52,867 bases of DNA from a virus (Duplodnaviria; Caudoviricetes), in IMG/VR virus record IMGVR_UViG_3300008255_000160, positions 1 to 52,867 of that record; one strand, given 5' to 3'. The notes under the pieces are model-generated. The model saw nothing but the letters and a program-made list of their open reading frames with translations. It had not been told where the DNA came from and searched no databases. Shown one piece after another: positions 1 through 52,867 of the stretch (its first letter is position 1; each line of letters begins with the position of its first letter). Made by a program: the position numbers and the translations under genes.

Positions 1-827
1 ACATCAACAAAGCACAAACTGCTTTGAATGCAGGTTTCAACACAAAGGCTGCCCGGAAAAATGCGTTGGACAACATTGGAAGAGCTTATGATCTGGTTCG
101 TCGCCAAACGTATGATTTTGAAACAACAGGCGAACTTCCATATTCTTTTGCACATTATCGTCCTGCCAAACACGAAGATGCACTATGCAATGATCAAACA
201 TTGATCAAGACAGTATCCCGACTGTTGTCACTTCGTGAGACAATTAAGAATGCTCTTATCAATAATCCGGTTTCAAATGCGCAACAGGAACGTGCTATTC
301 TTCAACGGTCACCCATTCCGGCGATTGCGGCAGAATTTGAACCGTTGAAGGCCAGTGTGAAACAAGATTACATTAATAAGGTTCGCACCATGGCCGCTGC
401 TTTGTTGGAAGAGTATAATAATGATTGGTCATCTTTATCTCAGATCAATGTTTATTCAAACAATCATCGTGTATGGACATTTGTTCGTAATCATGTCAAG
501 TATATTAACAACAAGCCTGCTGGTATTGACGAAGATCGTCTCGACAAGCTGGCTACACGTTATGCCAATGATCAGGTTGATGCCTTTGTTCACAAGCTGG
601 CGCTGAAACTGGTTGATCTGGAAAATGTTAAACTACATGGTGTCAACACAGGGTCATTTGAATTTGCATTGACGGGTAACCTGAATGACCAACGGGTGAA
701 AGTTGTACAAAACATAAAATATGGTTTGTCAAAATTCAATAATCCGTATGTCCAATGGCCCGCATTGATTTATGTCGATGGTAAAAAAGTAAGTGAGTTG
801 GAATTTCAAAAACTTACAAACAAATAA
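1..827 (+). CDS. hypothetical phage protein, probably 5'-partial
   Basis: 267-aa ORF whose frame stays open to the window edge; no recognised motif. Confidence 0.6.
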   Translation, partial: INKAQTALNAGFNTKAARKNALDNIGRAYDLVRRQTYDFETTGELPYSFAHYRPAKHEDALCNDQTLIKTVSRLLSLRETIKNALINNPVSNAQQERAILQRSPIPAIAAEFEPLKASVKQDYINKVRTMAAALLEEYNNDWSSLSQINVYSNNHRVWTFVRNHVKYINNKPAGIDEDRLDKLATRYANDQVDAFVHKLALKLVDLENVKLHGVNTGSFEFALTGNLNDQRVKVVQNIKYGLSKFNNPYVQWPALIYVDGKKVSELEFQKLTNK

Positions 828-851
828 AAACCATGCTGAACTGATGTTTTA

Positions 852-1196
852 TCAGTTCAGCAATTCGTTTTCTGGTACGTACTCGTTTTCGGTCATGTAT
901 AATGAAAGTACTTCATTTGCATAATAACCAAAACCCGGCATTTTGATAATATTGGTTGCATCTTTGCCCAATTCATCTGATAATTCGAAAGTATCGAATA
1001 TTTCACATTTGATGACATCTTCGGTTTGTTCTTTTCCGACAACCATCACAGCAGTATAAGAAACATCGCCATCAAATGTGTCATTCAGATGTTTGATATC
1101 AATGGCAATTCGCCAATTGGATATGTTTCCAAAGGTATCAAATTCTGCAAAAGCAACACTATCATCATGCCTGACAGCAAGCGTAAGTTCTTTCAT
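852..1196 (-). CDS. hypothetical protein
   Basis: ORF 852-1265, but its 5' part overlaps tRNA-Thr; ATG at 1196 (MKELTL) is the likelier start. Confidence 0.55.
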   Translation of the reverse strand: MKELTLAVRHDDSVAFAEFDTFGNISNWRIAIDIKHLNDTFDGDVSYTAVMVVGKEQTEDVIKCEIFDTFELSDELGKDATNIIKMPGFGYYANEVLSLYMTENEYVPENELLN

Positions 1197-1235
1197 ACTC
1201 TTATTTATCATCGTATGCTGATATTGTTGAAGAAA

Positions 1236-1310
1236 TGGTGCCGATGGTAGGATTTGCACCCACAACCTTCGCTTTACAAGAGCGCTGCACTACTGTTGTG
1301 CTACATCGGC
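1236..1310 (-). tRNA. tRNA-Thr(UGU)
   Basis: Cloverleaf with acceptor GCCGATG/CATCGGC, anticodon loop CTTGTAA and encoded ACCA; atypical T-loop TGCAAAT. Confidence 0.9.
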
Positions 1311-1810
1311 TAATAACTTTTCCCTTTAGCATATCGGAGACGGCGCTTATGTCTGCCATTCCTTCTATTTTGCCTTTATATGTTTTAGTTTGACTATGGT
1401 AATTTGGACACAATAGAGAAAGATTTTCTTTGGAATTATTTTCAGAGTTTTCATCTATATGTTCTAACTCTAATATAATTGCTTTGTTATTCCATTCGAT
1501 TATTCCACATTCCCAACATCCATTTTTAATTTCGGATAAAAACCTCCTAATAGACACTTTACCGGGAAACTGTATTTCTCCCCTTTGCCATTTTTCAATA
1601 TTTTCTTTATATTAAAAAATCAATATGGCATTTACTATTACAATTACAATACTTAGAGCTACTGTTTGCTAATTTAAAACCACAGTTATTACAATTTTTG
1701 GGTTCAGAACCATGTCTTCTGACACCAACATTGTTGTGACTAACAGAACAACTCCTACTACAAAACTTGGGATTTGCGGTTTCTTCGCCGCAAACAAGGC
1801 ATTTCGTTAT
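1310..1810 (-). pseudogene. degenerate HNH homing endonuclease with N-terminal Cys-rich zinc-finger repeats
   Basis: CLVC..KFCSRSC..CNNC N-terminus, then LELEHIDENSENNSKENLSLLCPNYHSQT core; frameshifts near 1615 and 1370; no intact ATG; CPNCH changed to CPNYH. Confidence 0.8.
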
Positions 1811-1858
1811 TCGAACTCTTTCCTGTTGATACAGGAAAATTTATTCTAGTTCGAAACG

Positions 1859-1880
1859 CTACCAACTGAGCTATGATGGC
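1859..1880 (-). pseudogene. 5' fragment of a tRNA gene (acceptor strand plus D-arm)
   Basis: GCCATCATAGCTCAGTTGGTAG, then abrupt divergence; no matching 3' half seen. Confidence 0.7.
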
Positions 1881-1885
1881 ATGAA

Positions 1886-2311
1886 TCAATCTATAACCAA
1901 AAATGGAGTCGATGTCAACAGTCTTTTATTTAAAGCGGAATTTGGTTCTTCTTCCCATTGATCATCATTTTTTCTTTTCCAGTGAAAATCACGTTCAGCA
2001 TACTTGATGTCAAATCCTTTTCTATCGGGTTTAACATAAAGGTGATACCAATAGTTTTGAAAGACTGATGGCTTTTCAATGAATTCCATACCACCCTGTT
2101 CGTCAAGCCATTTCATGATATGGTCTAATGATTTGTACGTTCTGGGATCAGTCGCTGTTGACTCACAAACTGGTGTTTGTATTTCGTGCACCAACATGAT
2201 ACCCAACTTACTCATCATGCCATATGAATATTCTGGTATCAGAAAGATTTTTGAATACTGTGTTTCAATTTGAATTAATGCTCTGTTGGTCATACATGAA
2301 TGATATGACAA
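1886..2311 (-). CDS. hypothetical protein
   Basis: 141-aa ORF co-oriented with neighbours. Confidence 0.55.
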   Translation of the reverse strand: MSYHSCMTNRALIQIETQYSKIFLIPEYSYGMMSKLGIMLVHEIQTPVCESTATDPRTYKSLDHIMKWLDEQGGMEFIEKPSVFQNYWYHLYVKPDRKGFDIKYAERDFHWKRKNDDQWEEEPNSALNKRLLTSTPFLVID

Positions 2312-2323
2312 TCAGAGTGAAAC

Positions 2324-2671
2324 CTATTTGAGTCGAACCTTTTTGCGGTCATCTTCATTAAGTTTCCATTTATGAGAAATGAAGGAACCGGTTTTCTGTT
2401 GCCGGAACAACCGATACATATCGCTTATTACATTTGGCAAACCATGAAATATTATCAATACGGGAAGCAAAATGACATTCAGTGTGACTAATAACCAATT
2501 ATAATATTTTTCAACTTTGATAAAGTGGGTCATCGGGTTGTAGTATGCTTTCCAATGAATGAATAAAAAATCATGTATGTCTTTATTTGATACGAAGTCT
2601 ACCACGTTTTTGACACGATGGTATCCTTTAGTGGTTGGACACGTGTATTCATACTGATTTATCTTGGGCAT
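2324..2671 (-). CDS. hypothetical protein with one hydrophobic segment
   Basis: 115-aa ORF with AGGA-like RBS immediately after tRNA-Ser. Confidence 0.6.
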   Translation of the reverse strand: MPKINQYEYTCPTTKGYHRVKNVVDFVSNKDIHDFLFIHWKAYYNPMTHFIKVEKYYNWLLVTLNVILLPVLIIFHGLPNVISDMYRLFRQQKTGSFISHKWKLNEDDRKKVRLK

Positions 2672-2680
2672 CCTGCGAAG

Positions 2681-2772
2681 TGGCGGAAGGGGTGGGATTC
2701 GAACCCACGGAACGTTTCAGCGTTCGGCAGTTTTCAAGACTGCTGTATTAAACCAGACTCTACCACCCTTCC
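2681..2772 (-). tRNA. tRNA-Ser(UGA)
   Basis: Acceptor GGAAGGG/CCCTTCC, loop CTTGAAA, long variable arm, GGTTCGAATCC, GCCA end. Confidence 0.95.
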
Positions 2773-2776
2773 AATT

Positions 2777-2851
2777 TGGAGAACTGGGAAGGAATCGAAC
2801 CCCCATAAACGGAGTTGCGGTCTGCCACATTAGCCATTCTGTCACCGGTTC
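2777..2851 (-). tRNA. tRNA-Cys(GCA), degenerate or possible pseudo-tRNA
   Basis: GCA anticodon, U73 discriminator, CCA and TTCGATT T-loop; but C33, plus A-C mismatches in acceptor and anticodon stems. Confidence 0.75.
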
Positions 2852-2901
2852 GCTATTCTATTTAGCACAAATTCATACAATGTCAACATATTGATGGAGA
2901 A

Positions 2902-3302
2902 TTATCCGTTCGATAACAACCCGTGCTGTTGAAGGAAATCAACCAAGCCTGCTCCGTCCTCAGTGGACAATGTTGATTCAAGTTTGGTTTTATGATTCAG
3001 TGCCATTCTATGAACAAGTTCAGCAGCAATACCAAATCGCCTGTATTTGTCATTTGTTCTGATCATATTGATACGGGTTACATTGTCGTTTTTATCAAGT
3101 GTAAAATCAATGTATCCATATATTTTTTCAAAAACCGGGTGATCCCAGTCATAATCCGGAGCAAAGCAACAGCTATAAACTCTCCATAACATTCTGATTT
3201 ATAACAGTCTTTAATATCATTAAAGAAACGTGGCAATGGAAGATCACGTTTGTCAAATTCATCAAGTTTCAGAAATTTGTATTCAAGTTGGGAGATTTTC
3301 AT
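2902..3302 (-). pseudogene. GNAT-like acetyltransferase split by a 1-nt frameshift
   Basis: ORFs 3078-3302 and 2902-3192 join as ..EFIAVA/FAPDYDW.. near 3164; motif A-like YRRFGIAAELV and STEDG. Confidence 0.6.
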
Positions 3303-3319
3303 AATAGTATTTATAAACG

Positions 3320-3625
3320 ATGAAGGGCCACCTTGCGGGTATTGACGTTACCCAGTGGCCCTTCATGTTTTTTGACAACTCTCTTGTCAGTCACGCCCGT
3401 TTCATTGCGATTTCTCGGATTGATGTGCTTTCTCTGAAAGGCGTCATGCTCGTCATAGCATCCATAACCATTTGTTCGCCGTGGCGTCCAGAGAGTTTGT
3501 GTAATCAACTATCAGCCAATTACTGATCAACCTTCAACCGTGGAGTAGTGGACGTTTTCTCCTCTGTTCTGATTGGGGACCACATCACTGTGAAGACCAC
3601 CACCGGTCCCTACCCCTTTCATGAT
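3320..3625 (-). ncRNA. candidate structured non-coding RNA
   Basis: GC-richer intergenic stretch with at least 7 hairpins including GNRA loops, a 12-bp terminal stem and an upstream TTGACT-17-TATAAC promoter. Confidence 0.5.
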
Positions 3626-3629
3626 TGAT

Positions 3630-3658
3630 GTTATAACAGGACGATATTCAAAAGTCAA
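3630..3658 (-). promoter_or_regulatory. sigma70-type promoter
   Basis: TTGACT-N17-TATAAC. Confidence 0.7.
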
Positions 3659-3671
3659 CCAGATAATGCCA

Positions 3672-4037
3672 TCAATATGCAAAAAGTGTGTGAACAACTG
3701 GCCCAACCATAGTCAGAGAACCAATAAACAAAGCCAAAGTAAAAGAACCAAGGAATGTTCTTTCTGCACTATCTATATTTGTTTCGCTCTTTTTAGATGA
3801 AGTAATAAGGTATCTAAAAGATATGAATACTAGCAGTATCAAAAATATTAAAGCAAAAAAGAATAAAAAGCTAATAAACACGTTTAGCTCTATTGAGGCA
3901 CTATCGTCATATGTTAGTGTTCTGAAAATAAAACTTACAATTGGTATTATTATCATTGAAGTTATTAAGGAAATCCAGACATCTCTTTTATTTCCAAATA
4001 TCTGGATTAAACTATTTATACGGGGTGTTCCAACCAT
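3672..4037 (-). CDS. membrane protein (about 3 TM helices)
   Basis: Three hydrophobic stretches; overlaps the end of the upstream ORF. Confidence 0.6.
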   Translation of the reverse strand: MVGTPRINSLIQIFGNKRDVWISLITSMIIIPIVSFIFRTLTYDDSASIELNVFISFLFFFALIFLILLVFISFRYLITSSKKSETNIDSAERTFLGSFTLALFIGSLTMVGPVVHTLFAY

Positions 4038-4540
4038 TGTTTACGATCATCTGCTCTAGTGGGATTGAATAACAGGTCAAGTTTTTCTTTCAGGTTCCCA
4101 TCATTCCAAAAAGGAATCAATTGCGGTGTTTCCAGAATGTCCCGCCATTGTTCGTCTTGTAATGTACCCAAACCTTTTGCCCTGATAATCTCCCATCCTT
4201 TATATTTAGCCGGGCTGAACAAATGATAATCCGAATGGTATATGTATTTCCTTTTGTTACCTTTTTTCAGAAGGACGTAAGGTGTCATGAGTTTGTTGAC
4301 AAAGGGATTATTACCATCGGCAAACAACTCTGGCCAATATTTCAAAAGAAAGTTAACAACTAGACACAGAATGTGGTACCCGTCACAATTATGGGTAAGT
4401 ATGTTATCACCATTGTTCCCAACAATAAAAAAACAATGATCTTCTGAATCCACGGTTATATCATAAACTTCGCTATCTGCCTCACATGACGACACATCGC
4501 TTACGCGGACCATTTCATATTCAGAATAATTCAAAACCAT
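4016..4540 (-). CDS. gyrB: split-intein C-fragment fused to the C-terminal part of type IIA topoisomerase B subunit
   Basis: VYDITV..HCFF..ILTHN|CDGYHI..KGLG; GGAG 6 nt before ATG 4540 (ORF track starts at 4552). Confidence 0.9.
   Translation of the reverse strand: MVLNYSEYEMVRVSDVSSCEADSEVYDITVDSEDHCFFIVGNNGDNILTHNCDGYHILCLVVNFLLKYWPELFADGNNPFVNKLMTPYVLLKKGNKRKYIYHSDYHLFSPAKYKGWEIIRAKGLGTLQDEQWRDILETPQLIPFWNDGNLKEKLDLLFNPTRADDRKQWLEHPV
4388..4540 (-). mobile_element. split intein IntC (51 aa)
   Basis: Intein blocks F and G, ending His-Asn before Cys+1. Confidence 0.9.
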
Positions 4541-4615
4541 TGTTAGCTCCATAACATGATACGTTTTTTAACAGATTCAATCATTTCTGTCAAATCTGAA
4601 ACAGCCAAGTTGTGA

Positions 4616-6385
4616 TCATTTTTTGATCAGTAATGTATCTCCCTTTTGAATATCACAGGCTTGTACCATTGTGACTTCCCCTTTTTTCATAACTGGGAAC
4701 AAATGTCCTTCGCTGCATTTGACAATGTTCCCATTGATGTTGATACTAATTGTTTTAGAAACTTGTTTTCTAATAGTGTTGGTTATTTTTGCAGAACCAT
4801 TTGTTCCGATCACTTCATCGCCAATGTTCAAATCCTGTATGGACTTAGGTCCATTCGGGGTTGCAACTTGAGTATCTTTAGCCAAACAGTCTTCGTCCGT
4901 AGCGATAAAAATCTTGCCATACCTCAGTTCATGGCGGCGGGCAGGCTTACCATATACCAGTCCAAGGGCTGAAACGATGTCAGACAAGGCTTGCGATTTC
5001 AAAGCGACAGCCGGAGTAACATCGTGAACATTCATGATTTTACCACGTAATGGTAAAATGCCATGGACATTGGGATCACGTTCATTAGTAATTAGATTTA
5101 CAGCCGAATCGCCTTCACCGATAATCAGGATACATTTCGAACGATCACGTCCATTGGCATCAATCAATTTGGCAACATTGGTTTTCGCTGCCTTTTTGGA
5201 AAGCGCCTGTGCCTCTTTTGTGTCCTTGGCGTGTGAACGGTCCACGGCCCGTTCAATAATTTGTCCCATCCATTCTGGGTGTTTGCGTTTGATAGCGGCA
5301 AACATATTATCATCCAGTCCGTCGCGAATCCATTTGGCGGCTTCCTGATTGACCAGATAATGTTTTGATTGTGAATTGAAATTTGGTGCGTCCATACGGG
5401 TAACAGCAAATACCAGCAGCCCTGCTGCAACATCAGAACGATTGAGTGTCACCTTTGCTCGTTTGGCTTCACGGCTGATACTTGTGATCAAGGATGAAAA
5501 AAATTTCGTACGGAATGCTTTAACATGTTCCCCACCCGTATATGCACAAATGCCATTCACAACGGCATGCATGTGTTCTTCATTGCCTTCATGAAAATTT
5601 GGAATGATATAGAATGTGTTGAAGAAGTTATTCTCCTTGGAATTAACTTCGAATTCAATAACATCATGCCCTTTGAAAAAATCCTTTGTGTTGATGCGTT
5701 TACCATTAAAGGTAAATTGCACCTTGGGATAAATGAAAGACAGTTCGTGAAGTCTGGCCTTCACTAGTTCTTCTGGAAGGATCAAATGTTTAAATACAGA
5801 TGATGATGGTGTAAATTGAACTTTGGTGCCATGTTTTGTGGCACCGGCAGATGACCGCTTGGGACGCCTGATGACCAATTCTTCATCATTAATATTGTCT
5901 TCTTCATATTCTTGGACATAATGAACACCATTGGACCAAACTTCGACTTTAAAATGTGAAGAGACATAATTGACTGCGGACGCACCAATTCCGTTGGTTC
6001 CGACGACATTTTCTCTTTTGTCAAAATTAGAACCGGCTCTGAGGCGCGTAAACACCATTTGAATTTGTTTGATTGGAATACCGGCCCCATCATCCTTGAC
6101 GGACATGGTGAGTGTTTCCGGATCAAATTCAACTTGAATCCTTTTTCCATTACCATGGCCAACAATTTCGTCCATGGCATTATCAAGCAATTCCCGAAAG
6201 GCGGTCAAAAGTGCTGGAACATATTCGACCTCTTGAAGTTCGAGTTTATGGCCATTGTAATTGACCATTGTTTCGTTCACGACTTCGCGTGACCCGAGAT
6301 ACATTTCTGTTCTCAGGCGCACGTGTTGCCAATCGGTCAATTCCTTGTTTTGGCGTTGTTTAAGTTTAGATGTACGAGGAGCCAT
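4616..6385 (-). CDS. gyrB: type IIA topoisomerase B subunit N-terminal part (GHKL ATPase, transducer, half TOPRIM) fused to split-intein N-fragment
   Basis: HVRLRTEMYLGS, ELLDNAMDE, DDGAGIP, GTNGIG, EGDSA, PLRGK, then ATDED|CLAKDT. Confidence 0.95.
   Translation of the reverse strand: MAPRTSKLKQRQNKELTDWQHVRLRTEMYLGSREVVNETMVNYNGHKLELQEVEYVPALLTAFRELLDNAMDEIVGHGNGKRIQVEFDPETLTMSVKDDGAGIPIKQIQMVFTRLRAGSNFDKRENVVGTNGIGASAVNYVSSHFKVEVWSNGVHYVQEYEEDNINDEELVIRRPKRSSAGATKHGTKVQFTPSSSVFKHLILPEELVKARLHELSFIYPKVQFTFNGKRINTKDFFKGHDVIEFEVNSKENNFFNTFYIIPNFHEGNEEHMHAVVNGICAYTGGEHVKAFRTKFFSSLITSISREAKRAKVTLNRSDVAAGLLVFAVTRMDAPNFNSQSKHYLVNQEAAKWIRDGLDDNMFAAIKRKHPEWMGQIIERAVDRSHAKDTKEAQALSKKAAKTNVAKLIDANGRDRSKCILIIGEGDSAVNLITNERDPNVHGILPLRGKIMNVHDVTPAVALKSQALSDIVSALGLVYGKPARRHELRYGKIFIATDEDCLAKDTQVATPNGPKSIQDLNIGDEVIGTNGSAKITNTIRKQVSKTISININGNIVKCSEGHLFPVMKKGEVTMVQACDIQKGDTLLIKK
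4619..4888 (-). mobile_element. split intein IntN (90 aa)
   Basis: Block A CLAKDTQV, block B CSEGH, ends ACDIQKGDTLLIKK-stop. Confidence 0.9.
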
Positions 6386-6398
6386 ATGATTTATCTTC

Positions 6399-6444
6399 TT
6401 GACATTTGAGAGGAAAGTATATAGAAAGGTTTATAGTTTGTCAA
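6399..6444. promoter_or_regulatory. overlapping divergent sigma70-type promoters for the two topoisomerase subunits
   Basis: Minus strand TTGACA(6444-6439)-N17-TATACT; plus strand TTGACA at 6399 with a weaker -10. Confidence 0.6.
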
Positions 6445-6461
6445 TGAAGGATTACAGCAGA

Positions 6462-7868
6462 ATGGCTGGCAACGTCGAATTTTTAGAACAATCGTTTCAC
6501 GAATATGCTGTCTACGTTAATAAAAATCGTGCAATACCTGATGCACGTGACGGATTGAAACAAGGTCAGCGCATCGCATTGCATTTAATGCGGTCCCGTT
6601 CTGGAAAGATAAAGGTTATTGCCTTGGCAGGCCAGATGATTGCCGAGGAACTTTATGTGCATGGTGATACAGCTGCAGCCGAATCGATTTCACAACTTGC
6701 AGCCCCATATAAGAACAATGTGCCGTTATTAACGGGACAAGGTTCCTTTGGATCACGCTCAAAGCCGACAGCATTTGCCTCACCAAGATATATTTATGTT
6801 TCCAGAGCACCAGCATCTGACAAGCTTTTATATACGGATGCTGATATTGTGCCATTGACTGAAAACCATGATGGTTCCAAATGGATGCCAGAATGTTTCT
6901 ACCCGATGGTTCCGACACATTTGATTAATGGTGTCGAAGGGATTGGTGTTGGTTATAGTGTGCGTATTTTTCCACGCAACATGACGGACCTGATCACCGC
7001 TATCACCAAATGTATTCGTGGCCAGAAATCCGATCTACCACGCATTGAACCTTGTTTTGATTATCTGGATAACCAAAGAGGCAAGTTCAAAGATTATAAC
7101 AAAGCTGGCAACATGGTATGGGAATTCACTGGTAGAGTAAAAATCAAAGACACCAGTACGGTTGTGGTGACAGAATTACCTGCAATGAATTTGACTGTTG
7201 AAAAATTCAAGGAACAACTTAATGAAATGGCCGAAAGAGGTGACATCAAAGAGTTCCGTGATAATTCTGCAAAACTGATTAATATTGAAATCAAGTTGAA
7301 ACGAGGACAATGCCGGGATTGGACAGAAGAAGATGCCATTGACTTTTTGAAACTTCGTAAAGAAGCATCTGAAACATTTGTTGTCACCAGTTTTGATGGT
7401 AAGGGCATTGTTCAATATTTCTATGACAAGGATCACAAATATCCTGATCCGGTTGAACGATATCTGCGGGAATGGACTGAATGGCGTTTTGCCAAATATG
7501 CCAACCGGTATGAAAACCTGATTAAACTGGCCGAACAACAGGCTTTGTATCTCCAATGTGTTAAAGCGTGTTTTGATCATGGTATGCCAGATCGTATATC
7601 CAAAAAGCAAAACCGGGCAGACATGAAAAGTGATATCGTTCAATGTGCGGCCAAAAACAAATATGTTGCTACCGATGAAATTGCCGACCGCATTTCAGCA
7701 AGAGCATCGTATTCGTGGACACGAGAAGCATTGAGAAAGACACTTGAAGAAATTATTGCAGTCAATGGTTCGATCCGGGAATACAAAATACTGTTGAAGT
7801 CAGATGACAAACGCCGTGATGTGTTTGTCGATGAGTTGAATTCCTTGAAAGGAATGAAGATTTCATAA
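6462..7868 (+). CDS. gyrA: type IIA topoisomerase A subunit (T4 gp52-like, no C-terminal pinwheel)
   Basis: NRAIPDARDGLKQGQR, YVHGD, GQGSFGS, catalytic ASPRY; ATG 6462 preferred over TTG 6399. Confidence 0.93.
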   Translation: MAGNVEFLEQSFHEYAVYVNKNRAIPDARDGLKQGQRIALHLMRSRSGKIKVIALAGQMIAEELYVHGDTAAAESISQLAAPYKNNVPLLTGQGSFGSRSKPTAFASPRYIYVSRAPASDKLLYTDADIVPLTENHDGSKWMPECFYPMVPTHLINGVEGIGVGYSVRIFPRNMTDLITAITKCIRGQKSDLPRIEPCFDYLDNQRGKFKDYNKAGNMVWEFTGRVKIKDTSTVVVTELPAMNLTVEKFKEQLNEMAERGDIKEFRDNSAKLINIEIKLKRGQCRDWTEEDAIDFLKLRKEASETFVVTSFDGKGIVQYFYDKDHKYPDPVERYLREWTEWRFAKYANRYENLIKLAEQQALYLQCVKACFDHGMPDRISKKQNRADMKSDIVQCAAKNKYVATDEIADRISARASYSWTREALRKTLEEIIAVNGSIREYKILLKSDDKRRDVFVDELNSLKGMKIS

Positions 7869-7876
7869 ATAAATGC

Positions 7877-8302
7877 ATGTTGATGCATTTGTTCGAAGAC
7901 TCTGACCTTCCTTACGGAAATCATTATTTCAATGGTGGTTAGATCACTCAAGGCGGTAAATTTATTGAATGTGATCATGAAAATGATTTACATCATGACG
8001 AAATATTTATTGAACTTATGGGCAACAAATTAGATTTTGATCACGACTATGCACGTGAAGCAGGAATTGAACATGGATGGATCAGAGTTGCTGGCTTGGT
8101 TGATCCAGAAGGCGAATTCCCTATTGAAATTGGCCAGCCTCTTGTAACACGCAAACAATGGCACCGCCTTGATAAGATTTTTCAAGACGAATGGATGGGA
8201 CAAACCATATTGGTTGAATTACCAGAAAGATATTACCAGTTTGGTAATCCACGTGGTGCTATGAATTTCCTTACACACTTTATAAGAAGAATAGATAAAT
8301 AG
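7877..8302 (+). pseudogene. hypothetical late protein interrupted by an in-frame TAG (7940-7942)
   Basis: ATAAATA-N5-ATG at 7877 is in frame with ORF 8018; GG*ITQGGKFIE suggests TGG changed to TAG. Confidence 0.6.
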
Positions 8303-8306
8303 TATC

Positions 8307-8678
8307 ATGCGTATCAGAGACATATTCGAATCGGCTGCAAAGTTTGACATTGATGAAAAGAAGCGGGAAGATACCGTTTCTTTATATGCGACCACACGGG
8401 ATGAAAAACCAGTTGTGGCTGCCACCATTGTTATTGTGGATTCCACCATTACACAAATTGATATTAACAAAGAAGCCAAACATCATAAAGATGCAATGTT
8501 TGAACTATTAAACTACCTGTGTAAGAGACAAGATGATCAAAATGTACCTATTGCTGTTGTTGCAGATAAATTAAAACCTGCCATGAAAAGAAAATTTGAA
8601 AACTTTGGATTTGTAATGGGTGATGATAATATTATGATCCGGAGGCCCGGTGCAGCATTACCAATAACATTCATTTGA
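8307..8678 (+). CDS. hypothetical late protein, weak GNAT-like fold
   Basis: Late promoter upstream; C-terminal KRKFENFGF resembles the GNAT motif B region. Confidence 0.6.
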   Translation: MRIRDIFESAAKFDIDEKKREDTVSLYATTRDEKPVVAATIVIVDSTITQIDINKEAKHHKDAMFELLNYLCKRQDDQNVPIAVVADKLKPAMKRKFENFGFVMGDDNIMIRRPGAALPITFI

Positions 8679-8699
8679 CCTTTAAATATAAATATACCT

Positions 8700-9035
8700 G
8701 TGAGGTATATTATGAGCATTAAAGATTATCTTCCTGATGATATCAAGAGATTGAAAAAGAGCAAAGAGGACTCTCTTGATCTTTTAACAAAAGCGATATT
8801 GTTCAATTTCAAGGACAATTTGAAAAAACAGCGCAAGAATTCCAAATTGAAACAGGCTGATCTTGCTGAAATGGTTGGATTGAAACAACCTGCAATATCG
8901 AGAATAGAGAATCATGATAATTCAAGTTTGTCTTTGACAACATTGCAACAAATTGCAATAGGTATGGATTGTGTTCTTGTAGTTGATGTTATTCCTCGTG
9001 ATGAATTGCTGCAACAGATAGAAAAAGACGATTGA
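8700..9035 (+). CDS. XRE-family helix-turn-helix protein
   Basis: LKQADLAEMVGLKQPAISRIEN..SLTTLQQIA. Confidence 0.9.
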   Translation: MRYIMSIKDYLPDDIKRLKKSKEDSLDLLTKAILFNFKDNLKKQRKNSKLKQADLAEMVGLKQPAISRIENHDNSSLSLTTLQQIAIGMDCVLVVDVIPRDELLQQIEKDD

Positions 9036-9090
9036 CACATGATATCGTAAGCTTATACTTCGAACAAATCAAATTACGGGGTTCGAAGGA

Positions 9091-10464
9091 ATGAGTAATA
9101 CGTTATCACATGTATCAGTTGACAAGATTCCTGCCATTGTTGAAATTCTCTGGAAATCCAAAAAGGTTCCAATGCTTTGGGGACCACCGGGTGTTGGTAA
9201 ATCTGAAGTCAATGCTGCAATAGCGGCAAATGGGAAATATAAAATTCCCATGTATTCCGAACTTTGTGAAGCATACCCCGAATTTAACGCTGTGTGTGGA
9301 CAGGAATTTCAAGGCCGCACCGTGTATGATAACCGTTTGCTATTAATGAATCCCACTGATTTGAAAGGTCTTCCGGTATACAATCAAGAGAAACGTGAAG
9401 CTGAATGGCTTTTGACCAATAATTTGCCTATGTCGGAAGACCGGCTTGAAGAACTTATCGGTATTCTGTTACGTGCAGACAAACAGAATGTAGATACGAT
9501 TGCCCGCATCAAGGAACGGGTACACAAAGCATTGCATGATCAATTTGCTATCATTTTCCTTGATGAAATTTCATTGGCACCAAAACTGGTTCAAGGAGCA
9601 GCCCTTCAACTTGTTCTCGACCGTGCAATTGGTGAAAACAAGATGCCAGCGGGTGTTGACATTGTTGCAGCCGGAAACCGGACATCTGACAAAGTTGGGG
9701 CAACCAGCATGTCACCTGCATTAGTGTCGCGGATGATTCATATCAATATTGAAGAACCAAATTATAACAAATGGCGCGATTGGGCGGTTGAAAACGATGT
9801 CGCTCCTGAAATCATTGGTTATTTGAAATTCAAACCAGAGGATTTGTTTGATTTTGATGCCAAGTCTGTATCAAGCCGCACTGGATCATCCAATTTCCCA
9901 ACACCACGCACATGGGTATTTGCATCTGACATCTATAAAGATGCAGTCGAAATGTTGGACAAGAACAAAAACGACTATCGTCATACCATGGAAGCATTGC
10001 TTGCTGGTACTGTAGGCGAAGGCGTTGCAGCTAATTTCCTTGCATGGGTGGATGTATATGTACTTCTTCCAGACCCGAATGCTGTTCTGGATGGCAAAAT
10101 CGAACATATTGATTTTGAAGAAGTCGTCAAATCTCATGCAAAAGATCGTGACGTGAAATCAAAAGCATTGTCCATGAAGTATGCTTTCCTGATGGCGCTC
10201 ATTTCGTCTCTATCAAGGGATTTCACCTTTGACCGGGCAAACAATGCTGCCAATTTCGTCAATGGAACAGGAGTTGACGATGCTGAATGGGCAATGGTTC
10301 TTGTTGTGATGATTGTTCGTATGGCGACCGATAACAATAGCAACACAACTGTCAAACAGGTGTTTGGCAAATTGATGAAAGAGGATACACCTTGGCGTCG
10401 TATGAATCAGAAATTGGGGTCATTGACAAAGGCAGAAGATAAAAGCGTGAAAGTCGCTGGCTAA
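9091..10464 (+). CDS. MoxR/dynein-related AAA+ ATPase
   Basis: GPPGVGKS, IIFLDE, AAGNR, SPALVSR, FPTPRTW. Confidence 0.9.
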   Translation: MSNTLSHVSVDKIPAIVEILWKSKKVPMLWGPPGVGKSEVNAAIAANGKYKIPMYSELCEAYPEFNAVCGQEFQGRTVYDNRLLLMNPTDLKGLPVYNQEKREAEWLLTNNLPMSEDRLEELIGILLRADKQNVDTIARIKERVHKALHDQFAIIFLDEISLAPKLVQGAALQLVLDRAIGENKMPAGVDIVAAGNRTSDKVGATSMSPALVSRMIHINIEEPNYNKWRDWAVENDVAPEIIGYLKFKPEDLFDFDAKSVSSRTGSSNFPTPRTWVFASDIYKDAVEMLDKNKNDYRHTMEALLAGTVGEGVAANFLAWVDVYVLLPDPNAVLDGKIEHIDFEEVVKSHAKDRDVKSKALSMKYAFLMALISSLSRDFTFDRANNAANFVNGTGVDDAEWAMVLVVMIVRMATDNNSNTTVKQVFGKLMKEDTPWRRMNQKLGSLTKAEDKSVKVAG

Positions 10465-11945
10465 TGGATGCTAGTGTCATCATACGCGAATGGTTGAACC
10501 CCGATCAACCCAAATTGGACCCAAATGAACTTGGGTTCAATCCTTATCGTGAAATAACCAAATTAAAAATCAGTATTGCAACATCGATTCCATTTTTTAG
10601 TACGTTTGTTGTCAGTTATCCAACCGTGATCATGCCACCGAATCATCCTTTGATCACAACGGCGGCAACAGATGGAAAATACTTTTTTTTCAATGCATTA
10701 TTCATGCATTTGTTGAATCCGAACGGGTTGGATCGTGAGAATGGGGCGCAAAAATTTGTGTTCTGTCACGAAATCATGCATTTGATTTATGATTCCCGAG
10801 GCCGCAGAGGCTCACGTGATCCACAATTGTGGAATGTTGCAACAGATTATATCATCAATCAGACTTTAATGGATTTCGGTTTGGAGATGCCAACTGTTTC
10901 TGCAATGCGTGATGCAATGATTGAAGTATCACAACGGTATGCAAATGATCCAGCCCGTGATGACGAAATTGCAGAAGCTGTGAACAAAGTGTTTCACCGT
11001 AATCATACTGGTGATTATATCGGATTATATGATACCCGTTTCCATGGCATGACGGCTGAGCAGGTTTATGAACTCCTCAAAAAAGAGGACGAAGAAAAAG
11101 AATCTGATGATTGCCAATCCGGTGATGACGACGATGATAAAGGTTATTCGTCTGGTAGTGGCAAGGGGATGAGTCTGCACCGCGACAAGCAAACATTGGA
11201 CGTTCACACTATTGATGACTTGTCAGAAGAAGAGCAAAAAGAAATTAGCCGTTCTGTGCGCGATTCCACGCTGCGGGCAGTTGCTTCTGAACGCCAACGG
11301 ACAAATAACAAAGGTGATATACCAACAGGCATATTACAAGTTATTAATGAATTTCTGAAACCGAAAGTACCATGGGCTGATCTCATTGTTGCCGAAATGG
11401 ATAGTCTTCGCATAAGTGACTATTCACCATTGCGGGTCGATCCTCGTTTTTTCAGTGGTAACGATATAACAGGACCAATGACGCTTCCGGGCGTCGAACA
11501 TGAGACCAAAGTCAACATTGGTATCATGGTGGATACATCTGGATCAATCACTGATGAAGACCTTCGTAAGGTCTTAGGTGAATTACAAGGGATTATTCAA
11601 CAATTTGATGATTTCAATATTGATATCATTTCGTGTGATACTCGTGTTTATAATGAAGAAAATTATGACATGGAGAATGGTGACGAGCTTGTAGCTTACC
11701 CGTTCCGTGGCGGTGGTGGAACCGAGTTTGCTCCCGCGTTCGAACGCATGAAAGAATTGAATGAATCAAATGACGAACCCTTTGATGCATTGATTTATTT
11801 CACTGATGGTTACTGTGGCGGCTATTGGGGAGAAGAGTATCAAGATTACTTCACCAAAATGATATGGGTCATTGTACAAGGTTATGAAAACAGTGCACCT
11901 GTTCCATCATGGGGCACTACCATATATTATGATCAATATGAGTAA
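10464..11945 (+). CDS. metallopeptidase-like (HExxH) plus VWA domain protein, AAA partner
   Basis: TAATDG, HEIMH, WNVATDYIIN, MIDAS DTSGS, GGGGT, YFTDG; coupled to the AAA gene by TAATG overlap. Confidence 0.88.
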   Translation: MDASVIIREWLNPDQPKLDPNELGFNPYREITKLKISIATSIPFFSTFVVSYPTVIMPPNHPLITTAATDGKYFFFNALFMHLLNPNGLDRENGAQKFVFCHEIMHLIYDSRGRRGSRDPQLWNVATDYIINQTLMDFGLEMPTVSAMRDAMIEVSQRYANDPARDDEIAEAVNKVFHRNHTGDYIGLYDTRFHGMTAEQVYELLKKEDEEKESDDCQSGDDDDDKGYSSGSGKGMSLHRDKQTLDVHTIDDLSEEEQKEISRSVRDSTLRAVASERQRTNNKGDIPTGILQVINEFLKPKVPWADLIVAEMDSLRISDYSPLRVDPRFFSGNDITGPMTLPGVEHETKVNIGIMVDTSGSITDEDLRKVLGELQGIIQQFDDFNIDIISCDTRVYNEENYDMENGDELVAYPFRGGGGTEFAPAFERMKELNESNDEPFDALIYFTDGYCGGYWGEEYQDYFTKMIWVIVQGYENSAPVPSWGTTIYYDQYE

Positions 11946-12406
11946 GATAAAGAGACTTCAAGATTAGATGCATCCTCTTTTGAAGAGAACCATATCCTGT
12001 GATCAAATACTGACCATGGTTTTGTAACAACTGCTTCTATTAACCCTTTGATATTATCCAATGCATGTGGATTACCATTGATGACAATGATACCACCATA
12101 TTGGTGAGTATCAGAATCATGAAAACAATAAATTCCATCTGCTGTGAAATGCATACCCCCGTCTACTCCACCAATTTCAAAGAAATCAAAACGTGTAAGT
12201 TCCAACTTGCATAAGGGTGGTTGAATATTCAATAGACTGAAATTTTTTGCACATTCAATATTGGTACCTCCGATATTGAAGACCGCATTCATATTCAATT
12301 GTTTTATATGAACTTTTGAAAAGGAAATCACCCGTTCACCCAACATGGCGTGTACATCTGAATCCATTAATACCAAATCTTGTGCTGATTCATTCATAAT
12401 ACGCAT
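11933..12406 (-). CDS. hypothetical protein
   Basis: 157-aa ORF filling the gap. Confidence 0.6.
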   Translation of the reverse strand: MRIMNESAQDLVLMDSDVHAMLGERVISFSKVHIKQLNMNAVFNIGGTNIECAKNFSLLNIQPPLCKLELTRFDFFEIGGVDGGMHFTADGIYCFHDSDTHQYGGIIVINGNPHALDNIKGLIEAVVTKPWSVFDHRIWFSSKEDASNLEVSLSYSY

Positions 12407-12530
12407 ACCATCTAGGTGTAAGTATCTTCACCTTATGATATAATTTATAGAAAGCGAGCACAAAATGGCAGCGAGAATGTCCTATTCTTGTAATGAGAAC
12501 CTATTATCAAAAACGTGGAGTACCCCCGAA

Positions 12531-15272
12531 ATGACAACCCCGGATACAATTGAAGTCATCAAAAGAGATGGATCAAGAGAAATACTAAATCTAGACAAAA
12601 TACACAAAGTTCTATTTTGGGCCTGTGAAGATATAACAGGTGTTTCTGTTTCAGAAATCGAGTTAAGAGCCCAACTTCAATTGGCTGATGGTATCAAAAC
12701 GACAGAAATACATGAAACCATAATCAGAGCTGCATCGGATTTGATTTCAGAGGAAACACCCAATTATCAATTTGTTGCAGCCCGTTTGATCAATTATCAA
12801 TTGCGCAAAGAGATTTATGGTGGGCCAACACCATGTTCGGTCAAAGAACTGGTTGTTCATAATGTGCAAGCTGGTGTCTATGATCAGATGCTATTGACCG
12901 AATTCAATGATGATGATTTCTTGCAATTTGATGATATCATTAAACACAAACGTGATTTTGAATTATCGTTTGTTGCCATGGAACAGTTCCGTGGCAAGTA
13001 TCTGGTTCGTAACAGAGTAACAGGACAGTTTTATGAAACACCACAAATGGCGTATTTGTTGATTGCTGCAACAATGTTTGTCAACGATGGCGAAAACCGT
13101 ATGGAGCATATCAAAGAATATTACGATATCATATCAACCCACAAGATATCACTGCCGACACCGGTTATGGCCAAGGCCAGAAAACCTGAAAGACAGTTTT
13201 CATCATGTGTGCTGGTCACAACGGATGACACAATGCGGTCCATCGAAGCAACAACGTCCGTCATCTATCGTTATATTTCGAACAGTGCTGGTCTGGGTAT
13301 TGATGTTGGAAGCATTAGAGCCATTGGTTCACAAATCAGAAACGGTGATACCGAGTCAACCGGGCTTATCCCCTTTATCCGCTCCTTTCAAAGTGCAGTA
13401 AAAAGCTGTAGTCAGGGTGGAATCCGTGGGGGCGCAGGTACGGTTACATACCCGTTCTTCCATTATGAATTTGATTCTCTTGTTGTACTAAAGAACAACA
13501 AGGGCACTGAAATGAATCGCATACGGCAACTGGATTATTGTGTTCAGTTTAACAGACTGGCATACCGCAGACTTACTCAAAACAAGGACATAACATTTTT
13601 CTCTCCACAAGATGTGCCAGACCTAATGGATGCATTTTATTCTGGCAACAATGATTTGTTCGAAGAACTTTATGTAAAATATGAAAACAATGATAGCATT
13701 CGTAAACACTCTATGAAAGCTATTGAACTGTTTTCATCATTAATGACTGAACGGAAAGAAACCGGTAGAATATACATTCAAAATATTGATCATGCGAATA
13801 ATCATGGATCATTCAAACCGGAACTGGCACCCATTAAACAAACAAACCTTTGTGTCACTGGTGATACAAGCATTACTGTTCTCCGGGTTAGTGGAGAAAT
13901 AGAAGAAGTGAACATTAGTGATCTTGGACAAATATTGTTTGAAGATGATGATGATACCTTTGTATGGTCCCACGATACAAAAACTAGTGAATCCAATTTC
14001 AAACCAATCAAGGCTTGGGCAGAAACATCAGCAAGCACCACGGTGATGCGTATAACAGATGAAACAACCGGAGTTTCCATTAAGTGTACTCCCGATCATC
14101 AGCTATATACTAAAAATAGAGGATATATTGCAGCAAAAGAGTTACACGAAGACGACGAACTCTTATATAAAGTACATTCAGCCAATAGTAAAATATTAAA
14201 AATAGAAACACTTGAGGAACAAGAAGCAGTATACGATATCACTGTAGGAGATAATGAAAATTTCTTTGCCAATGGTATTTTGGTACACAATTGCGTCGAG
14301 ATAGACCTCCCCACCCGTCCATTGGATGGCATTGAAGACCCCAATGGGTGGGTTGCATTGTGTACACTATCGGCCATCAATTGGGGTAAGATCAAAAGGC
14401 CGGAAGACTTTGAACATCCAGCACGGTTAGCGGTTCGTGCTTTGGACAATTTGATTGATTTTCAATCATATCCGGTCAAAGCAGCAGAAACGCATACAAA
14501 ATTATTCAGGCCTTTAGGTATTGGTATTATCAATCTTGCGTACTTTCTGGCAAAGAATGACAAAAAGTATGACAATGATGCCTTGGAACTAATTCATGAG
14601 TATGCAGAGGCGTGGTCATATTACTTGATACGTGCATCCGTTGATCTGGCCAAGGAGAAAGGACCATGTGAAGGCCTTCATATGACCAAGTACAGCGAAG
14701 GTGTTCTGCCTATTGATACCCGTGCCCGTTCGGTTGATACGCTTGTTGAACACAAGGAGCGGCTACCATGGGAAGAACTCAGAAACGATTTGAAAAAGTA
14801 TGGAATTCGTAATGCAACCCTGATGGCATTGATGCCTTCTGAAACTTCTGCCCAGATTGCGAATGCAACCAATGGAATTGAACCACCACGTGGACTGGTA
14901 TCTGAAAAAGTATCCAAACATGGTGTTTTGAAACAAGTCGTTCCTGAAATCCACAAATTGAAAAACAAATATGATTTACTCTGGGATCAACCGTCTCCTA
15001 CAGGGTATTTGAATATTATGGCAGTATTACAGACCTTTACTGACCAAGGAATTTCCGTGAATATCTCGTACAATCCCGAGTTGCATGAAGATGGTTCCCT
15101 GTCCATGAAGATGTTGATCAATGATTTGTTGCATTTCTACAAATTTGGTGGGAAACAATTATACTATCATAATACGTATGACGGCCAGCGCGATGAATCT
15201 TCTGATTATCAACAGGAACAACCAGTTCTTGAAGAATTAGAGGAAACAGAATGTGAAAGTTGTGTCCTTTAA
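12531..15272 (+). CDS. nrdA: ribonucleotide reductase class Ia alpha subunit with ATP cone and mini-intein
   Basis: VIKRDG, QFSSC, SQGGIRGG, TNL|C..HN|CVEI, LYY, C-terminal CESC; GGAG RBS before 12531 (track start 12465). Confidence 0.97.
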   Translation: MTTPDTIEVIKRDGSREILNLDKIHKVLFWACEDITGVSVSEIELRAQLQLADGIKTTEIHETIIRAASDLISEETPNYQFVAARLINYQLRKEIYGGPTPCSVKELVVHNVQAGVYDQMLLTEFNDDDFLQFDDIIKHKRDFELSFVAMEQFRGKYLVRNRVTGQFYETPQMAYLLIAATMFVNDGENRMEHIKEYYDIISTHKISLPTPVMAKARKPERQFSSCVLVTTDDTMRSIEATTSVIYRYISNSAGLGIDVGSIRAIGSQIRNGDTESTGLIPFIRSFQSAVKSCSQGGIRGGAGTVTYPFFHYEFDSLVVLKNNKGTEMNRIRQLDYCVQFNRLAYRRLTQNKDITFFSPQDVPDLMDAFYSGNNDLFEELYVKYENNDSIRKHSMKAIELFSSLMTERKETGRIYIQNIDHANNHGSFKPELAPIKQTNLCVTGDTSITVLRVSGEIEEVNISDLGQILFEDDDDTFVWSHDTKTSESNFKPIKAWAETSASTTVMRITDETTGVSIKCTPDHQLYTKNRGYIAAKELHEDDELLYKVHSANSKILKIETLEEQEAVYDITVGDNENFFANGILVHNCVEIDLPTRPLDGIEDPNGWVALCTLSAINWGKIKRPEDFEHPARLAVRALDNLIDFQSYPVKAAETHTKLFRPLGIGIINLAYFLAKNDKKYDNDALELIHEYAEAWSYYLIRASVDLAKEKGPCEGLHMTKYSEGVLPIDTRARSVDTLVEHKERLPWEELRNDLKKYGIRNATLMALMPSETSAQIANATNGIEPPRGLVSEKVSKHGVLKQVVPEIHKLKNKYDLLWDQPSPTGYLNIMAVLQTFTDQGISVNISYNPELHEDGSLSMKMLINDLLHFYKFGGKQLYYHNTYDGQRDESSDYQQEQPVLEELEETECESCVL
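13851..14291 (+). mobile_element. cis-splicing mini-intein (147 aa, no endonuclease) in NrdA
   Basis: CVTGDT..CTPDH..VYDITV..ILVHN, followed by the thiyl-radical Cys. Confidence 0.95.
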
Positions 15273-15349
15273 AGACATGAAACAACCAAAAGTTTTAATG
15301 ATGCAACGTATTTGGTTTTGGCCAATTGAAATACGAATGGAGAAGACGA

Positions 15350-16513
15350 ATGTCAGTGTTTAAAAAGCGTAAAATAAGTCATCTGGATGCAAAACTGTTT
15401 TTTGATCCTCATGGAAATGTGGATATCGCGCGGTATGAAACTTTGAAATACAGAGATTTGGATCATTTGTATCGTAAGATGCGAGGGTTCTTTTGGACAC
15501 CTGATGAAGTTGATGTAAATGGTGACAGGAAAGATTTTGCTAATTTGGCAGAACACGAGAAACATATTTTCACATCTAATTTGAAACGTCAGATATTGTT
15601 GGACAGTATTCAGGGTCGTGGTGTCAATTTGGCATTATTGCCTTATGCTTCGTTGCCAGAATTGGAACCATTAATTGAAACATGGGCATATTTTGAAACG
15701 CTACACAGTGATTCGTATACACACATAATAAGAAATGTATATCCAAATCCGTCTACTGTGTTTGATGAAATGACTGAAATAAAACAAATTGTTGAGTGTG
15801 CTGATGATATCACATTGTATTATGATGATTTTATAGAATATGCCAAATATTGGGATTTACTTGGAGAAGGATCACATGAGGTTCGTTCCTCATCGAAAGC
15901 AAACGAATATAAAAACAAGACCATTGTTATTAACGAGTATGAACTAAAAAAGAAGTTCTGGTTGTGTATGACGGCAATCAATATTCTTGAAGGTATTCGT
16001 TTTTATGTCAGTTTTGCGTGTTCATGGGCGTTTGCTGAAAACAAGAAGATGGAAGGTAATGCAAAAATAATTAAGTTCATTGCAAGGGATGAAAACTGCC
16101 ATCTCTCTGTATCTCAAAAACTATTACGTAACATGTTGGTCAACGATGATCCAATTTTCAAAAAAATCAAAGAAGATACTGAAGAACAATGTTTGAATAT
16201 GTATGAAACAGCAATGCTGCAAGAAAAGGAATGGGCAACATTTTTGTTTAAAGATGGTTCTATTCTTGGATTGAATGAAAAACTGTTATCAGACTATGTG
16301 GACTGGATCGGTACTCAACGGATTCGTGCTGTCAACCTCAAGCCACGGCATTCAAGCCCCACTAACAACCCGTTGCCGTGGACAGAATCTTGGATATCTT
16401 CCAAGAACAGACAAGTAGCACCACAAGAATCAGAAATCGAATCATATGTCATTGGTAAGATGAACAATGATGTTGACGAAGAATCGTTCAAAGATTTCAA
16501 TTTCGAGGAGTGA
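15350..16513 (+). CDS. nrdB: ribonucleotide reductase class Ia beta subunit
   Basis: FFWTPDEV, LLDSIQGR, ETLHSDSY, EGIRFYVSF, RDENCH, VAPQESE. Confidence 0.97.
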   Translation: MSVFKKRKISHLDAKLFFDPHGNVDIARYETLKYRDLDHLYRKMRGFFWTPDEVDVNGDRKDFANLAEHEKHIFTSNLKRQILLDSIQGRGVNLALLPYASLPELEPLIETWAYFETLHSDSYTHIIRNVYPNPSTVFDEMTEIKQIVECADDITLYYDDFIEYAKYWDLLGEGSHEVRSSSKANEYKNKTIVINEYELKKKFWLCMTAINILEGIRFYVSFACSWAFAENKKMEGNAKIIKFIARDENCHLSVSQKLLRNMLVNDDPIFKKIKEDTEEQCLNMYETAMLQEKEWATFLFKDGSILGLNEKLLSDYVDWIGTQRIRAVNLKPRHSSPTNNPLPWTESWISSKNRQVAPQESEIESYVIGKMNNDVDEESFKDFNFEE

Positions 16514-16516
16514 TGA

Positions 16517-16753
16517 ATGTTTAAAATTTATACCAAACCAGACTGTAGGTATTGTGTTCATGCAAAACAAGTATTGAAAAGCAAGGGGTTAGACTTTGAA
16601 GAAATCAGTGCTACTACACATAAGGTGCAATTGATTGAACAAGTTGTTCAAACAGGGTCACCACCGCCCAAAACAGTACCACAAATCTTTCATAATGATG
16701 ATTATATAGGTGGATATGAACAACTCGTGATATATTTATCCAACATTAAATAG
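16517..16753 (+). CDS. glutaredoxin
   Basis: CRYC, TVPQIF, IGGY. Confidence 0.95.
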   Translation: MFKIYTKPDCRYCVHAKQVLKSKGLDFEEISATTHKVQLIEQVVQTGSPPPKTVPQIFHNDDYIGGYEQLVIYLSNIK

Positions 16754-16841
16754 GTATATTCCCTCGTTGCATACATAATGGTTGTAAATATAAGTGATCA
16801 ATGAGTTAATTTGATAATTTGTGGTTATGATTTAATAATGT

Positions 16842-17303
16842 ATGATGAAAAAAATGAAAAAAGAATTGAATGATTTTAAAGATACTATTGAAAAGGTTGA
16901 ATTCAATATCTTTTCTATTCGTCGTTTTATTCAAACATATCCGGGATTAGCGTGGATTAAGAAGTATGACTCCAATACGGACAAATTCATCATGATTGAA
17001 TTATCTGATGTTTATTTGTCTTTGTTGATAAATGATGGAAAGAAAGAGTATTTAAATTCATCCGACGATGAAATCTGGCCAAAAGATGTAGCAGAAGAAT
17101 CTAAAAAGAATGATTTAAAGGCTATGCTTGAAGGCAAGATTAGAGTCAAAGAACGTTTCTATTCGCCAGCAACCAAGGTTTTTGGTTGCTTTGAGGGGTG
17201 GAAGTGGTCATTCATGCTCAATAATACGGTATACATAGCAGGGATTGGTGAACTGTTATCTCCTGCTCTTGATGAAACAGAATTCATGAAAAGGGGAGAA
17301 TAA
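16842..17303 (+). CDS. stand-alone PAS-fold protein
   Basis: PGLAWIK..EYLNSSDDEIWPKDVAEESKKND..K..IAGI follows the PAS_4 pattern. Confidence 0.65.
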   Translation: MMKKMKKELNDFKDTIEKVEFNIFSIRRFIQTYPGLAWIKKYDSNTDKFIMIELSDVYLSLLINDGKKEYLNSSDDEIWPKDVAEESKKNDLKAMLEGKIRVKERFYSPATKVFGCFEGWKWSFMLNNTVYIAGIGELLSPALDETEFMKRGE

Positions 17304-17590
17304 TGTCTACCGAAATAGAGCTTTTTAGACAACAGGCGATACTAATGGAACGAATGGAGACAAAAATTTCCAAAATGGAAGAACAAGTCAACACTATGGC
17401 TATTGCGGTAGCACGTATTGACGAACGATTTAAAACTCTTCCAGCAAATGCAGAAAAGCTTAAACATCTTGAAACACGCATTGTTGTGCAAGAAACCAAA
17501 GGCAGAATCTGGGGATCAGTTTTTGGTGCAGTTGCTGGCGCAGTTACCGCACTTGTTGTTGGGTTGTTGATACGATATTTCACAAGCTAA
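17303..17590 (+). CDS. coiled-coil protein with C-terminal TM helix (holin/XhlA-like)
   Basis: Heptad-rich N-terminus and hydrophobic C-terminus; directly upstream of the endolysin. Confidence 0.6.
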   Translation: MSTEIELFRQQAILMERMETKISKMEEQVNTMAIAVARIDERFKTLPANAEKLKHLETRIVVQETKGRIWGSVFGAVAGAVTALVVGLLIRYFTS

Positions 17591-17623
17591 TCATAAATAG
17601 TATTCTATAAGGGAATACTGTTT

Positions 17624-18469
17624 ATGGCTATCAAAGATTTAAAAGAATTTAAAAACATTTCAGACGAAGACACATTTACCATAGTAGATCATATGGTTTA
17701 TCGTGAAGGTCAGCAAATCCCCTTTATTCCACATGACAAACGGGCGGGTAGAAGTGAAATTGATCCAAAATTCTTTGTATATCATTATACTGCTGGACGC
17801 TTCGGAATAGATGGAACGGTCAATTATCTCAAAAATGTTAATACTAAGGCAGATGTTCATTTGATTTTGGATGTTGAAGGGAATTTGGTTCAAATGGCTC
17901 CCCTCAATGAAAAATGTTGGCATGCTGGGAAATCATCGTACAAAGGTTATATTGGTCTTAATAGTAGTTCATGTGGCATTGAAGTTATCAATCCCGGCCC
18001 GCTTGATATTATAGATAATGGTGTTTATAAAACATGGTTTGGTAAGGTGTACATTAATGCAACACACATATCTGAGGCAACCATAGAAACATTCAAGAAC
18101 AATGGTGCAACAATTAGAAATGACATCATCGAACGGGCTCATCAGTTGCATCCAAATGAAAAAAAATATGGGTGGTTGCCTTATTCAAAACAACAATTAA
18201 ACGTGATGACAAATTTGGCACAAGCCATTTGTCATCATTATGACGCTGAACTGGTAGGCCATGATGAAATAACAACCCGCAAGCGTGATCCGGGGCCACT
18301 TTCTGAAATTGATCGTATGAGAGAGATGATCGAGGGGAGAGACAATGATGGTAACGATACTGTCACTATGCCTGCTATGCTTTTGGAGGACGAAATACTT
18401 GCGCAAAGTGGAAGACCTGTAAATATAAAGACGGGCTTTTCGCGATTGTTAGGTCTGTTCCGTAGATAG
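17624..18469 (+). CDS. N-acetylmuramoyl-L-alanine amidase (endolysin)
   Basis: VYHYTA, WHAGKS, GIEVIN, GHDEI..KRDPGP; ATAAATA upstream. Confidence 0.92.
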   Translation: MAIKDLKEFKNISDEDTFTIVDHMVYREGQQIPFIPHDKRAGRSEIDPKFFVYHYTAGRFGIDGTVNYLKNVNTKADVHLILDVEGNLVQMAPLNEKCWHAGKSSYKGYIGLNSSSCGIEVINPGPLDIIDNGVYKTWFGKVYINATHISEATIETFKNNGATIRNDIIERAHQLHPNEKKYGWLPYSKQQLNVMTNLAQAICHHYDAELVGHDEITTRKRDPGPLSEIDRMREMIEGRDNDGNDTVTMPAMLLEDEILAQSGRPVNIKTGFSRLLGLFRR

Positions 18470-18480
18470 GAGCATTTTTC

Positions 18481-18810
18481 ATGGCATCAATGGGATTACC
18501 ACCACCAGAAGAGCAAGGACTTTACTGGAAAAATAACATATTATTCAAGTTGTTGAGATTTTTGAATTTATTGGAACCGGGACGAATTGTATTAAGTTTA
18601 TCTAAATTATTGGTTTGGATAAATCTTGTGGTTGTTGTAGCAGTATTAATTTGGCACCCAGAACAGTTGGTTGCTGTTATTGGGGCAACGGTGTCTGCAG
18701 CCGCAACTATGATGAATTATGCATGGCGTCGGTATATATACCATAAGACAGATGCTGCAAGCCAATCACTACCGAGAGAACCAACAGGCCCATCACAAGA
18801 TGAACGTTAA
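18481..18810 (+). CDS. putative holin (2 TM helices)
   Basis: Two hydrophobic helices and a basic tail; directly after the amidase; AGGAG RBS. Confidence 0.6.
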   Translation: MASMGLPPPEEQGLYWKNNILFKLLRFLNLLEPGRIVLSLSKLLVWINLVVVVAVLIWHPEQLVAVIGATVSAAATMMNYAWRRYIYHKTDAASQSLPREPTGPSQDER

Positions 18811-19498
18811 AAATATTAACGGAAAACCATTTTTAATCACAAATTACAAACATTTGTGCGAACACAACCATGTTGCTATACCGGATGAGGAAGTCATATC
18901 AGAAGCAACATATAAAGAAATTCAAATGTTCATTGACAATGATTTCTTAAAACAACGTGTTCGTGCAAATGCTTTAGAGGGTGTTAGGTTAAAAGGATTT
19001 GATGAACAGTCAATATTGTTTGACATAAGATCAAGTTTACACAAAGATAACAATATTACCTATTTGAACCAATTTCATATCATTGATTGGGAAGCATTTG
19101 TTGATGAAGATGAGTTTTCTCCTATTGACAGAGCCCGATTAATGATGTTTGAAGGAGACGTAGCATTACATTGTACGTGTCCTTCGTTTTTATTTTGGGG
19201 GTATCAATATTTGTTAACACAAATTGATGCCGCTGTTATTCCCGAAACAAGACCACCTAATGTTAGAAATCCTAAACAAAGGGGTATAGTCTGTAAACAT
19301 TTGAATCGTGCTTTGCGATCATTCCCATTTTTTGCGTCAGATTTTGCTAATTATATTAGAGCTAATCATAATGTACAGAAAAATAAAAGTAATACGGACG
19401 ATGAAAGCTCTAAATTAACAAAAGAAGCTTTCACTATTGCCGATTCAGATATAATATATGAGGATATCCTAAAATGGAATTCAATTCGGAAAAAATAA
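18800..19498 (+). CDS. SWIM zinc-finger protein
   Basis: CTCPSF..CKH. Confidence 0.75.
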   Translation: MNVKNINGKPFLITNYKHLCEHNHVAIPDEEVISEATYKEIQMFIDNDFLKQRVRANALEGVRLKGFDEQSILFDIRSSLHKDNNITYLNQFHIIDWEAFVDEDEFSPIDRARLMMFEGDVALHCTCPSFLFWGYQYLLTQIDAAVIPETRPPNVRNPKQRGIVCKHLNRALRSFPFFASDFANYIRANHNVQKNKSNTDDESSKLTKEAFTIADSDIIYEDILKWNSIRKK

Positions 19499-19776
19499 TT
19501 ACACGACTGGTTTTAAAATTCCCTGATATGAATTTCAGAATCAAACTATCATCCAATCAATTTCGCGAACCAGACCATATCAGAGATTTAATGCACCTGT
19601 TAATGACATTGAATTTAAAGAATATGGACGATGACGATATCGAATTAGCAATCATGCGTAAGTTTTTGGATCACGATGTTTATGTGGAGACACTAGAAGA
19701 ACTTGACGATTCCTTATATATTAGTATAACAGGACCAAAGATATGTCTAACGATGATGTATGAGGACGAAGGATGA
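19474..19776 (+). CDS. hypothetical protein
   Basis: Operon-like overlap with neighbours; GAGG RBS. Confidence 0.6.
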   Translation: MEFNSEKIITRLVLKFPDMNFRIKLSSNQFREPDHIRDLMHLLMTLNLKNMDDDDIELAIMRKFLDHDVYVETLEELDDSLYISITGPKICLTMMYEDEG

Positions 19777-20177
19777 GAACAATAATTTTGACTCGTGGGC
19801 CGGATGAAACAAGAAAACCGGTAGTGGCAACACTTTCGCGATTGATGAATAATGGTTCAAACCATGTTACCGCACATTTTTTGCATCTGTCAGATTATGA
19901 TCACTTGAATGAGCACAAAGCAGCATACACTTCTATAAAACGAGCTTTTAAACTTGCTCTCAATGGTGATAAGCATATTGTTGTAGATGCTCCATGTAAT
20001 AGTATCCAGTGTTGGTCTGGATTTGCATCTGCCATGCAGGGGTCTACCTTTTATACTATAGGGATTGACACCACTGATGATAAAATTATATTTGATCCAC
20101 CTGCTGGTTTCACCATGTATCAAAATGTCAGAGAACACATGGTTGAAGAAATATTGACTAAACACAAATTGCTATAA
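19773..20177 (+). CDS. hypothetical protein, degenerate P-loop kinase-like
   Basis: IILTRGP..K and HIVVDA resemble small kinases but the Walker A is broken. Confidence 0.55.
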   Translation: MRTIILTRGPDETRKPVVATLSRLMNNGSNHVTAHFLHLSDYDHLNEHKAAYTSIKRAFKLALNGDKHIVVDAPCNSIQCWSGFASAMQGSTFYTIGIDTTDDKIIFDPPAGFTMYQNVREHMVEEILTKHKLL

Positions 20178-20200
20178 TATTATTCATAAATATGAATCAT

Positions 20201-20277
20201 CGGGGTGTAGCTCAGTCTGGTAGAGCACTCGGTTTGGGACCGAGGGGCCGCAAGTTCGAATCTTGCCACCCCGACCA
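20201..20277 (+). tRNA. tRNA-Pro(UGG)
   Basis: CGGGGTG/CACCCCG acceptor, loop TTTGGGA, GTTCGAATC, ACCA. Confidence 0.96.
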
Positions 20278-20423
20278 TTTATGGATATGATATGAAAATT
20301 GATGTAATAGAATTAGACCAAAACAATCGTATGATACGATTGGGTGCTGGCAAACAAAACGGAAAATGGTTTTTTCGAATTGATCTTTGGTTAGTTGGGT
20401 ACAGAATCAGAACAGGGTGATAC

Positions 20424-20747
20424 ATGATCAATTTTTTAAAACATGTGTTTGGTAAAATAAATCCTCGTGGTGATAACAAATATATGTCCGAGGAACAAAT
20501 TGTTCACAAAATCATGTCAGACATGACTCCAGAAGAACGCCAATCGTGGCTTGGTCTCAAACGAATTGATTTACTTCAGGGACATCATGGCACAGGAAAA
20601 AGTATACGCAATGCATTTGATATGTGGGATGAAAAGAATCCTCACACTAATGGGAATGATCCCAATGGATGTAATCATCCAGATCAAGTATCTTTTCGTA
20701 TTATGGAAGAAGTTTGGCGACGGGTTAACGACATAGTTGACAAATAG
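20424..20747 (+). CDS. DUF6794-like protein
   Basis: HHGTGKSIRNAFDMW..HPDQVS motif. Confidence 0.65.
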   Translation: MINFLKHVFGKINPRGDNKYMSEEQIVHKIMSDMTPEERQSWLGLKRIDLLQGHHGTGKSIRNAFDMWDEKNPHTNGNDPNGCNHPDQVSFRIMEEVWRRVNDIVDK

Positions 20748-20765
20748 GCATACAACGTGTATACA
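20737..20765 (+). promoter_or_regulatory. sigma70-type promoter giving a probably leaderless mRNA
   Basis: TTGACA-N17-TATACA-N6-ATG. Confidence 0.7.
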
Positions 20766-20771
20766 TAAAAT

Positions 20772-21158
20772 ATGTATGATTTTGATTTGATCCGATCCAA
20801 TAATATTGCTGCTTTCTTTGCATTGACAGATTACAGTGACGATACCTTTGATCTTGATCCTCCTCTGAACGAATTGAACACTCGGGCTAAAAATTTCATT
20901 TCAGCTATGCAATATGTATTTTCCAATGTTTCAAATGGAATGGAATCGGAAGATATCATGTTTCATTTCTATGAAGCAGGCAAGGCCGCATATGGAAAGT
21001 CCGAACTCCGGGTGTTCTTTCGAGATATCTATTTGATACTGCAAGGTTTTCCAGATGGTGTCCGTGTTGGACAACTGGCAGCAGTATGGGGTGTAGACGA
21101 ATTCAAGAAGAGAATGTTTGAAAGAATGCAATTGGCACCCTTTTTGACTATCGGGTAG
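20772..21158 (+). CDS. stand-alone class I lysyl-tRNA synthetase anticodon-binding-like domain
   Basis: FYEAGK..LRVFFRDIYLILQGFPDGVRVGQLAAVWG resembles the LysRS1 C-terminal YEIGK..LRDWF..LYEVLLG..GPRFGSF pattern. Confidence 0.7.
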   Translation: MYDFDLIRSNNIAAFFALTDYSDDTFDLDPPLNELNTRAKNFISAMQYVFSNVSNGMESEDIMFHFYEAGKAAYGKSELRVFFRDIYLILQGFPDGVRVGQLAAVWGVDEFKKRMFERMQLAPFLTIG

Positions 21159-21162
21159 AATT

Positions 21163-21936
21163 TTACTCTTCTACCCGATAGTCTCCGTATTCTCTTGGAT
21201 CACCCACTTGAATGATATCAACTGACGAACCAGTGATTTCACCTTTGTCAAAATCGACCCATGCCAGTTGTCCACCATCATGGGATTGAAAACCTAGATC
21301 GACAAAATATGCATTCCCGCCTGTCGTTCTGAAATTCAGAATGTTAGATGTTGACAAAATATGATGACCAACGAACACATTCATATGATCAGGTATCTTG
21401 TCAAACCAGTCCAGAAGTCTCACAGGATAGCCACTGTCGGCAATACGACCAGTAGTCATTCCATATATCAAGCGTTGCTGTAGAGTGCTCCTGTCGTGCT
21501 TAGACAGGGTTTCAACATCTTCTGCCATGCCATGATATGCAGCATGTGCAAAAAAGTTGTTACCATATTCAATGAACCACGGAACCCTGCGGCCAAAATT
21601 CAGATATCTTTGCGCAAAATCTTCACCCATACTGTTGATATCATTTTGCGTATTGATGTGTTCCAGTTTGAGTTTTACCGGACGGCCTTCATAAGCTCTG
21701 ATATGTTTCCATTTGTGATTGGACATGACTTCATCGCCATGGCCTTCATCATATAGGTCCATGATCAGTTTGACACATTTTGCCGGTTCGGGGCCACGGT
21801 CTTCAGGATCACCCAGAGATATTACAAAGCGGCCAGCATCACGGGCTTCTCGAACAGTGGCTTCGAATTCTTCAAAACCACCATGAATGTCCCCAATAAT
21901 GCGAACCGGCGTATCAATATCAATAATTTTTTTCAT
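21163..21936 (-). CDS. calcineurin-like metallophosphoesterase (Pnkp phosphatase/PrpE-like)
   Basis: GDIHG, GDPEDRGP, SNH, FAHA, VGH. Confidence 0.88.
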   Translation of the reverse strand: MKKIIDIDTPVRIIGDIHGGFEEFEATVREARDAGRFVISLGDPEDRGPEPAKCVKLIMDLYDEGHGDEVMSNHKWKHIRAYEGRPVKLKLEHINTQNDINSMGEDFAQRYLNFGRRVPWFIEYGNNFFAHAAYHGMAEDVETLSKHDRSTLQQRLIYGMTTGRIADSGYPVRLLDWFDKIPDHMNVFVGHHILSTSNILNFRTTGGNAYFVDLGFQSHDGGQLAWVDFDKGEITGSSVDIIQVGDPREYGDYRVEE

Positions 21937-21974
21937 GCAATATACTTACATGGGCAAATACATATTATCAACGA

Positions 21975-22433
21975 TCACTTCTCTAGTGCTAAACAGATTC
22001 CAAAAATTTCATCATCAAAAAATGGATCATCCTGTGTATTTACGAATAGTTGATACCGCTTTTTGCCATCTATCTCAATTTCTTCCCATTCCCGTTCTAC
22101 CTCAATTTCTTTCCATTCCCGTTCTACCTCAATTTCTTCCCATTCCCGTTCTACCTCAATTTCTTCCCATTCCCGTTCTACCTCAGAGGTAACATAATGG
22201 CCGGTTATAGAATCAGTTTCCTTGATTATTTTTGGTTCATATTTTGTTACTTTACGAAATTTGTCTTCTTCGGACAAGTCATCACGATAGATATGAGTGT
22301 TCAGTGTCTTCCATGCAAAACACAGGTCTGCACAGCATTCTTTATCAAGGTTAAGGAAACATCTTAATCTTGATGCTTTCTTTATACTGACAGGTGATTG
22401 CTTATGTTCCGACATCATTTTCTCTATTAACAA
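21975..22433 (-). CDS. Cys-containing hypothetical protein with EVEREWEEI repeats
   Basis: C..CCADLCFAW..GICL with four internal 9-aa repeats. Confidence 0.6.
   Translation of the reverse strand: MLIEKMMSEHKQSPVSIKKASRLRCFLNLDKECCADLCFAWKTLNTHIYRDDLSEEDKFRKVTKYEPKIIKETDSITGHYVTSEVEREWEEIEVEREWEEIEVEREWKEIEVEREWEEIEIDGKKRYQLFVNTQDDPFFDDEIFGICLALEK
22074..22185. repeat. 27-bp tandem repeat, 4 copies
   Basis: CTCAATTTCTTCCCATTCCCGTTCTAC x4, one substitution in the second copy, no spacers. Confidence 0.95.
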
Positions 22434-22666
22434 ACAATATTCGAATCTTTTCGAAGGTTCAAGTGGTCTTCGATGAACGGTTGTATCATTTAGTTTGATG
22501 ATTTCCCAATCATTATTTTAATCAACCGGACCATCATGTTCTTCATATTCATAATCTGATACAACTACCATGCCATACAACCAGAAGCATACCACCTTTG
22601 CCAATTTTTGATTGGACACAAACACTTACGTGCTTCTTCGTCGGTTCTAAGTGGTTGTATCGTCAT
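22420..22666 (-). pseudogene. decayed paralogue of the downstream Cys-containing protein
   Basis: MTIQPLRTDEEARKCLCP..ASGCMAW-stop, later ..FEYCLL, with internal stops. Confidence 0.5.
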
Positions 22667-22717
22667 ATGATATCACCATTTGTTGGTAAATTATCACATT
22701 ATAAACAATGTGTCAAA

Positions 22718-22930
22718 TTAGAAAGTGGTATCTGTAAAGTTTACCACACTGGCACGTAACCGTTTGGCATCAGCATTGGCACGTTCTGCTGCAACCTTTC
22801 TTTTCATATTAGGGTAAGTTTTTTCTCCGACAACTTTTCCGTTTTGCTCGAATCTAGCATACCATGTTGCGATCTTTTCGGGATTTTGTCCTTCAAGTAT
22901 ATTTTGAATTGTTTGTTTCGTTATATCCAT
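22718..22930 (-). CDS. small hypothetical protein
   Basis: 70-aa ORF. Confidence 0.55.
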   Translation of the reverse strand: MDITKQTIQNILEGQNPEKIATWYARFEQNGKVVGEKTYPNMKRKVAAERANADAKRLRASVVNFTDTTF

Positions 22931-22934
22931 TGAT

Positions 22935-23090
22935 GTGTCTCTTGATTGATACTATTGGACTGATCGGTTTTTGGGTTTTACGCCAAAATTTGATCTTCCT
23001 GCTTCAACGATACATAACTAGCTGTACAAACAGATTGTACAACCCTGTCAGAGATATCTCCACAGGCGTAATTTTCGGACAGTCCTTGCC
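22935..23090 (-). ncRNA. putative TnpB omegaRNA scaffold plus guide
   Basis: GGACTG..GCCTGTGGAG..TCGTTGAAGCAGGAA..CAGTCC overlapping the tnpB 3' end; GGACTG can pair with CAGTCC. Confidence 0.65.
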
Positions 23091-23676
23091 CTATATCATA
23101 ACCCCATTGCTTAATATTTATTGACGCATTAACATCCTTGTCGATAACAGCACCACAATTGGAGCAATCATATGTTCTAATATTTAATGGCATTGGTTGA
23201 ACATGACCACAATGGTCACCGTCTGGAGTAATTGTGGCACCCATTATTTTTTTACCTTCAGGCAATCTACCCGTTTTATAAGCAATTAAACCAATTTTCG
23301 GTAACTTTACTTTGTTATCAACAAGACTAAAAGTTTGATTACTTAGATAAAATGAATCTTTATTATCTGTTTTCTTTTTGAATTTTGGAAATCCTTTGCC
23401 CTTTTTTATGTCTCTTATTGCTTTGTCCAAGTAATTAGTAATTCTTTGTAAAGAAACAGCGGGACGCACTGCGAGCCAGTTATATTCTTGTTTTAATTGA
23501 GGCAATAGAGATTGCATGTCATATCTGAAAACAAATGTATTATCTTTTTCATATTGTTTAATGTTCATGTATAATAGATAATTCCACAACCAACGGCAAT
23601 GACCACCAAATTGTTTCAATAATTTGGATTGTTTAACAGTGGGATATAATCTTAATCTATATGCACAATGTGACAT
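22978..23676 (-). mobile_element. tnpB: IS200/IS605-family TnpB with in-frame deletion of RuvC-I/II
   Basis: AYRLRLYPT..GHCRWLWN, GFPKFKKK, LPKIG joined directly to CGH..CSNCG..DKDVNASINI; no tnpA nearby. Confidence 0.9.
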
Positions 23677-23694
23677 AATTATATTTATACCTGA

Positions 23695-24026
23695 TCAACC
23701 CAAAAGCCGAACAGTCCGTTCTTTTTTACGTTTCCGGATTTTGATATAGCAACTTTCAGCATTCGCATCCGCATTCACGAAATGATCAGTGTTCTTGATG
23801 GCAGAACGGGAAATCTCAATACGAGTATCCTTGTTTTCTGCATCAAGTAGTTCTTTGATATTGGAAAGAACCGCATCAATCATTTCAGGGCTTCCCGTGA
23901 TTCTGATCTGATGTGTGCCATATGTGGAACCTTTGGTGCCAGCAGGTACAGGCTTCATATGATCCAACACATTTTGATCAGGCTTCAATGACCGCCAGTG
24001 TGTGCAACAGCTTGACTCTTTTTCAT
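23695..24026 (-). pseudogene. hypothetical phage protein with a +2 frameshift in a CA run
   Basis: TTGACT-17-TATTAT promoter, AAGGAG RBS and ATG 24026; removing one CA gives MKKSQAVAHWRSLKPDQ.. in frame with ORF 23695-23988. Confidence 0.6.
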
Positions 24027-24135
24027 AACATTCTCCTTATGAATTTATAATACACGCTTTTAAGAAAAAGTCAAGCAAAATTAATTAGTTACAAAATGTC
24101 TGCAATATTACGAAATACAGGTATAAATCATATAC

Positions 24136-24717
24136 ATGAAAGATATATCAATGACGGGTTCTGGTTATGAGAGAATAGCCAATGATGCGTATTTCACCAT
24201 TGAGGAATGGTGTACAGAGGCATTGTTTGAAAGTTTACCAATAGATCAGTTTCAGGGGGAAATATGGGAACCGGCTTGTGGTACGGGACTGATGGCAGAA
24301 GTCATCAAACGGTACAATCCGGATGTTACAAGTTCGGACATCTATGATTGGGGTTATGGTGATGTTGTGGATTTCATGGTGACTAAACCACGAGGAGATC
24401 ATATAGTCACCAATCCGCCTTATGAAAGAGCGATTTCAGAACCATTTGTACGCAAGGCTATCAGTATGATAGGAGACGGGAGTATCAAGTCTGTATCCAT
24501 GTTGATGCGGAATGAATGGGATTGTGCTGTTGGGCGGCATGATTTATTTCATGACAATCCATATTATGCGAACAAAATTGTTCTTACAAAGCGCCCCAGA
24601 TGGTTTGAACGACAAAAAGATGATAGTTCACCCCGGCACAACTATTGTTGGTATAACTGGCAACACAATGCGGAATTTGCAAAAATCAGTTACTATCATC
24701 CAAAGATGAAGACCTAG
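24136..24717 (+). CDS. orphan amino-DNA methyltransferase
   Basis: WEPACGTG (SAM binding) and TNPPY (catalytic). Confidence 0.88.
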   Translation: MKDISMTGSGYERIANDAYFTIEEWCTEALFESLPIDQFQGEIWEPACGTGLMAEVIKRYNPDVTSSDIYDWGYGDVVDFMVTKPRGDHIVTNPPYERAISEPFVRKAISMIGDGSIKSVSMLMRNEWDCAVGRHDLFHDNPYYANKIVLTKRPRWFERQKDDSSPRHNYCWYNWQHNAEFAKISYYHPKMKT

Positions 24718-25186
24718 TATCCACTATTTCGATCATATCGAATTCTTCGTATCCGGATGGCGGTTCGAGACTGTCCGTCATTTGTTTGACAACTTCCCAT
24801 GACACCTGTTGGTCTTTACGATTGGTAATACGGGATTTCAATTCATCAATGTCCGAGCAAGTGATGAAAACCAATTTTGTTTCATAATGGTTGGGGATTT
24901 GTTTCAGTTTGTGATGTCGGGTTTGGCGTTGGATGTTAGTTTGATCCCAAATAATATCCCGGCCATCTGCAATAGCTTGTGCCAATAGCTTGTTCATTTC
25001 TTTTTTTGCTTGTTTGTAATATTTTTGAAACGCAATGATATATGTTTCGCCCTGTGACTTGGCCATGTCAATGATGATATCATCCGTTGAATAAACAAAA
25101 GGATTATTCATAGTAGAGGCAAGTTTGATTTTATATGTGCTTTTTCCGGAACCGGGAATCCCGCACAACATTATGAATTTTGGCAT
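24686..25186 (-). CDS. polynucleotide-kinase-like P-loop kinase (AAA_33)
   Basis: GIPGSGKST, STDD, WDQTN..R. Confidence 0.85.
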   Translation of the reverse strand: MPKFIMLCGIPGSGKSTYKIKLASTMNNPFVYSTDDIIIDMAKSQGETYIIAFQKYYKQAKKEMNKLLAQAIADGRDIIWDQTNIQRQTRHHKLKQIPNHYETKLVFITCSDIDELKSRITNRKDQQVSWEVVKQMTDSLEPPSGYEEFDMIEIVDTRSSSLDDSN

Positions 25187-25273
25187 TTGTATTTCTTCAT
25201 TTGTTATAATTCCATGAGCAAACAATCCTCATATAGAAGATAATATGATCCAAGTCAATTATTCAAAATGTCC

Positions 25274-25903
25274 TCAAGGTGAATAATTAACTATTTGATC
25301 ATTTTCCACAAAAATACACGTATCAAGGTCAATCGTTGCATTTTTAATAGCTATTGATGTAGTAAAGAAACTATTGCCAGAAAGCAAATTATTACCACCA
25401 AGGAAGGTTGTCGTGGATGGTCTATTTTTGACATCAGCAAAAATAGATGAAACCACTGGATAATCGCATTCGTCTTTCAATATGAAAATTTGTTTATTCG
25501 TGTGTTTATTGGTGCTTCTATATTCAAGGAACCAATATTGACCAGATATTATTTTGAATTTTTTCCATAATTCATACATTTCATCGGTAAATGTGGTCAA
25601 ATGGCAATCTGATAATGCTTTATCTTCTGGAATATGATACACGCAGGGAGCAATAGTTGCTGATAATAGATATTCGTCCAAAGATGGGAACAAGGTTTCT
25701 GGAAACGTGGTGTTTTCTATCCAATTCAACATCATCCGTGCATCGTCGTATGACTCAAATGAGATCACAGTGTTGAATTGATCGTAAGTAGTGAATTCCA
25801 TGTTATTTTCTTCGATAAAGTATTTGACTTCATAAATCAAAGATATTGGAATTTTGCCTTTGCACAATTCATTTAGGTCAATACTGTGTGATGTTTTGAT
25901 CAT
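25274..25903 (-). CDS. hypothetical protein
   Basis: 209-aa ORF coupled to the upstream gene by ATGA overlap. Confidence 0.6.
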   Translation of the reverse strand: MIKTSHSIDLNELCKGKIPISLIYEVKYFIEENNMEFTTYDQFNTVISFESYDDARMMLNWIENTTFPETLFPSLDEYLLSATIAPCVYHIPEDKALSDCHLTTFTDEMYELWKKFKIISGQYWFLEYRSTNKHTNKQIFILKDECDYPVVSSIFADVKNRPSTTTFLGGNNLLSGNSFFTTSIAIKNATIDLDTCIFVENDQIVNYSP

Positions 25904-26940
25904 GTTGCATACCCTTTTGAAAAGACTTTTACATAGGACGAAACATTATTGGCCATTCTGACCAAATTGTGTTGACCACAAAAACTTAAAAAACTTACAC
26001 CAACACTTTTCTTTCGTGGAACAGCAATTGCTTCTTCGATAACGGTATCAATCAATTCTATTATTTCTACTGGTTGGGCCGTAAGGTCAACTAACAGTGT
26101 ATTGCGATTATATAAATCACGTACTGTTACATCTTTGACCAACTTGACGCCATCTTCTTCAATTGTTTTATGATATCTGACAGGCTCCATTATCTCATTC
26201 CACATTTCCCCATTTGGATTCTCAAATGCTTCTCTTAATTTAGTTGTTCTAAGTCTTGGAACATGTGCAGCAGGAATATTGTCAGAGACATCGCCTTTCA
26301 TGATTTTGAGAAATAACTCCCATTTTGGTTCAACTGCCACTGGAACATCCGTAACTTTTTGTTTTTCAACGATTAATTTTTGTTTCCATATTTCATTATA
26401 CATATGGACTTTAGGATATTTGGCATCCTGACCACCATCTTGAAAGAAAACACCATCAATAGTTGTTAACACGCCTGATATTCCATTATAGATTTCGACA
26501 TTAGGGGCTATCAGTTGTTTGAAATCACTATCTGATGAGATAATAATGTGATCATCGTTTGGGTGCAAGGCGATCCATCGTGCTATAAAATCATCTGCTT
26601 CTATCAATTCATGCCGAAGCACGGTTGCATTGGTGCTATTGCGTAGAAACAGCTCCAGATCATCACATATTCTGTTGATTGATTCTCGTATTCTTTGCTC
26701 TGAACGGGTTACTTTTTCGGTACGATGTGCTTTATAGTCTTCGAATATCACTTTGCGCCAAGAATATGTATCAAAACACATTACTGCATGTTCGGCGTTA
26801 AGTTTATTGAATACTTTGCTCATGGACAAAAATATGGTTTGAAGAGACATCGAAATCATGAGTTCCGTATCGGTAGACTTTCCTTGAACCCGTCTAGCCC
26901 GGTGGATCAAATTAGCAACATCTATCAAACAGAATTTCAT
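25900..26940 (-). CDS. 5'-3' exonuclease / T4 RNase H-like flap nuclease
   Basis: LIDVAN, SWRK..YKAHR, EADDFIA, SSDSDFKQL, GDVSDNI. Confidence 0.92.
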   Translation of the reverse strand: MKFCLIDVANLIHRARRVQGKSTDTELMISMSLQTIFLSMSKVFNKLNAEHAVMCFDTYSWRKVIFEDYKAHRTEKVTRSEQRIRESINRICDDLELFLRNSTNATVLRHELIEADDFIARWIALHPNDDHIIISSDSDFKQLIAPNVEIYNGISGVLTTIDGVFFQDGGQDAKYPKVHMYNEIWKQKLIVEKQKVTDVPVAVEPKWELFLKIMKGDVSDNIPAAHVPRLRTTKLREAFENPNGEMWNEIMEPVRYHKTIEEDGVKLVKDVTVRDLYNRNTLLVDLTAQPVEIIELIDTVIEEAIAVPRKKSVGVSFLSFCGQHNLVRMANNVSSYVKVFSKGYAT

Positions 26941-27269
26941 TTGTTTTCTCCTCTTAGGTGAATATAATTATTTTCAACATCATCATTATCATAATCTCCA
27001 TCGTCATCATATTCTTCATTATAAAGCATAGAACTGTTTTCAACCATAACTCGTTGAATATAATGCCGGACGGCATCATCTGGATCGAGGTCATCGTATC
27101 CTGCTTGTCTAATGCGGTTGAGCATAGGATTATTATAATCATATATGACTGCAAGTGTTTCAGTATCAAATTGATATTGAAAATCGACAAAGATGAATGG
27201 GCGACCTGTGATGTCACAAAAAAATCTTTCGATCCGTTTATTCATTGGTAATTTAACATTGTCTGTCAT
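26937..27269 (-). CDS. hypothetical protein with acidic tail
   Basis: In operon with the nuclease and clamp genes. Confidence 0.65.
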   Translation of the reverse strand: MTDNVKLPMNKRIERFFCDITGRPFIFVDFQYQFDTETLAVIYDYNNPMLNRIRQAGYDDLDPDDAVRHYIQRVMVENSSMLYNEEYDDDGDYDNDDVENNYIHLRGENK

Positions 27270-27270
27270 A

Positions 27271-28050
27271 TTACATTCTCTTTACTATTGTTTTAATTGG
27301 AAATCTTACATGGTAAGATATCAAGTAAGATGTATACTTGATATCCATGAATTTACTACTTAATAAGATTTTACGATTACTACGATTTGATAAAAGACGG
27401 AAAGCCTTTTCTAACATTTCTACATCAAATTTCAAATCAGTTGGCACATCCGATGATTCAATATTGTTTGCAACGATGACATCTATTGAATTATTGGTAT
27501 AAGGAAAACCAAATATCAAATTCGATTTATCATCCACATTAACATGCATTAATGATTCTTCTGCGGGTGACATCATACGTTGAAGTGCCGCTGCTTGTTT
27601 GAAATCATCCACTGTGTGTTCTTCGATATTTAGTTTTATACTGATAGGAAGATCATTGATCACTGGTGGAAATTTGGTATTTCTTGCTTTTTCTTGTACT
27701 GCTCTTGGATCAACGGCGCTATATTTGATATTCATGCGCGGGCTTTTAAACAGTATGTGTTTATATATGTCAGAACCAAGCTGAGACGTTCCTGCCACCA
27801 GTTCCATCTTACCAGTATCACCACTCATTTGTTCTTGATCAAGGATTTTCTTCAAGAATGGCAAATTGCCCATGCACAGCATTGTATCAAATTCTGAATA
27901 ACTTCCTGCGTTTGCAGTAATAAGCATTCTACGTTCTGTATTGATGCCTGTTGCAATAGTATGACCATCCTCGTTATTTTTGATGATGACAAATTCCAGA
28001 TTTTTATACTGTGTCATGTCCGACAGTATCGATTTCAAAACATTTTTCAC
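27271..28050 (-). CDS. putative sliding clamp
   Basis: 259 aa, beta-rich pattern, replication context; no firm motif. Confidence 0.5.
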   Translation of the reverse strand: MKNVLKSILSDMTQYKNLEFVIIKNNEDGHTIATGINTERRMLITANAGSYSEFDTMLCMGNLPFLKKILDQEQMSGDTGKMELVAGTSQLGSDIYKHILFKSPRMNIKYSAVDPRAVQEKARNTKFPPVINDLPISIKLNIEEHTVDDFKQAAALQRMMSPAEESLMHVNVDDKSNLIFGFPYTNNSIDVIVANNIESSDVPTDLKFDVEMLEKAFRLLSNRSNRKILLSSKFMDIKYTSYLISYHVRFPIKTIVKRM

Positions 28051-28152
28051 TCAATCGCTCCAATAATTGCGTTCATGTCATATCATAGGACATATTGCAT
28101 CAGCATTGCAGTGCGCATGGATGCAATCGGGTAATTAACTAAGGAGCCCCTT

Positions 28153-28470
28153 ATGAGCAATGACGTACACTCACTCGATTTTGAAGCCCTTGATCCTGAT
28201 GATCTCAAGAAAATCATAAATGGTGTTGCCATAGTGGCATCATATATCATTCAGAAGAAGGACTTTGATGAATCTATCAAAGACACGCTAGAAAGCCTTT
28301 GTATTGAAGTCAAGGCTGAAAAGAAGGCTGGCAGCGAATTAAAAAAATATGTTCGCAAGGCTGCATCTGTATGGGCCAGAAACAAGGTCGATGACATCAG
28401 ATATGAAAATGAAATTGTTGAAATGCTTCTGGACAGTGTGAATAAACATTCAGTCGAAGAAGACGAATAA
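28153..28470 (+). CDS. small helical hypothetical protein, possibly DNA-binding
   Basis: AAGGAG RBS; charged helical sequence. Confidence 0.65.
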   Translation: MSNDVHSLDFEALDPDDLKKIINGVAIVASYIIQKKDFDESIKDTLESLCIEVKAEKKAGSELKKYVRKAASVWARNKVDDIRYENEIVEMLLDSVNKHSVEEDE

Positions 28471-28487
28471 TAGAAAGAACCTAGAGT

Positions 28488-30137
28488 ATGAGTATACAAG
28501 ATAATATTTCACCACGACAACGTGCCATTGAGGCCTTTTACAAATATGGATCATGTAGAGCGGCTGCCCGTGCTTTAGGTATGAGCAAGTCAACAATTGC
28601 AGAACATGTGAAAAATGCAGGTATTGATGCAACGACGGAGAGGAGGAATTCCAATGTAGACGATAATGACAAACCCCTTGTCGCAGGAAGTATTTCTTTT
28701 GAAATGCCGGAAATACGTCCTATTCCTCCCAAAGGTAAGGTCAATCGTTATATTCTGAGTTCTGCACAAAACAACACAACAGTTCACCATCAATTTGTAG
28801 CAAACCTGAAAGCGTATGCAAATGAAATTGATGCAGAACTACTGATTGGCCGATACCAATATAATATTCAGGCATATAGAAAATGGAATGGTTCGGAAAA
28901 ACCGGATGCAACAGATAATAATGCAACAGACGACCATAGATGGTTTGATCCTAATATACGTGAGCAGTTCGCTGATCATTCCATAGAACTTGCTCCGGGA
29001 TTGGTATGGTGTGGTGAAATGCACATTACCCCTACAGCCAAAAATCCATTATCTGGTTTTCAAGATTACAGAGGTTGTAACTCTCTTATCTTCCCATCAA
29101 CCAAAATAGCCATGTCTTCGGTACCAACATCAAAATACGCCGAAGCCAAGCTAATGTATACCACGGGTACAGTCACCCAAAGAAACTACACCAAGACAAA
29201 AACAGGATATAGTGGAAGTTGGCACCACGTATATGGTGCATTGATTGTCGAAGTGGATAGTGATGGTGATTGGTTTGTTCGTCAATTGTCAGCAGTTGAT
29301 AAAGATGGTTCGTTCCAAGACCTTAATACCATTGTACAAAATGGTAAAGTCTATAAGGATGATGCTGATGTTGATATTCTTACACCCGGTGACATACATG
29401 TTGACGAATTACCAACAAAGTACAGGGAAGCTTTAAACAACATTATTGATGAACTGGTTCCAAACGAACTTCATCTTCATGATTGTCTGGATTTTAGTTC
29501 AAGATCACATCATGATATGAAAGATCATCATAAAAAATTTCAAAAACATAAAACAAACAGAGAAAGTATTGAAGACGAGTTACGCGAAGTAGTTAAATTC
29601 TTCAATGAAGTTTCCCGTGAAAACATGCAAATTATTGTGGTACATTCAAATCATGATGATCATCTCCGGCGTTGGTTGCGTGATAGACCTGATGCATACG
29701 CAACCGATCCCGTAAACGCGTTGATCTTTCTGAAATTGCAAAAACGCATCTATGAAGCCATTTCAGAGAATGATACCTATTTTCACTTGTTTGAATACGT
29801 AATGAAAGATATGGGTGCAAACGAAGAAATCCGGTTTTTGCGTCCGGATGAATCATATATTAGTCATGATATCGAGTGTGGACTTCATGGTGATAACGGC
29901 CCTAATGGATCAAGGGGATCAATCGGTAATCTTTCCAAAAATGGAAACAAGGTTACAATTGGGCACAGTCATACAGCAGGAATTATGCATGGTGCATATC
30001 AAACTGGTGTCATGGCCGATCTGGATATGGGATACAATACGGGTCCATCAAGTTGGTCACGGTCGCTTGTTGTCACATATCAGAATGGTAAACGTGCAAT
30101 TATCACCATGCGTGATACAAAGTGGAGAGCAAAATGA
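28488..30137 (+). CDS. HTH plus metallophosphoesterase-like protein
   Basis: N-terminal AAARALGMSKSTI; GDIH, HD, SNHD, HGD, GHSH. Confidence 0.82.
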   Translation: MSIQDNISPRQRAIEAFYKYGSCRAAARALGMSKSTIAEHVKNAGIDATTERRNSNVDDNDKPLVAGSISFEMPEIRPIPPKGKVNRYILSSAQNNTTVHHQFVANLKAYANEIDAELLIGRYQYNIQAYRKWNGSEKPDATDNNATDDHRWFDPNIREQFADHSIELAPGLVWCGEMHITPTAKNPLSGFQDYRGCNSLIFPSTKIAMSSVPTSKYAEAKLMYTTGTVTQRNYTKTKTGYSGSWHHVYGALIVEVDSDGDWFVRQLSAVDKDGSFQDLNTIVQNGKVYKDDADVDILTPGDIHVDELPTKYREALNNIIDELVPNELHLHDCLDFSSRSHHDMKDHHKKFQKHKTNRESIEDELREVVKFFNEVSRENMQIIVVHSNHDDHLRRWLRDRPDAYATDPVNALIFLKLQKRIYEAISENDTYFHLFEYVMKDMGANEEIRFLRPDESYISHDIECGLHGDNGPNGSRGSIGNLSKNGNKVTIGHSHTAGIMHGAYQTGVMADLDMGYNTGPSSWSRSLVVTYQNGKRAIITMRDTKWRAK

Positions 30138-30307
30138 AAATTACAATTGAATTAAGTGAAAAAGAAATATCGGAAGCCATCGCTGCATATGTTTCCAGTG
30201 TGTCAAATATTGATATTGGAGATGATCAAACAATAATGATCGACTTTGAAGGAACTCTGACTCCTTTGTTTGAAATTACGAAATCAATAATCATTAACCC
30301 ATCATAA
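30134..30307 (+). CDS. small hypothetical protein
   Basis: MKITIELSEKEI..; ATGA coupling and GGAG RBS. Confidence 0.55.
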   Translation: MKITIELSEKEISEAIAAYVSSVSNIDIGDDQTIMIDFEGTLTPLFEITKSIIINPS

Positions 30308-30320
30308 CGCGAGGTATTAA

Positions 30321-33029
30321 GTGAGTTATGTAGATGCATTCCGGCGCGGAAATACAATTTGTGTATCGGAGCGCAACGAAAAGGGTGTGCGTGTTGTACG
30401 CAATGCACCTGCCCCTTTCTATTTCTATGTCAATGATCCGGATGGACCATTCAAATCAATCTATAACCAAAACCTGAAAAGAGTTTCCAGTAGAACTTAC
30501 CAACAGCATTTATTAAAGATTGAACAATTCCAAGAAGATGATCATCAAACATTTGAATCAGATATAAAAGCTGAATACAGATTCCTTGAGGACAATTACA
30601 ATACAAGCAAACCGCCAAAGTTAAATATTGCAATTCTCGATATTGAAGCAGACCGCGACCGTGAAAAGGGTTTTTCAACCATTGAAAATCCCTATGCTAT
30701 AATAAATGCAATAACGATTGACTGTAAATGGTCAAACACGGCTGTAACCATTGTTGTCAAACCCCCTTCATTGTCCATGGACGAAGCGGTAGCATTGGTT
30801 GAAGATATAGAAAATACCATTGTCGTTGCTACTGAGCGCGAACTATTGTTGATGATGTTGGATGTTCTTGATGATGCTGACATTATCAGTGGGTGGAATA
30901 GTGCATTTTATGACCTTCCCATGATTGTTCAACGCATCAGGGTGTGTCTAGGCAATGAGGACATAAACGATGTTGGTAACCTTGAAGAATATAATGTATC
31001 TGATGAATCTCGTCAGTATTTAAGCAGGTTGTGTTTATTCAATGAAATACCAGTACCAAGGAAAGTTAGCCGATGGGGTGCAGACCATTGGACATTTCAT
31101 CTTTTTGGCAAGGTTCACCTAGATTATCTTGAATTGTATCAAAAATTCACATTCGAAGAATTACACAGTTATGCACTCGATTATATACTTGCGTTGGAAA
31201 TTGATGAAAACAAAGTTGAATACACTGGATCATTGGATGACTTGTGGAAGAATGACTTCTATACTTTCACCCTTTATAATAGACAGGATACAGTTGGACT
31301 AAGCAAGGTAGACGACAAACGTAAGTTTATTACATTGGCCAATGAAATGGCACACACCGCCTGCGTTCCATTAAAAGATACACTAGGATCAGTGACGATT
31401 ATTGAACACGCTATTTTGTGTGAACTTCATAAAAGAAACCGGATAGCTCCAGATAAGTCCCATCAGGACAAGGAAGGAAAGGTTGCTGGTGCATTCGTCA
31501 AGCTGCCAGAAGGCGGAATGTATGAATGGATTACATCCTTTGATATCAATTCTCTGTACCCTTCTGTTATCCGTATGTTGAACATTTCTCCGGAAACAGT
31601 TGTTGGTCAGATGGATTTATCCAGAACCATGATCAAGATCAACAATCTGATTGAATCGAAAAAGGCAAGATCATCAACAGAGGCATGGCATCATTTCACT
31701 GGTGTTCTGGAATACCATGACATTCAGGAAGCTCAGGACGATGAAGTCACATTGATCCTTGAAGATGGTGACAGAATTACACAAACCGGGGCAGAATGGC
31801 GTGATTGGTTCATGAAGAATGAGTTTGCAATCAGTGCTAATGGTACTGTGTTTGATACATCGGAAGAAGGCATTATACCATTCTGTTTGAAAAAATGGTA
31901 TAATGAACGCGTTGAATTCAAAAGGAATGCCAAGGAAGCCATAAAAAATGGTGATGATGCTGCGGCAGAATATTGGGATACTATCCAACAAGCCCGTAAA
32001 CTGTTTTTGAATTCAACATATGGTGCCTTGTTGAACGAATGGTTCAGATTTTATGACACACGGTTTGGTCAATCCGTCACATTGTCTGGCCGTGTTGTTA
32101 CAAAACATATGATACGAAAAGCGTCCGAACTCATAGATGGTAAATACGAATTTGGTAAATCTGCCATATATTCGGATACTGATTCAGTGTATATGACTAT
32201 GACCAAACTTATCAATGATGATATGAAACTGGAAGACATTGTTGCCATAGCGGATGAGATCGGGAAACTGATCAACGAATCATTCCCTGCTGCTATGATG
32301 AATGCCTTTTTTGTACCATATGAAAATGGTGCAGTGATTCAATCTGGTCGTGAAGTTGTTGCTCGTAGAGGCATATTCAAGGATAAAACCAAGAAACGGT
32401 ATGCACTGCATGTATTGGACAACGAAGGTGCACCAAGTGATAAACTAAAAATCATGGGAATGGAAACACAACGGTCTGATACACCAAAATGGATACAACA
32501 ATTCTTAGAAGAATGTCTCAAACTGATTGTCCAAGAGGGCAAAGGGGAAGACAAACTTGTTGAAAAGATTATAAAATTTAGAAAACATTTCTTTGAAAAG
32601 AATGTCTGGGAACTTGGCAGCCCGAAACGGATCAAGAATTTGAAGAATTCTCATAATGAGATGGTGTTATATGAAAACAATTTGAGGGCGGAACGGCCTT
32701 TGATATATTACACCGTGGGTGCTTCCATGAATTTTAATACATATCTGGAATATTTTGATGACAAGGATATTCCTCCGATTCGTGATGGAGACAAGGTGGA
32801 AATCATGTATCTGAATGAAAAGGACTTGACTCACAATCCCTTTGGGTTCAGAAATATTGCCATACCGGTTGGGTTGAAGAACAAAAGTGAATGGATTCAA
32901 AATCTGCCATTCAACGTGAATCGTGCGTATAATAGTCTGGTGACTCAAAAGCTTAATAACATTTTCGACATGTTTGATTGGGAATTTGAACCACCGGATA
33001 CGACAGCAGCAGAGGTTTTTGACTGGTGA
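30321..33029 (+). CDS. polB: family B DNA polymerase with 3'-5' exonuclease
   Basis: LDIE, GWNSAFYD, YNRQD, FDINSLYPS, KLFLNSTYG, YSDTDS, KKRY. Confidence 0.97.
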   Translation: MSYVDAFRRGNTICVSERNEKGVRVVRNAPAPFYFYVNDPDGPFKSIYNQNLKRVSSRTYQQHLLKIEQFQEDDHQTFESDIKAEYRFLEDNYNTSKPPKLNIAILDIEADRDREKGFSTIENPYAIINAITIDCKWSNTAVTIVVKPPSLSMDEAVALVEDIENTIVVATERELLLMMLDVLDDADIISGWNSAFYDLPMIVQRIRVCLGNEDINDVGNLEEYNVSDESRQYLSRLCLFNEIPVPRKVSRWGADHWTFHLFGKVHLDYLELYQKFTFEELHSYALDYILALEIDENKVEYTGSLDDLWKNDFYTFTLYNRQDTVGLSKVDDKRKFITLANEMAHTACVPLKDTLGSVTIIEHAILCELHKRNRIAPDKSHQDKEGKVAGAFVKLPEGGMYEWITSFDINSLYPSVIRMLNISPETVVGQMDLSRTMIKINNLIESKKARSSTEAWHHFTGVLEYHDIQEAQDDEVTLILEDGDRITQTGAEWRDWFMKNEFAISANGTVFDTSEEGIIPFCLKKWYNERVEFKRNAKEAIKNGDDAAAEYWDTIQQARKLFLNSTYGALLNEWFRFYDTRFGQSVTLSGRVVTKHMIRKASELIDGKYEFGKSAIYSDTDSVYMTMTKLINDDMKLEDIVAIADEIGKLINESFPAAMMNAFFVPYENGAVIQSGREVVARRGIFKDKTKKRYALHVLDNEGAPSDKLKIMGMETQRSDTPKWIQQFLEECLKLIVQEGKGEDKLVEKIIKFRKHFFEKNVWELGSPKRIKNLKNSHNEMVLYENNLRAERPLIYYTVGASMNFNTYLEYFDDKDIPPIRDGDKVEIMYLNEKDLTHNPFGFRNIAIPVGLKNKSEWIQNLPFNVNRAYNSLVTQKLNNIFDMFDWEFEPPDTTAAEVFDW

Positions 33030-33427
33030 AGACGTTTACATATGATCCACAATATATGAAATTCACCATGGGTGACCTGTTGTATGAAAAATGCAGGGAA
33101 CAGGGTTTGACCAATGAGCAAGTCATATCTTATTCAAGTATTTCCCGTGCTGTCTTTTATGACATCCTGAAAGATGTAAGAAGAATGACCCCACAGTCTG
33201 CAATACGTTTGTCTGGGGTCATTGGTTTTGATGGTATAGAATGGATCATGTATCAGGCGTGGAATGACTACGTGGAAGAAAAAACCATTTCCCGGTTACA
33301 GGAAGAAGGGTATGCCCGTATTGACGCCAAGGATTACTATTTTCGTAATAGAAAATCCATAATGAGGAATACAGCACAGAATGGAATCAATGATGCGCCC
33401 ATGGGAAATAATAGAACAACTTGGTAA
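33026..33427 (+). CDS. HigA-like HTH protein (orphan antitoxin-like)
   Basis: ISRAVFYDILKDVRRMTPQSAIRLS..EWIMYQAWND. Confidence 0.7.
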   Translation: MKTFTYDPQYMKFTMGDLLYEKCREQGLTNEQVISYSSISRAVFYDILKDVRRMTPQSAIRLSGVIGFDGIEWIMYQAWNDYVEEKTISRLQEEGYARIDAKDYYFRNRKSIMRNTAQNGINDAPMGNNRTTW

Positions 33428-34688
33428 TACTACTAAACGATTGGAAAAAGAACGTATTTTATCCAATGTTCCGGAAGATGGTGAATTCTGGATCGGGGCA
33501 TGGTATGCTTATGATCCATTCACCATGTTTCATATCAAGAAATTACCGGTTATCGAACAGGATGGTCCGGGAACAAGGTGGCCAACCTTTGAAAAACTTG
33601 TCATTGCTTTATCAGAACGGGCCATCACTGGTAATATTGCCCGTGATACTGTTGCTGAATTTGCAAATGCATGCACAATGGAGCAATGGAACAACTGGTA
33701 TAAACGCATATTATCAAAAGATTTGAAATGTGGTGTTGCCGTCAATCTGATTAACAAGATGGCACCGGAACATAGAAAAATCAAAACCTTTGACTGTCAG
33801 TTGGCAACAGATATGGCCAAGGCGACAAAGATACCAACTGATGCGTTCATTGAGGCCAAATATGATGGTACCCGTGCCTTATGGACGATACACAAAGACC
33901 ATGAAACCCGTTGTTTTTCCAGAAATGGAAAAGAGTACAACAATTTTGGTAAAATTGCCGAGGCCATGGACCGGATAAAGACCATGCCCGGTTTTCCTGA
34001 CGAAGGTTTGATGATTGATAGCGAAGTGATTTCAGACGATTTTCAGTCTTTGATGAAACAAGCCAGACGTAAGAAGGATGTTGACTTTCATGGTGTAGCC
34101 ATTGTGTTTGATATTATGCCATTGGATCAATTTTGGGACAGATCATGTGAAGCAATTCTGGAAACTCGTAGAGACGTGCTTGAAAACGTAGTTTCTTATC
34201 TTAAAGACGTGCAACCTGATACACCTGTTGAATTGTCCTATGTGGAAAAGGGTATTAATGCTGTAACAGACGATGATAAAATCATGGAACTGTTTGAAGC
34301 ACAGCTTGTTGCCGGGTTTGAAGGCATTATGATCAAGGATGCCAAATCAACATATGATTTCAAACGTAATATGTCATGGTTGAAATTAAAGCCCACTGAG
34401 ACGTTTGATTTAAAAGTGGTTGATCTGGTAGAGGGAGAGGCCGGATCGAAGTATGAGGGCATGTTGGGGGCATTTGTGGTGGAAGGCGAAGTTGATGGCA
34501 AATTCGTCAAATCAAATGTTGGAAGTGGTATTGATGATGTCACAAGGCACGATATTTGGCAAAATCCTGAACTGGCCATGGAGATGATAGTCGAAATCAA
34601 GGCCGATGCAATCACGATTGCTGAATCATCTGATCACTATTCGCTTCGCTTTCCTCGTTTTATCAGATTCCGTGAGGACAAATCATGA
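33390..34688 (+). CDS. lig: ATP-dependent DNA ligase
   Basis: KYDG, SRNGK, EGIMIK, WLKLK, GSG, SLRFPRF. Confidence 0.96.
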   Translation: MMRPWEIIEQLGNTTKRLEKERILSNVPEDGEFWIGAWYAYDPFTMFHIKKLPVIEQDGPGTRWPTFEKLVIALSERAITGNIARDTVAEFANACTMEQWNNWYKRILSKDLKCGVAVNLINKMAPEHRKIKTFDCQLATDMAKATKIPTDAFIEAKYDGTRALWTIHKDHETRCFSRNGKEYNNFGKIAEAMDRIKTMPGFPDEGLMIDSEVISDDFQSLMKQARRKKDVDFHGVAIVFDIMPLDQFWDRSCEAILETRRDVLENVVSYLKDVQPDTPVELSYVEKGINAVTDDDKIMELFEAQLVAGFEGIMIKDAKSTYDFKRNMSWLKLKPTETFDLKVVDLVEGEAGSKYEGMLGAFVVEGEVDGKFVKSNVGSGIDDVTRHDIWQNPELAMEMIVEIKADAITIAESSDHYSLRFPRFIRFREDKS

Positions 34689-34879
34689 AATACAATATTG
34701 ATCATCTGAAATTCTATGCAAAAGAGAACACCGGTGTTTTTGCTACTGCTATAGATATGGGCGAAAGGGGTTGGGTTACTGCCAAACCAGCCCCTGCACC
34801 CTTTGTTCAAAGATTGAAATGGTCATGGAAAGTCTTGACAGGAGAGTATGGTGTGATAACATGGTCTGATCAAACATAG
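34685..34879 (+). CDS. small hypothetical protein
   Basis: GAGG RBS and ATGA coupling. Confidence 0.6.
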   Translation: MKYNIDHLKFYAKENTGVFATAIDMGERGWVTAKPAPAPFVQRLKWSWKVLTGEYGVITWSDQT

Positions 34880-34888
34880 GAGATCATT

Positions 34889-35221
34889 ATGATCGTCAGT
34901 ACCAAATATGCCATGAGTTTTATTACTGGAAGAACAATGACTAAAATGAAATCACGTGATTTCATTGACATGGTAGTTGCAGTATCACCACATAATTATA
35001 ATGCTGAGGACATTGATGGTTTAATGATCGCCACTATGCATGTTGTTCAGTCCACCATGGAAGCTTACATCAAAGCGTTTCCGAAATACCGCGAAGACAT
35101 CAACAAGTTCAACGAACTTACTGCTGATGGCATCACCAATGAAGCCATCAATGAATTTATTGATTACGCTGAAACAAAATATGGTCCAACAATTGATCTT
35201 CAACCGATTCATTCGGTCTAA
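34889..35221 (+). CDS. hypothetical protein
   Basis: AGGAG RBS. Confidence 0.6.
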   Translation: MIVSTKYAMSFITGRTMTKMKSRDFIDMVVAVSPHNYNAEDIDGLMIATMHVVQSTMEAYIKAFPKYREDINKFNELTADGITNEAINEFIDYAETKYGPTIDLQPIHSV

Positions 35222-36219
35222 AGACCATACAATTCCATTACTAAATCTTCCATTGCCTTATAATCAGGAGTTTCTGGAAGTGGTGATTGATCCACCATCT
35301 CTTCCATCTTGATGATATTTTCGTCAATGATGGTCATCACATCCTGCATTGATCTTTCACCACGCCGGACTGCAAGCAATTCACTTGATGCATTTGGCCG
35401 GGGAAAGGTCATTGTACCATGTTGCAGAAGTTCCTGCACTTGTTCAGACACCCGTAATGAATGCATAACAGCTTTCCAATCCTTTTTATCAGGATTCGAT
35501 GATGCTTTTGCACGTTTACCATAGCTATTCACCACGGCTGTAATAATTTCATAACCATTTTTCAGAGTGGTCGTATATTGAATACCCCTGTTGCATACCC
35601 GTAGCATCGGAATATTGTGAGGATCGTAATCCTTTTCAATATGATCCAATTCGGTTAATGCTTCGATTTCGCTTTCAACATTTTTCAGAAGAGTAATATT
35701 TCCGTGCTTCATCATAAGATCATGAAAAAAGGCTTGTGCCTTTGTAGCTGATTCCAGACGATCCGCTCTTGCACCAAACCGTACAACAACATTACGGCAA
35801 AAACCAACTGCACGATTGATATCACGTGTTACCAATAGGGGCCGCAACTGTTGAACCTTTAGCCAGATTTTATAATCTGTAAGTTCTTGAATCCAATAAT
35901 GATTAGGAGCAAACATTAGTTCTACAGTTGTGATTTCACCTTTGGCTACCAGACTCAGAAACTGGTGCAACGGCATTGAAGTCACATCGTTCCGGTCGTT
36001 TGGCGGGATACTCTTTGCATACCGTAGAGCAATCCTGCTGGTTTCTTGAAAAACAGCATCGGCGTCAATATCACGAAGGGGCGAATTATCGACCTTAACT
36101 CTTTGCATGGCGATATCGGCAGCATTCGGGATGTGAACACCACGGATATCAATATCGCTCCCATCAACAGGGGTGCCGAAAAGGAATGAACCTGCAACTG
36201 TGCCAAAAATAGATTTCAT
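35218..36219 (-). CDS. Pol-beta-superfamily nucleotidyltransferase (T4 NrdC.11/RlaP-like)
   Basis: GSFLFGT..SDIDIRGV, DWKAVMHSLR, FPRP, LPETPD. Confidence 0.85.
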   Translation of the reverse strand: MKSIFGTVAGSFLFGTPVDGSDIDIRGVHIPNAADIAMQRVKVDNSPLRDIDADAVFQETSRIALRYAKSIPPNDRNDVTSMPLHQFLSLVAKGEITTVELMFAPNHYWIQELTDYKIWLKVQQLRPLLVTRDINRAVGFCRNVVVRFGARADRLESATKAQAFFHDLMMKHGNITLLKNVESEIEALTELDHIEKDYDPHNIPMLRVCNRGIQYTTTLKNGYEIITAVVNSYGKRAKASSNPDKKDWKAVMHSLRVSEQVQELLQHGTMTFPRPNASSELLAVRRGERSMQDVMTIIDENIIKMEEMVDQSPLPETPDYKAMEDLVMELYGL

Positions 36220-36249
36220 TATTAGACCATACTGGATTTGTACAAAATG

Positions 36250-36711
36250 TCAAGTCTCATTGTATGGATATTGGATATAACCAATATCTGGATCATGTTG
36301 GCCGAATATGTTTTTTGACTTTTTGAATGGTTCTATCCATCTGTCTGGTTCATAGTCTGTGGTGATGACGCGTTTAATACCAGAGGCAAGAATATTGACA
36401 GCACACCGTGGACAAGGAAACATAGGCCACACAAACAAGGTAGAACCTTTTAGTTTGTATCGTTCGGCTTGTAGAATGGCATTCATTTCTGCATGGACCA
36501 TCAGGTCTCTACGAACTTCATCATTCTCAAGAGAAGTGTCATCATCTGGTATACCAGATGGAAAACCATTATATCCAAACGATACAGGTTTCCTTTCATG
36601 ATCTATAATAACGGCACCAACTTGAACAGAAGGGTCTTTGGACCATGTTGCAACTTCATGTGCCAATTGTAAAAACCTGATATCCCATTTTTGATCGAAC
36701 ATGTCACTCAT
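36250..36711 (-). CDS. dCMP deaminase
   Basis: SKDPSVQVGA, GYNG, HAEMNA, PCPRC. Confidence 0.93.
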   Translation of the reverse strand: MSDMFDQKWDIRFLQLAHEVATWSKDPSVQVGAVIIDHERKPVSFGYNGFPSGIPDDDTSLENDEVRRDLMVHAEMNAILQAERYKLKGSTLFVWPMFPCPRCAVNILASGIKRVITTDYEPDRWIEPFKKSKNIFGQHDPDIGYIQYPYNET

Positions 36712-38315
36712 GATACAAATTGAACTCTATTCTTGAACCATATGGGAAGATACTGTTTGAACTTATTATATTGATATCGTGCGGCATAGTCGATGATGTA
36801 GGTTGATGATTCATCGTTTTCGCTTCTGGTTGCACGTCCACACGCTTGGATGATTTTTTGCCACGTAGCATTTGCGTACCATAGATCATCCAGTTTCATT
36901 TTGGCTTGAACTCGGGCATCTTTCATATTGGCAAAGGGCAATTTTGCTACGATTTGAAATTCAGCCAGACTGCCACGAAGATCAATACCGGTATGCATTG
37001 ACGGAGAAATCAACACGGATGAATCATCGCGGGTAGAATGTATGGCAAAGAGATCACCATTAGAAGTAAATTCCCCTTGTTGTTTGTAAACAAACCTGTC
37101 TTTATGGGATGAATTATTGGCGATCCATTCTGCTGTTTTATAATTACCACTATGAATAATGCCTTTATGTTCAGCATGTTCTTCAAGAATGAAGTCTACG
37201 ATGTCGATCAGTTCGTGTTTAGATGCATTGAAATCATGAAAACCCATTTTGACAACAGGCATCATGATTACAGGTGATTTGGCAGGATCAAAAGGTGTAT
37301 CAACATCAATATATACGGAATCTTCCTCATCAATACCCAATTCATTGATAATTGTTGATTTGTTTCCAAGGGATGCTGACATTATGAAAATTTTTCCAGT
37401 AGGGGATGTTAACCGCTCTGCAAAATATTTGTTGAACAGGTCTCCGGCCAATAGTGGCTGCACTGTGAGTTTTTTACCATCTTCTGACAATTCAGTGACC
37501 CATTCATCAGATGCACTATTGACATACCATTTTATACGTTGGTGATGATTCAATAATGCATTAAGCTTTCTTTGAAGTTTTTGTTGTGCAGGGTCTATTT
37601 CAACTTGTTGCCCTTCTGCATTTAGCTTTTGTTTAAATTTTCGTATTGCAACATTAAAATCATGGCAACGTGTTGAAATTTTATTAGAAATGAAGGAACA
37701 TACGTCTTTTATCGTTTCAAAATCAGTGAAATTCAGGTCAGGATCAACATCAACATCATATGATTGTTTCAATTGAGCTGGTACAATATCAAAGGAAGCA
37801 TGATTAACCAGTGTTTCTTCAAGGACATGTCCTTCGTCGCAAATGGTTATTTCACGGGTATATAGATCGGGGTTGCCCGTTTCTGACAATCCGAGTGCAT
37901 AATTGTAATTTGTTATTAATACCTTGGAAGACATACCGGTATTAAATGCATCATAGTAATCACATCTGCGTTTAATCAGACAAATCTTTTTGGTATCGGC
38001 ATGATTGATACATGGTGCTGAATCGGCCATAAGTGTTGGATTCAAGTTGCATACATATGAATTCTTCCCTTTGAGGGAAGAAACGACATCTGGAAACTCT
38101 TTTTCATATTGGTCTTGCAGTGTTTTAGTTTCGGTGAGTATCCATGTTCGTTCATCAAAATATGATGAAAGTGTCAAAGCTATACCAGATTTACCTACAC
38201 CTGTCGGGGCATTGATCAAAAACACCTTTTTATCAATGTTGTCACTAATGAATTTTAGTATTTCCCGTTGCTGTGGGCGCAGTTCAGGATATGGGAAGTG
38301 ATCAAATATAGACAT
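36708..38315 (-). CDS. DinG/XPD-family helicase
   Basis: Q motif, APTGVGKS, Fe-S-type Cys residues, DEGH, SAS, KLPF, QACGRATR. Confidence 0.9.
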   Translation of the reverse strand: MSIFDHFPYPELRPQQREILKFISDNIDKKVFLINAPTGVGKSGIALTLSSYFDERTWILTETKTLQDQYEKEFPDVVSSLKGKNSYVCNLNPTLMADSAPCINHADTKKICLIKRRCDYYDAFNTGMSSKVLITNYNYALGLSETGNPDLYTREITICDEGHVLEETLVNHASFDIVPAQLKQSYDVDVDPDLNFTDFETIKDVCSFISNKISTRCHDFNVAIRKFKQKLNAEGQQVEIDPAQQKLQRKLNALLNHHQRIKWYVNSASDEWVTELSEDGKKLTVQPLLAGDLFNKYFAERLTSPTGKIFIMSASLGNKSTIINELGIDEEDSVYIDVDTPFDPAKSPVIMMPVVKMGFHDFNASKHELIDIVDFILEEHAEHKGIIHSGNYKTAEWIANNSSHKDRFVYKQQGEFTSNGDLFAIHSTRDDSSVLISPSMHTGIDLRGSLAEFQIVAKLPFANMKDARVQAKMKLDDLWYANATWQKIIQACGRATRSENDESSTYIIDYAARYQYNKFKQYLPIWFKNRVQFVS

Positions 38316-38326
38316 AACTGATAAAT

Positions 38327-38662
38327 TTATCCTAAACGATTCAAAAATTCGTCCATGTCGTCACTTTCTTCATCGGTATCAGATGTGTCAACTGAGTTAA
38401 TAATATCTTCACCATTGATATCAGTTACTTCTATAACTGAAACAGAACCGCCACATTTGGTACAAAAAATTTCCTGCATCATAGTGTCAGTATGAAATAC
38501 TAAATTATTGCATCCTCCAATTATTTCAAGGTAGTCACCGTCTTTGATAACAGTTGCACCACATTTTTCCATACATTTGATAAAGAAGCGTTCTGGGTCA
38601 TGATATTCTCCCACTTTTTCCCAGAATTCATCATTGGGGTCATGATCATCAGTATCAGACAT
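38327..38662 (-). CDS. acidic hypothetical protein, possible Zn ribbon
   Basis: CMEKC..CTKC. Confidence 0.6.
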   Translation of the reverse strand: MSDTDDHDPNDEFWEKVGEYHDPERFFIKCMEKCGATVIKDGDYLEIIGGCNNLVFHTDTMMQEIFCTKCGGSVSVIEVTDINGEDIINSVDTSDTDEESDDMDEFLNRLG

Positions 38663-39276
38663 TAAAAACTCTCCTTGATTTCATCAATCAGCCCAAGTTG
38701 TTTGCCCATATATACATCTATATATTCGTCTCTGTCGAGATAATTTTCAATATCTTCCTCGGTAATATTTGTTCTGTTAAGAAGTGTTGTACGAAGTTCT
38801 TGCCGCAACCGTTGTGCTTCATCATATTGACGGGACACATCCTTTGATGAACCAATTGCACCAAAACCAAATGACATATCATGGAGCATAATGGTTGAAC
38901 GTCTGGTAGCAGAACGATACCCCGGTGAACCATACAAGAGCAAAATTGCTGCTGCTGATCCTGCCATGCCGATACAGGATGTAGCAATTTTGATATCAGT
39001 TTTTTCTGTAAACATATCAATAGCATCCATCAATGTAAACAGAGCACGGACATTTCCACCGGGGGAATCAATCAGTAATTCAATTTTGTCAGCAGCCTTT
39101 TCGGATGCTGCCAACAATTGTGCAGAAACACAATCTGCCATTTCTGTTGTTAATATACCATTGATGAATATTTGTCCTTTTTTAGCAAGCCATGAATATA
39201 TATCATAAGCTCTTTCGCCGTGTTTTCCTTGTTCAAATACAATAGGAATACGGTAGTATGATTCGGGGTCTGTCAT
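38662..39276 (-). CDS. clpP: ClpP protease subunit
   Basis: ERAYDIYS, IDSPGG, catalytic Ser (AGSAA), His (MLHD) and Asp (DRD). Confidence 0.92.
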   Translation of the reverse strand: MTDPESYYRIPIVFEQGKHGERAYDIYSWLAKKGQIFINGILTTEMADCVSAQLLAASEKAADKIELLIDSPGGNVRALFTLMDAIDMFTEKTDIKIATSCIGMAGSAAAILLLYGSPGYRSATRRSTIMLHDMSFGFGAIGSSKDVSRQYDEAQRLRQELRTTLLNRTNITEEDIENYLDRDEYIDVYMGKQLGLIDEIKESF

Positions 39277-39321
39277 GGTAGCTCCGTTGTTGCAAGAATC
39301 AGTATATGACAATGTTGATTT

Positions 39322-39690
39322 TTAATCAGGTTCAGAGGTGCGAGGGGTTTCGTTCAGAACGTTGAAACGGTTTTCAATACGTTCCTGTTCGTTTTTAATA
39401 TTGGAGATCGTTTCTTCGCAAAATCCATAATTTGCTTCAATCAGTGTCATCCAGTCGCCAAGGATTTCTATATCAGCTAACGTAATATCATTATCACGTA
39501 TAGCGTCAGGTGGATTTATATATGGTGGACATCCGATATAAAATTTATCGGGAACGGAAACTGCACGTTGTTGAATACGATATACAATAGGCGATTCATC
39601 TTCTGGGGCAATTAACCGTTGAAGGGTTCCACATCCTGAAACCATTGACCCAATTACGATAATGCTACTGATCATCAGGAGTTTCTTCAT
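39322..39690 (-). CDS. o-spanin-like lipoprotein
   Basis: Signal peptide with lipobox VSG-C; Pro/Cys-rich; overlaps the i-spanin gene. Confidence 0.75.
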   Translation of the reverse strand: MKKLLMISSIIVIGSMVSGCGTLQRLIAPEDESPIVYRIQQRAVSVPDKFYIGCPPYINPPDAIRDNDITLADIEILGDWMTLIEANYGFCEETISNIKNEQERIENRFNVLNETPRTSEPD

Positions 39691-40114
39691 TTTGTATTCC
39701 ATTCTGATACTCTTCGTATGAAGGGGAATCTGGTCGGGAAGCTAGATTAGCAGCTTCTCCCAAATATGTTAACCCTGTAAGTCCCGAACTTTGTAATTCC
39801 CTTAATCTACGTTGGTAGTCCAATTCATCACGTCTGCGGCGTTGTGTCAAGTCAGAAAGTTGTTTCATTTGTTCATCCTGTAGTTGTACAAGTGATTCAA
39901 TTTCTGCTGATAAGGCTTCAACTTGGTTACGATATTCATCTGCCCGTATTTGTGTAATAACGGTTTCTCGTATAGAATCACTATATTCTTCAATAGTGTA
40001 GGTAATGAACCAAATGAAACCAATAATTAACATAATGATCCAAGACCATTTATTTCCAAGGAACCTCCCTACAAATGGTAATCTACTCATAAGTGTTAAT
40101 AAACCAAATCCCAT
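39665..40114 (-). CDS. i-spanin-like protein
   Basis: N-terminal TM helix followed by a coiled coil. Confidence 0.72.
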   Translation of the reverse strand: MGFGLLTLMSRLPFVGRFLGNKWSWIIMLIIGFIWFITYTIEEYSDSIRETVITQIRADEYRNQVEALSAEIESLVQLQDEQMKQLSDLTQRRRRDELDYQRRLRELQSSGLTGLTYLGEAANLASRPDSPSYEEYQNGIQNEETPDDQ

Positions 40115-40689
40115 TACACCATCCTTGTAAAATAAAGGTCTACCAAGTCTTCACTGTATTGAAACTTTTCAGACTGACTTGGGAACGAAACAGCAAAATC
40201 ATCCAACGGTATATCCGAAACCTTTGATATATCAGAAATCAAGCCCTTGATGTGCTCTTTGGATTCTTTCTCTCTTTTAAATTCCACATACACAATACTT
40301 GCATTTGTAATTAAATCACTATCCGACGAATCAACATCTACGATACCCGGTATCTTATTGCAAAACCGCGCAAGAGGCTCAACAGCAAGAGGCTCATTCA
40401 AAATGAAAAAACCAAGAACAATATTATTATTGTCATTTTTAGATACATATTCATCAAATGAAATCAAGGGTTTAACTAAATCGCTTAAATCACCATGGCC
40501 GAGCCCTTCGAGTATTATTTTCTTCAAGCGTGAGTCATTGGTATTGAAGTCGATTTCAAAGTATTCTTTAAGTATTTGTTTTTTCAGGAAAGCATTAGCG
40601 GTTCCGTATGTTTCAAAACATTTACGAAATGCTGGTTCTCCTGTTCTTGAGGATTTGATGTAATACTTGTTTTTTTCTGGCTTTATCAT
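40114..40689 (-). CDS. hypothetical protein
   Basis: GGAGG RBS; in operon. Confidence 0.65.
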   Translation of the reverse strand: MIKPEKNKYYIKSSRTGEPAFRKCFETYGTANAFLKKQILKEYFEIDFNTNDSRLKKIILEGLGHGDLSDLVKPLISFDEYVSKNDNNNIVLGFFILNEPLAVEPLARFCNKIPGIVDVDSSDSDLITNASIVYVEFKREKESKEHIKGLISDISKVSDIPLDDFAVSFPSQSEKFQYSEDLVDLYFTRMV

Positions 40690-40704
40690 CTAAACCCTCC
40701 ATTA

Positions 40705-41208
40705 TTAGAAACTATCGTTGAAATCATCATTATCGAACCCGCCCTCTTCCTCTTTGTCTTGATCCTTGACAGGGGCGTATCCAGCTTCTTCGGCTTTTTT
40801 TCTTGCAAGTTTGCGGTTATTCTCTTCTATTTCGTCAAGGATGGACCGTAGTATGCGAAGTTTTAACAAATTCCTGCCATCTCTGGTTTTCTTGATTACA
40901 GCTTTGTTCTGATTGTATTCACCAAGTATACGTTTGGTGCCACCTTCGTAATCGAATTTTGCGGGACATAGGAGTATGAATTCGACCCAGAACTTTTCAA
41001 TTACTGGTTCGCCATAGATTGAAATATCTTTCCAGCCGTCAAATGAGTACGCTGCACATTCATCCATGTATTGTTCAAATGTTAAAAGATAAAAGCTTTG
41101 TGTTTCCCGATGATTTTCGTCAAATTTATTCTCATTGAGAATTTGGCTTATTTCTTCATCGGGAACACCATTAGCGAGTGCTTCAATTATAAGATCATAT
41201 TCGTTCAT
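40705..41208 (-). CDS. hypothetical late protein
   Basis: TATAAATA-N5-ATG start. Confidence 0.65.
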   Translation of the reverse strand: MNEYDLIIEALANGVPDEEISQILNENKFDENHRETQSFYLLTFEQYMDECAAYSFDGWKDISIYGEPVIEKFWVEFILLCPAKFDYEGGTKRILGEYNQNKAVIKKTRDGRNLLKLRILRSILDEIEENNRKLARKKAEEAGYAPVKDQDKEEEGGFDNDDFNDSF

Positions 41209-41225
41209 AAAGATATTTATAGCAA

Positions 41226-41254
41226 AGCAGGCCGAATGATAACATCCGGCCTGC
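41226..41254. terminator. stem-loop after phoH
   Basis: AGCAGGCCG..CGGCCTGCT inverted repeat followed by T's on the minus strand. Confidence 0.65.
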
Positions 41255-41260
41255 TCATAA

Positions 41261-41935
41261 TCAATCTTCCCAACGATCCAGTATGTCTTTTACAATTTCC
41301 TCTCTTTGGACATCTTCATTGTGAAATCTAACAAAACCAACATCTGGACAATCAAACAGTCGATTTTCGGCGGTTTCAAATCCGTCTGCATCATGCCGAT
41401 CTCTTTGTCTTGGGTCACCAGTGATAATCAATTTCGAATTTTCTGCTATGCGAGTTAGAAGCATTTTCATAAGATTGGCATTCATATTCTGGGCTTCATC
41501 ACATAGTATCCATACATTTTCAAAATTACGACCTCGCATATATGCGAGAGGACAAATTTCAATTCTATTACTATTCATAAGGTTTCTAAAGTGACCACTA
41601 GACTTATACCAATACATTTCAAAAACATCAAACAATGGTTTAAGATAAGGTTCACATTTGTCCTCAAGGTCTCCCGGAAGAAAACCAAGCCGTTCTCCGC
41701 CAGCTTCAATAATAGGACGGCATATAATAACCTTACGGCACAGCCCGCGTTGCAATGCATCTGCTGCCATCATTCCTGCGATATATGTTTTACCTGAACC
41801 GGCAGACCCAATACCGAATGTAATTTTATTATCATTGATTGAATTCATGAAAGTATGTTGATTGCGGGTTCTAGGAGTGATTGCATATAGGGAAGTGTCC
41901 TCACGCAATGCGCGAGCTGCCTTTTTCTTTGACAT
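41261..41935 (-). CDS. phoH: PhoH-like ATPase
   Basis: GSAGSGKT, LGFLPG, YMRGR, DEAQN, GDPRQ. Confidence 0.95.
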   Translation of the reverse strand: MSKKKAARALREDTSLYAITPRTRNQHTFMNSINDNKITFGIGSAGSGKTYIAGMMAADALQRGLCRKVIICRPIIEAGGERLGFLPGDLEDKCEPYLKPLFDVFEMYWYKSSGHFRNLMNSNRIEICPLAYMRGRNFENVWILCDEAQNMNANLMKMLLTRIAENSKLIITGDPRQRDRHDADGFETAENRLFDCPDVGFVRFHNEDVQREEIVKDILDRWED

Positions 41936-42079
41936 ATTGGATTTCCTTGTTGTTTGAAAGTCAATTTGGTGAGCATCCTTCCTGATACCGGAAGGCTTCT
42001 TATGTTTGTCGCTGAACAGGGCTACGACTTTCTTGCTCACAATAATATTTAACAACAATTGGAATTTATATGAGGAATA

Positions 42080-42343
42080 TTATCCGACTCGTTCGTAATT
42101 CTCTAACGATTGGTTAATATCTTCTAAGTGTTCTGCTACATCGTTCAAGCTGAATGACAAATCATCTATTTTGTTCAACGTTTCGACTGTTTTGGCCTGT
42201 CTTTCTAAATTTTCAATGTATACGGCAACAGCATCAAGCATTTCTTTGCACTCTTGTTTGCGAATAAAACGGTTTTTCAATTTTCTGAGAGCGTCAGATG
42301 GTTTCATTCCAGTATAAAGTTCATTATGTTTGGGGACACACAT
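42080..42343 (-). CDS. hypothetical coiled-coil protein
   Basis: AGGAG RBS. Confidence 0.6.
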   Translation of the reverse strand: MCVPKHNELYTGMKPSDALRKLKNRFIRKQECKEMLDAVAVYIENLERQAKTVETLNKIDDLSFSLNDVAEHLEDINQSLENYERVG

Positions 42344-42405
42344 TAATTACTCCTGTGTATATACTTATTATAAGTCTCTGTTCTGTGGTTATAATAATTA
42401 TGACT

Positions 42406-43323
42406 TTAACCTTGGGTGATTTCAACCAATGTTGCCGACAAATTGATTTCTGGATCAGCAACAGAAGGGTTTACTATTAATGCTTTTCGTAACAACCCAA
42501 AGGATGAAATTTGATCATCAAATAATTCCAAATGGTTAGCCAACCATATGATATAATTCTCTACATCATCCCGTGTCATATTGTCTTTGATCATTTCTCT
42601 TCCAGACTGGATTTTACCTTGTTTGAAAGTTTCAACTATTTTGAATTTCCAGTTCTCATCAGTGTTTTCCTGTTTCTTCAAAACTAGTTTTCCATCGACA
42701 ATAGACGTTTGAAGTGTTCTTATGCATTTTCTGACAGATGGATAATTATTATCAACAATATCAACCAGTATGTTTAAATCATCATCATCAACATGAATAT
42801 CCTCTTGATCCAATATAAACAAAAGCCTGTTGATAAGTTCTTCCTGATCTGGAGCATCTATTTTGATAATGGTACATCTATCTTGAATAGGATGAATAAG
42901 CTTGTGAAGCCTATTAGATGTCAGTATCCACCTTACAGTTCCAGAATATTCTTCCATATCATCATTTAGCATGGGTTGAGCAACAGGTGTAATACCATCA
43001 GCTTCATTCATAATGATATAACGATAGATGGACCCCCACCCTCCCGTTTGAATAAAATTAGCTACAGATGTTTTAATAGTATCAACATTGCCATTACGAG
43101 CAGCGTTGATTCTCATAATGTCTTCTTCTTCAACTTTCAATTCGTTTAGAAGAACTCTAGCCAGCGATGTTTTTCCAGTACCAGCAGGACCAACAAGTAA
43201 CAGATTATCAACCCATCCTTGTTTAATCCATTGTTGCACCCGTTGCTTGTCATCGTTGTTTTGAAATATGTATTCATCCAACGACTGTGGTGCATATTTA
43301 TCAACCCATAAATCAGGCAGCAT
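42406..43323 (-). CDS. clamp loader ATPase subunit (RFC/gp44-like)
   Basis: WVDKYAP, GPAGTGKT, NEAD, PIQDRC, DPEINL. Confidence 0.92.
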   Translation of the reverse strand: MLPDLWVDKYAPQSLDEYIFQNNDDKQRVQQWIKQGWVDNLLLVGPAGTGKTSLARVLLNELKVEEEDIMRINAARNGNVDTIKTSVANFIQTGGWGSIYRYIIMNEADGITPVAQPMLNDDMEEYSGTVRWILTSNRLHKLIHPIQDRCTIIKIDAPDQEELINRLLFILDQEDIHVDDDDLNILVDIVDNNYPSVRKCIRTLQTSIVDGKLVLKKQENTDENWKFKIVETFKQGKIQSGREMIKDNMTRDDVENYIIWLANHLELFDDQISSFGLLRKALIVNPSVADPEINLSATLVEITQG

Positions 43324-43669
43324 CAGTAATTCCAACTTTCGGTAAAGTGGTTTCAGTGTAATCATTTGTTACCAGAACGATTTTTTCTGGTACAGTCCAG
43401 TGAACTGTTATTATATCATTTTCTACTTCAATGTCCATACCTTTAACCCAACCAAGGTGTTCTAACAGAACAAAACAACCGGGTGTTATATCATCCAAGT
43501 CATTAACATCTGGTCCAACCGCCAGCACTTTTGCCCATCTGGGCCTAATACCATGCTGTTTCATATCATCATTTGGTATGATAATACCACCACCTGATAA
43601 TCTGAAACCACTATCAACGATTTTAGTTGCAATCCATTCGCGTATGGGTGTTATCGGAAAATTTTTCAT
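43313..43669 (-). CDS. groES: co-chaperonin GroES-like
   Basis: ITPIRE..SGGGIIIP..KVLAVGP..PG. Confidence 0.85.
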   Translation of the reverse strand: MKNFPITPIREWIATKIVDSGFRLSGGGIIIPNDDMKQHGIRPRWAKVLAVGPDVNDLDDITPGCFVLLEHLGWVKGMDIEVENDIITVHWTVPEKIVLVTNDYTETTLPKVGITDAA

Positions 43670-43744
43670 AATGTCCTCTTTACATCATTGTTCGTAACTA
43701 TAAATATATGACACGGAACATGCTTATAAAAGGTGTTTCGATCA

Positions 43745-43772
43745 ATTGCTTCAATAAGGAGGATTATCTATG
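43745..43772 (+). promoter_or_regulatory. ROSE-like RNA thermometer candidate
   Basis: UUGCUU-caau-AAGGAGG can pair over the SD of hsp20. Confidence 0.45.
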
Positions 43773-44192
43773 AACAAGCAATCACTTTTACCTACCGCAT
43801 TTATGGACCGTCTTGTCGGGTTCGACAGTCTGTTAAACAGTTCGTTTCCACGAGCAACCAATTTTCCACCATACAATTTGATCAAAACTGGAGAAAACAC
43901 CTATCTCATCGAGATGGCTGTTGCCGGTTTCTCAAAAGATGAAATTGAAATAACATTGGATGACAATACATTGGTTATCTCTTCTGCAGGAACCATACCC
44001 GAAAACGATGATGTTTCTGACCAATATCCGCAAAAATTGCATCAAGGTATTGCAAAACGGAACTTCCGCAGTGAATTTCGTCTTGCTCCAGATGTAAAAG
44101 TCGGAGAAGCATCACTGGATAATGGCATGTTGGCTATTCGTGTTGAACGTGAACAAATAACGCCAACAGCAAAATTGATCCCTATCAAATAG
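43770..44192 (+). CDS. ibpA: small heat-shock protein Hsp20 (IbpA-like)
   Basis: VGFD, FPPYNL, IEMAVAGF, HQGIAKRNF, LDNGML. Confidence 0.95.
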   Translation: MNKQSLLPTAFMDRLVGFDSLLNSSFPRATNFPPYNLIKTGENTYLIEMAVAGFSKDEIEITLDDNTLVISSAGTIPENDDVSDQYPQKLHQGIAKRNFRSEFRLAPDVKVGEASLDNGMLAIRVEREQITPTAKLIPIK

Positions 44193-44994
44193 GTTTCTTA
44201 TATGCGGCAGGTGGACCAGTCACTGTGATTGTGTCCACCTGTTGTCCATCTTTGAAAATACCAGAAGCCAATATACCATTAGAATATGCACCTCTATCAA
44301 GTCCTATCCGATGCGTGTCTGTTCCTTCCTCTTCATTCATGATGGTATGACCATGAACTACTAGATCAACAGAGGCTTCAGTCCATTTCATTCCTTTTTT
44401 TAAGAACATCGCATCACGGGACCACATGAAGTCTGCTTCATTATGTAAAAACAAAGGAATATCAGGATGTATGCCCGCATGTGTAAACATGATCCTGTCA
44501 GTTTCATCCAAATGAAAAGCAGTTTCGTTCGGAGTATATACCCCATTTAAACAATTATCAATGAATTTATAATGATCAGGAAAAGACCGAAGCCATTCTT
44601 CTACCCAATGATTAACAAAATCAGATTTTTTCCAGTTTTCAAAGTCATGACAATCGTGATTTTTAGAAAAATATGATTTCAGTGTTTCAAAACCTCCCCA
44701 ACTACCCCACCACAACATGAAATCTTTGAAACCTGAATCCGTATAACGAGATATGCCCGACATCATTTCTTCATGATTGCCCGGAAGAATGATATCATTC
44801 ATGTTATCATCTATTCGTTGGAGTAATAGATCAACCACTTTTCGGGAATCTGGACCACGGTCTACATAATCACCCAAAAAAACGAAGGTGACATCATCAG
44901 AATACTTCTGATCAATCACGGTTTCTATTTTGTCAAGCAATTCAATAAGATGATTATACATCCCATGAATATCACCGATTGCACAATATATCAT
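44185..44994 (-). CDS. Ser/Thr protein phosphatase-like metallophosphoesterase
   Basis: GDIHG, GDYVDRG, GNHE, HAG, WSR, HGHT. Confidence 0.92.
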   Translation of the reverse strand: MIYCAIGDIHGMYNHLIELLDKIETVIDQKYSDDVTFVFLGDYVDRGPDSRKVVDLLLQRIDDNMNDIILPGNHEEMMSGISRYTDSGFKDFMLWWGSWGGFETLKSYFSKNHDCHDFENWKKSDFVNHWVEEWLRSFPDHYKFIDNCLNGVYTPNETAFHLDETDRIMFTHAGIHPDIPLFLHNEADFMWSRDAMFLKKGMKWTEASVDLVVHGHTIMNEEEGTDTHRIGLDRGAYSNGILASGIFKDGQQVDTITVTGPPAAYKKPI

Positions 44995-45033
44995 TTATAA
45001 TTTATATCACATCGATATTGTAAACACAATATA

Positions 45034-45276
45034 TCATTTCAAATCATCCAATATGTCGTCTGCCACTTGTTTTTCAGATTTCTTCTTGGTGGTTGCTTTT
45101 TTCGGAGCAGACTGTTTGGGTTTTGATGCAGGCGGGATATATGTATCTTCCGGACGGGAAAGACCGGATGATTCATTTGCAAGTGCATCCTGTTCGGCCT
45201 TTGCTGTAGCACGGGCTTTCAGGTCGTCAAAGTCAATCATTTTACCTTTGGCAGTTCTAATCATGTGTTCCTCCAT
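45034..45276 (-). CDS. hypothetical protein
   Basis: RTAKGKMIDFDDL N-terminus; GGAGG RBS. Confidence 0.6.
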   Translation of the reverse strand: MEEHMIRTAKGKMIDFDDLKARATAKAEQDALANESSGLSRPEDTYIPPASKPKQSAPKKATTKKKSEKQVADDILDDLK

Positions 45277-45493
45277 ATGCTAACGAATAAACGCGGCGGC
45301 TTGAGCCAACCTTGTTTTCATCAATTTTCAAATTTATAACCCCTCGTTCTACTAACAGATTGAGTACCTGTGTCACAATGTTGGGATCATGCCTTGTATT
45401 TAAGTCACTCTCTGGTACAGAATCATATTTCTTCAATTCAGATAATACATATGTATGAACTGATTGCATAGATGACCAATCTCGTCGTGCCAT
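45257..45493 (-). CDS. small winged-helix-like protein
   Basis: AGGAG RBS before MARRDW; VLNLLVERGVI..RRVYSL. Confidence 0.55.
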   Translation of the reverse strand: MARRDWSSMQSVHTYVLSELKKYDSVPESDLNTRHDPNIVTQVLNLLVERGVINLKIDENKVGSSRRVYSLAYGGTHD

Positions 45494-45494
45494 T

Positions 45495-46211
45495 TTAATT
45501 CTCCTGTTCGGTTTCATCATTCCCATCATTCCCATCATTCCCATCATCCACTATCATATCAATATATTCTGTTGGCCCGATTGGAATTAAACGAATGGAA
45601 GCTATAGCTTTTTCTGTGCTGATATTTAGACCTGTAAATTGATTCATGTTTTTTACATGCAAATTCAAGCGCAATGTCTGGCCCCCCATTATAATATTAT
45701 TCAATATAACCAAATCTTTGTCCATCGAATGGATCAACAAAGTATAATCTTTGGGTATACTAAGAGATAACCTTGTATCTATTGTAATAGTTTTATCTTC
45801 TTTAAGAACAAAACCACGGGGAGAATATATTTCATTGTTTACTGGTTTAATTCCACCATCATGTATTTGTATCATTATGTTGAAAGTTTTTCTTTTTTCT
45901 TTCTCGATCTCTTCTTCTATTATTTTTTCGATTGCACACCTGTTACCATTGATCAAATCATAAAATTCCGTGCGAATGTTGTGATTATCAATATCTATTG
46001 TGGATGAGCTGATATTCAGTGCCTTTCTAACACCAGTAGCGAAATTACTATATGATGACATATCTTCTTTTTCAAAATACAAATGCATAAGGTTACGAAA
46101 ATGATTATAAAGAAATGATTTTGTTGAATCATTTTCAGATGTATTTTTTAAAAATGTGACAAAACTGTTTCCATTTTCTTCCCACCATTTCTCAAATTCT
46201 TCTAGACTCAT
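45495..46211 (-). CDS. hypothetical protein with degenerate dUTPase-like C-terminal domain
   Basis: IDTRLSLSIPKDY..LI..IAS resembles the trimeric dUTPase scaffold without RSG/GVIDxDY motifs. Confidence 0.55.
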   Translation of the reverse strand: MSLEEFEKWWEENGNSFVTFLKNTSENDSTKSFLYNHFRNLMHLYFEKEDMSSYSNFATGVRKALNISSSTIDIDNHNIRTEFYDLINGNRCAIEKIIEEEIEKEKRKTFNIMIQIHDGGIKPVNNEIYSPRGFVLKEDKTITIDTRLSLSIPKDYTLLIHSMDKDLVILNNIIMGGQTLRLNLHVKNMNQFTGLNISTEKAIASIRLIPIGPTEYIDMIVDDGNDGNDGNDETEQEN

Positions 46212-46741
46212 CTTAAAAACTCCGACACAGGAATATTATATAACACGGGATCAATCTTGTTCACGCCAATTAAAAACATCACAAGGCTGGCACAACTTGA
46301 TCCTCTTCCAACCCCCCAAACAATTTTGTTGTCAACAAATTGTTTCCTGATATAAATCAAATGTTTCAACAAAGCAAACATGTTCCGTTTGTTCATTTCT
46401 TCCAATTCTATCGACAGTCTTTCAATATAATGATCATTATCAAGACCAAATTCAATCAACCGTGCTGCACACAATTGTTCCACATCTAACTGCAAAAAGG
46501 GTTCAGGTGTGTTCCAGTCATAATATGTTGATGGTATTTCATCATCTTCATTTTCTGCATATGATTCCAGCTTGTTGACACTGAACCGGTTATAAAGATC
46601 AATATATTCATTCGGTTGCACTAAATAGTTATGAAAATTATGTCCATCGCGGGCCAATTTGAGCAGACCATCATATTTGAATACGACTTCGCCAGTCGTA
46701 GTAATAAAACGATCTGATAGGTCCAACAACTTAGTGCTCAT
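46208..46741 (-). CDS. dnaE: short DNA polymerase III alpha (DnaE)-like fragment
   Basis: YIERLSIELEE..WGVGRGSSCASLVMFLIGVNKIDPV. Confidence 0.85.
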   Translation of the reverse strand: MSTKLLDLSDRFITTTGEVVFKYDGLLKLARDGHNFHNYLVQPNEYIDLYNRFSVNKLESYAENEDDEIPSTYYDWNTPEPFLQLDVEQLCAARLIEFGLDNDHYIERLSIELEEMNKRNMFALLKHLIYIRKQFVDNKIVWGVGRGSSCASLVMFLIGVNKIDPVLYNIPVSEFLR

Positions 46742-46795
46742 GGTTTTTCCCCTTTAGACATAAATAGAATATGACTGGTATATTGAGGATTCTCC

Positions 46796-48175
46796 ATGAC
46801 TAAATTAAACCTGAACAAGATTTCAAAGGCGCTTTTGGAAGACATGCCACAAGCAAAATACCCAAAAGAGTGTGATAATGCCGAACCCATGAAGTTCAAG
46901 GGGGCATCATCTGGTTCCCTGTCAACTCCATCATATGATAAAATGAATAAAAAGCAACGGACAAAAGCACCACTGCCACCAAAAATGACAAATCGCAACC
47001 CTTCAAAGAATTCAGGACCGGAAACCCCACCAAAATGCAAAAAGATCAAAGGATCAAACAGTCTGTCCAAAGGCGGTAACGTGAAACAACCAAATATGAA
47101 CGTATCCTCTAAATTCACCAAGGGCATGTTCAAAGATGCAGATAAAGTGAAAAGATCGGAAGCTACGCCCGTGAAATGGTCTAGCACATCCGGTTGTAAC
47201 ACGGACAAACTGATTGGTTCAGTTTTGAAAGGGTTATCTCAAGATAGTGTTCAAAAAATCAAATTCAATGTATCTAAACCAAATGTAAATTATGGTATTG
47301 TGCCAACAGGAGATAATATCAAATGCAGCCAGTCCCATGCTATGAAGAAAGTTACTACCGCACCAAAAGTGGTTAAAGAAGGTGTGATCAATGGAACAAC
47401 TACTATTCATATTGGATCACGTTCGCATGTGTTTGAAGCCGCATCTATTAACATGGTTCACCGTATGGTTGAAAATTATGCATCAATTGGTCAAGAAGTT
47501 GGAATTGACATCAAAATTGGCCTTCGTGAAACCTATTCTGATAAAAAGTTTGTTACTTCACTTTTGGAAGCCATCCATTCGAAAATATTAGATGTCGATG
47601 TTATTCGTAAAGAGAAAATATCAGAAGCATTTTTAAGAATGTGTGAATTACTTGAAGATCAATTCATTCCTTTTCATAATCGTAACAAAAAGACGTGGAT
47701 TAAAGAATGTGTCAAACCTGCCTTCAAACAAGCATATAATGACTTCAAAAAAATATACGAAAGCCATATGGAACCATATGAAGTTACGGTCAGTGTGACA
47801 ACACCAAGTGGACGTGAAATCGTTGATGTCATAACTCGTGCTATCAATGAAGACGTTGCAATTCATAACGCAGTTGAAGACATTTCATCAGAACTTGGAT
47901 CACGTGTAAAATTCAGTCACGCTTATATTGGTTCTAAAAAATATGTTGTTGAAAATTCTCAGAGTCTTTTAACCAAGGCATTATCGTTTGATGACATGCC
48001 AGAAGGATTTAAAGATGCTGGTTTTGGTTATAAAACAACAAAATGCAATAAACCAACAGCACCAAAACCAGAAAAAATGAAAAAATCAACCAAAAAACGT
48101 GAAAATGGTGCTACTATGTATTCATCTAAAACAAAAGGTGGAAACAAGGAAACCTTGGTTAAACGCAAACCATAA
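46796..48175 (+). CDS. late hypothetical protein with Lys/Pro-rich disordered ends
   Basis: ATAAATA promoter and GAGG RBS; 459-aa ORF. Confidence 0.7.
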   Translation: MTKLNLNKISKALLEDMPQAKYPKECDNAEPMKFKGASSGSLSTPSYDKMNKKQRTKAPLPPKMTNRNPSKNSGPETPPKCKKIKGSNSLSKGGNVKQPNMNVSSKFTKGMFKDADKVKRSEATPVKWSSTSGCNTDKLIGSVLKGLSQDSVQKIKFNVSKPNVNYGIVPTGDNIKCSQSHAMKKVTTAPKVVKEGVINGTTTIHIGSRSHVFEAASINMVHRMVENYASIGQEVGIDIKIGLRETYSDKKFVTSLLEAIHSKILDVDVIRKEKISEAFLRMCELLEDQFIPFHNRNKKTWIKECVKPAFKQAYNDFKKIYESHMEPYEVTVSVTTPSGREIVDVITRAINEDVAIHNAVEDISSELGSRVKFSHAYIGSKKYVVENSQSLLTKALSFDDMPEGFKDAGFGYKTTKCNKPTAPKPEKMKKSTKKRENGATMYSSKTKGGNKETLVKRKP

Positions 48176-48218
48176 TTAGAAGATGGCATTTTGCCTTGGT
48201 CGCACTCTTACGGGATTC

Positions 48219-48708
48219 TTCAAGAGATAGATAATGTTCGCAAGATATTGCTACTCTCTCCACTGTGCAGGGTCTATCTCTAGATTCTTCAACCGCCATT
48301 TCATTGCTGACGGCGAAACCTCATAGCGACGTACAAGGTCTATCAGTTGCCGACAGTCATCTCCAGCATATGCTCCTTTGGCATCAAAAATTTGCCGCAA
48401 AGCTGTTAGCTTGTCGCTCATGCTCCACCTTGATCACAGTGTTGTATATTTCACCGCGAGGGGTGCTACGGTATTGAGTGGTATCATCCACCCCATTTTT
48501 GACCAATGATCGGTTAAGGACAAAATGCCCCAGCTCGTGGGCAAGCGTAAACCCGCTGGCGGTCGAGGTGACCAGAAATTCCATCGGGCAAGTTGGCATT
48601 TATGCGTGGTCTTACACCTAAAGCTTTCAAAGCTGAAATAACATCAACGGCTGGTTCCACACACATAAAGTCACGAAGCGTATCCATTGCAGAAACTCTC
48701 ATTTTCAT
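48219..48708 (-). pseudogene. ImmA/IrrE-family metallopeptidase pseudogene
   Basis: LPDGISG..RQR/FTLAHELGH..ERQANSFAANF/LMP..VSPSAMKWRL across about 3 frameshifts; GC-richer than flanks. Confidence 0.8.
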
Positions 48709-48988
48709 CCTCCGGCGATTTTATATTCCCAAATCATTGTTTGGTCCTCCCCGCGAGCAACTTGATCATCCTGCAACCATTAGTAGGCTAACCGATACGC
48801 TTCTTCAATCATATATTTAGAAATACAAAGCGTTTCCGTGGAAGCCACATCTTCTGTTATAGATATTACCTCTACTAAACACCAATGGTCAGAAATATGA
48901 TGTCTGACACAGAACAACATCACGATGCACATCAAGGAACAACAAATAACTCATATCGATAGTATAAAATGAATTTTAAAAATGTCAA

Positions 48989-50245
48989 TCATAGTTTAAT
49001 GATTTTGACAACCAAAATAGACGGTTGCATATTATTAACAGCAGTACCAGTCGATATGGATGCACCGGTAGTATCAATTGGTGAAGAAGTCATCCCAGCC
49101 GATGGTGCAACATATGTACCATTGTAAAACATTCTGTACGAATGTTGATGGTTAAACTCATTAGACAAATTACCATCCCATCTGGTAACCTGTTGGTTCA
49201 CTGTTGATGTCGGAACAGCAGCCGCATGTGTATTCCATTCCGGATTAGTAGATGTTGCAGCCCTGAACATGTGGTGTCTGTGATCTGGAATATTGTCTGC
49301 CACCAGTGTTACTTCTTCTATACCACCCATTTGTCCTACTTGTGAAATATTGGTAAATGTTTTCGTAGAAATGGTTCCACTTGGTGAAACAGTATCAAGA
49401 TCAGCCATCACTGAAACACGTCCTGTAAAATCAGGAAGAGTTATAGTCTTATTTGCGGACCAATCTGCACCCGCAGATGTTCCACGACCAGACGACACAG
49501 GTATAATAGTGTTTGTGAAATTATTCCAAAGATGATAATATAGATTCTGTGCAAGAGTACTTGCATATGCTGCACCAGAAGACGGACTTCCTATGGTTCT
49601 TCCATCCAGAATGAGCCACCCAGTTGGTGCAGAATTTCCAAAATAATCCATTATTGCACCAACTGGTATATTTGATCCAGACCACGAAGGACGACCACTT
49701 TGGATAGATAATACACTTCCTTCCGCACCAGCAGGCAATGCATAAGAAGTAGAACTACTATTGAATGTAATCAATGAGCCTTCTGGTGATTGTTGTAATT
49801 TTGCATATGTAACTGCATTATTGTCAATCTTTTCAGTAACAACAGCATTATTGCCTAATGCAGTAGAATTAATACTACTGGCTTTATAATTAACAGTATC
49901 TACAGCTTGAAGACCAAGTTTAGAAGTTGTAACAGCATTGGTGCCAAGTTTGTTGGTAGTTATGGCACCATTTGCCATTTTAGCCGCAGTGATCAGACCA
50001 TCTGGAATTGCCAACAATGGAAGTGAATTGATTGAATACTTGAGGGAAGTAATAGCACTGTCGGCCAATTCTTTCCAACCTATTGCACCTTCTGCTATAT
50101 GATGTTGCTCTACCTGTTGGGGTCCGATTTTGGCAGATTTGACAGCACCATCTGCCAATCCTGCCGTATCAACCGCACCGTCCTCAATTTGATCTGTCCC
50201 AACACTGGCAGTGGCTAATAAGCCTTTGGTAATTTTTGTAGTCAT
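48989..50245 (-). CDS. tail fibre protein with tail-collar domain
   Basis: IxDGAVTxxKL-type repeats, IPVGAIMDY..APTGWL..LPDFTGR, NNMQPS..IIKL. Confidence 0.85.
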   Translation of the reverse strand: MTTKITKGLLATASVGTDQIEDGAVDTAGLADGAVKSAKIGPQQVEQHHIAEGAIGWKELADSAITSLKYSINSLPLLAIPDGLITAAKMANGAITTNKLGTNAVTTSKLGLQAVDTVNYKASSINSTALGNNAVVTEKIDNNAVTYAKLQQSPEGSLITFNSSSTSYALPAGAEGSVLSIQSGRPSWSGSNIPVGAIMDYFGNSAPTGWLILDGRTIGSPSSGAAYASTLAQNLYYHLWNNFTNTIIPVSSGRGTSAGADWSANKTITLPDFTGRVSVMADLDTVSPSGTISTKTFTNISQVGQMGGIEEVTLVADNIPDHRHHMFRAATSTNPEWNTHAAAVPTSTVNQQVTRWDGNLSNEFNHQHSYRMFYNGTYVAPSAGMTSSPIDTTGASISTGTAVNNMQPSILVVKIIKL

Positions 50246-51366
50246 TAATTAAACGATGCAATCAGATTCTCTACTGCTTGAATGTAGACGACAAGCCCAC
50301 TCTCTGGTGCAGTAGCAACCCCAGAAGAATTATAAAATTTGACTTTATCGTTAGTTCCAACTGGACCAAACCGCATAGTGTCTCCGGGAGCTGATGTTGC
50401 AGGAGAGACTGCAGGGTCAGACAACATTGTATATGTAAATGAAGTCGAATTTGGAATAGATGTAATCGTGAATGTTCCAACATATTCAGACTGTGCCGCA
50501 CCAGCAATCGTAATTGGATTGCCAATAGATTTACCATGTGCCGCCGCTGTAATAGCCGTCGCAACAACACCCGATGATGTTAATGATGTAATTGTGTTAT
50601 TAGCAGATATGATTTTGTAATCATACGTGCCATTTCCAACCCCAATATCACAAACCTGAACAACACCATTAAGTGTTACTACTAGTTGACCCGGATTCAT
50701 CAATTGACCACCAGCATCAAATTCAGTCGTAACACCATTGGCAACATACCGTTTCGCAAAAAATTTGGAATTACGAGATATATTCGTATATGTTAATGTT
50801 CGAACTGAAATTTTGGAACCATTTGATGGTATTGAATTCATTTTCACATTATTACCGACCATGTAATAATCACGAATACCATTTGATCCGGGCTGTTGGA
50901 CAACGCCATTAATATATACTTGAACAAATTCAACAGGAGGCTGCTGGCTTGATCCAGTAGCAAACAGGGAAGTCGAACCATCACCTGTATAATGCCGCCA
51001 TAGAACACCAGCACCCCGTTCACCGGCAATTGGAATCCACAATGAACCTACCCGAATATATAAAATTTCAGTCGTTGTAGAATAGTAAAGTGTTCCTTCC
51101 AGTTCAGAAGCAGTAGGAGCAGGAGACCCAACCTGTGCTACCCCCTCTTTGACTGGTATCCACTCATTTGGACTATCACTGAACATATACAGATTTGCGG
51201 CTGTTGTGTTGAATATAACTCGCCCATTGTAATTGTCCGATGATCCAACATCAGGCAGAGAATTCATGATCTCAATTGCAGCCGCAGTTGGTTTATTCGA
51301 TGTTTTATCAATTGGTAACCCACGTGATCCGTCTTGTAATTGTCCCGATGGAATAAATCTAGTCAT
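50245..51366 (-). CDS. virion structural protein (baseplate/fibre-associated)
   Basis: GDGSTSLF..VYINGVVQ..DY beta repeats; in the tail operon. Confidence 0.7.
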   Translation of the reverse strand: MTRFIPSGQLQDGSRGLPIDKTSNKPTAAAIEIMNSLPDVGSSDNYNGRVIFNTTAANLYMFSDSPNEWIPVKEGVAQVGSPAPTASELEGTLYYSTTTEILYIRVGSLWIPIAGERGAGVLWRHYTGDGSTSLFATGSSQQPPVEFVQVYINGVVQQPGSNGIRDYYMVGNNVKMNSIPSNGSKISVRTLTYTNISRNSKFFAKRYVANGVTTEFDAGGQLMNPGQLVVTLNGVVQVCDIGVGNGTYDYKIISANNTITSLTSSGVVATAITAAAHGKSIGNPITIAGAAQSEYVGTFTITSIPNSTSFTYTMLSDPAVSPATSAPGDTMRFGPVGTNDKVKFYNSSGVATAPESGLVVYIQAVENLIASFN

Positions 51367-52025
51367 TAAAATGTCGTCCCTAGTAAGTATACATCTGCCG
51401 TCATGGTATCTCCACCTGCAACAGCTTGAATTATATTCAACTTTATTGTCTCATTTGCTGAAACAATACGGTTGGCACCCGATACCTCTACTCTGTAAAA
51501 TTTACTACTGGTATCAAAACCAACCAATTGAAAACGATCAATAATGTCACCAGTATTATTTGAAATCTCTAACGAACATATGGCTTCGTTTTCATCTGCA
51601 ATAGTGATACCCGATGGAATGATAATCATACTAGAAACAACAGTTTTCACACCCGTTGTGCCCGTATGTATGTTGACTGATCCAGTAGATGTAAAATCAA
51701 CACCAGTCGCAGTCGGCAAACGAGTTAAAACAACATCCGTTGTGGTCCCAGTGGCAACCAATACCCATGCAGCCCCATTATAATACTTCATACCAGCAGC
51801 CGTATCATACCAATGTTGACCCTCAACAGGATTGGAAGGTGGCGAATTGTCTGCAAAATTTTCAAGAGTATGATAATAATTCTCTGCAACCGCTTTTGAA
51901 TATCCAGAATACCCCTTACCAATTAAAGTGATCGGTGACACACTGGTGTTGACCGTTCCTGCTGAAACGGTTGCAACAGTTGCACCCCGTTTGTTAGTAA
52001 CTACTGTGTCTGTTTGAACTGCCAT
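51366..52025 (-). CDS. virion structural protein (short fibre-like)
   Basis: LIGKGY..LENFA..PSNPVEGQHWYD N-terminal module typical of large-phage fibres. Confidence 0.72.
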   Translation of the reverse strand: MAVQTDTVVTNKRGATVATVSAGTVNTSVSPITLIGKGYSGYSKAVAENYYHTLENFADNSPPSNPVEGQHWYDTAAGMKYYNGAAWVLVATGTTTDVVLTRLPTATGVDFTSTGSVNIHTGTTGVKTVVSSMIIIPSGITIADENEAICSLEISNNTGDIIDRFQLVGFDTSSKFYRVEVSGANRIVSANETIKLNIIQAVAGGDTMTADVYLLGTTF

Positions 52026-52046
52026 ATTATTAAACCTTTAATCTAT

Positions 52047-52631
52047 TTAGACCACTCTTATGCGTAGAGTATACACAACTTCAATTACTCTGTTTGCTGT
52101 TTTCTCAATAGGATTGAAAACAATATGCGTCAAAAGAAGATTGTCATCTGTCTTCAATGCAATTTCATCAAACACAAATGCGCCATTAATATTTGCAGAC
52201 ACATTATCAAATGCAGATTGACCAATTGGTTCACCTTTGTCCAATACACATCTGATTTCAACATCTGAAAAAACAGTACCATTAATATGCCTGACGCCCG
52301 TCAAGTTACCCGTTGGTGCACCACGAGTAGAATCCACAATTTCAGAATAGGATGGAACATTCAAATCTGCCGCACCACTTACATTCGGGTCTGAATAAGT
52401 GATTGCACCAACTTCATCAACGGTTGCACCACCTGTACCAAAATGCATTGAGAAAACATGCCCGGATTCGGTTCCAGCCAGTGCTCTCGAAATAGCTAAA
52501 CTCATGTTTTCTTTATGAATTGCATTTCGTTTATCAAGAAGTACAATCGAATCGGAACCATTGTCATCAGAATATGAAACAATCTTGACATGACCCTCAA
52601 TTGTAAGTTCTAGATTTTCATTTTTGTTCAT
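52047..52631 (-). CDS. virion structural protein (baseplate-associated)
   Basis: GHVKI..NAIH..FGTGG..FDEIAL..HIVFNPIEK..YTLRI; late promoter. Confidence 0.7.
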   Translation of the reverse strand: MNKNENLELTIEGHVKIVSYSDDNGSDSIVLLDKRNAIHKENMSLAISRALAGTESGHVFSMHFGTGGATVDEVGAITYSDPNVSGAADLNVPSYSEIVDSTRGAPTGNLTGVRHINGTVFSDVEIRCVLDKGEPIGQSAFDNVSANINGAFVFDEIALKTDDNLLLTHIVFNPIEKTANRVIEVVYTLRIRVV

Positions 52632-52725
52632 ATTCTTATTTATCCTTTACAATATTTATTACGCTTTAGAACTTGTGTATTGATCAAAGACGTATATCCA
52701 ATCCAGATATAGCCGCGATAGCTGA

Positions 52726-52867
52726 TCATGTTGCTACCAATACCGTCCATCCGCGTCCCTCCAATGTGGCCTTATCAGCAAGACCGGATGCAGATGGCGG
52801 GGCATTGGTTGTGTGAAGCCACAGAAGTCCATTGCTTGCCCCTGCTGCCACAAATGCCGCGAGAATA
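52726..52867 (-). CDS. 3' end of an upstream gene (partial), probably a surface or fibre protein
   Basis: Open frame ..NAPPSASGLADKATLEGRGWTVLVAT-stop running from the window edge. Confidence 0.6.
   Translation of the reverse strand, partial: ILAAFVAAGASNGLLWLHTTNAPPSASGLADKATLEGRGWTVLVAT

Follow-up and report, generated by a model that had tools for sequence, protein, structure and literature searches.

A naturally split intein of the gp41-1 kind is predicted to interrupt the Toprim DxDxDG motif of a jumbo phage type II topoisomerase

The large subunit of a jumbo phage type II topoisomerase reads as two neighbouring ORFs on the same strand, here ORF1 and ORF2, and we judge it very probable that their products are joined by a class-1 intein like gp41-1, naturally split and still functional, which is inserted in the Toprim DxDxDG motif immediately after its third Asp. 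Most likely, this metal-binding motif would be restored only after the two halves have spliced together. The locus lies in a viral record of 52,867 nt (IMGVR_UViG_3300008255_000160; "the window" below means this whole stretch), and what is new about it is the host gene, since elements of this kind are already known. An earlier note on this DNA had proposed a split intein at this position, with a spliced product reading ATDEDCDG, and the proposal is upheld on several grounds: comparison with an intein-free relative shows an exact insertion, homology to gp41-1 is detectable, the catalytic residues are intact, the split point and the start of the C-terminal half are shared family-wide, and the locus recurs in independent assemblies.

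ORF1 (6385-4616, minus strand, as are all features of the large subunit) encodes 589 aa and carries the N-terminal portion of a T4-type topoisomerase II large subunit. Its residues 1-499 form the N-extein (4889-6385), which comprises the ATPase, the transducer and the first part of Toprim and ends in ..GKIFIATDED; the frame then continues from Cys1 (TGT, 4888-4886) into a 90-aa IntN (4619-4888, 270 nt) that reads CLAKDT..CSEGH..DIQKGDTLLIKK, ends in ..DTLLIKK and is closed immediately 3' by a TGA stop (4616-4618). A spacer of 75 nt (4541-4615; 63 nt if counted to an earlier ATG) separates this stop from ORF2, which opens with a 51-aa IntC (4388-4540, MVLNYSEYEMV..DNILTHN) and passes into the C-extein (4016-4387) at Cys+1 (4387-4385), followed by DGYHILC.. 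and the rest of Toprim with TOPRIM_C, 123 aa in total before a TAA (4018-4016). Three in-frame stops interrupt the frame common to both ORFs (TGA 4618-4616, TGA 4579-4577 and TAA 4570-4568), and runs of six A adjoin both frame breaks (4624-4619 and 4569-4564). The motif GGAG (4550-4547) lies six bases 5' of the ORF2 ATG at 4540, but lends this start only modest support because just 13 of the 38 ORFs in the window carry a Shine-Dalgarno-like motif; the alternative in-frame ATG at 4552 (MELT-MVLNY) has no GGAG-like motif upstream, and the IntC start at 4540 agrees with protein P0004 and at least 101 further proteins. A promoter-like site, TTGACA-17-TATACT (11 of 12 positions), is present at 6444-6416 on the minus strand, and neither a terminator-like nor a promoter-like site was found on that strand within the spacer. 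The anatomy given in the earlier note, from the 90-aa IntN through the stop, spacer and GGAG to the 51-aa IntC and CDGYHI, was correct in every detail.

Pfam recognises HATPase_c, DNA_gyraseB and Toprim (residues 420-499) in ORF1 and TOPRIM_C in ORF2, a domain content that identifies a type IIA topoisomerase of the phage two-subunit form (gp39-like plus gp52-like). The partner subunit, a T4 gp52/GyrA-like breakage-reunion protein, is encoded divergently on the plus strand (6399-7868; Pfam DNA_topoisoIV, E 3e-65) and stands outside the intein system. It matches the product of the neighbouring gene in a related contig, L003, at 334 of 467 residues; this alignment begins at residue 22 of the listed ORF, and translation probably starts from the ATG at 6462.

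The same relative, L003, provides the reference for the insertion. Its large-subunit gene is continuous, encodes 646 aa without an intein and reads ATDEDQDGYHI at the junction (protein IATDEDQDGYHILC); the N-extein of the window is identical to it at 378 of 499 residues (76%) and the C-extein at 89 of 122 (73%). At the DNA level, L003 has GACGAAGAC followed directly by CAAGATGGG, whereas the window has GACGAAGAC followed by the intein, from TGT to AAT, and then by TGTGACGGG. Set against this uninterrupted allele, the insertion is exact, and DxDxDG is contiguous in the window only once the intein is taken out. The GyrB model NF004189 leaves ORF1 and re-enters ORF2 at the same model position, 504, and every tblastn match in GenBank phages stops at residue 499 of ORF1. 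Two further intein-free alleles (L034 and L035) read DADCDG, so the enzyme tolerates a Cys at the +1 position. The search for intein-free or cis alleles that the earlier note had suggested thus recovered both kinds, the latter as 11 relatives with a contiguous mini-intein.

Among all PDB sequences, the best phmmer match to IntN is the naturally split gp41-1 intein (6qaz; E 7.6e-9, residues 5-74), with which it shares a CSE.HLFP block; IntC together with six extein residues gave no match to PDB sequences at E up to 10. The earlier note had also called for intein profiles to be run on both halves, and these recognise them to differing degrees. NCBIfam intein_Cterm scores above its cut-off (19.3 against 15.6 bits), while Pfam Intein_splicing, read through the stops (4388-4795, E 5.3e-8, 27.9 against 35.8 bits), Pfam Hint_2 on ORF1 residues 500-546 (24.6 against 28.4 bits) and NCBIfam intein_Nterm (18.5 against 24.5 bits) have significant E-values though they fall under their curated cut-offs. 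Together with the shared GyrB model position, these matches put the finding far outside chance. Cys1, directly after ..TDED, is invariant in all 20 aligned IntN sequences of the family. Block B is formed by Ser59-Glu-Gly-His62 of IntN, its His being at least 90% conserved in the 20 family sequences; most inteins have Thr in this block, block names following general usage, and the Ser is common to IntN and gp41-1 in the alignment. In IntC, residues Y8, D27, F37, L48, H50 and N51 are invariant across the window and eight sequences from viral loci, so that the block-F Asp (D27), the His-Asn pair (H50 and N51) and Cys+1 are present in 9 of 9. The element thus has the Cys1, block B, blocks F and G with Cys+1 and exact in-frame insertion of a class-1 intein. 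IntN is basic (net charge +4) and IntC acidic (-10), opposite charges that would fit the charge-charge interface between halves reported in the gp41-1 structure paper (10.1101/546465).

Under the mechanism that we propose, ORF1 and ORF2 would both be made from one transcript, and the basic IntN and acidic IntC would associate and fold into one HINT domain. An N-S acyl shift at Cys1 would lead to passage of the N-extein to Cys+1, after which cyclisation of Asn51 and an S-N shift would release a 622-residue subunit reading ..IATDED-CDGYHI.., with DxDxDG contiguous only at this point, and the subunit could then pair with its gp52-like partner. It is unlikely, in our estimation, that the halves have ceased to splice and now merely dock non-covalently, or play no part, giving a three-protein enzyme like T4 gp39/gp60/gp52, or, in a variant of the same idea, that the gene is a recent pseudogene. 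T4 topoisomerase works though its large subunit is split some 20 residues upstream of the site, as its sequence record and translations show alongside the text of 10.1101/2022.08.31.505936, both breaks in the window lie at A6 runs as would also be expected from recent frameshift decay, and the Intein_splicing and intein_Nterm scores are below their cut-offs. Against this, all splicing residues persist in a family whose other members share under 45% identity with the window, although docking alone would not need them; an unspliced 141-aa HINT domain would occupy the DxDxDG metal site; and the C-extein is intact at 73% identity to that of the relative. Nor is the split a recent accident, since dozens of diverged lineages have the same split point. 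Trans-splicing is the most likely reading of the sequences, and the stronger form in the earlier note, that active enzyme arises only in this way, stays an inference because T4 runs a nearby split topoisomerase as a non-covalent complex.

The recurrence of the locus bears on whether the split itself is real. Exact copies of the ORF2 protein are encoded by 11 contigs and of the ORF1 protein by 3, from three source collections. Among the 24 runs listed as carrying the sequence, none is of RNA. Contigs of four public runs, compared as assembled (three from aquifer studies of one year, the fourth from a possible source sample), are identical over 4300-5000 except for one inserted base in the spacer, and the metagenome contig L051 likewise has the same stop and spacer apart from one inserted base. 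The sole variant is a difference of A6 or A7 at 4569-4564, with A7 in P0006, L051 and some of the run contigs. That both frame breaks sit beside A6 runs, and that the second run does vary in length, is what one might expect if the split were false, produced by assembly or by homopolymer sequencing errors within an uninterrupted cis-intein gene. We regard this as highly improbable: the first A run and its TGA are identical in every covering contig (4 of 4 runs and L051), the exact proteins recur across the three collections, the second and third stops lie between the A runs and not inside them, and altering a single A run never opens the frame. The earlier note had named a continuous ORF behind an artefactual spacer as the outcome that would count against it; no continuous frame appears in the contigs of the four runs or in L051.

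The same spacer could conceivably be read through by recoding, with both ORFs translated as one and the intein then splicing in cis, and we consider this very unlikely, if marginally less so than an artefact. In the A7 allele, ribosomes would have to shift by +1 at the AAA-TGA that closes ORF1, and in the A6 allele they would have to shift again, by -1, at the second A run. Once past the ORF1 stop, the +1 frame of the spacer is open from its first base; in the A7 allele (P0006 and L051) it continues straight into IntC, and the resulting linker of about 25 aa would be much like those of cis relatives in length. The allele of the window, however, requires two shifts, the spacer RNA has no significant fold (z -0.76), and the first site offers no slippery heptamer in a suitable frame. 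Recoding cannot serve the whole family, because its members have whole genes or quite different spacers between the halves, and the tolerated A6/A7 indel argues that the spacer is non-coding.

The locus is not unique but one member of a widespread family. Taking the best 150 matches to a query of extein plus IntN, of which 147 could be aligned, we found the topoisomerase DxD/C junction in 42; 29 of these end 87-97 residues after Cys1, and 17 at exactly 91. The N-half family comprises at least 29 protein clusters (50% identity) that end with an IntN at the topoisomerase site, and the C-half family at least 101 clusters (90% identity) that begin with an IntC. With the C-half profile, 101 of 118 newly listed matches begin with an IntC of 40-63 aa, always ending in HN/C, and in 99 of these it measures 48-55 aa. 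Of 13 cis relatives, 11 have a contiguous mini-intein of 134-157 aa with an HN/CDG end at this site, its halves joined by a short linker exactly at the split point of the window. No other member recovered exceeds 42% identity to the window pair. No topoisomerase junction was recovered by tblastn from 50,697 GenBank phage records with 30 extein residues plus IntN, a search that matched 12 records through the intein part only, in other host genes (RNR, portal); a word-indexed search with ORF1 residues 480-589 returned 45 candidates, none of them scoring. A tree of 53 IntN sequences (92 columns) has little resolution and gives the window no supported sister. Cis and split forms interleave in it, with 12 label changes of which at least 4 are forced by well-supported branches, which suggests that the two forms interconverted more than once; this is only a rough conclusion because the bootstrap has not converged and long branches meet.

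Ten viral loci have an IntN followed by a stop, and in eight of them the IntC gene lies within the locus, directly adjacent as in the window in two and with genes in between in six. Compared with PHROGs, the intervening genes belong to clear homing-endonuclease families in three loci (best E 6e-15), match an HNH-endonuclease family weakly in two and match only an unnamed family in one, so that endonuclease-like genes are present in five or six of the six interrupted loci. The window has no gene in its 75-nt spacer and hence no free-standing homing endonuclease between the halves; it is the endonuclease-free form of the published 'fractured gene' layout. As set out in the text of Dassa et al. 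(2009, PMC2677866), in such genes an in-frame IntN followed by a stop closes the N part and Met-IntC opens the C part, and the window has this arrangement in adjacent halves on the same strand. One of the loci described there, gp41-7, likewise has no endonuclease gene between its halves and is assigned to step III of the gene-breaking model. By that published model, a contiguous mini-intein at this site was probably fractured by a free-standing homing endonuclease gene which was later lost, leaving the short spacer.

The closest characterised system differs from the window in several respects. We take the gp41-1 IntN to be about 88 aa, against 90 in the window, and its IntC to be 37 aa, against 51. 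Like the window, gp41-1 (6qaz; Dassa et al. 2009, PMC2677866) comes from an environmental phage and ends in His-Asn. Where they align, the two IntN sequences share only about one residue in three, the host is the gp41 helicase rather than topoisomerase II, and the window differs in its Cys at the +1 position and in having no endonuclease gene between its halves. On sequence grounds the window intein is best described as a relative of the gp41-1 family, not a member in the narrow sense, having another host and an IntC without a PDB match.

The same stretch of Toprim is interrupted in other ways elsewhere. In a giant-virus MAG locus (L005) the reading ..CDQD/S..(408 aa)..VHN/TDGSH places an intein at the same DxD/xDG position; there it is a single polypeptide spliced in cis, with Ser1, Thr+1 and a large insert, whereas that of the window is split with Cys1 and Cys+1. 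The CroV Top2-a intein, going by its entry in Table 3 of PMC3423634, probably occupies this site as well. T4 gp39/gp60 (NC_000866) concerns the same enzyme and the same Toprim region, in both cases with a gene broken by a mobile element. The native sequence of T4 gp39 ends about 20 residues before the motif, and the 50-nt bypass sets in immediately behind the closing Gly in DADHDG, no more than a few codons away from where the intein sits in the window; T4 has no intein, and its pieces bear unrelated C- and N-terminal extensions and stay non-covalent. The hallmarks of the T4-type MobA split (an HNH MobA gene, the extensions and the 50-nt bypass) are absent from the window. We also considered the C-terminal extension of gp39 and the N-terminal extension of gp60 as relics of a split intein, and rejected this at the sensitivity of hhalign: of the two comparisons with profiles of IntN and IntC, one aligns nothing but extein columns and the other has a probability of 0.3%. 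A metagenomic fractured topoisomerase II gene with a split intein, MGS5, appears in one sentence and a figure of 10.1101/2022.08.31.505936; its intein is in ORF1 at a point upstream of where MobA inserts, the locus includes an endonuclease, and the text there does not treat it as a family.

Literature on split inteins with topoisomerase, Toprim and phage yielded no description of the site, although further loci may be listed in the supplementary tables that accompany Dassa et al. (2009) and the bypass preprint. Topoisomerase is not among the enzyme types named in the text of Dassa et al. (PMC2677866), where neither "topoisomerase" nor "gyrase" occurs. The DxD/xDG site in the Toprim of topoisomerase II joins a short list of natural split-intein hosts, and it is widely used. 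A larger reading is possible, and we offer it tentatively, with less than even confidence. It holds that a large family of natural split inteins, of which we found no description, sits in the metal-binding motif of viral type II topoisomerases; that in two relatives (L031 and L033) the subunit would come from three consecutive genes via two different, necessarily mutually orthogonal split inteins; that the window pair would be a new fast pair of the gp41-1 class with native Asp(-1)/Cys(+1) junctions; and that, with splicing obligatory and two Cys nucleophiles involved, maturation of the topoisomerase could respond to redox state or to the ratio of the halves. As the earlier note suggested, the window may hold an orthogonal pair and a post-translational control point. 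Such naturally occurring pairs can serve as starting material for protein ligation tools, and the three-piece relatives point to pairs already used side by side in nature. The only names that we saw on such halves are 'DNA gyrase/topoisomerase IV subunit B' and 'DNA topoisomerase-2', so that in annotation they look like truncated genes. One short, highly conserved stretch of a phage gene has been broken in three ways: by the T4 MobA split with its bypass, by contiguous inteins and by split inteins.

The topoisomerase II large subunit of the window is encoded in two pieces on the reverse strand. ORF1 (6385-4616, 589 aa) carries the GHKL ATPase, the GyrB transducer and the start of the Toprim domain, and its topoisomerase part ends at residue 499 (..GKIFIATDED); from TGT 4888-4886 there follow 90 residues of non-topoisomerase sequence, the intein N-half (IntN), and directly after them a TGA (4618-4616). 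The ensuing 75-base spacer (4541-4615), in the same frame, holds two further stops (4579-4577 and 4570-4568) and a GGAG (4550-4547) upstream of ATG 4540, where ORF2 opens with a 51-residue intein C-half (IntC) ending ILTHN; Cys comes next, and from DGYHILC.. onward ORF2 completes Toprim and continues through TOPRIM_C to 4016. All the elements listed in the earlier note (ORF1, IntN, in-frame stops, GGAG, 51-aa IntC, CDGYHI) are present where it placed them, and its claim of a split intein inside the TOPRIM DxDxDG motif is borne out by what is directly established: this anatomy, exact insertion, homology, conservation of the catalytic set and of the split point, and repeated occurrence in separate samples.

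The exactness of insertion is apparent from L003, a related virus record of 335,552 bases with terminal repeats, rated complete and with the gene order of the window, in which the subunit is one uninterrupted gene (646 aa) and intein profiles match nowhere. Identity to L003 is 378/499 residues for the N part of ORF1, 89/122 for the C part of ORF2 and 334/467 for the neighbouring gp52-like partner subunit. Across the junction the L003 protein reads IATDEDQDGYHILC, and the DNA reads GACGAAGAC|CAAGATGGG in L003 and GACGAAGAC|TGT...AAT|TGTGACGGG in the window; the foreign segment therefore extends from the first intein residue (Cys1) to Asn, and where L003 has the motif's Gln the window has the first C-extein residue (Cys+1). 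In the NCBIfam GyrB model, position 504 is both where ORF1 leaves off and where ORF2 resumes. The enzyme can accommodate Cys in place of this Gln, because L034 (3253) and L035 (1834), two loci free of inteins here, read DAD-C-DG, the Cys occupying what is +1 where an intein is present; this residue may have been left behind by a precise loss of the intein, or the site may have been pre-adapted.

Among all PDB sequences, the best match to IntN is the naturally split gp41-1 intein (6qaz, E 7.6e-9), spanning IntN residues 5-74 and including the block-B stretch Cys-Ser-Glu-x-His-Leu-Phe-Pro; IntC alone matched no PDB sequence. IntC scores 19.3 bits against NCBIfam intein_Cterm, above the cut-off of 15.6, NCBIfam intein_Nterm scores below its cut-off, and Pfam Intein_splicing matches 4388-4795, with stops read through, at E 5.3e-8 (27.9 bits, below its 35.8 cut-off). 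Among 20 aligned sequences of the IntN family, Cys1 never varies and conservation of the block-B His is at least 90%; among 9 aligned IntC sequences, no variation occurs at the block-F Asp, at His-Asn or at Cys+1. The net charges are opposite (IntN +4, IntC -10), which fits the emphasis that the abstract of the gp41-1 structure paper puts on charge-charge contacts between halves (10.1101/546465). Beside this catalytic set, a pair of halves that dock without splicing, or a decaying gene, seems an improbable reading. We consider it very likely that the split intein joins the ORF1 and ORF2 products into the topoisomerase subunit by predicted trans-splicing. By the established class-1 pathway, the two products would associate, Cys1 would form a thioester, the N-extein would transfer to Cys+1 and Asn51 would cyclise, giving a 622-residue subunit reading ..TDED-CDG...

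Across JGI, Logan and ENA, 11 contigs encode a protein identical to that of ORF2 and three a protein identical to that of ORF1, and the stretch was found in 24 listed runs from 21 studies labelled as aquifer, groundwater or hot-spring metagenomes. Four of these runs were compared on assembled contigs, not raw reads: three come from aquifer studies of a single year, and the fourth is a hot-spring run whose sample carries a flag as a possible source. All nine contig pieces match the window over 4300-5000, the sole difference being that, in one contig, the A run at 4569-4564 is longer by a base; one piece (4300-4840) spans both intein halves and the spacer, and the ORF1 TGA is covered and unchanged in all four runs. 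Alongside this recurrence, we give almost no credence to the split being an artefact. The longer A7 allele is found in one contig of run X5, in the metagenome contig L051, which retains A6-TGA at the ORF1 end, and in protein P0006. Such a tolerated indel fits a non-coding gap, and recoding across the spacer to join ORF1 and ORF2 is highly improbable. In the A7 form the C-half frame is open upstream nearly to the ORF1 stop.

A HMMER scan of 1.84 billion cluster representatives with 30 extein residues plus IntN returned 510 matches at E <=0.001. BLAST aligned 147 of the best 150, at least 42 of them with a topoisomerase DxD|Cys junction; at least 29 of the 42 end 87-97 residues past Cys1 (17 at exactly 91) and 13 continue, 11 as contiguous mini-inteins (134-157 aa, ending His-Asn|Cys-Asp-Gly) whose short linker sits precisely at the window's split point. 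A profile built from five C-halves matched 373 proteins, from sources including NCBI and Tara and named, where named, only gyrase or topoisomerase; at least 101 of the 118 newly listed open with Met and a 40-63-residue IntC (99 of 48-55), all ending HN|C. The window intein is at most 42% identical to listed family members, and the topoisomerase|intein junction is absent from 50,697 GenBank phage records.

In ten IMG/VR loci the reading frame stops after an IntN of 91-94 aa; eight of them have the IntC gene inside the fetched locus. The two lie close together, as in the window, in L023 (66 bases) and L031 (15 or 27 bases); in six loci the IntC gene is 1.0-1.8 kb past IntN, with other genes between. 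Intervening genes match PHROGs homing-endonuclease families in L026-L028 (best E 6e-15; the L026 C-half was not found within the fetched locus), an HNH family weakly in L025 and L029, and an unnamed family only in L030; what lies between the topoisomerase halves of L033 is a DNA methylase gene rather than an endonuclease. Dassa et al. 2009 described this layout as that of a "fractured gene"; their locus gp41-7 is without the endonuclease, a state that their model attributes to endonuclease loss. The enzymes they name do not include topoisomerase, nor does their text contain the word. L033 also has adjacent ORFs (656-2322, forward strand), IMP dehydrogenase by eye, split by another split intein (..GGGSA|CFVGN.. 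/ ..VVHN|CTTSA..) and resembling the published IMPDH-1 locus.

What is new in the window is the host gene and the site; the kind of element was already known, and no new principle is involved. The T4 version of this subunit is broken by a MobA element, not by an intein: native gp39 sequence ends about 20 residues upstream of the motif, and gp60 carries ..IMTDADHDG, the 50-base bypass coming right after Gly. Compared by hhalign, the gp39/gp60 extensions do not resemble the intein profiles. According to a preprint (10.1101/2022.08.31.505936), MobA insertion is always in Toprim and splits a metal site; it also mentions in passing one Topo2L ORF from a metagenome that is interrupted by a VSR endonuclease with Hint and HintC at its flanks, the nearest precedent found. 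In L005, a giant-virus MAG, this DxD|xDG position holds a contiguous intein of 408 aa, and Table 3 of PMC3423634 gives CroV a "Top2-a" intein, which may lie at the same site. Another giant-virus MAG, L022, encodes a D6/D11-like helicase (ORF 2-2923) with two inteins, one after the GGGK P-loop with the opening eight residues of the window IntN (CLAKDTQV), the other after ..ITDE|.

The window record (52,867 bases, IMG/VR) is estimated at about 16% complete. Its replication module includes ribonucleotide reductase, a family-B DNA polymerase, an ATP-dependent ligase and a helicase, and its topoisomerase best matches, among cultured phages, jumbo phages of Sinorhizobium, Agrobacterium, Escherichia and Klebsiella at about 40% protein identity. 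For the gp52-like gene (6399-7868, forward), the listed TTG probably lies upstream of the true start; ATG 6462 is residue 22, where the L003 homologue alignment begins. P0009, a 309-aa protein of the ORF1 cluster, is identical to ORF1 over about 275 residues and then unrelated, and may derive from a short contig that is chimeric or carries a frameshift. The ribonucleotide reductase large subunit (ORF 12465-15272, forward) contains a contiguous 147-aa mini-intein at 13851-14291 (..KQTNL|C...LVHN|CVEI..), without an endonuclease domain and with weak local similarity to the topoisomerase intein (7/24 identical residues in IntN, 12/40 in IntC); the complete relative G001 has neither intein.

The wider family, three-piece relatives included, is a more interesting lead than the window locus. 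In L031 (1036-3996, forward), L033 (2851-5443), P0020 and P0021 the large subunit lies in three consecutive genes, with a second, different split intein at Toprim ..EGD|..|SA.. besides that at DxD|CDG; the middle gene is therefore IntC(a)-extein-IntN(b). Among the titles and abstract openings from a keyword search of the literature, none indicated a natural protein requiring two trans-splicing reactions. Fifteen of the 118 listed C-half proteins (P0256-P0276, about 240 aa) begin with the second-site IntC (..SHN|SA..) and read through DxDxDG without a second intein; these are topoisomerases in two pieces, with the break at the other Toprim site. The gp52-like breakage-reunion subunit of L031 (132-713, reverse) likewise has an intein N-half at its end (..YHHGN|CLDPETK.., Pfam Intein_splicing E 2.7e-6), and both topoisomerase subunits are therefore fractured there.
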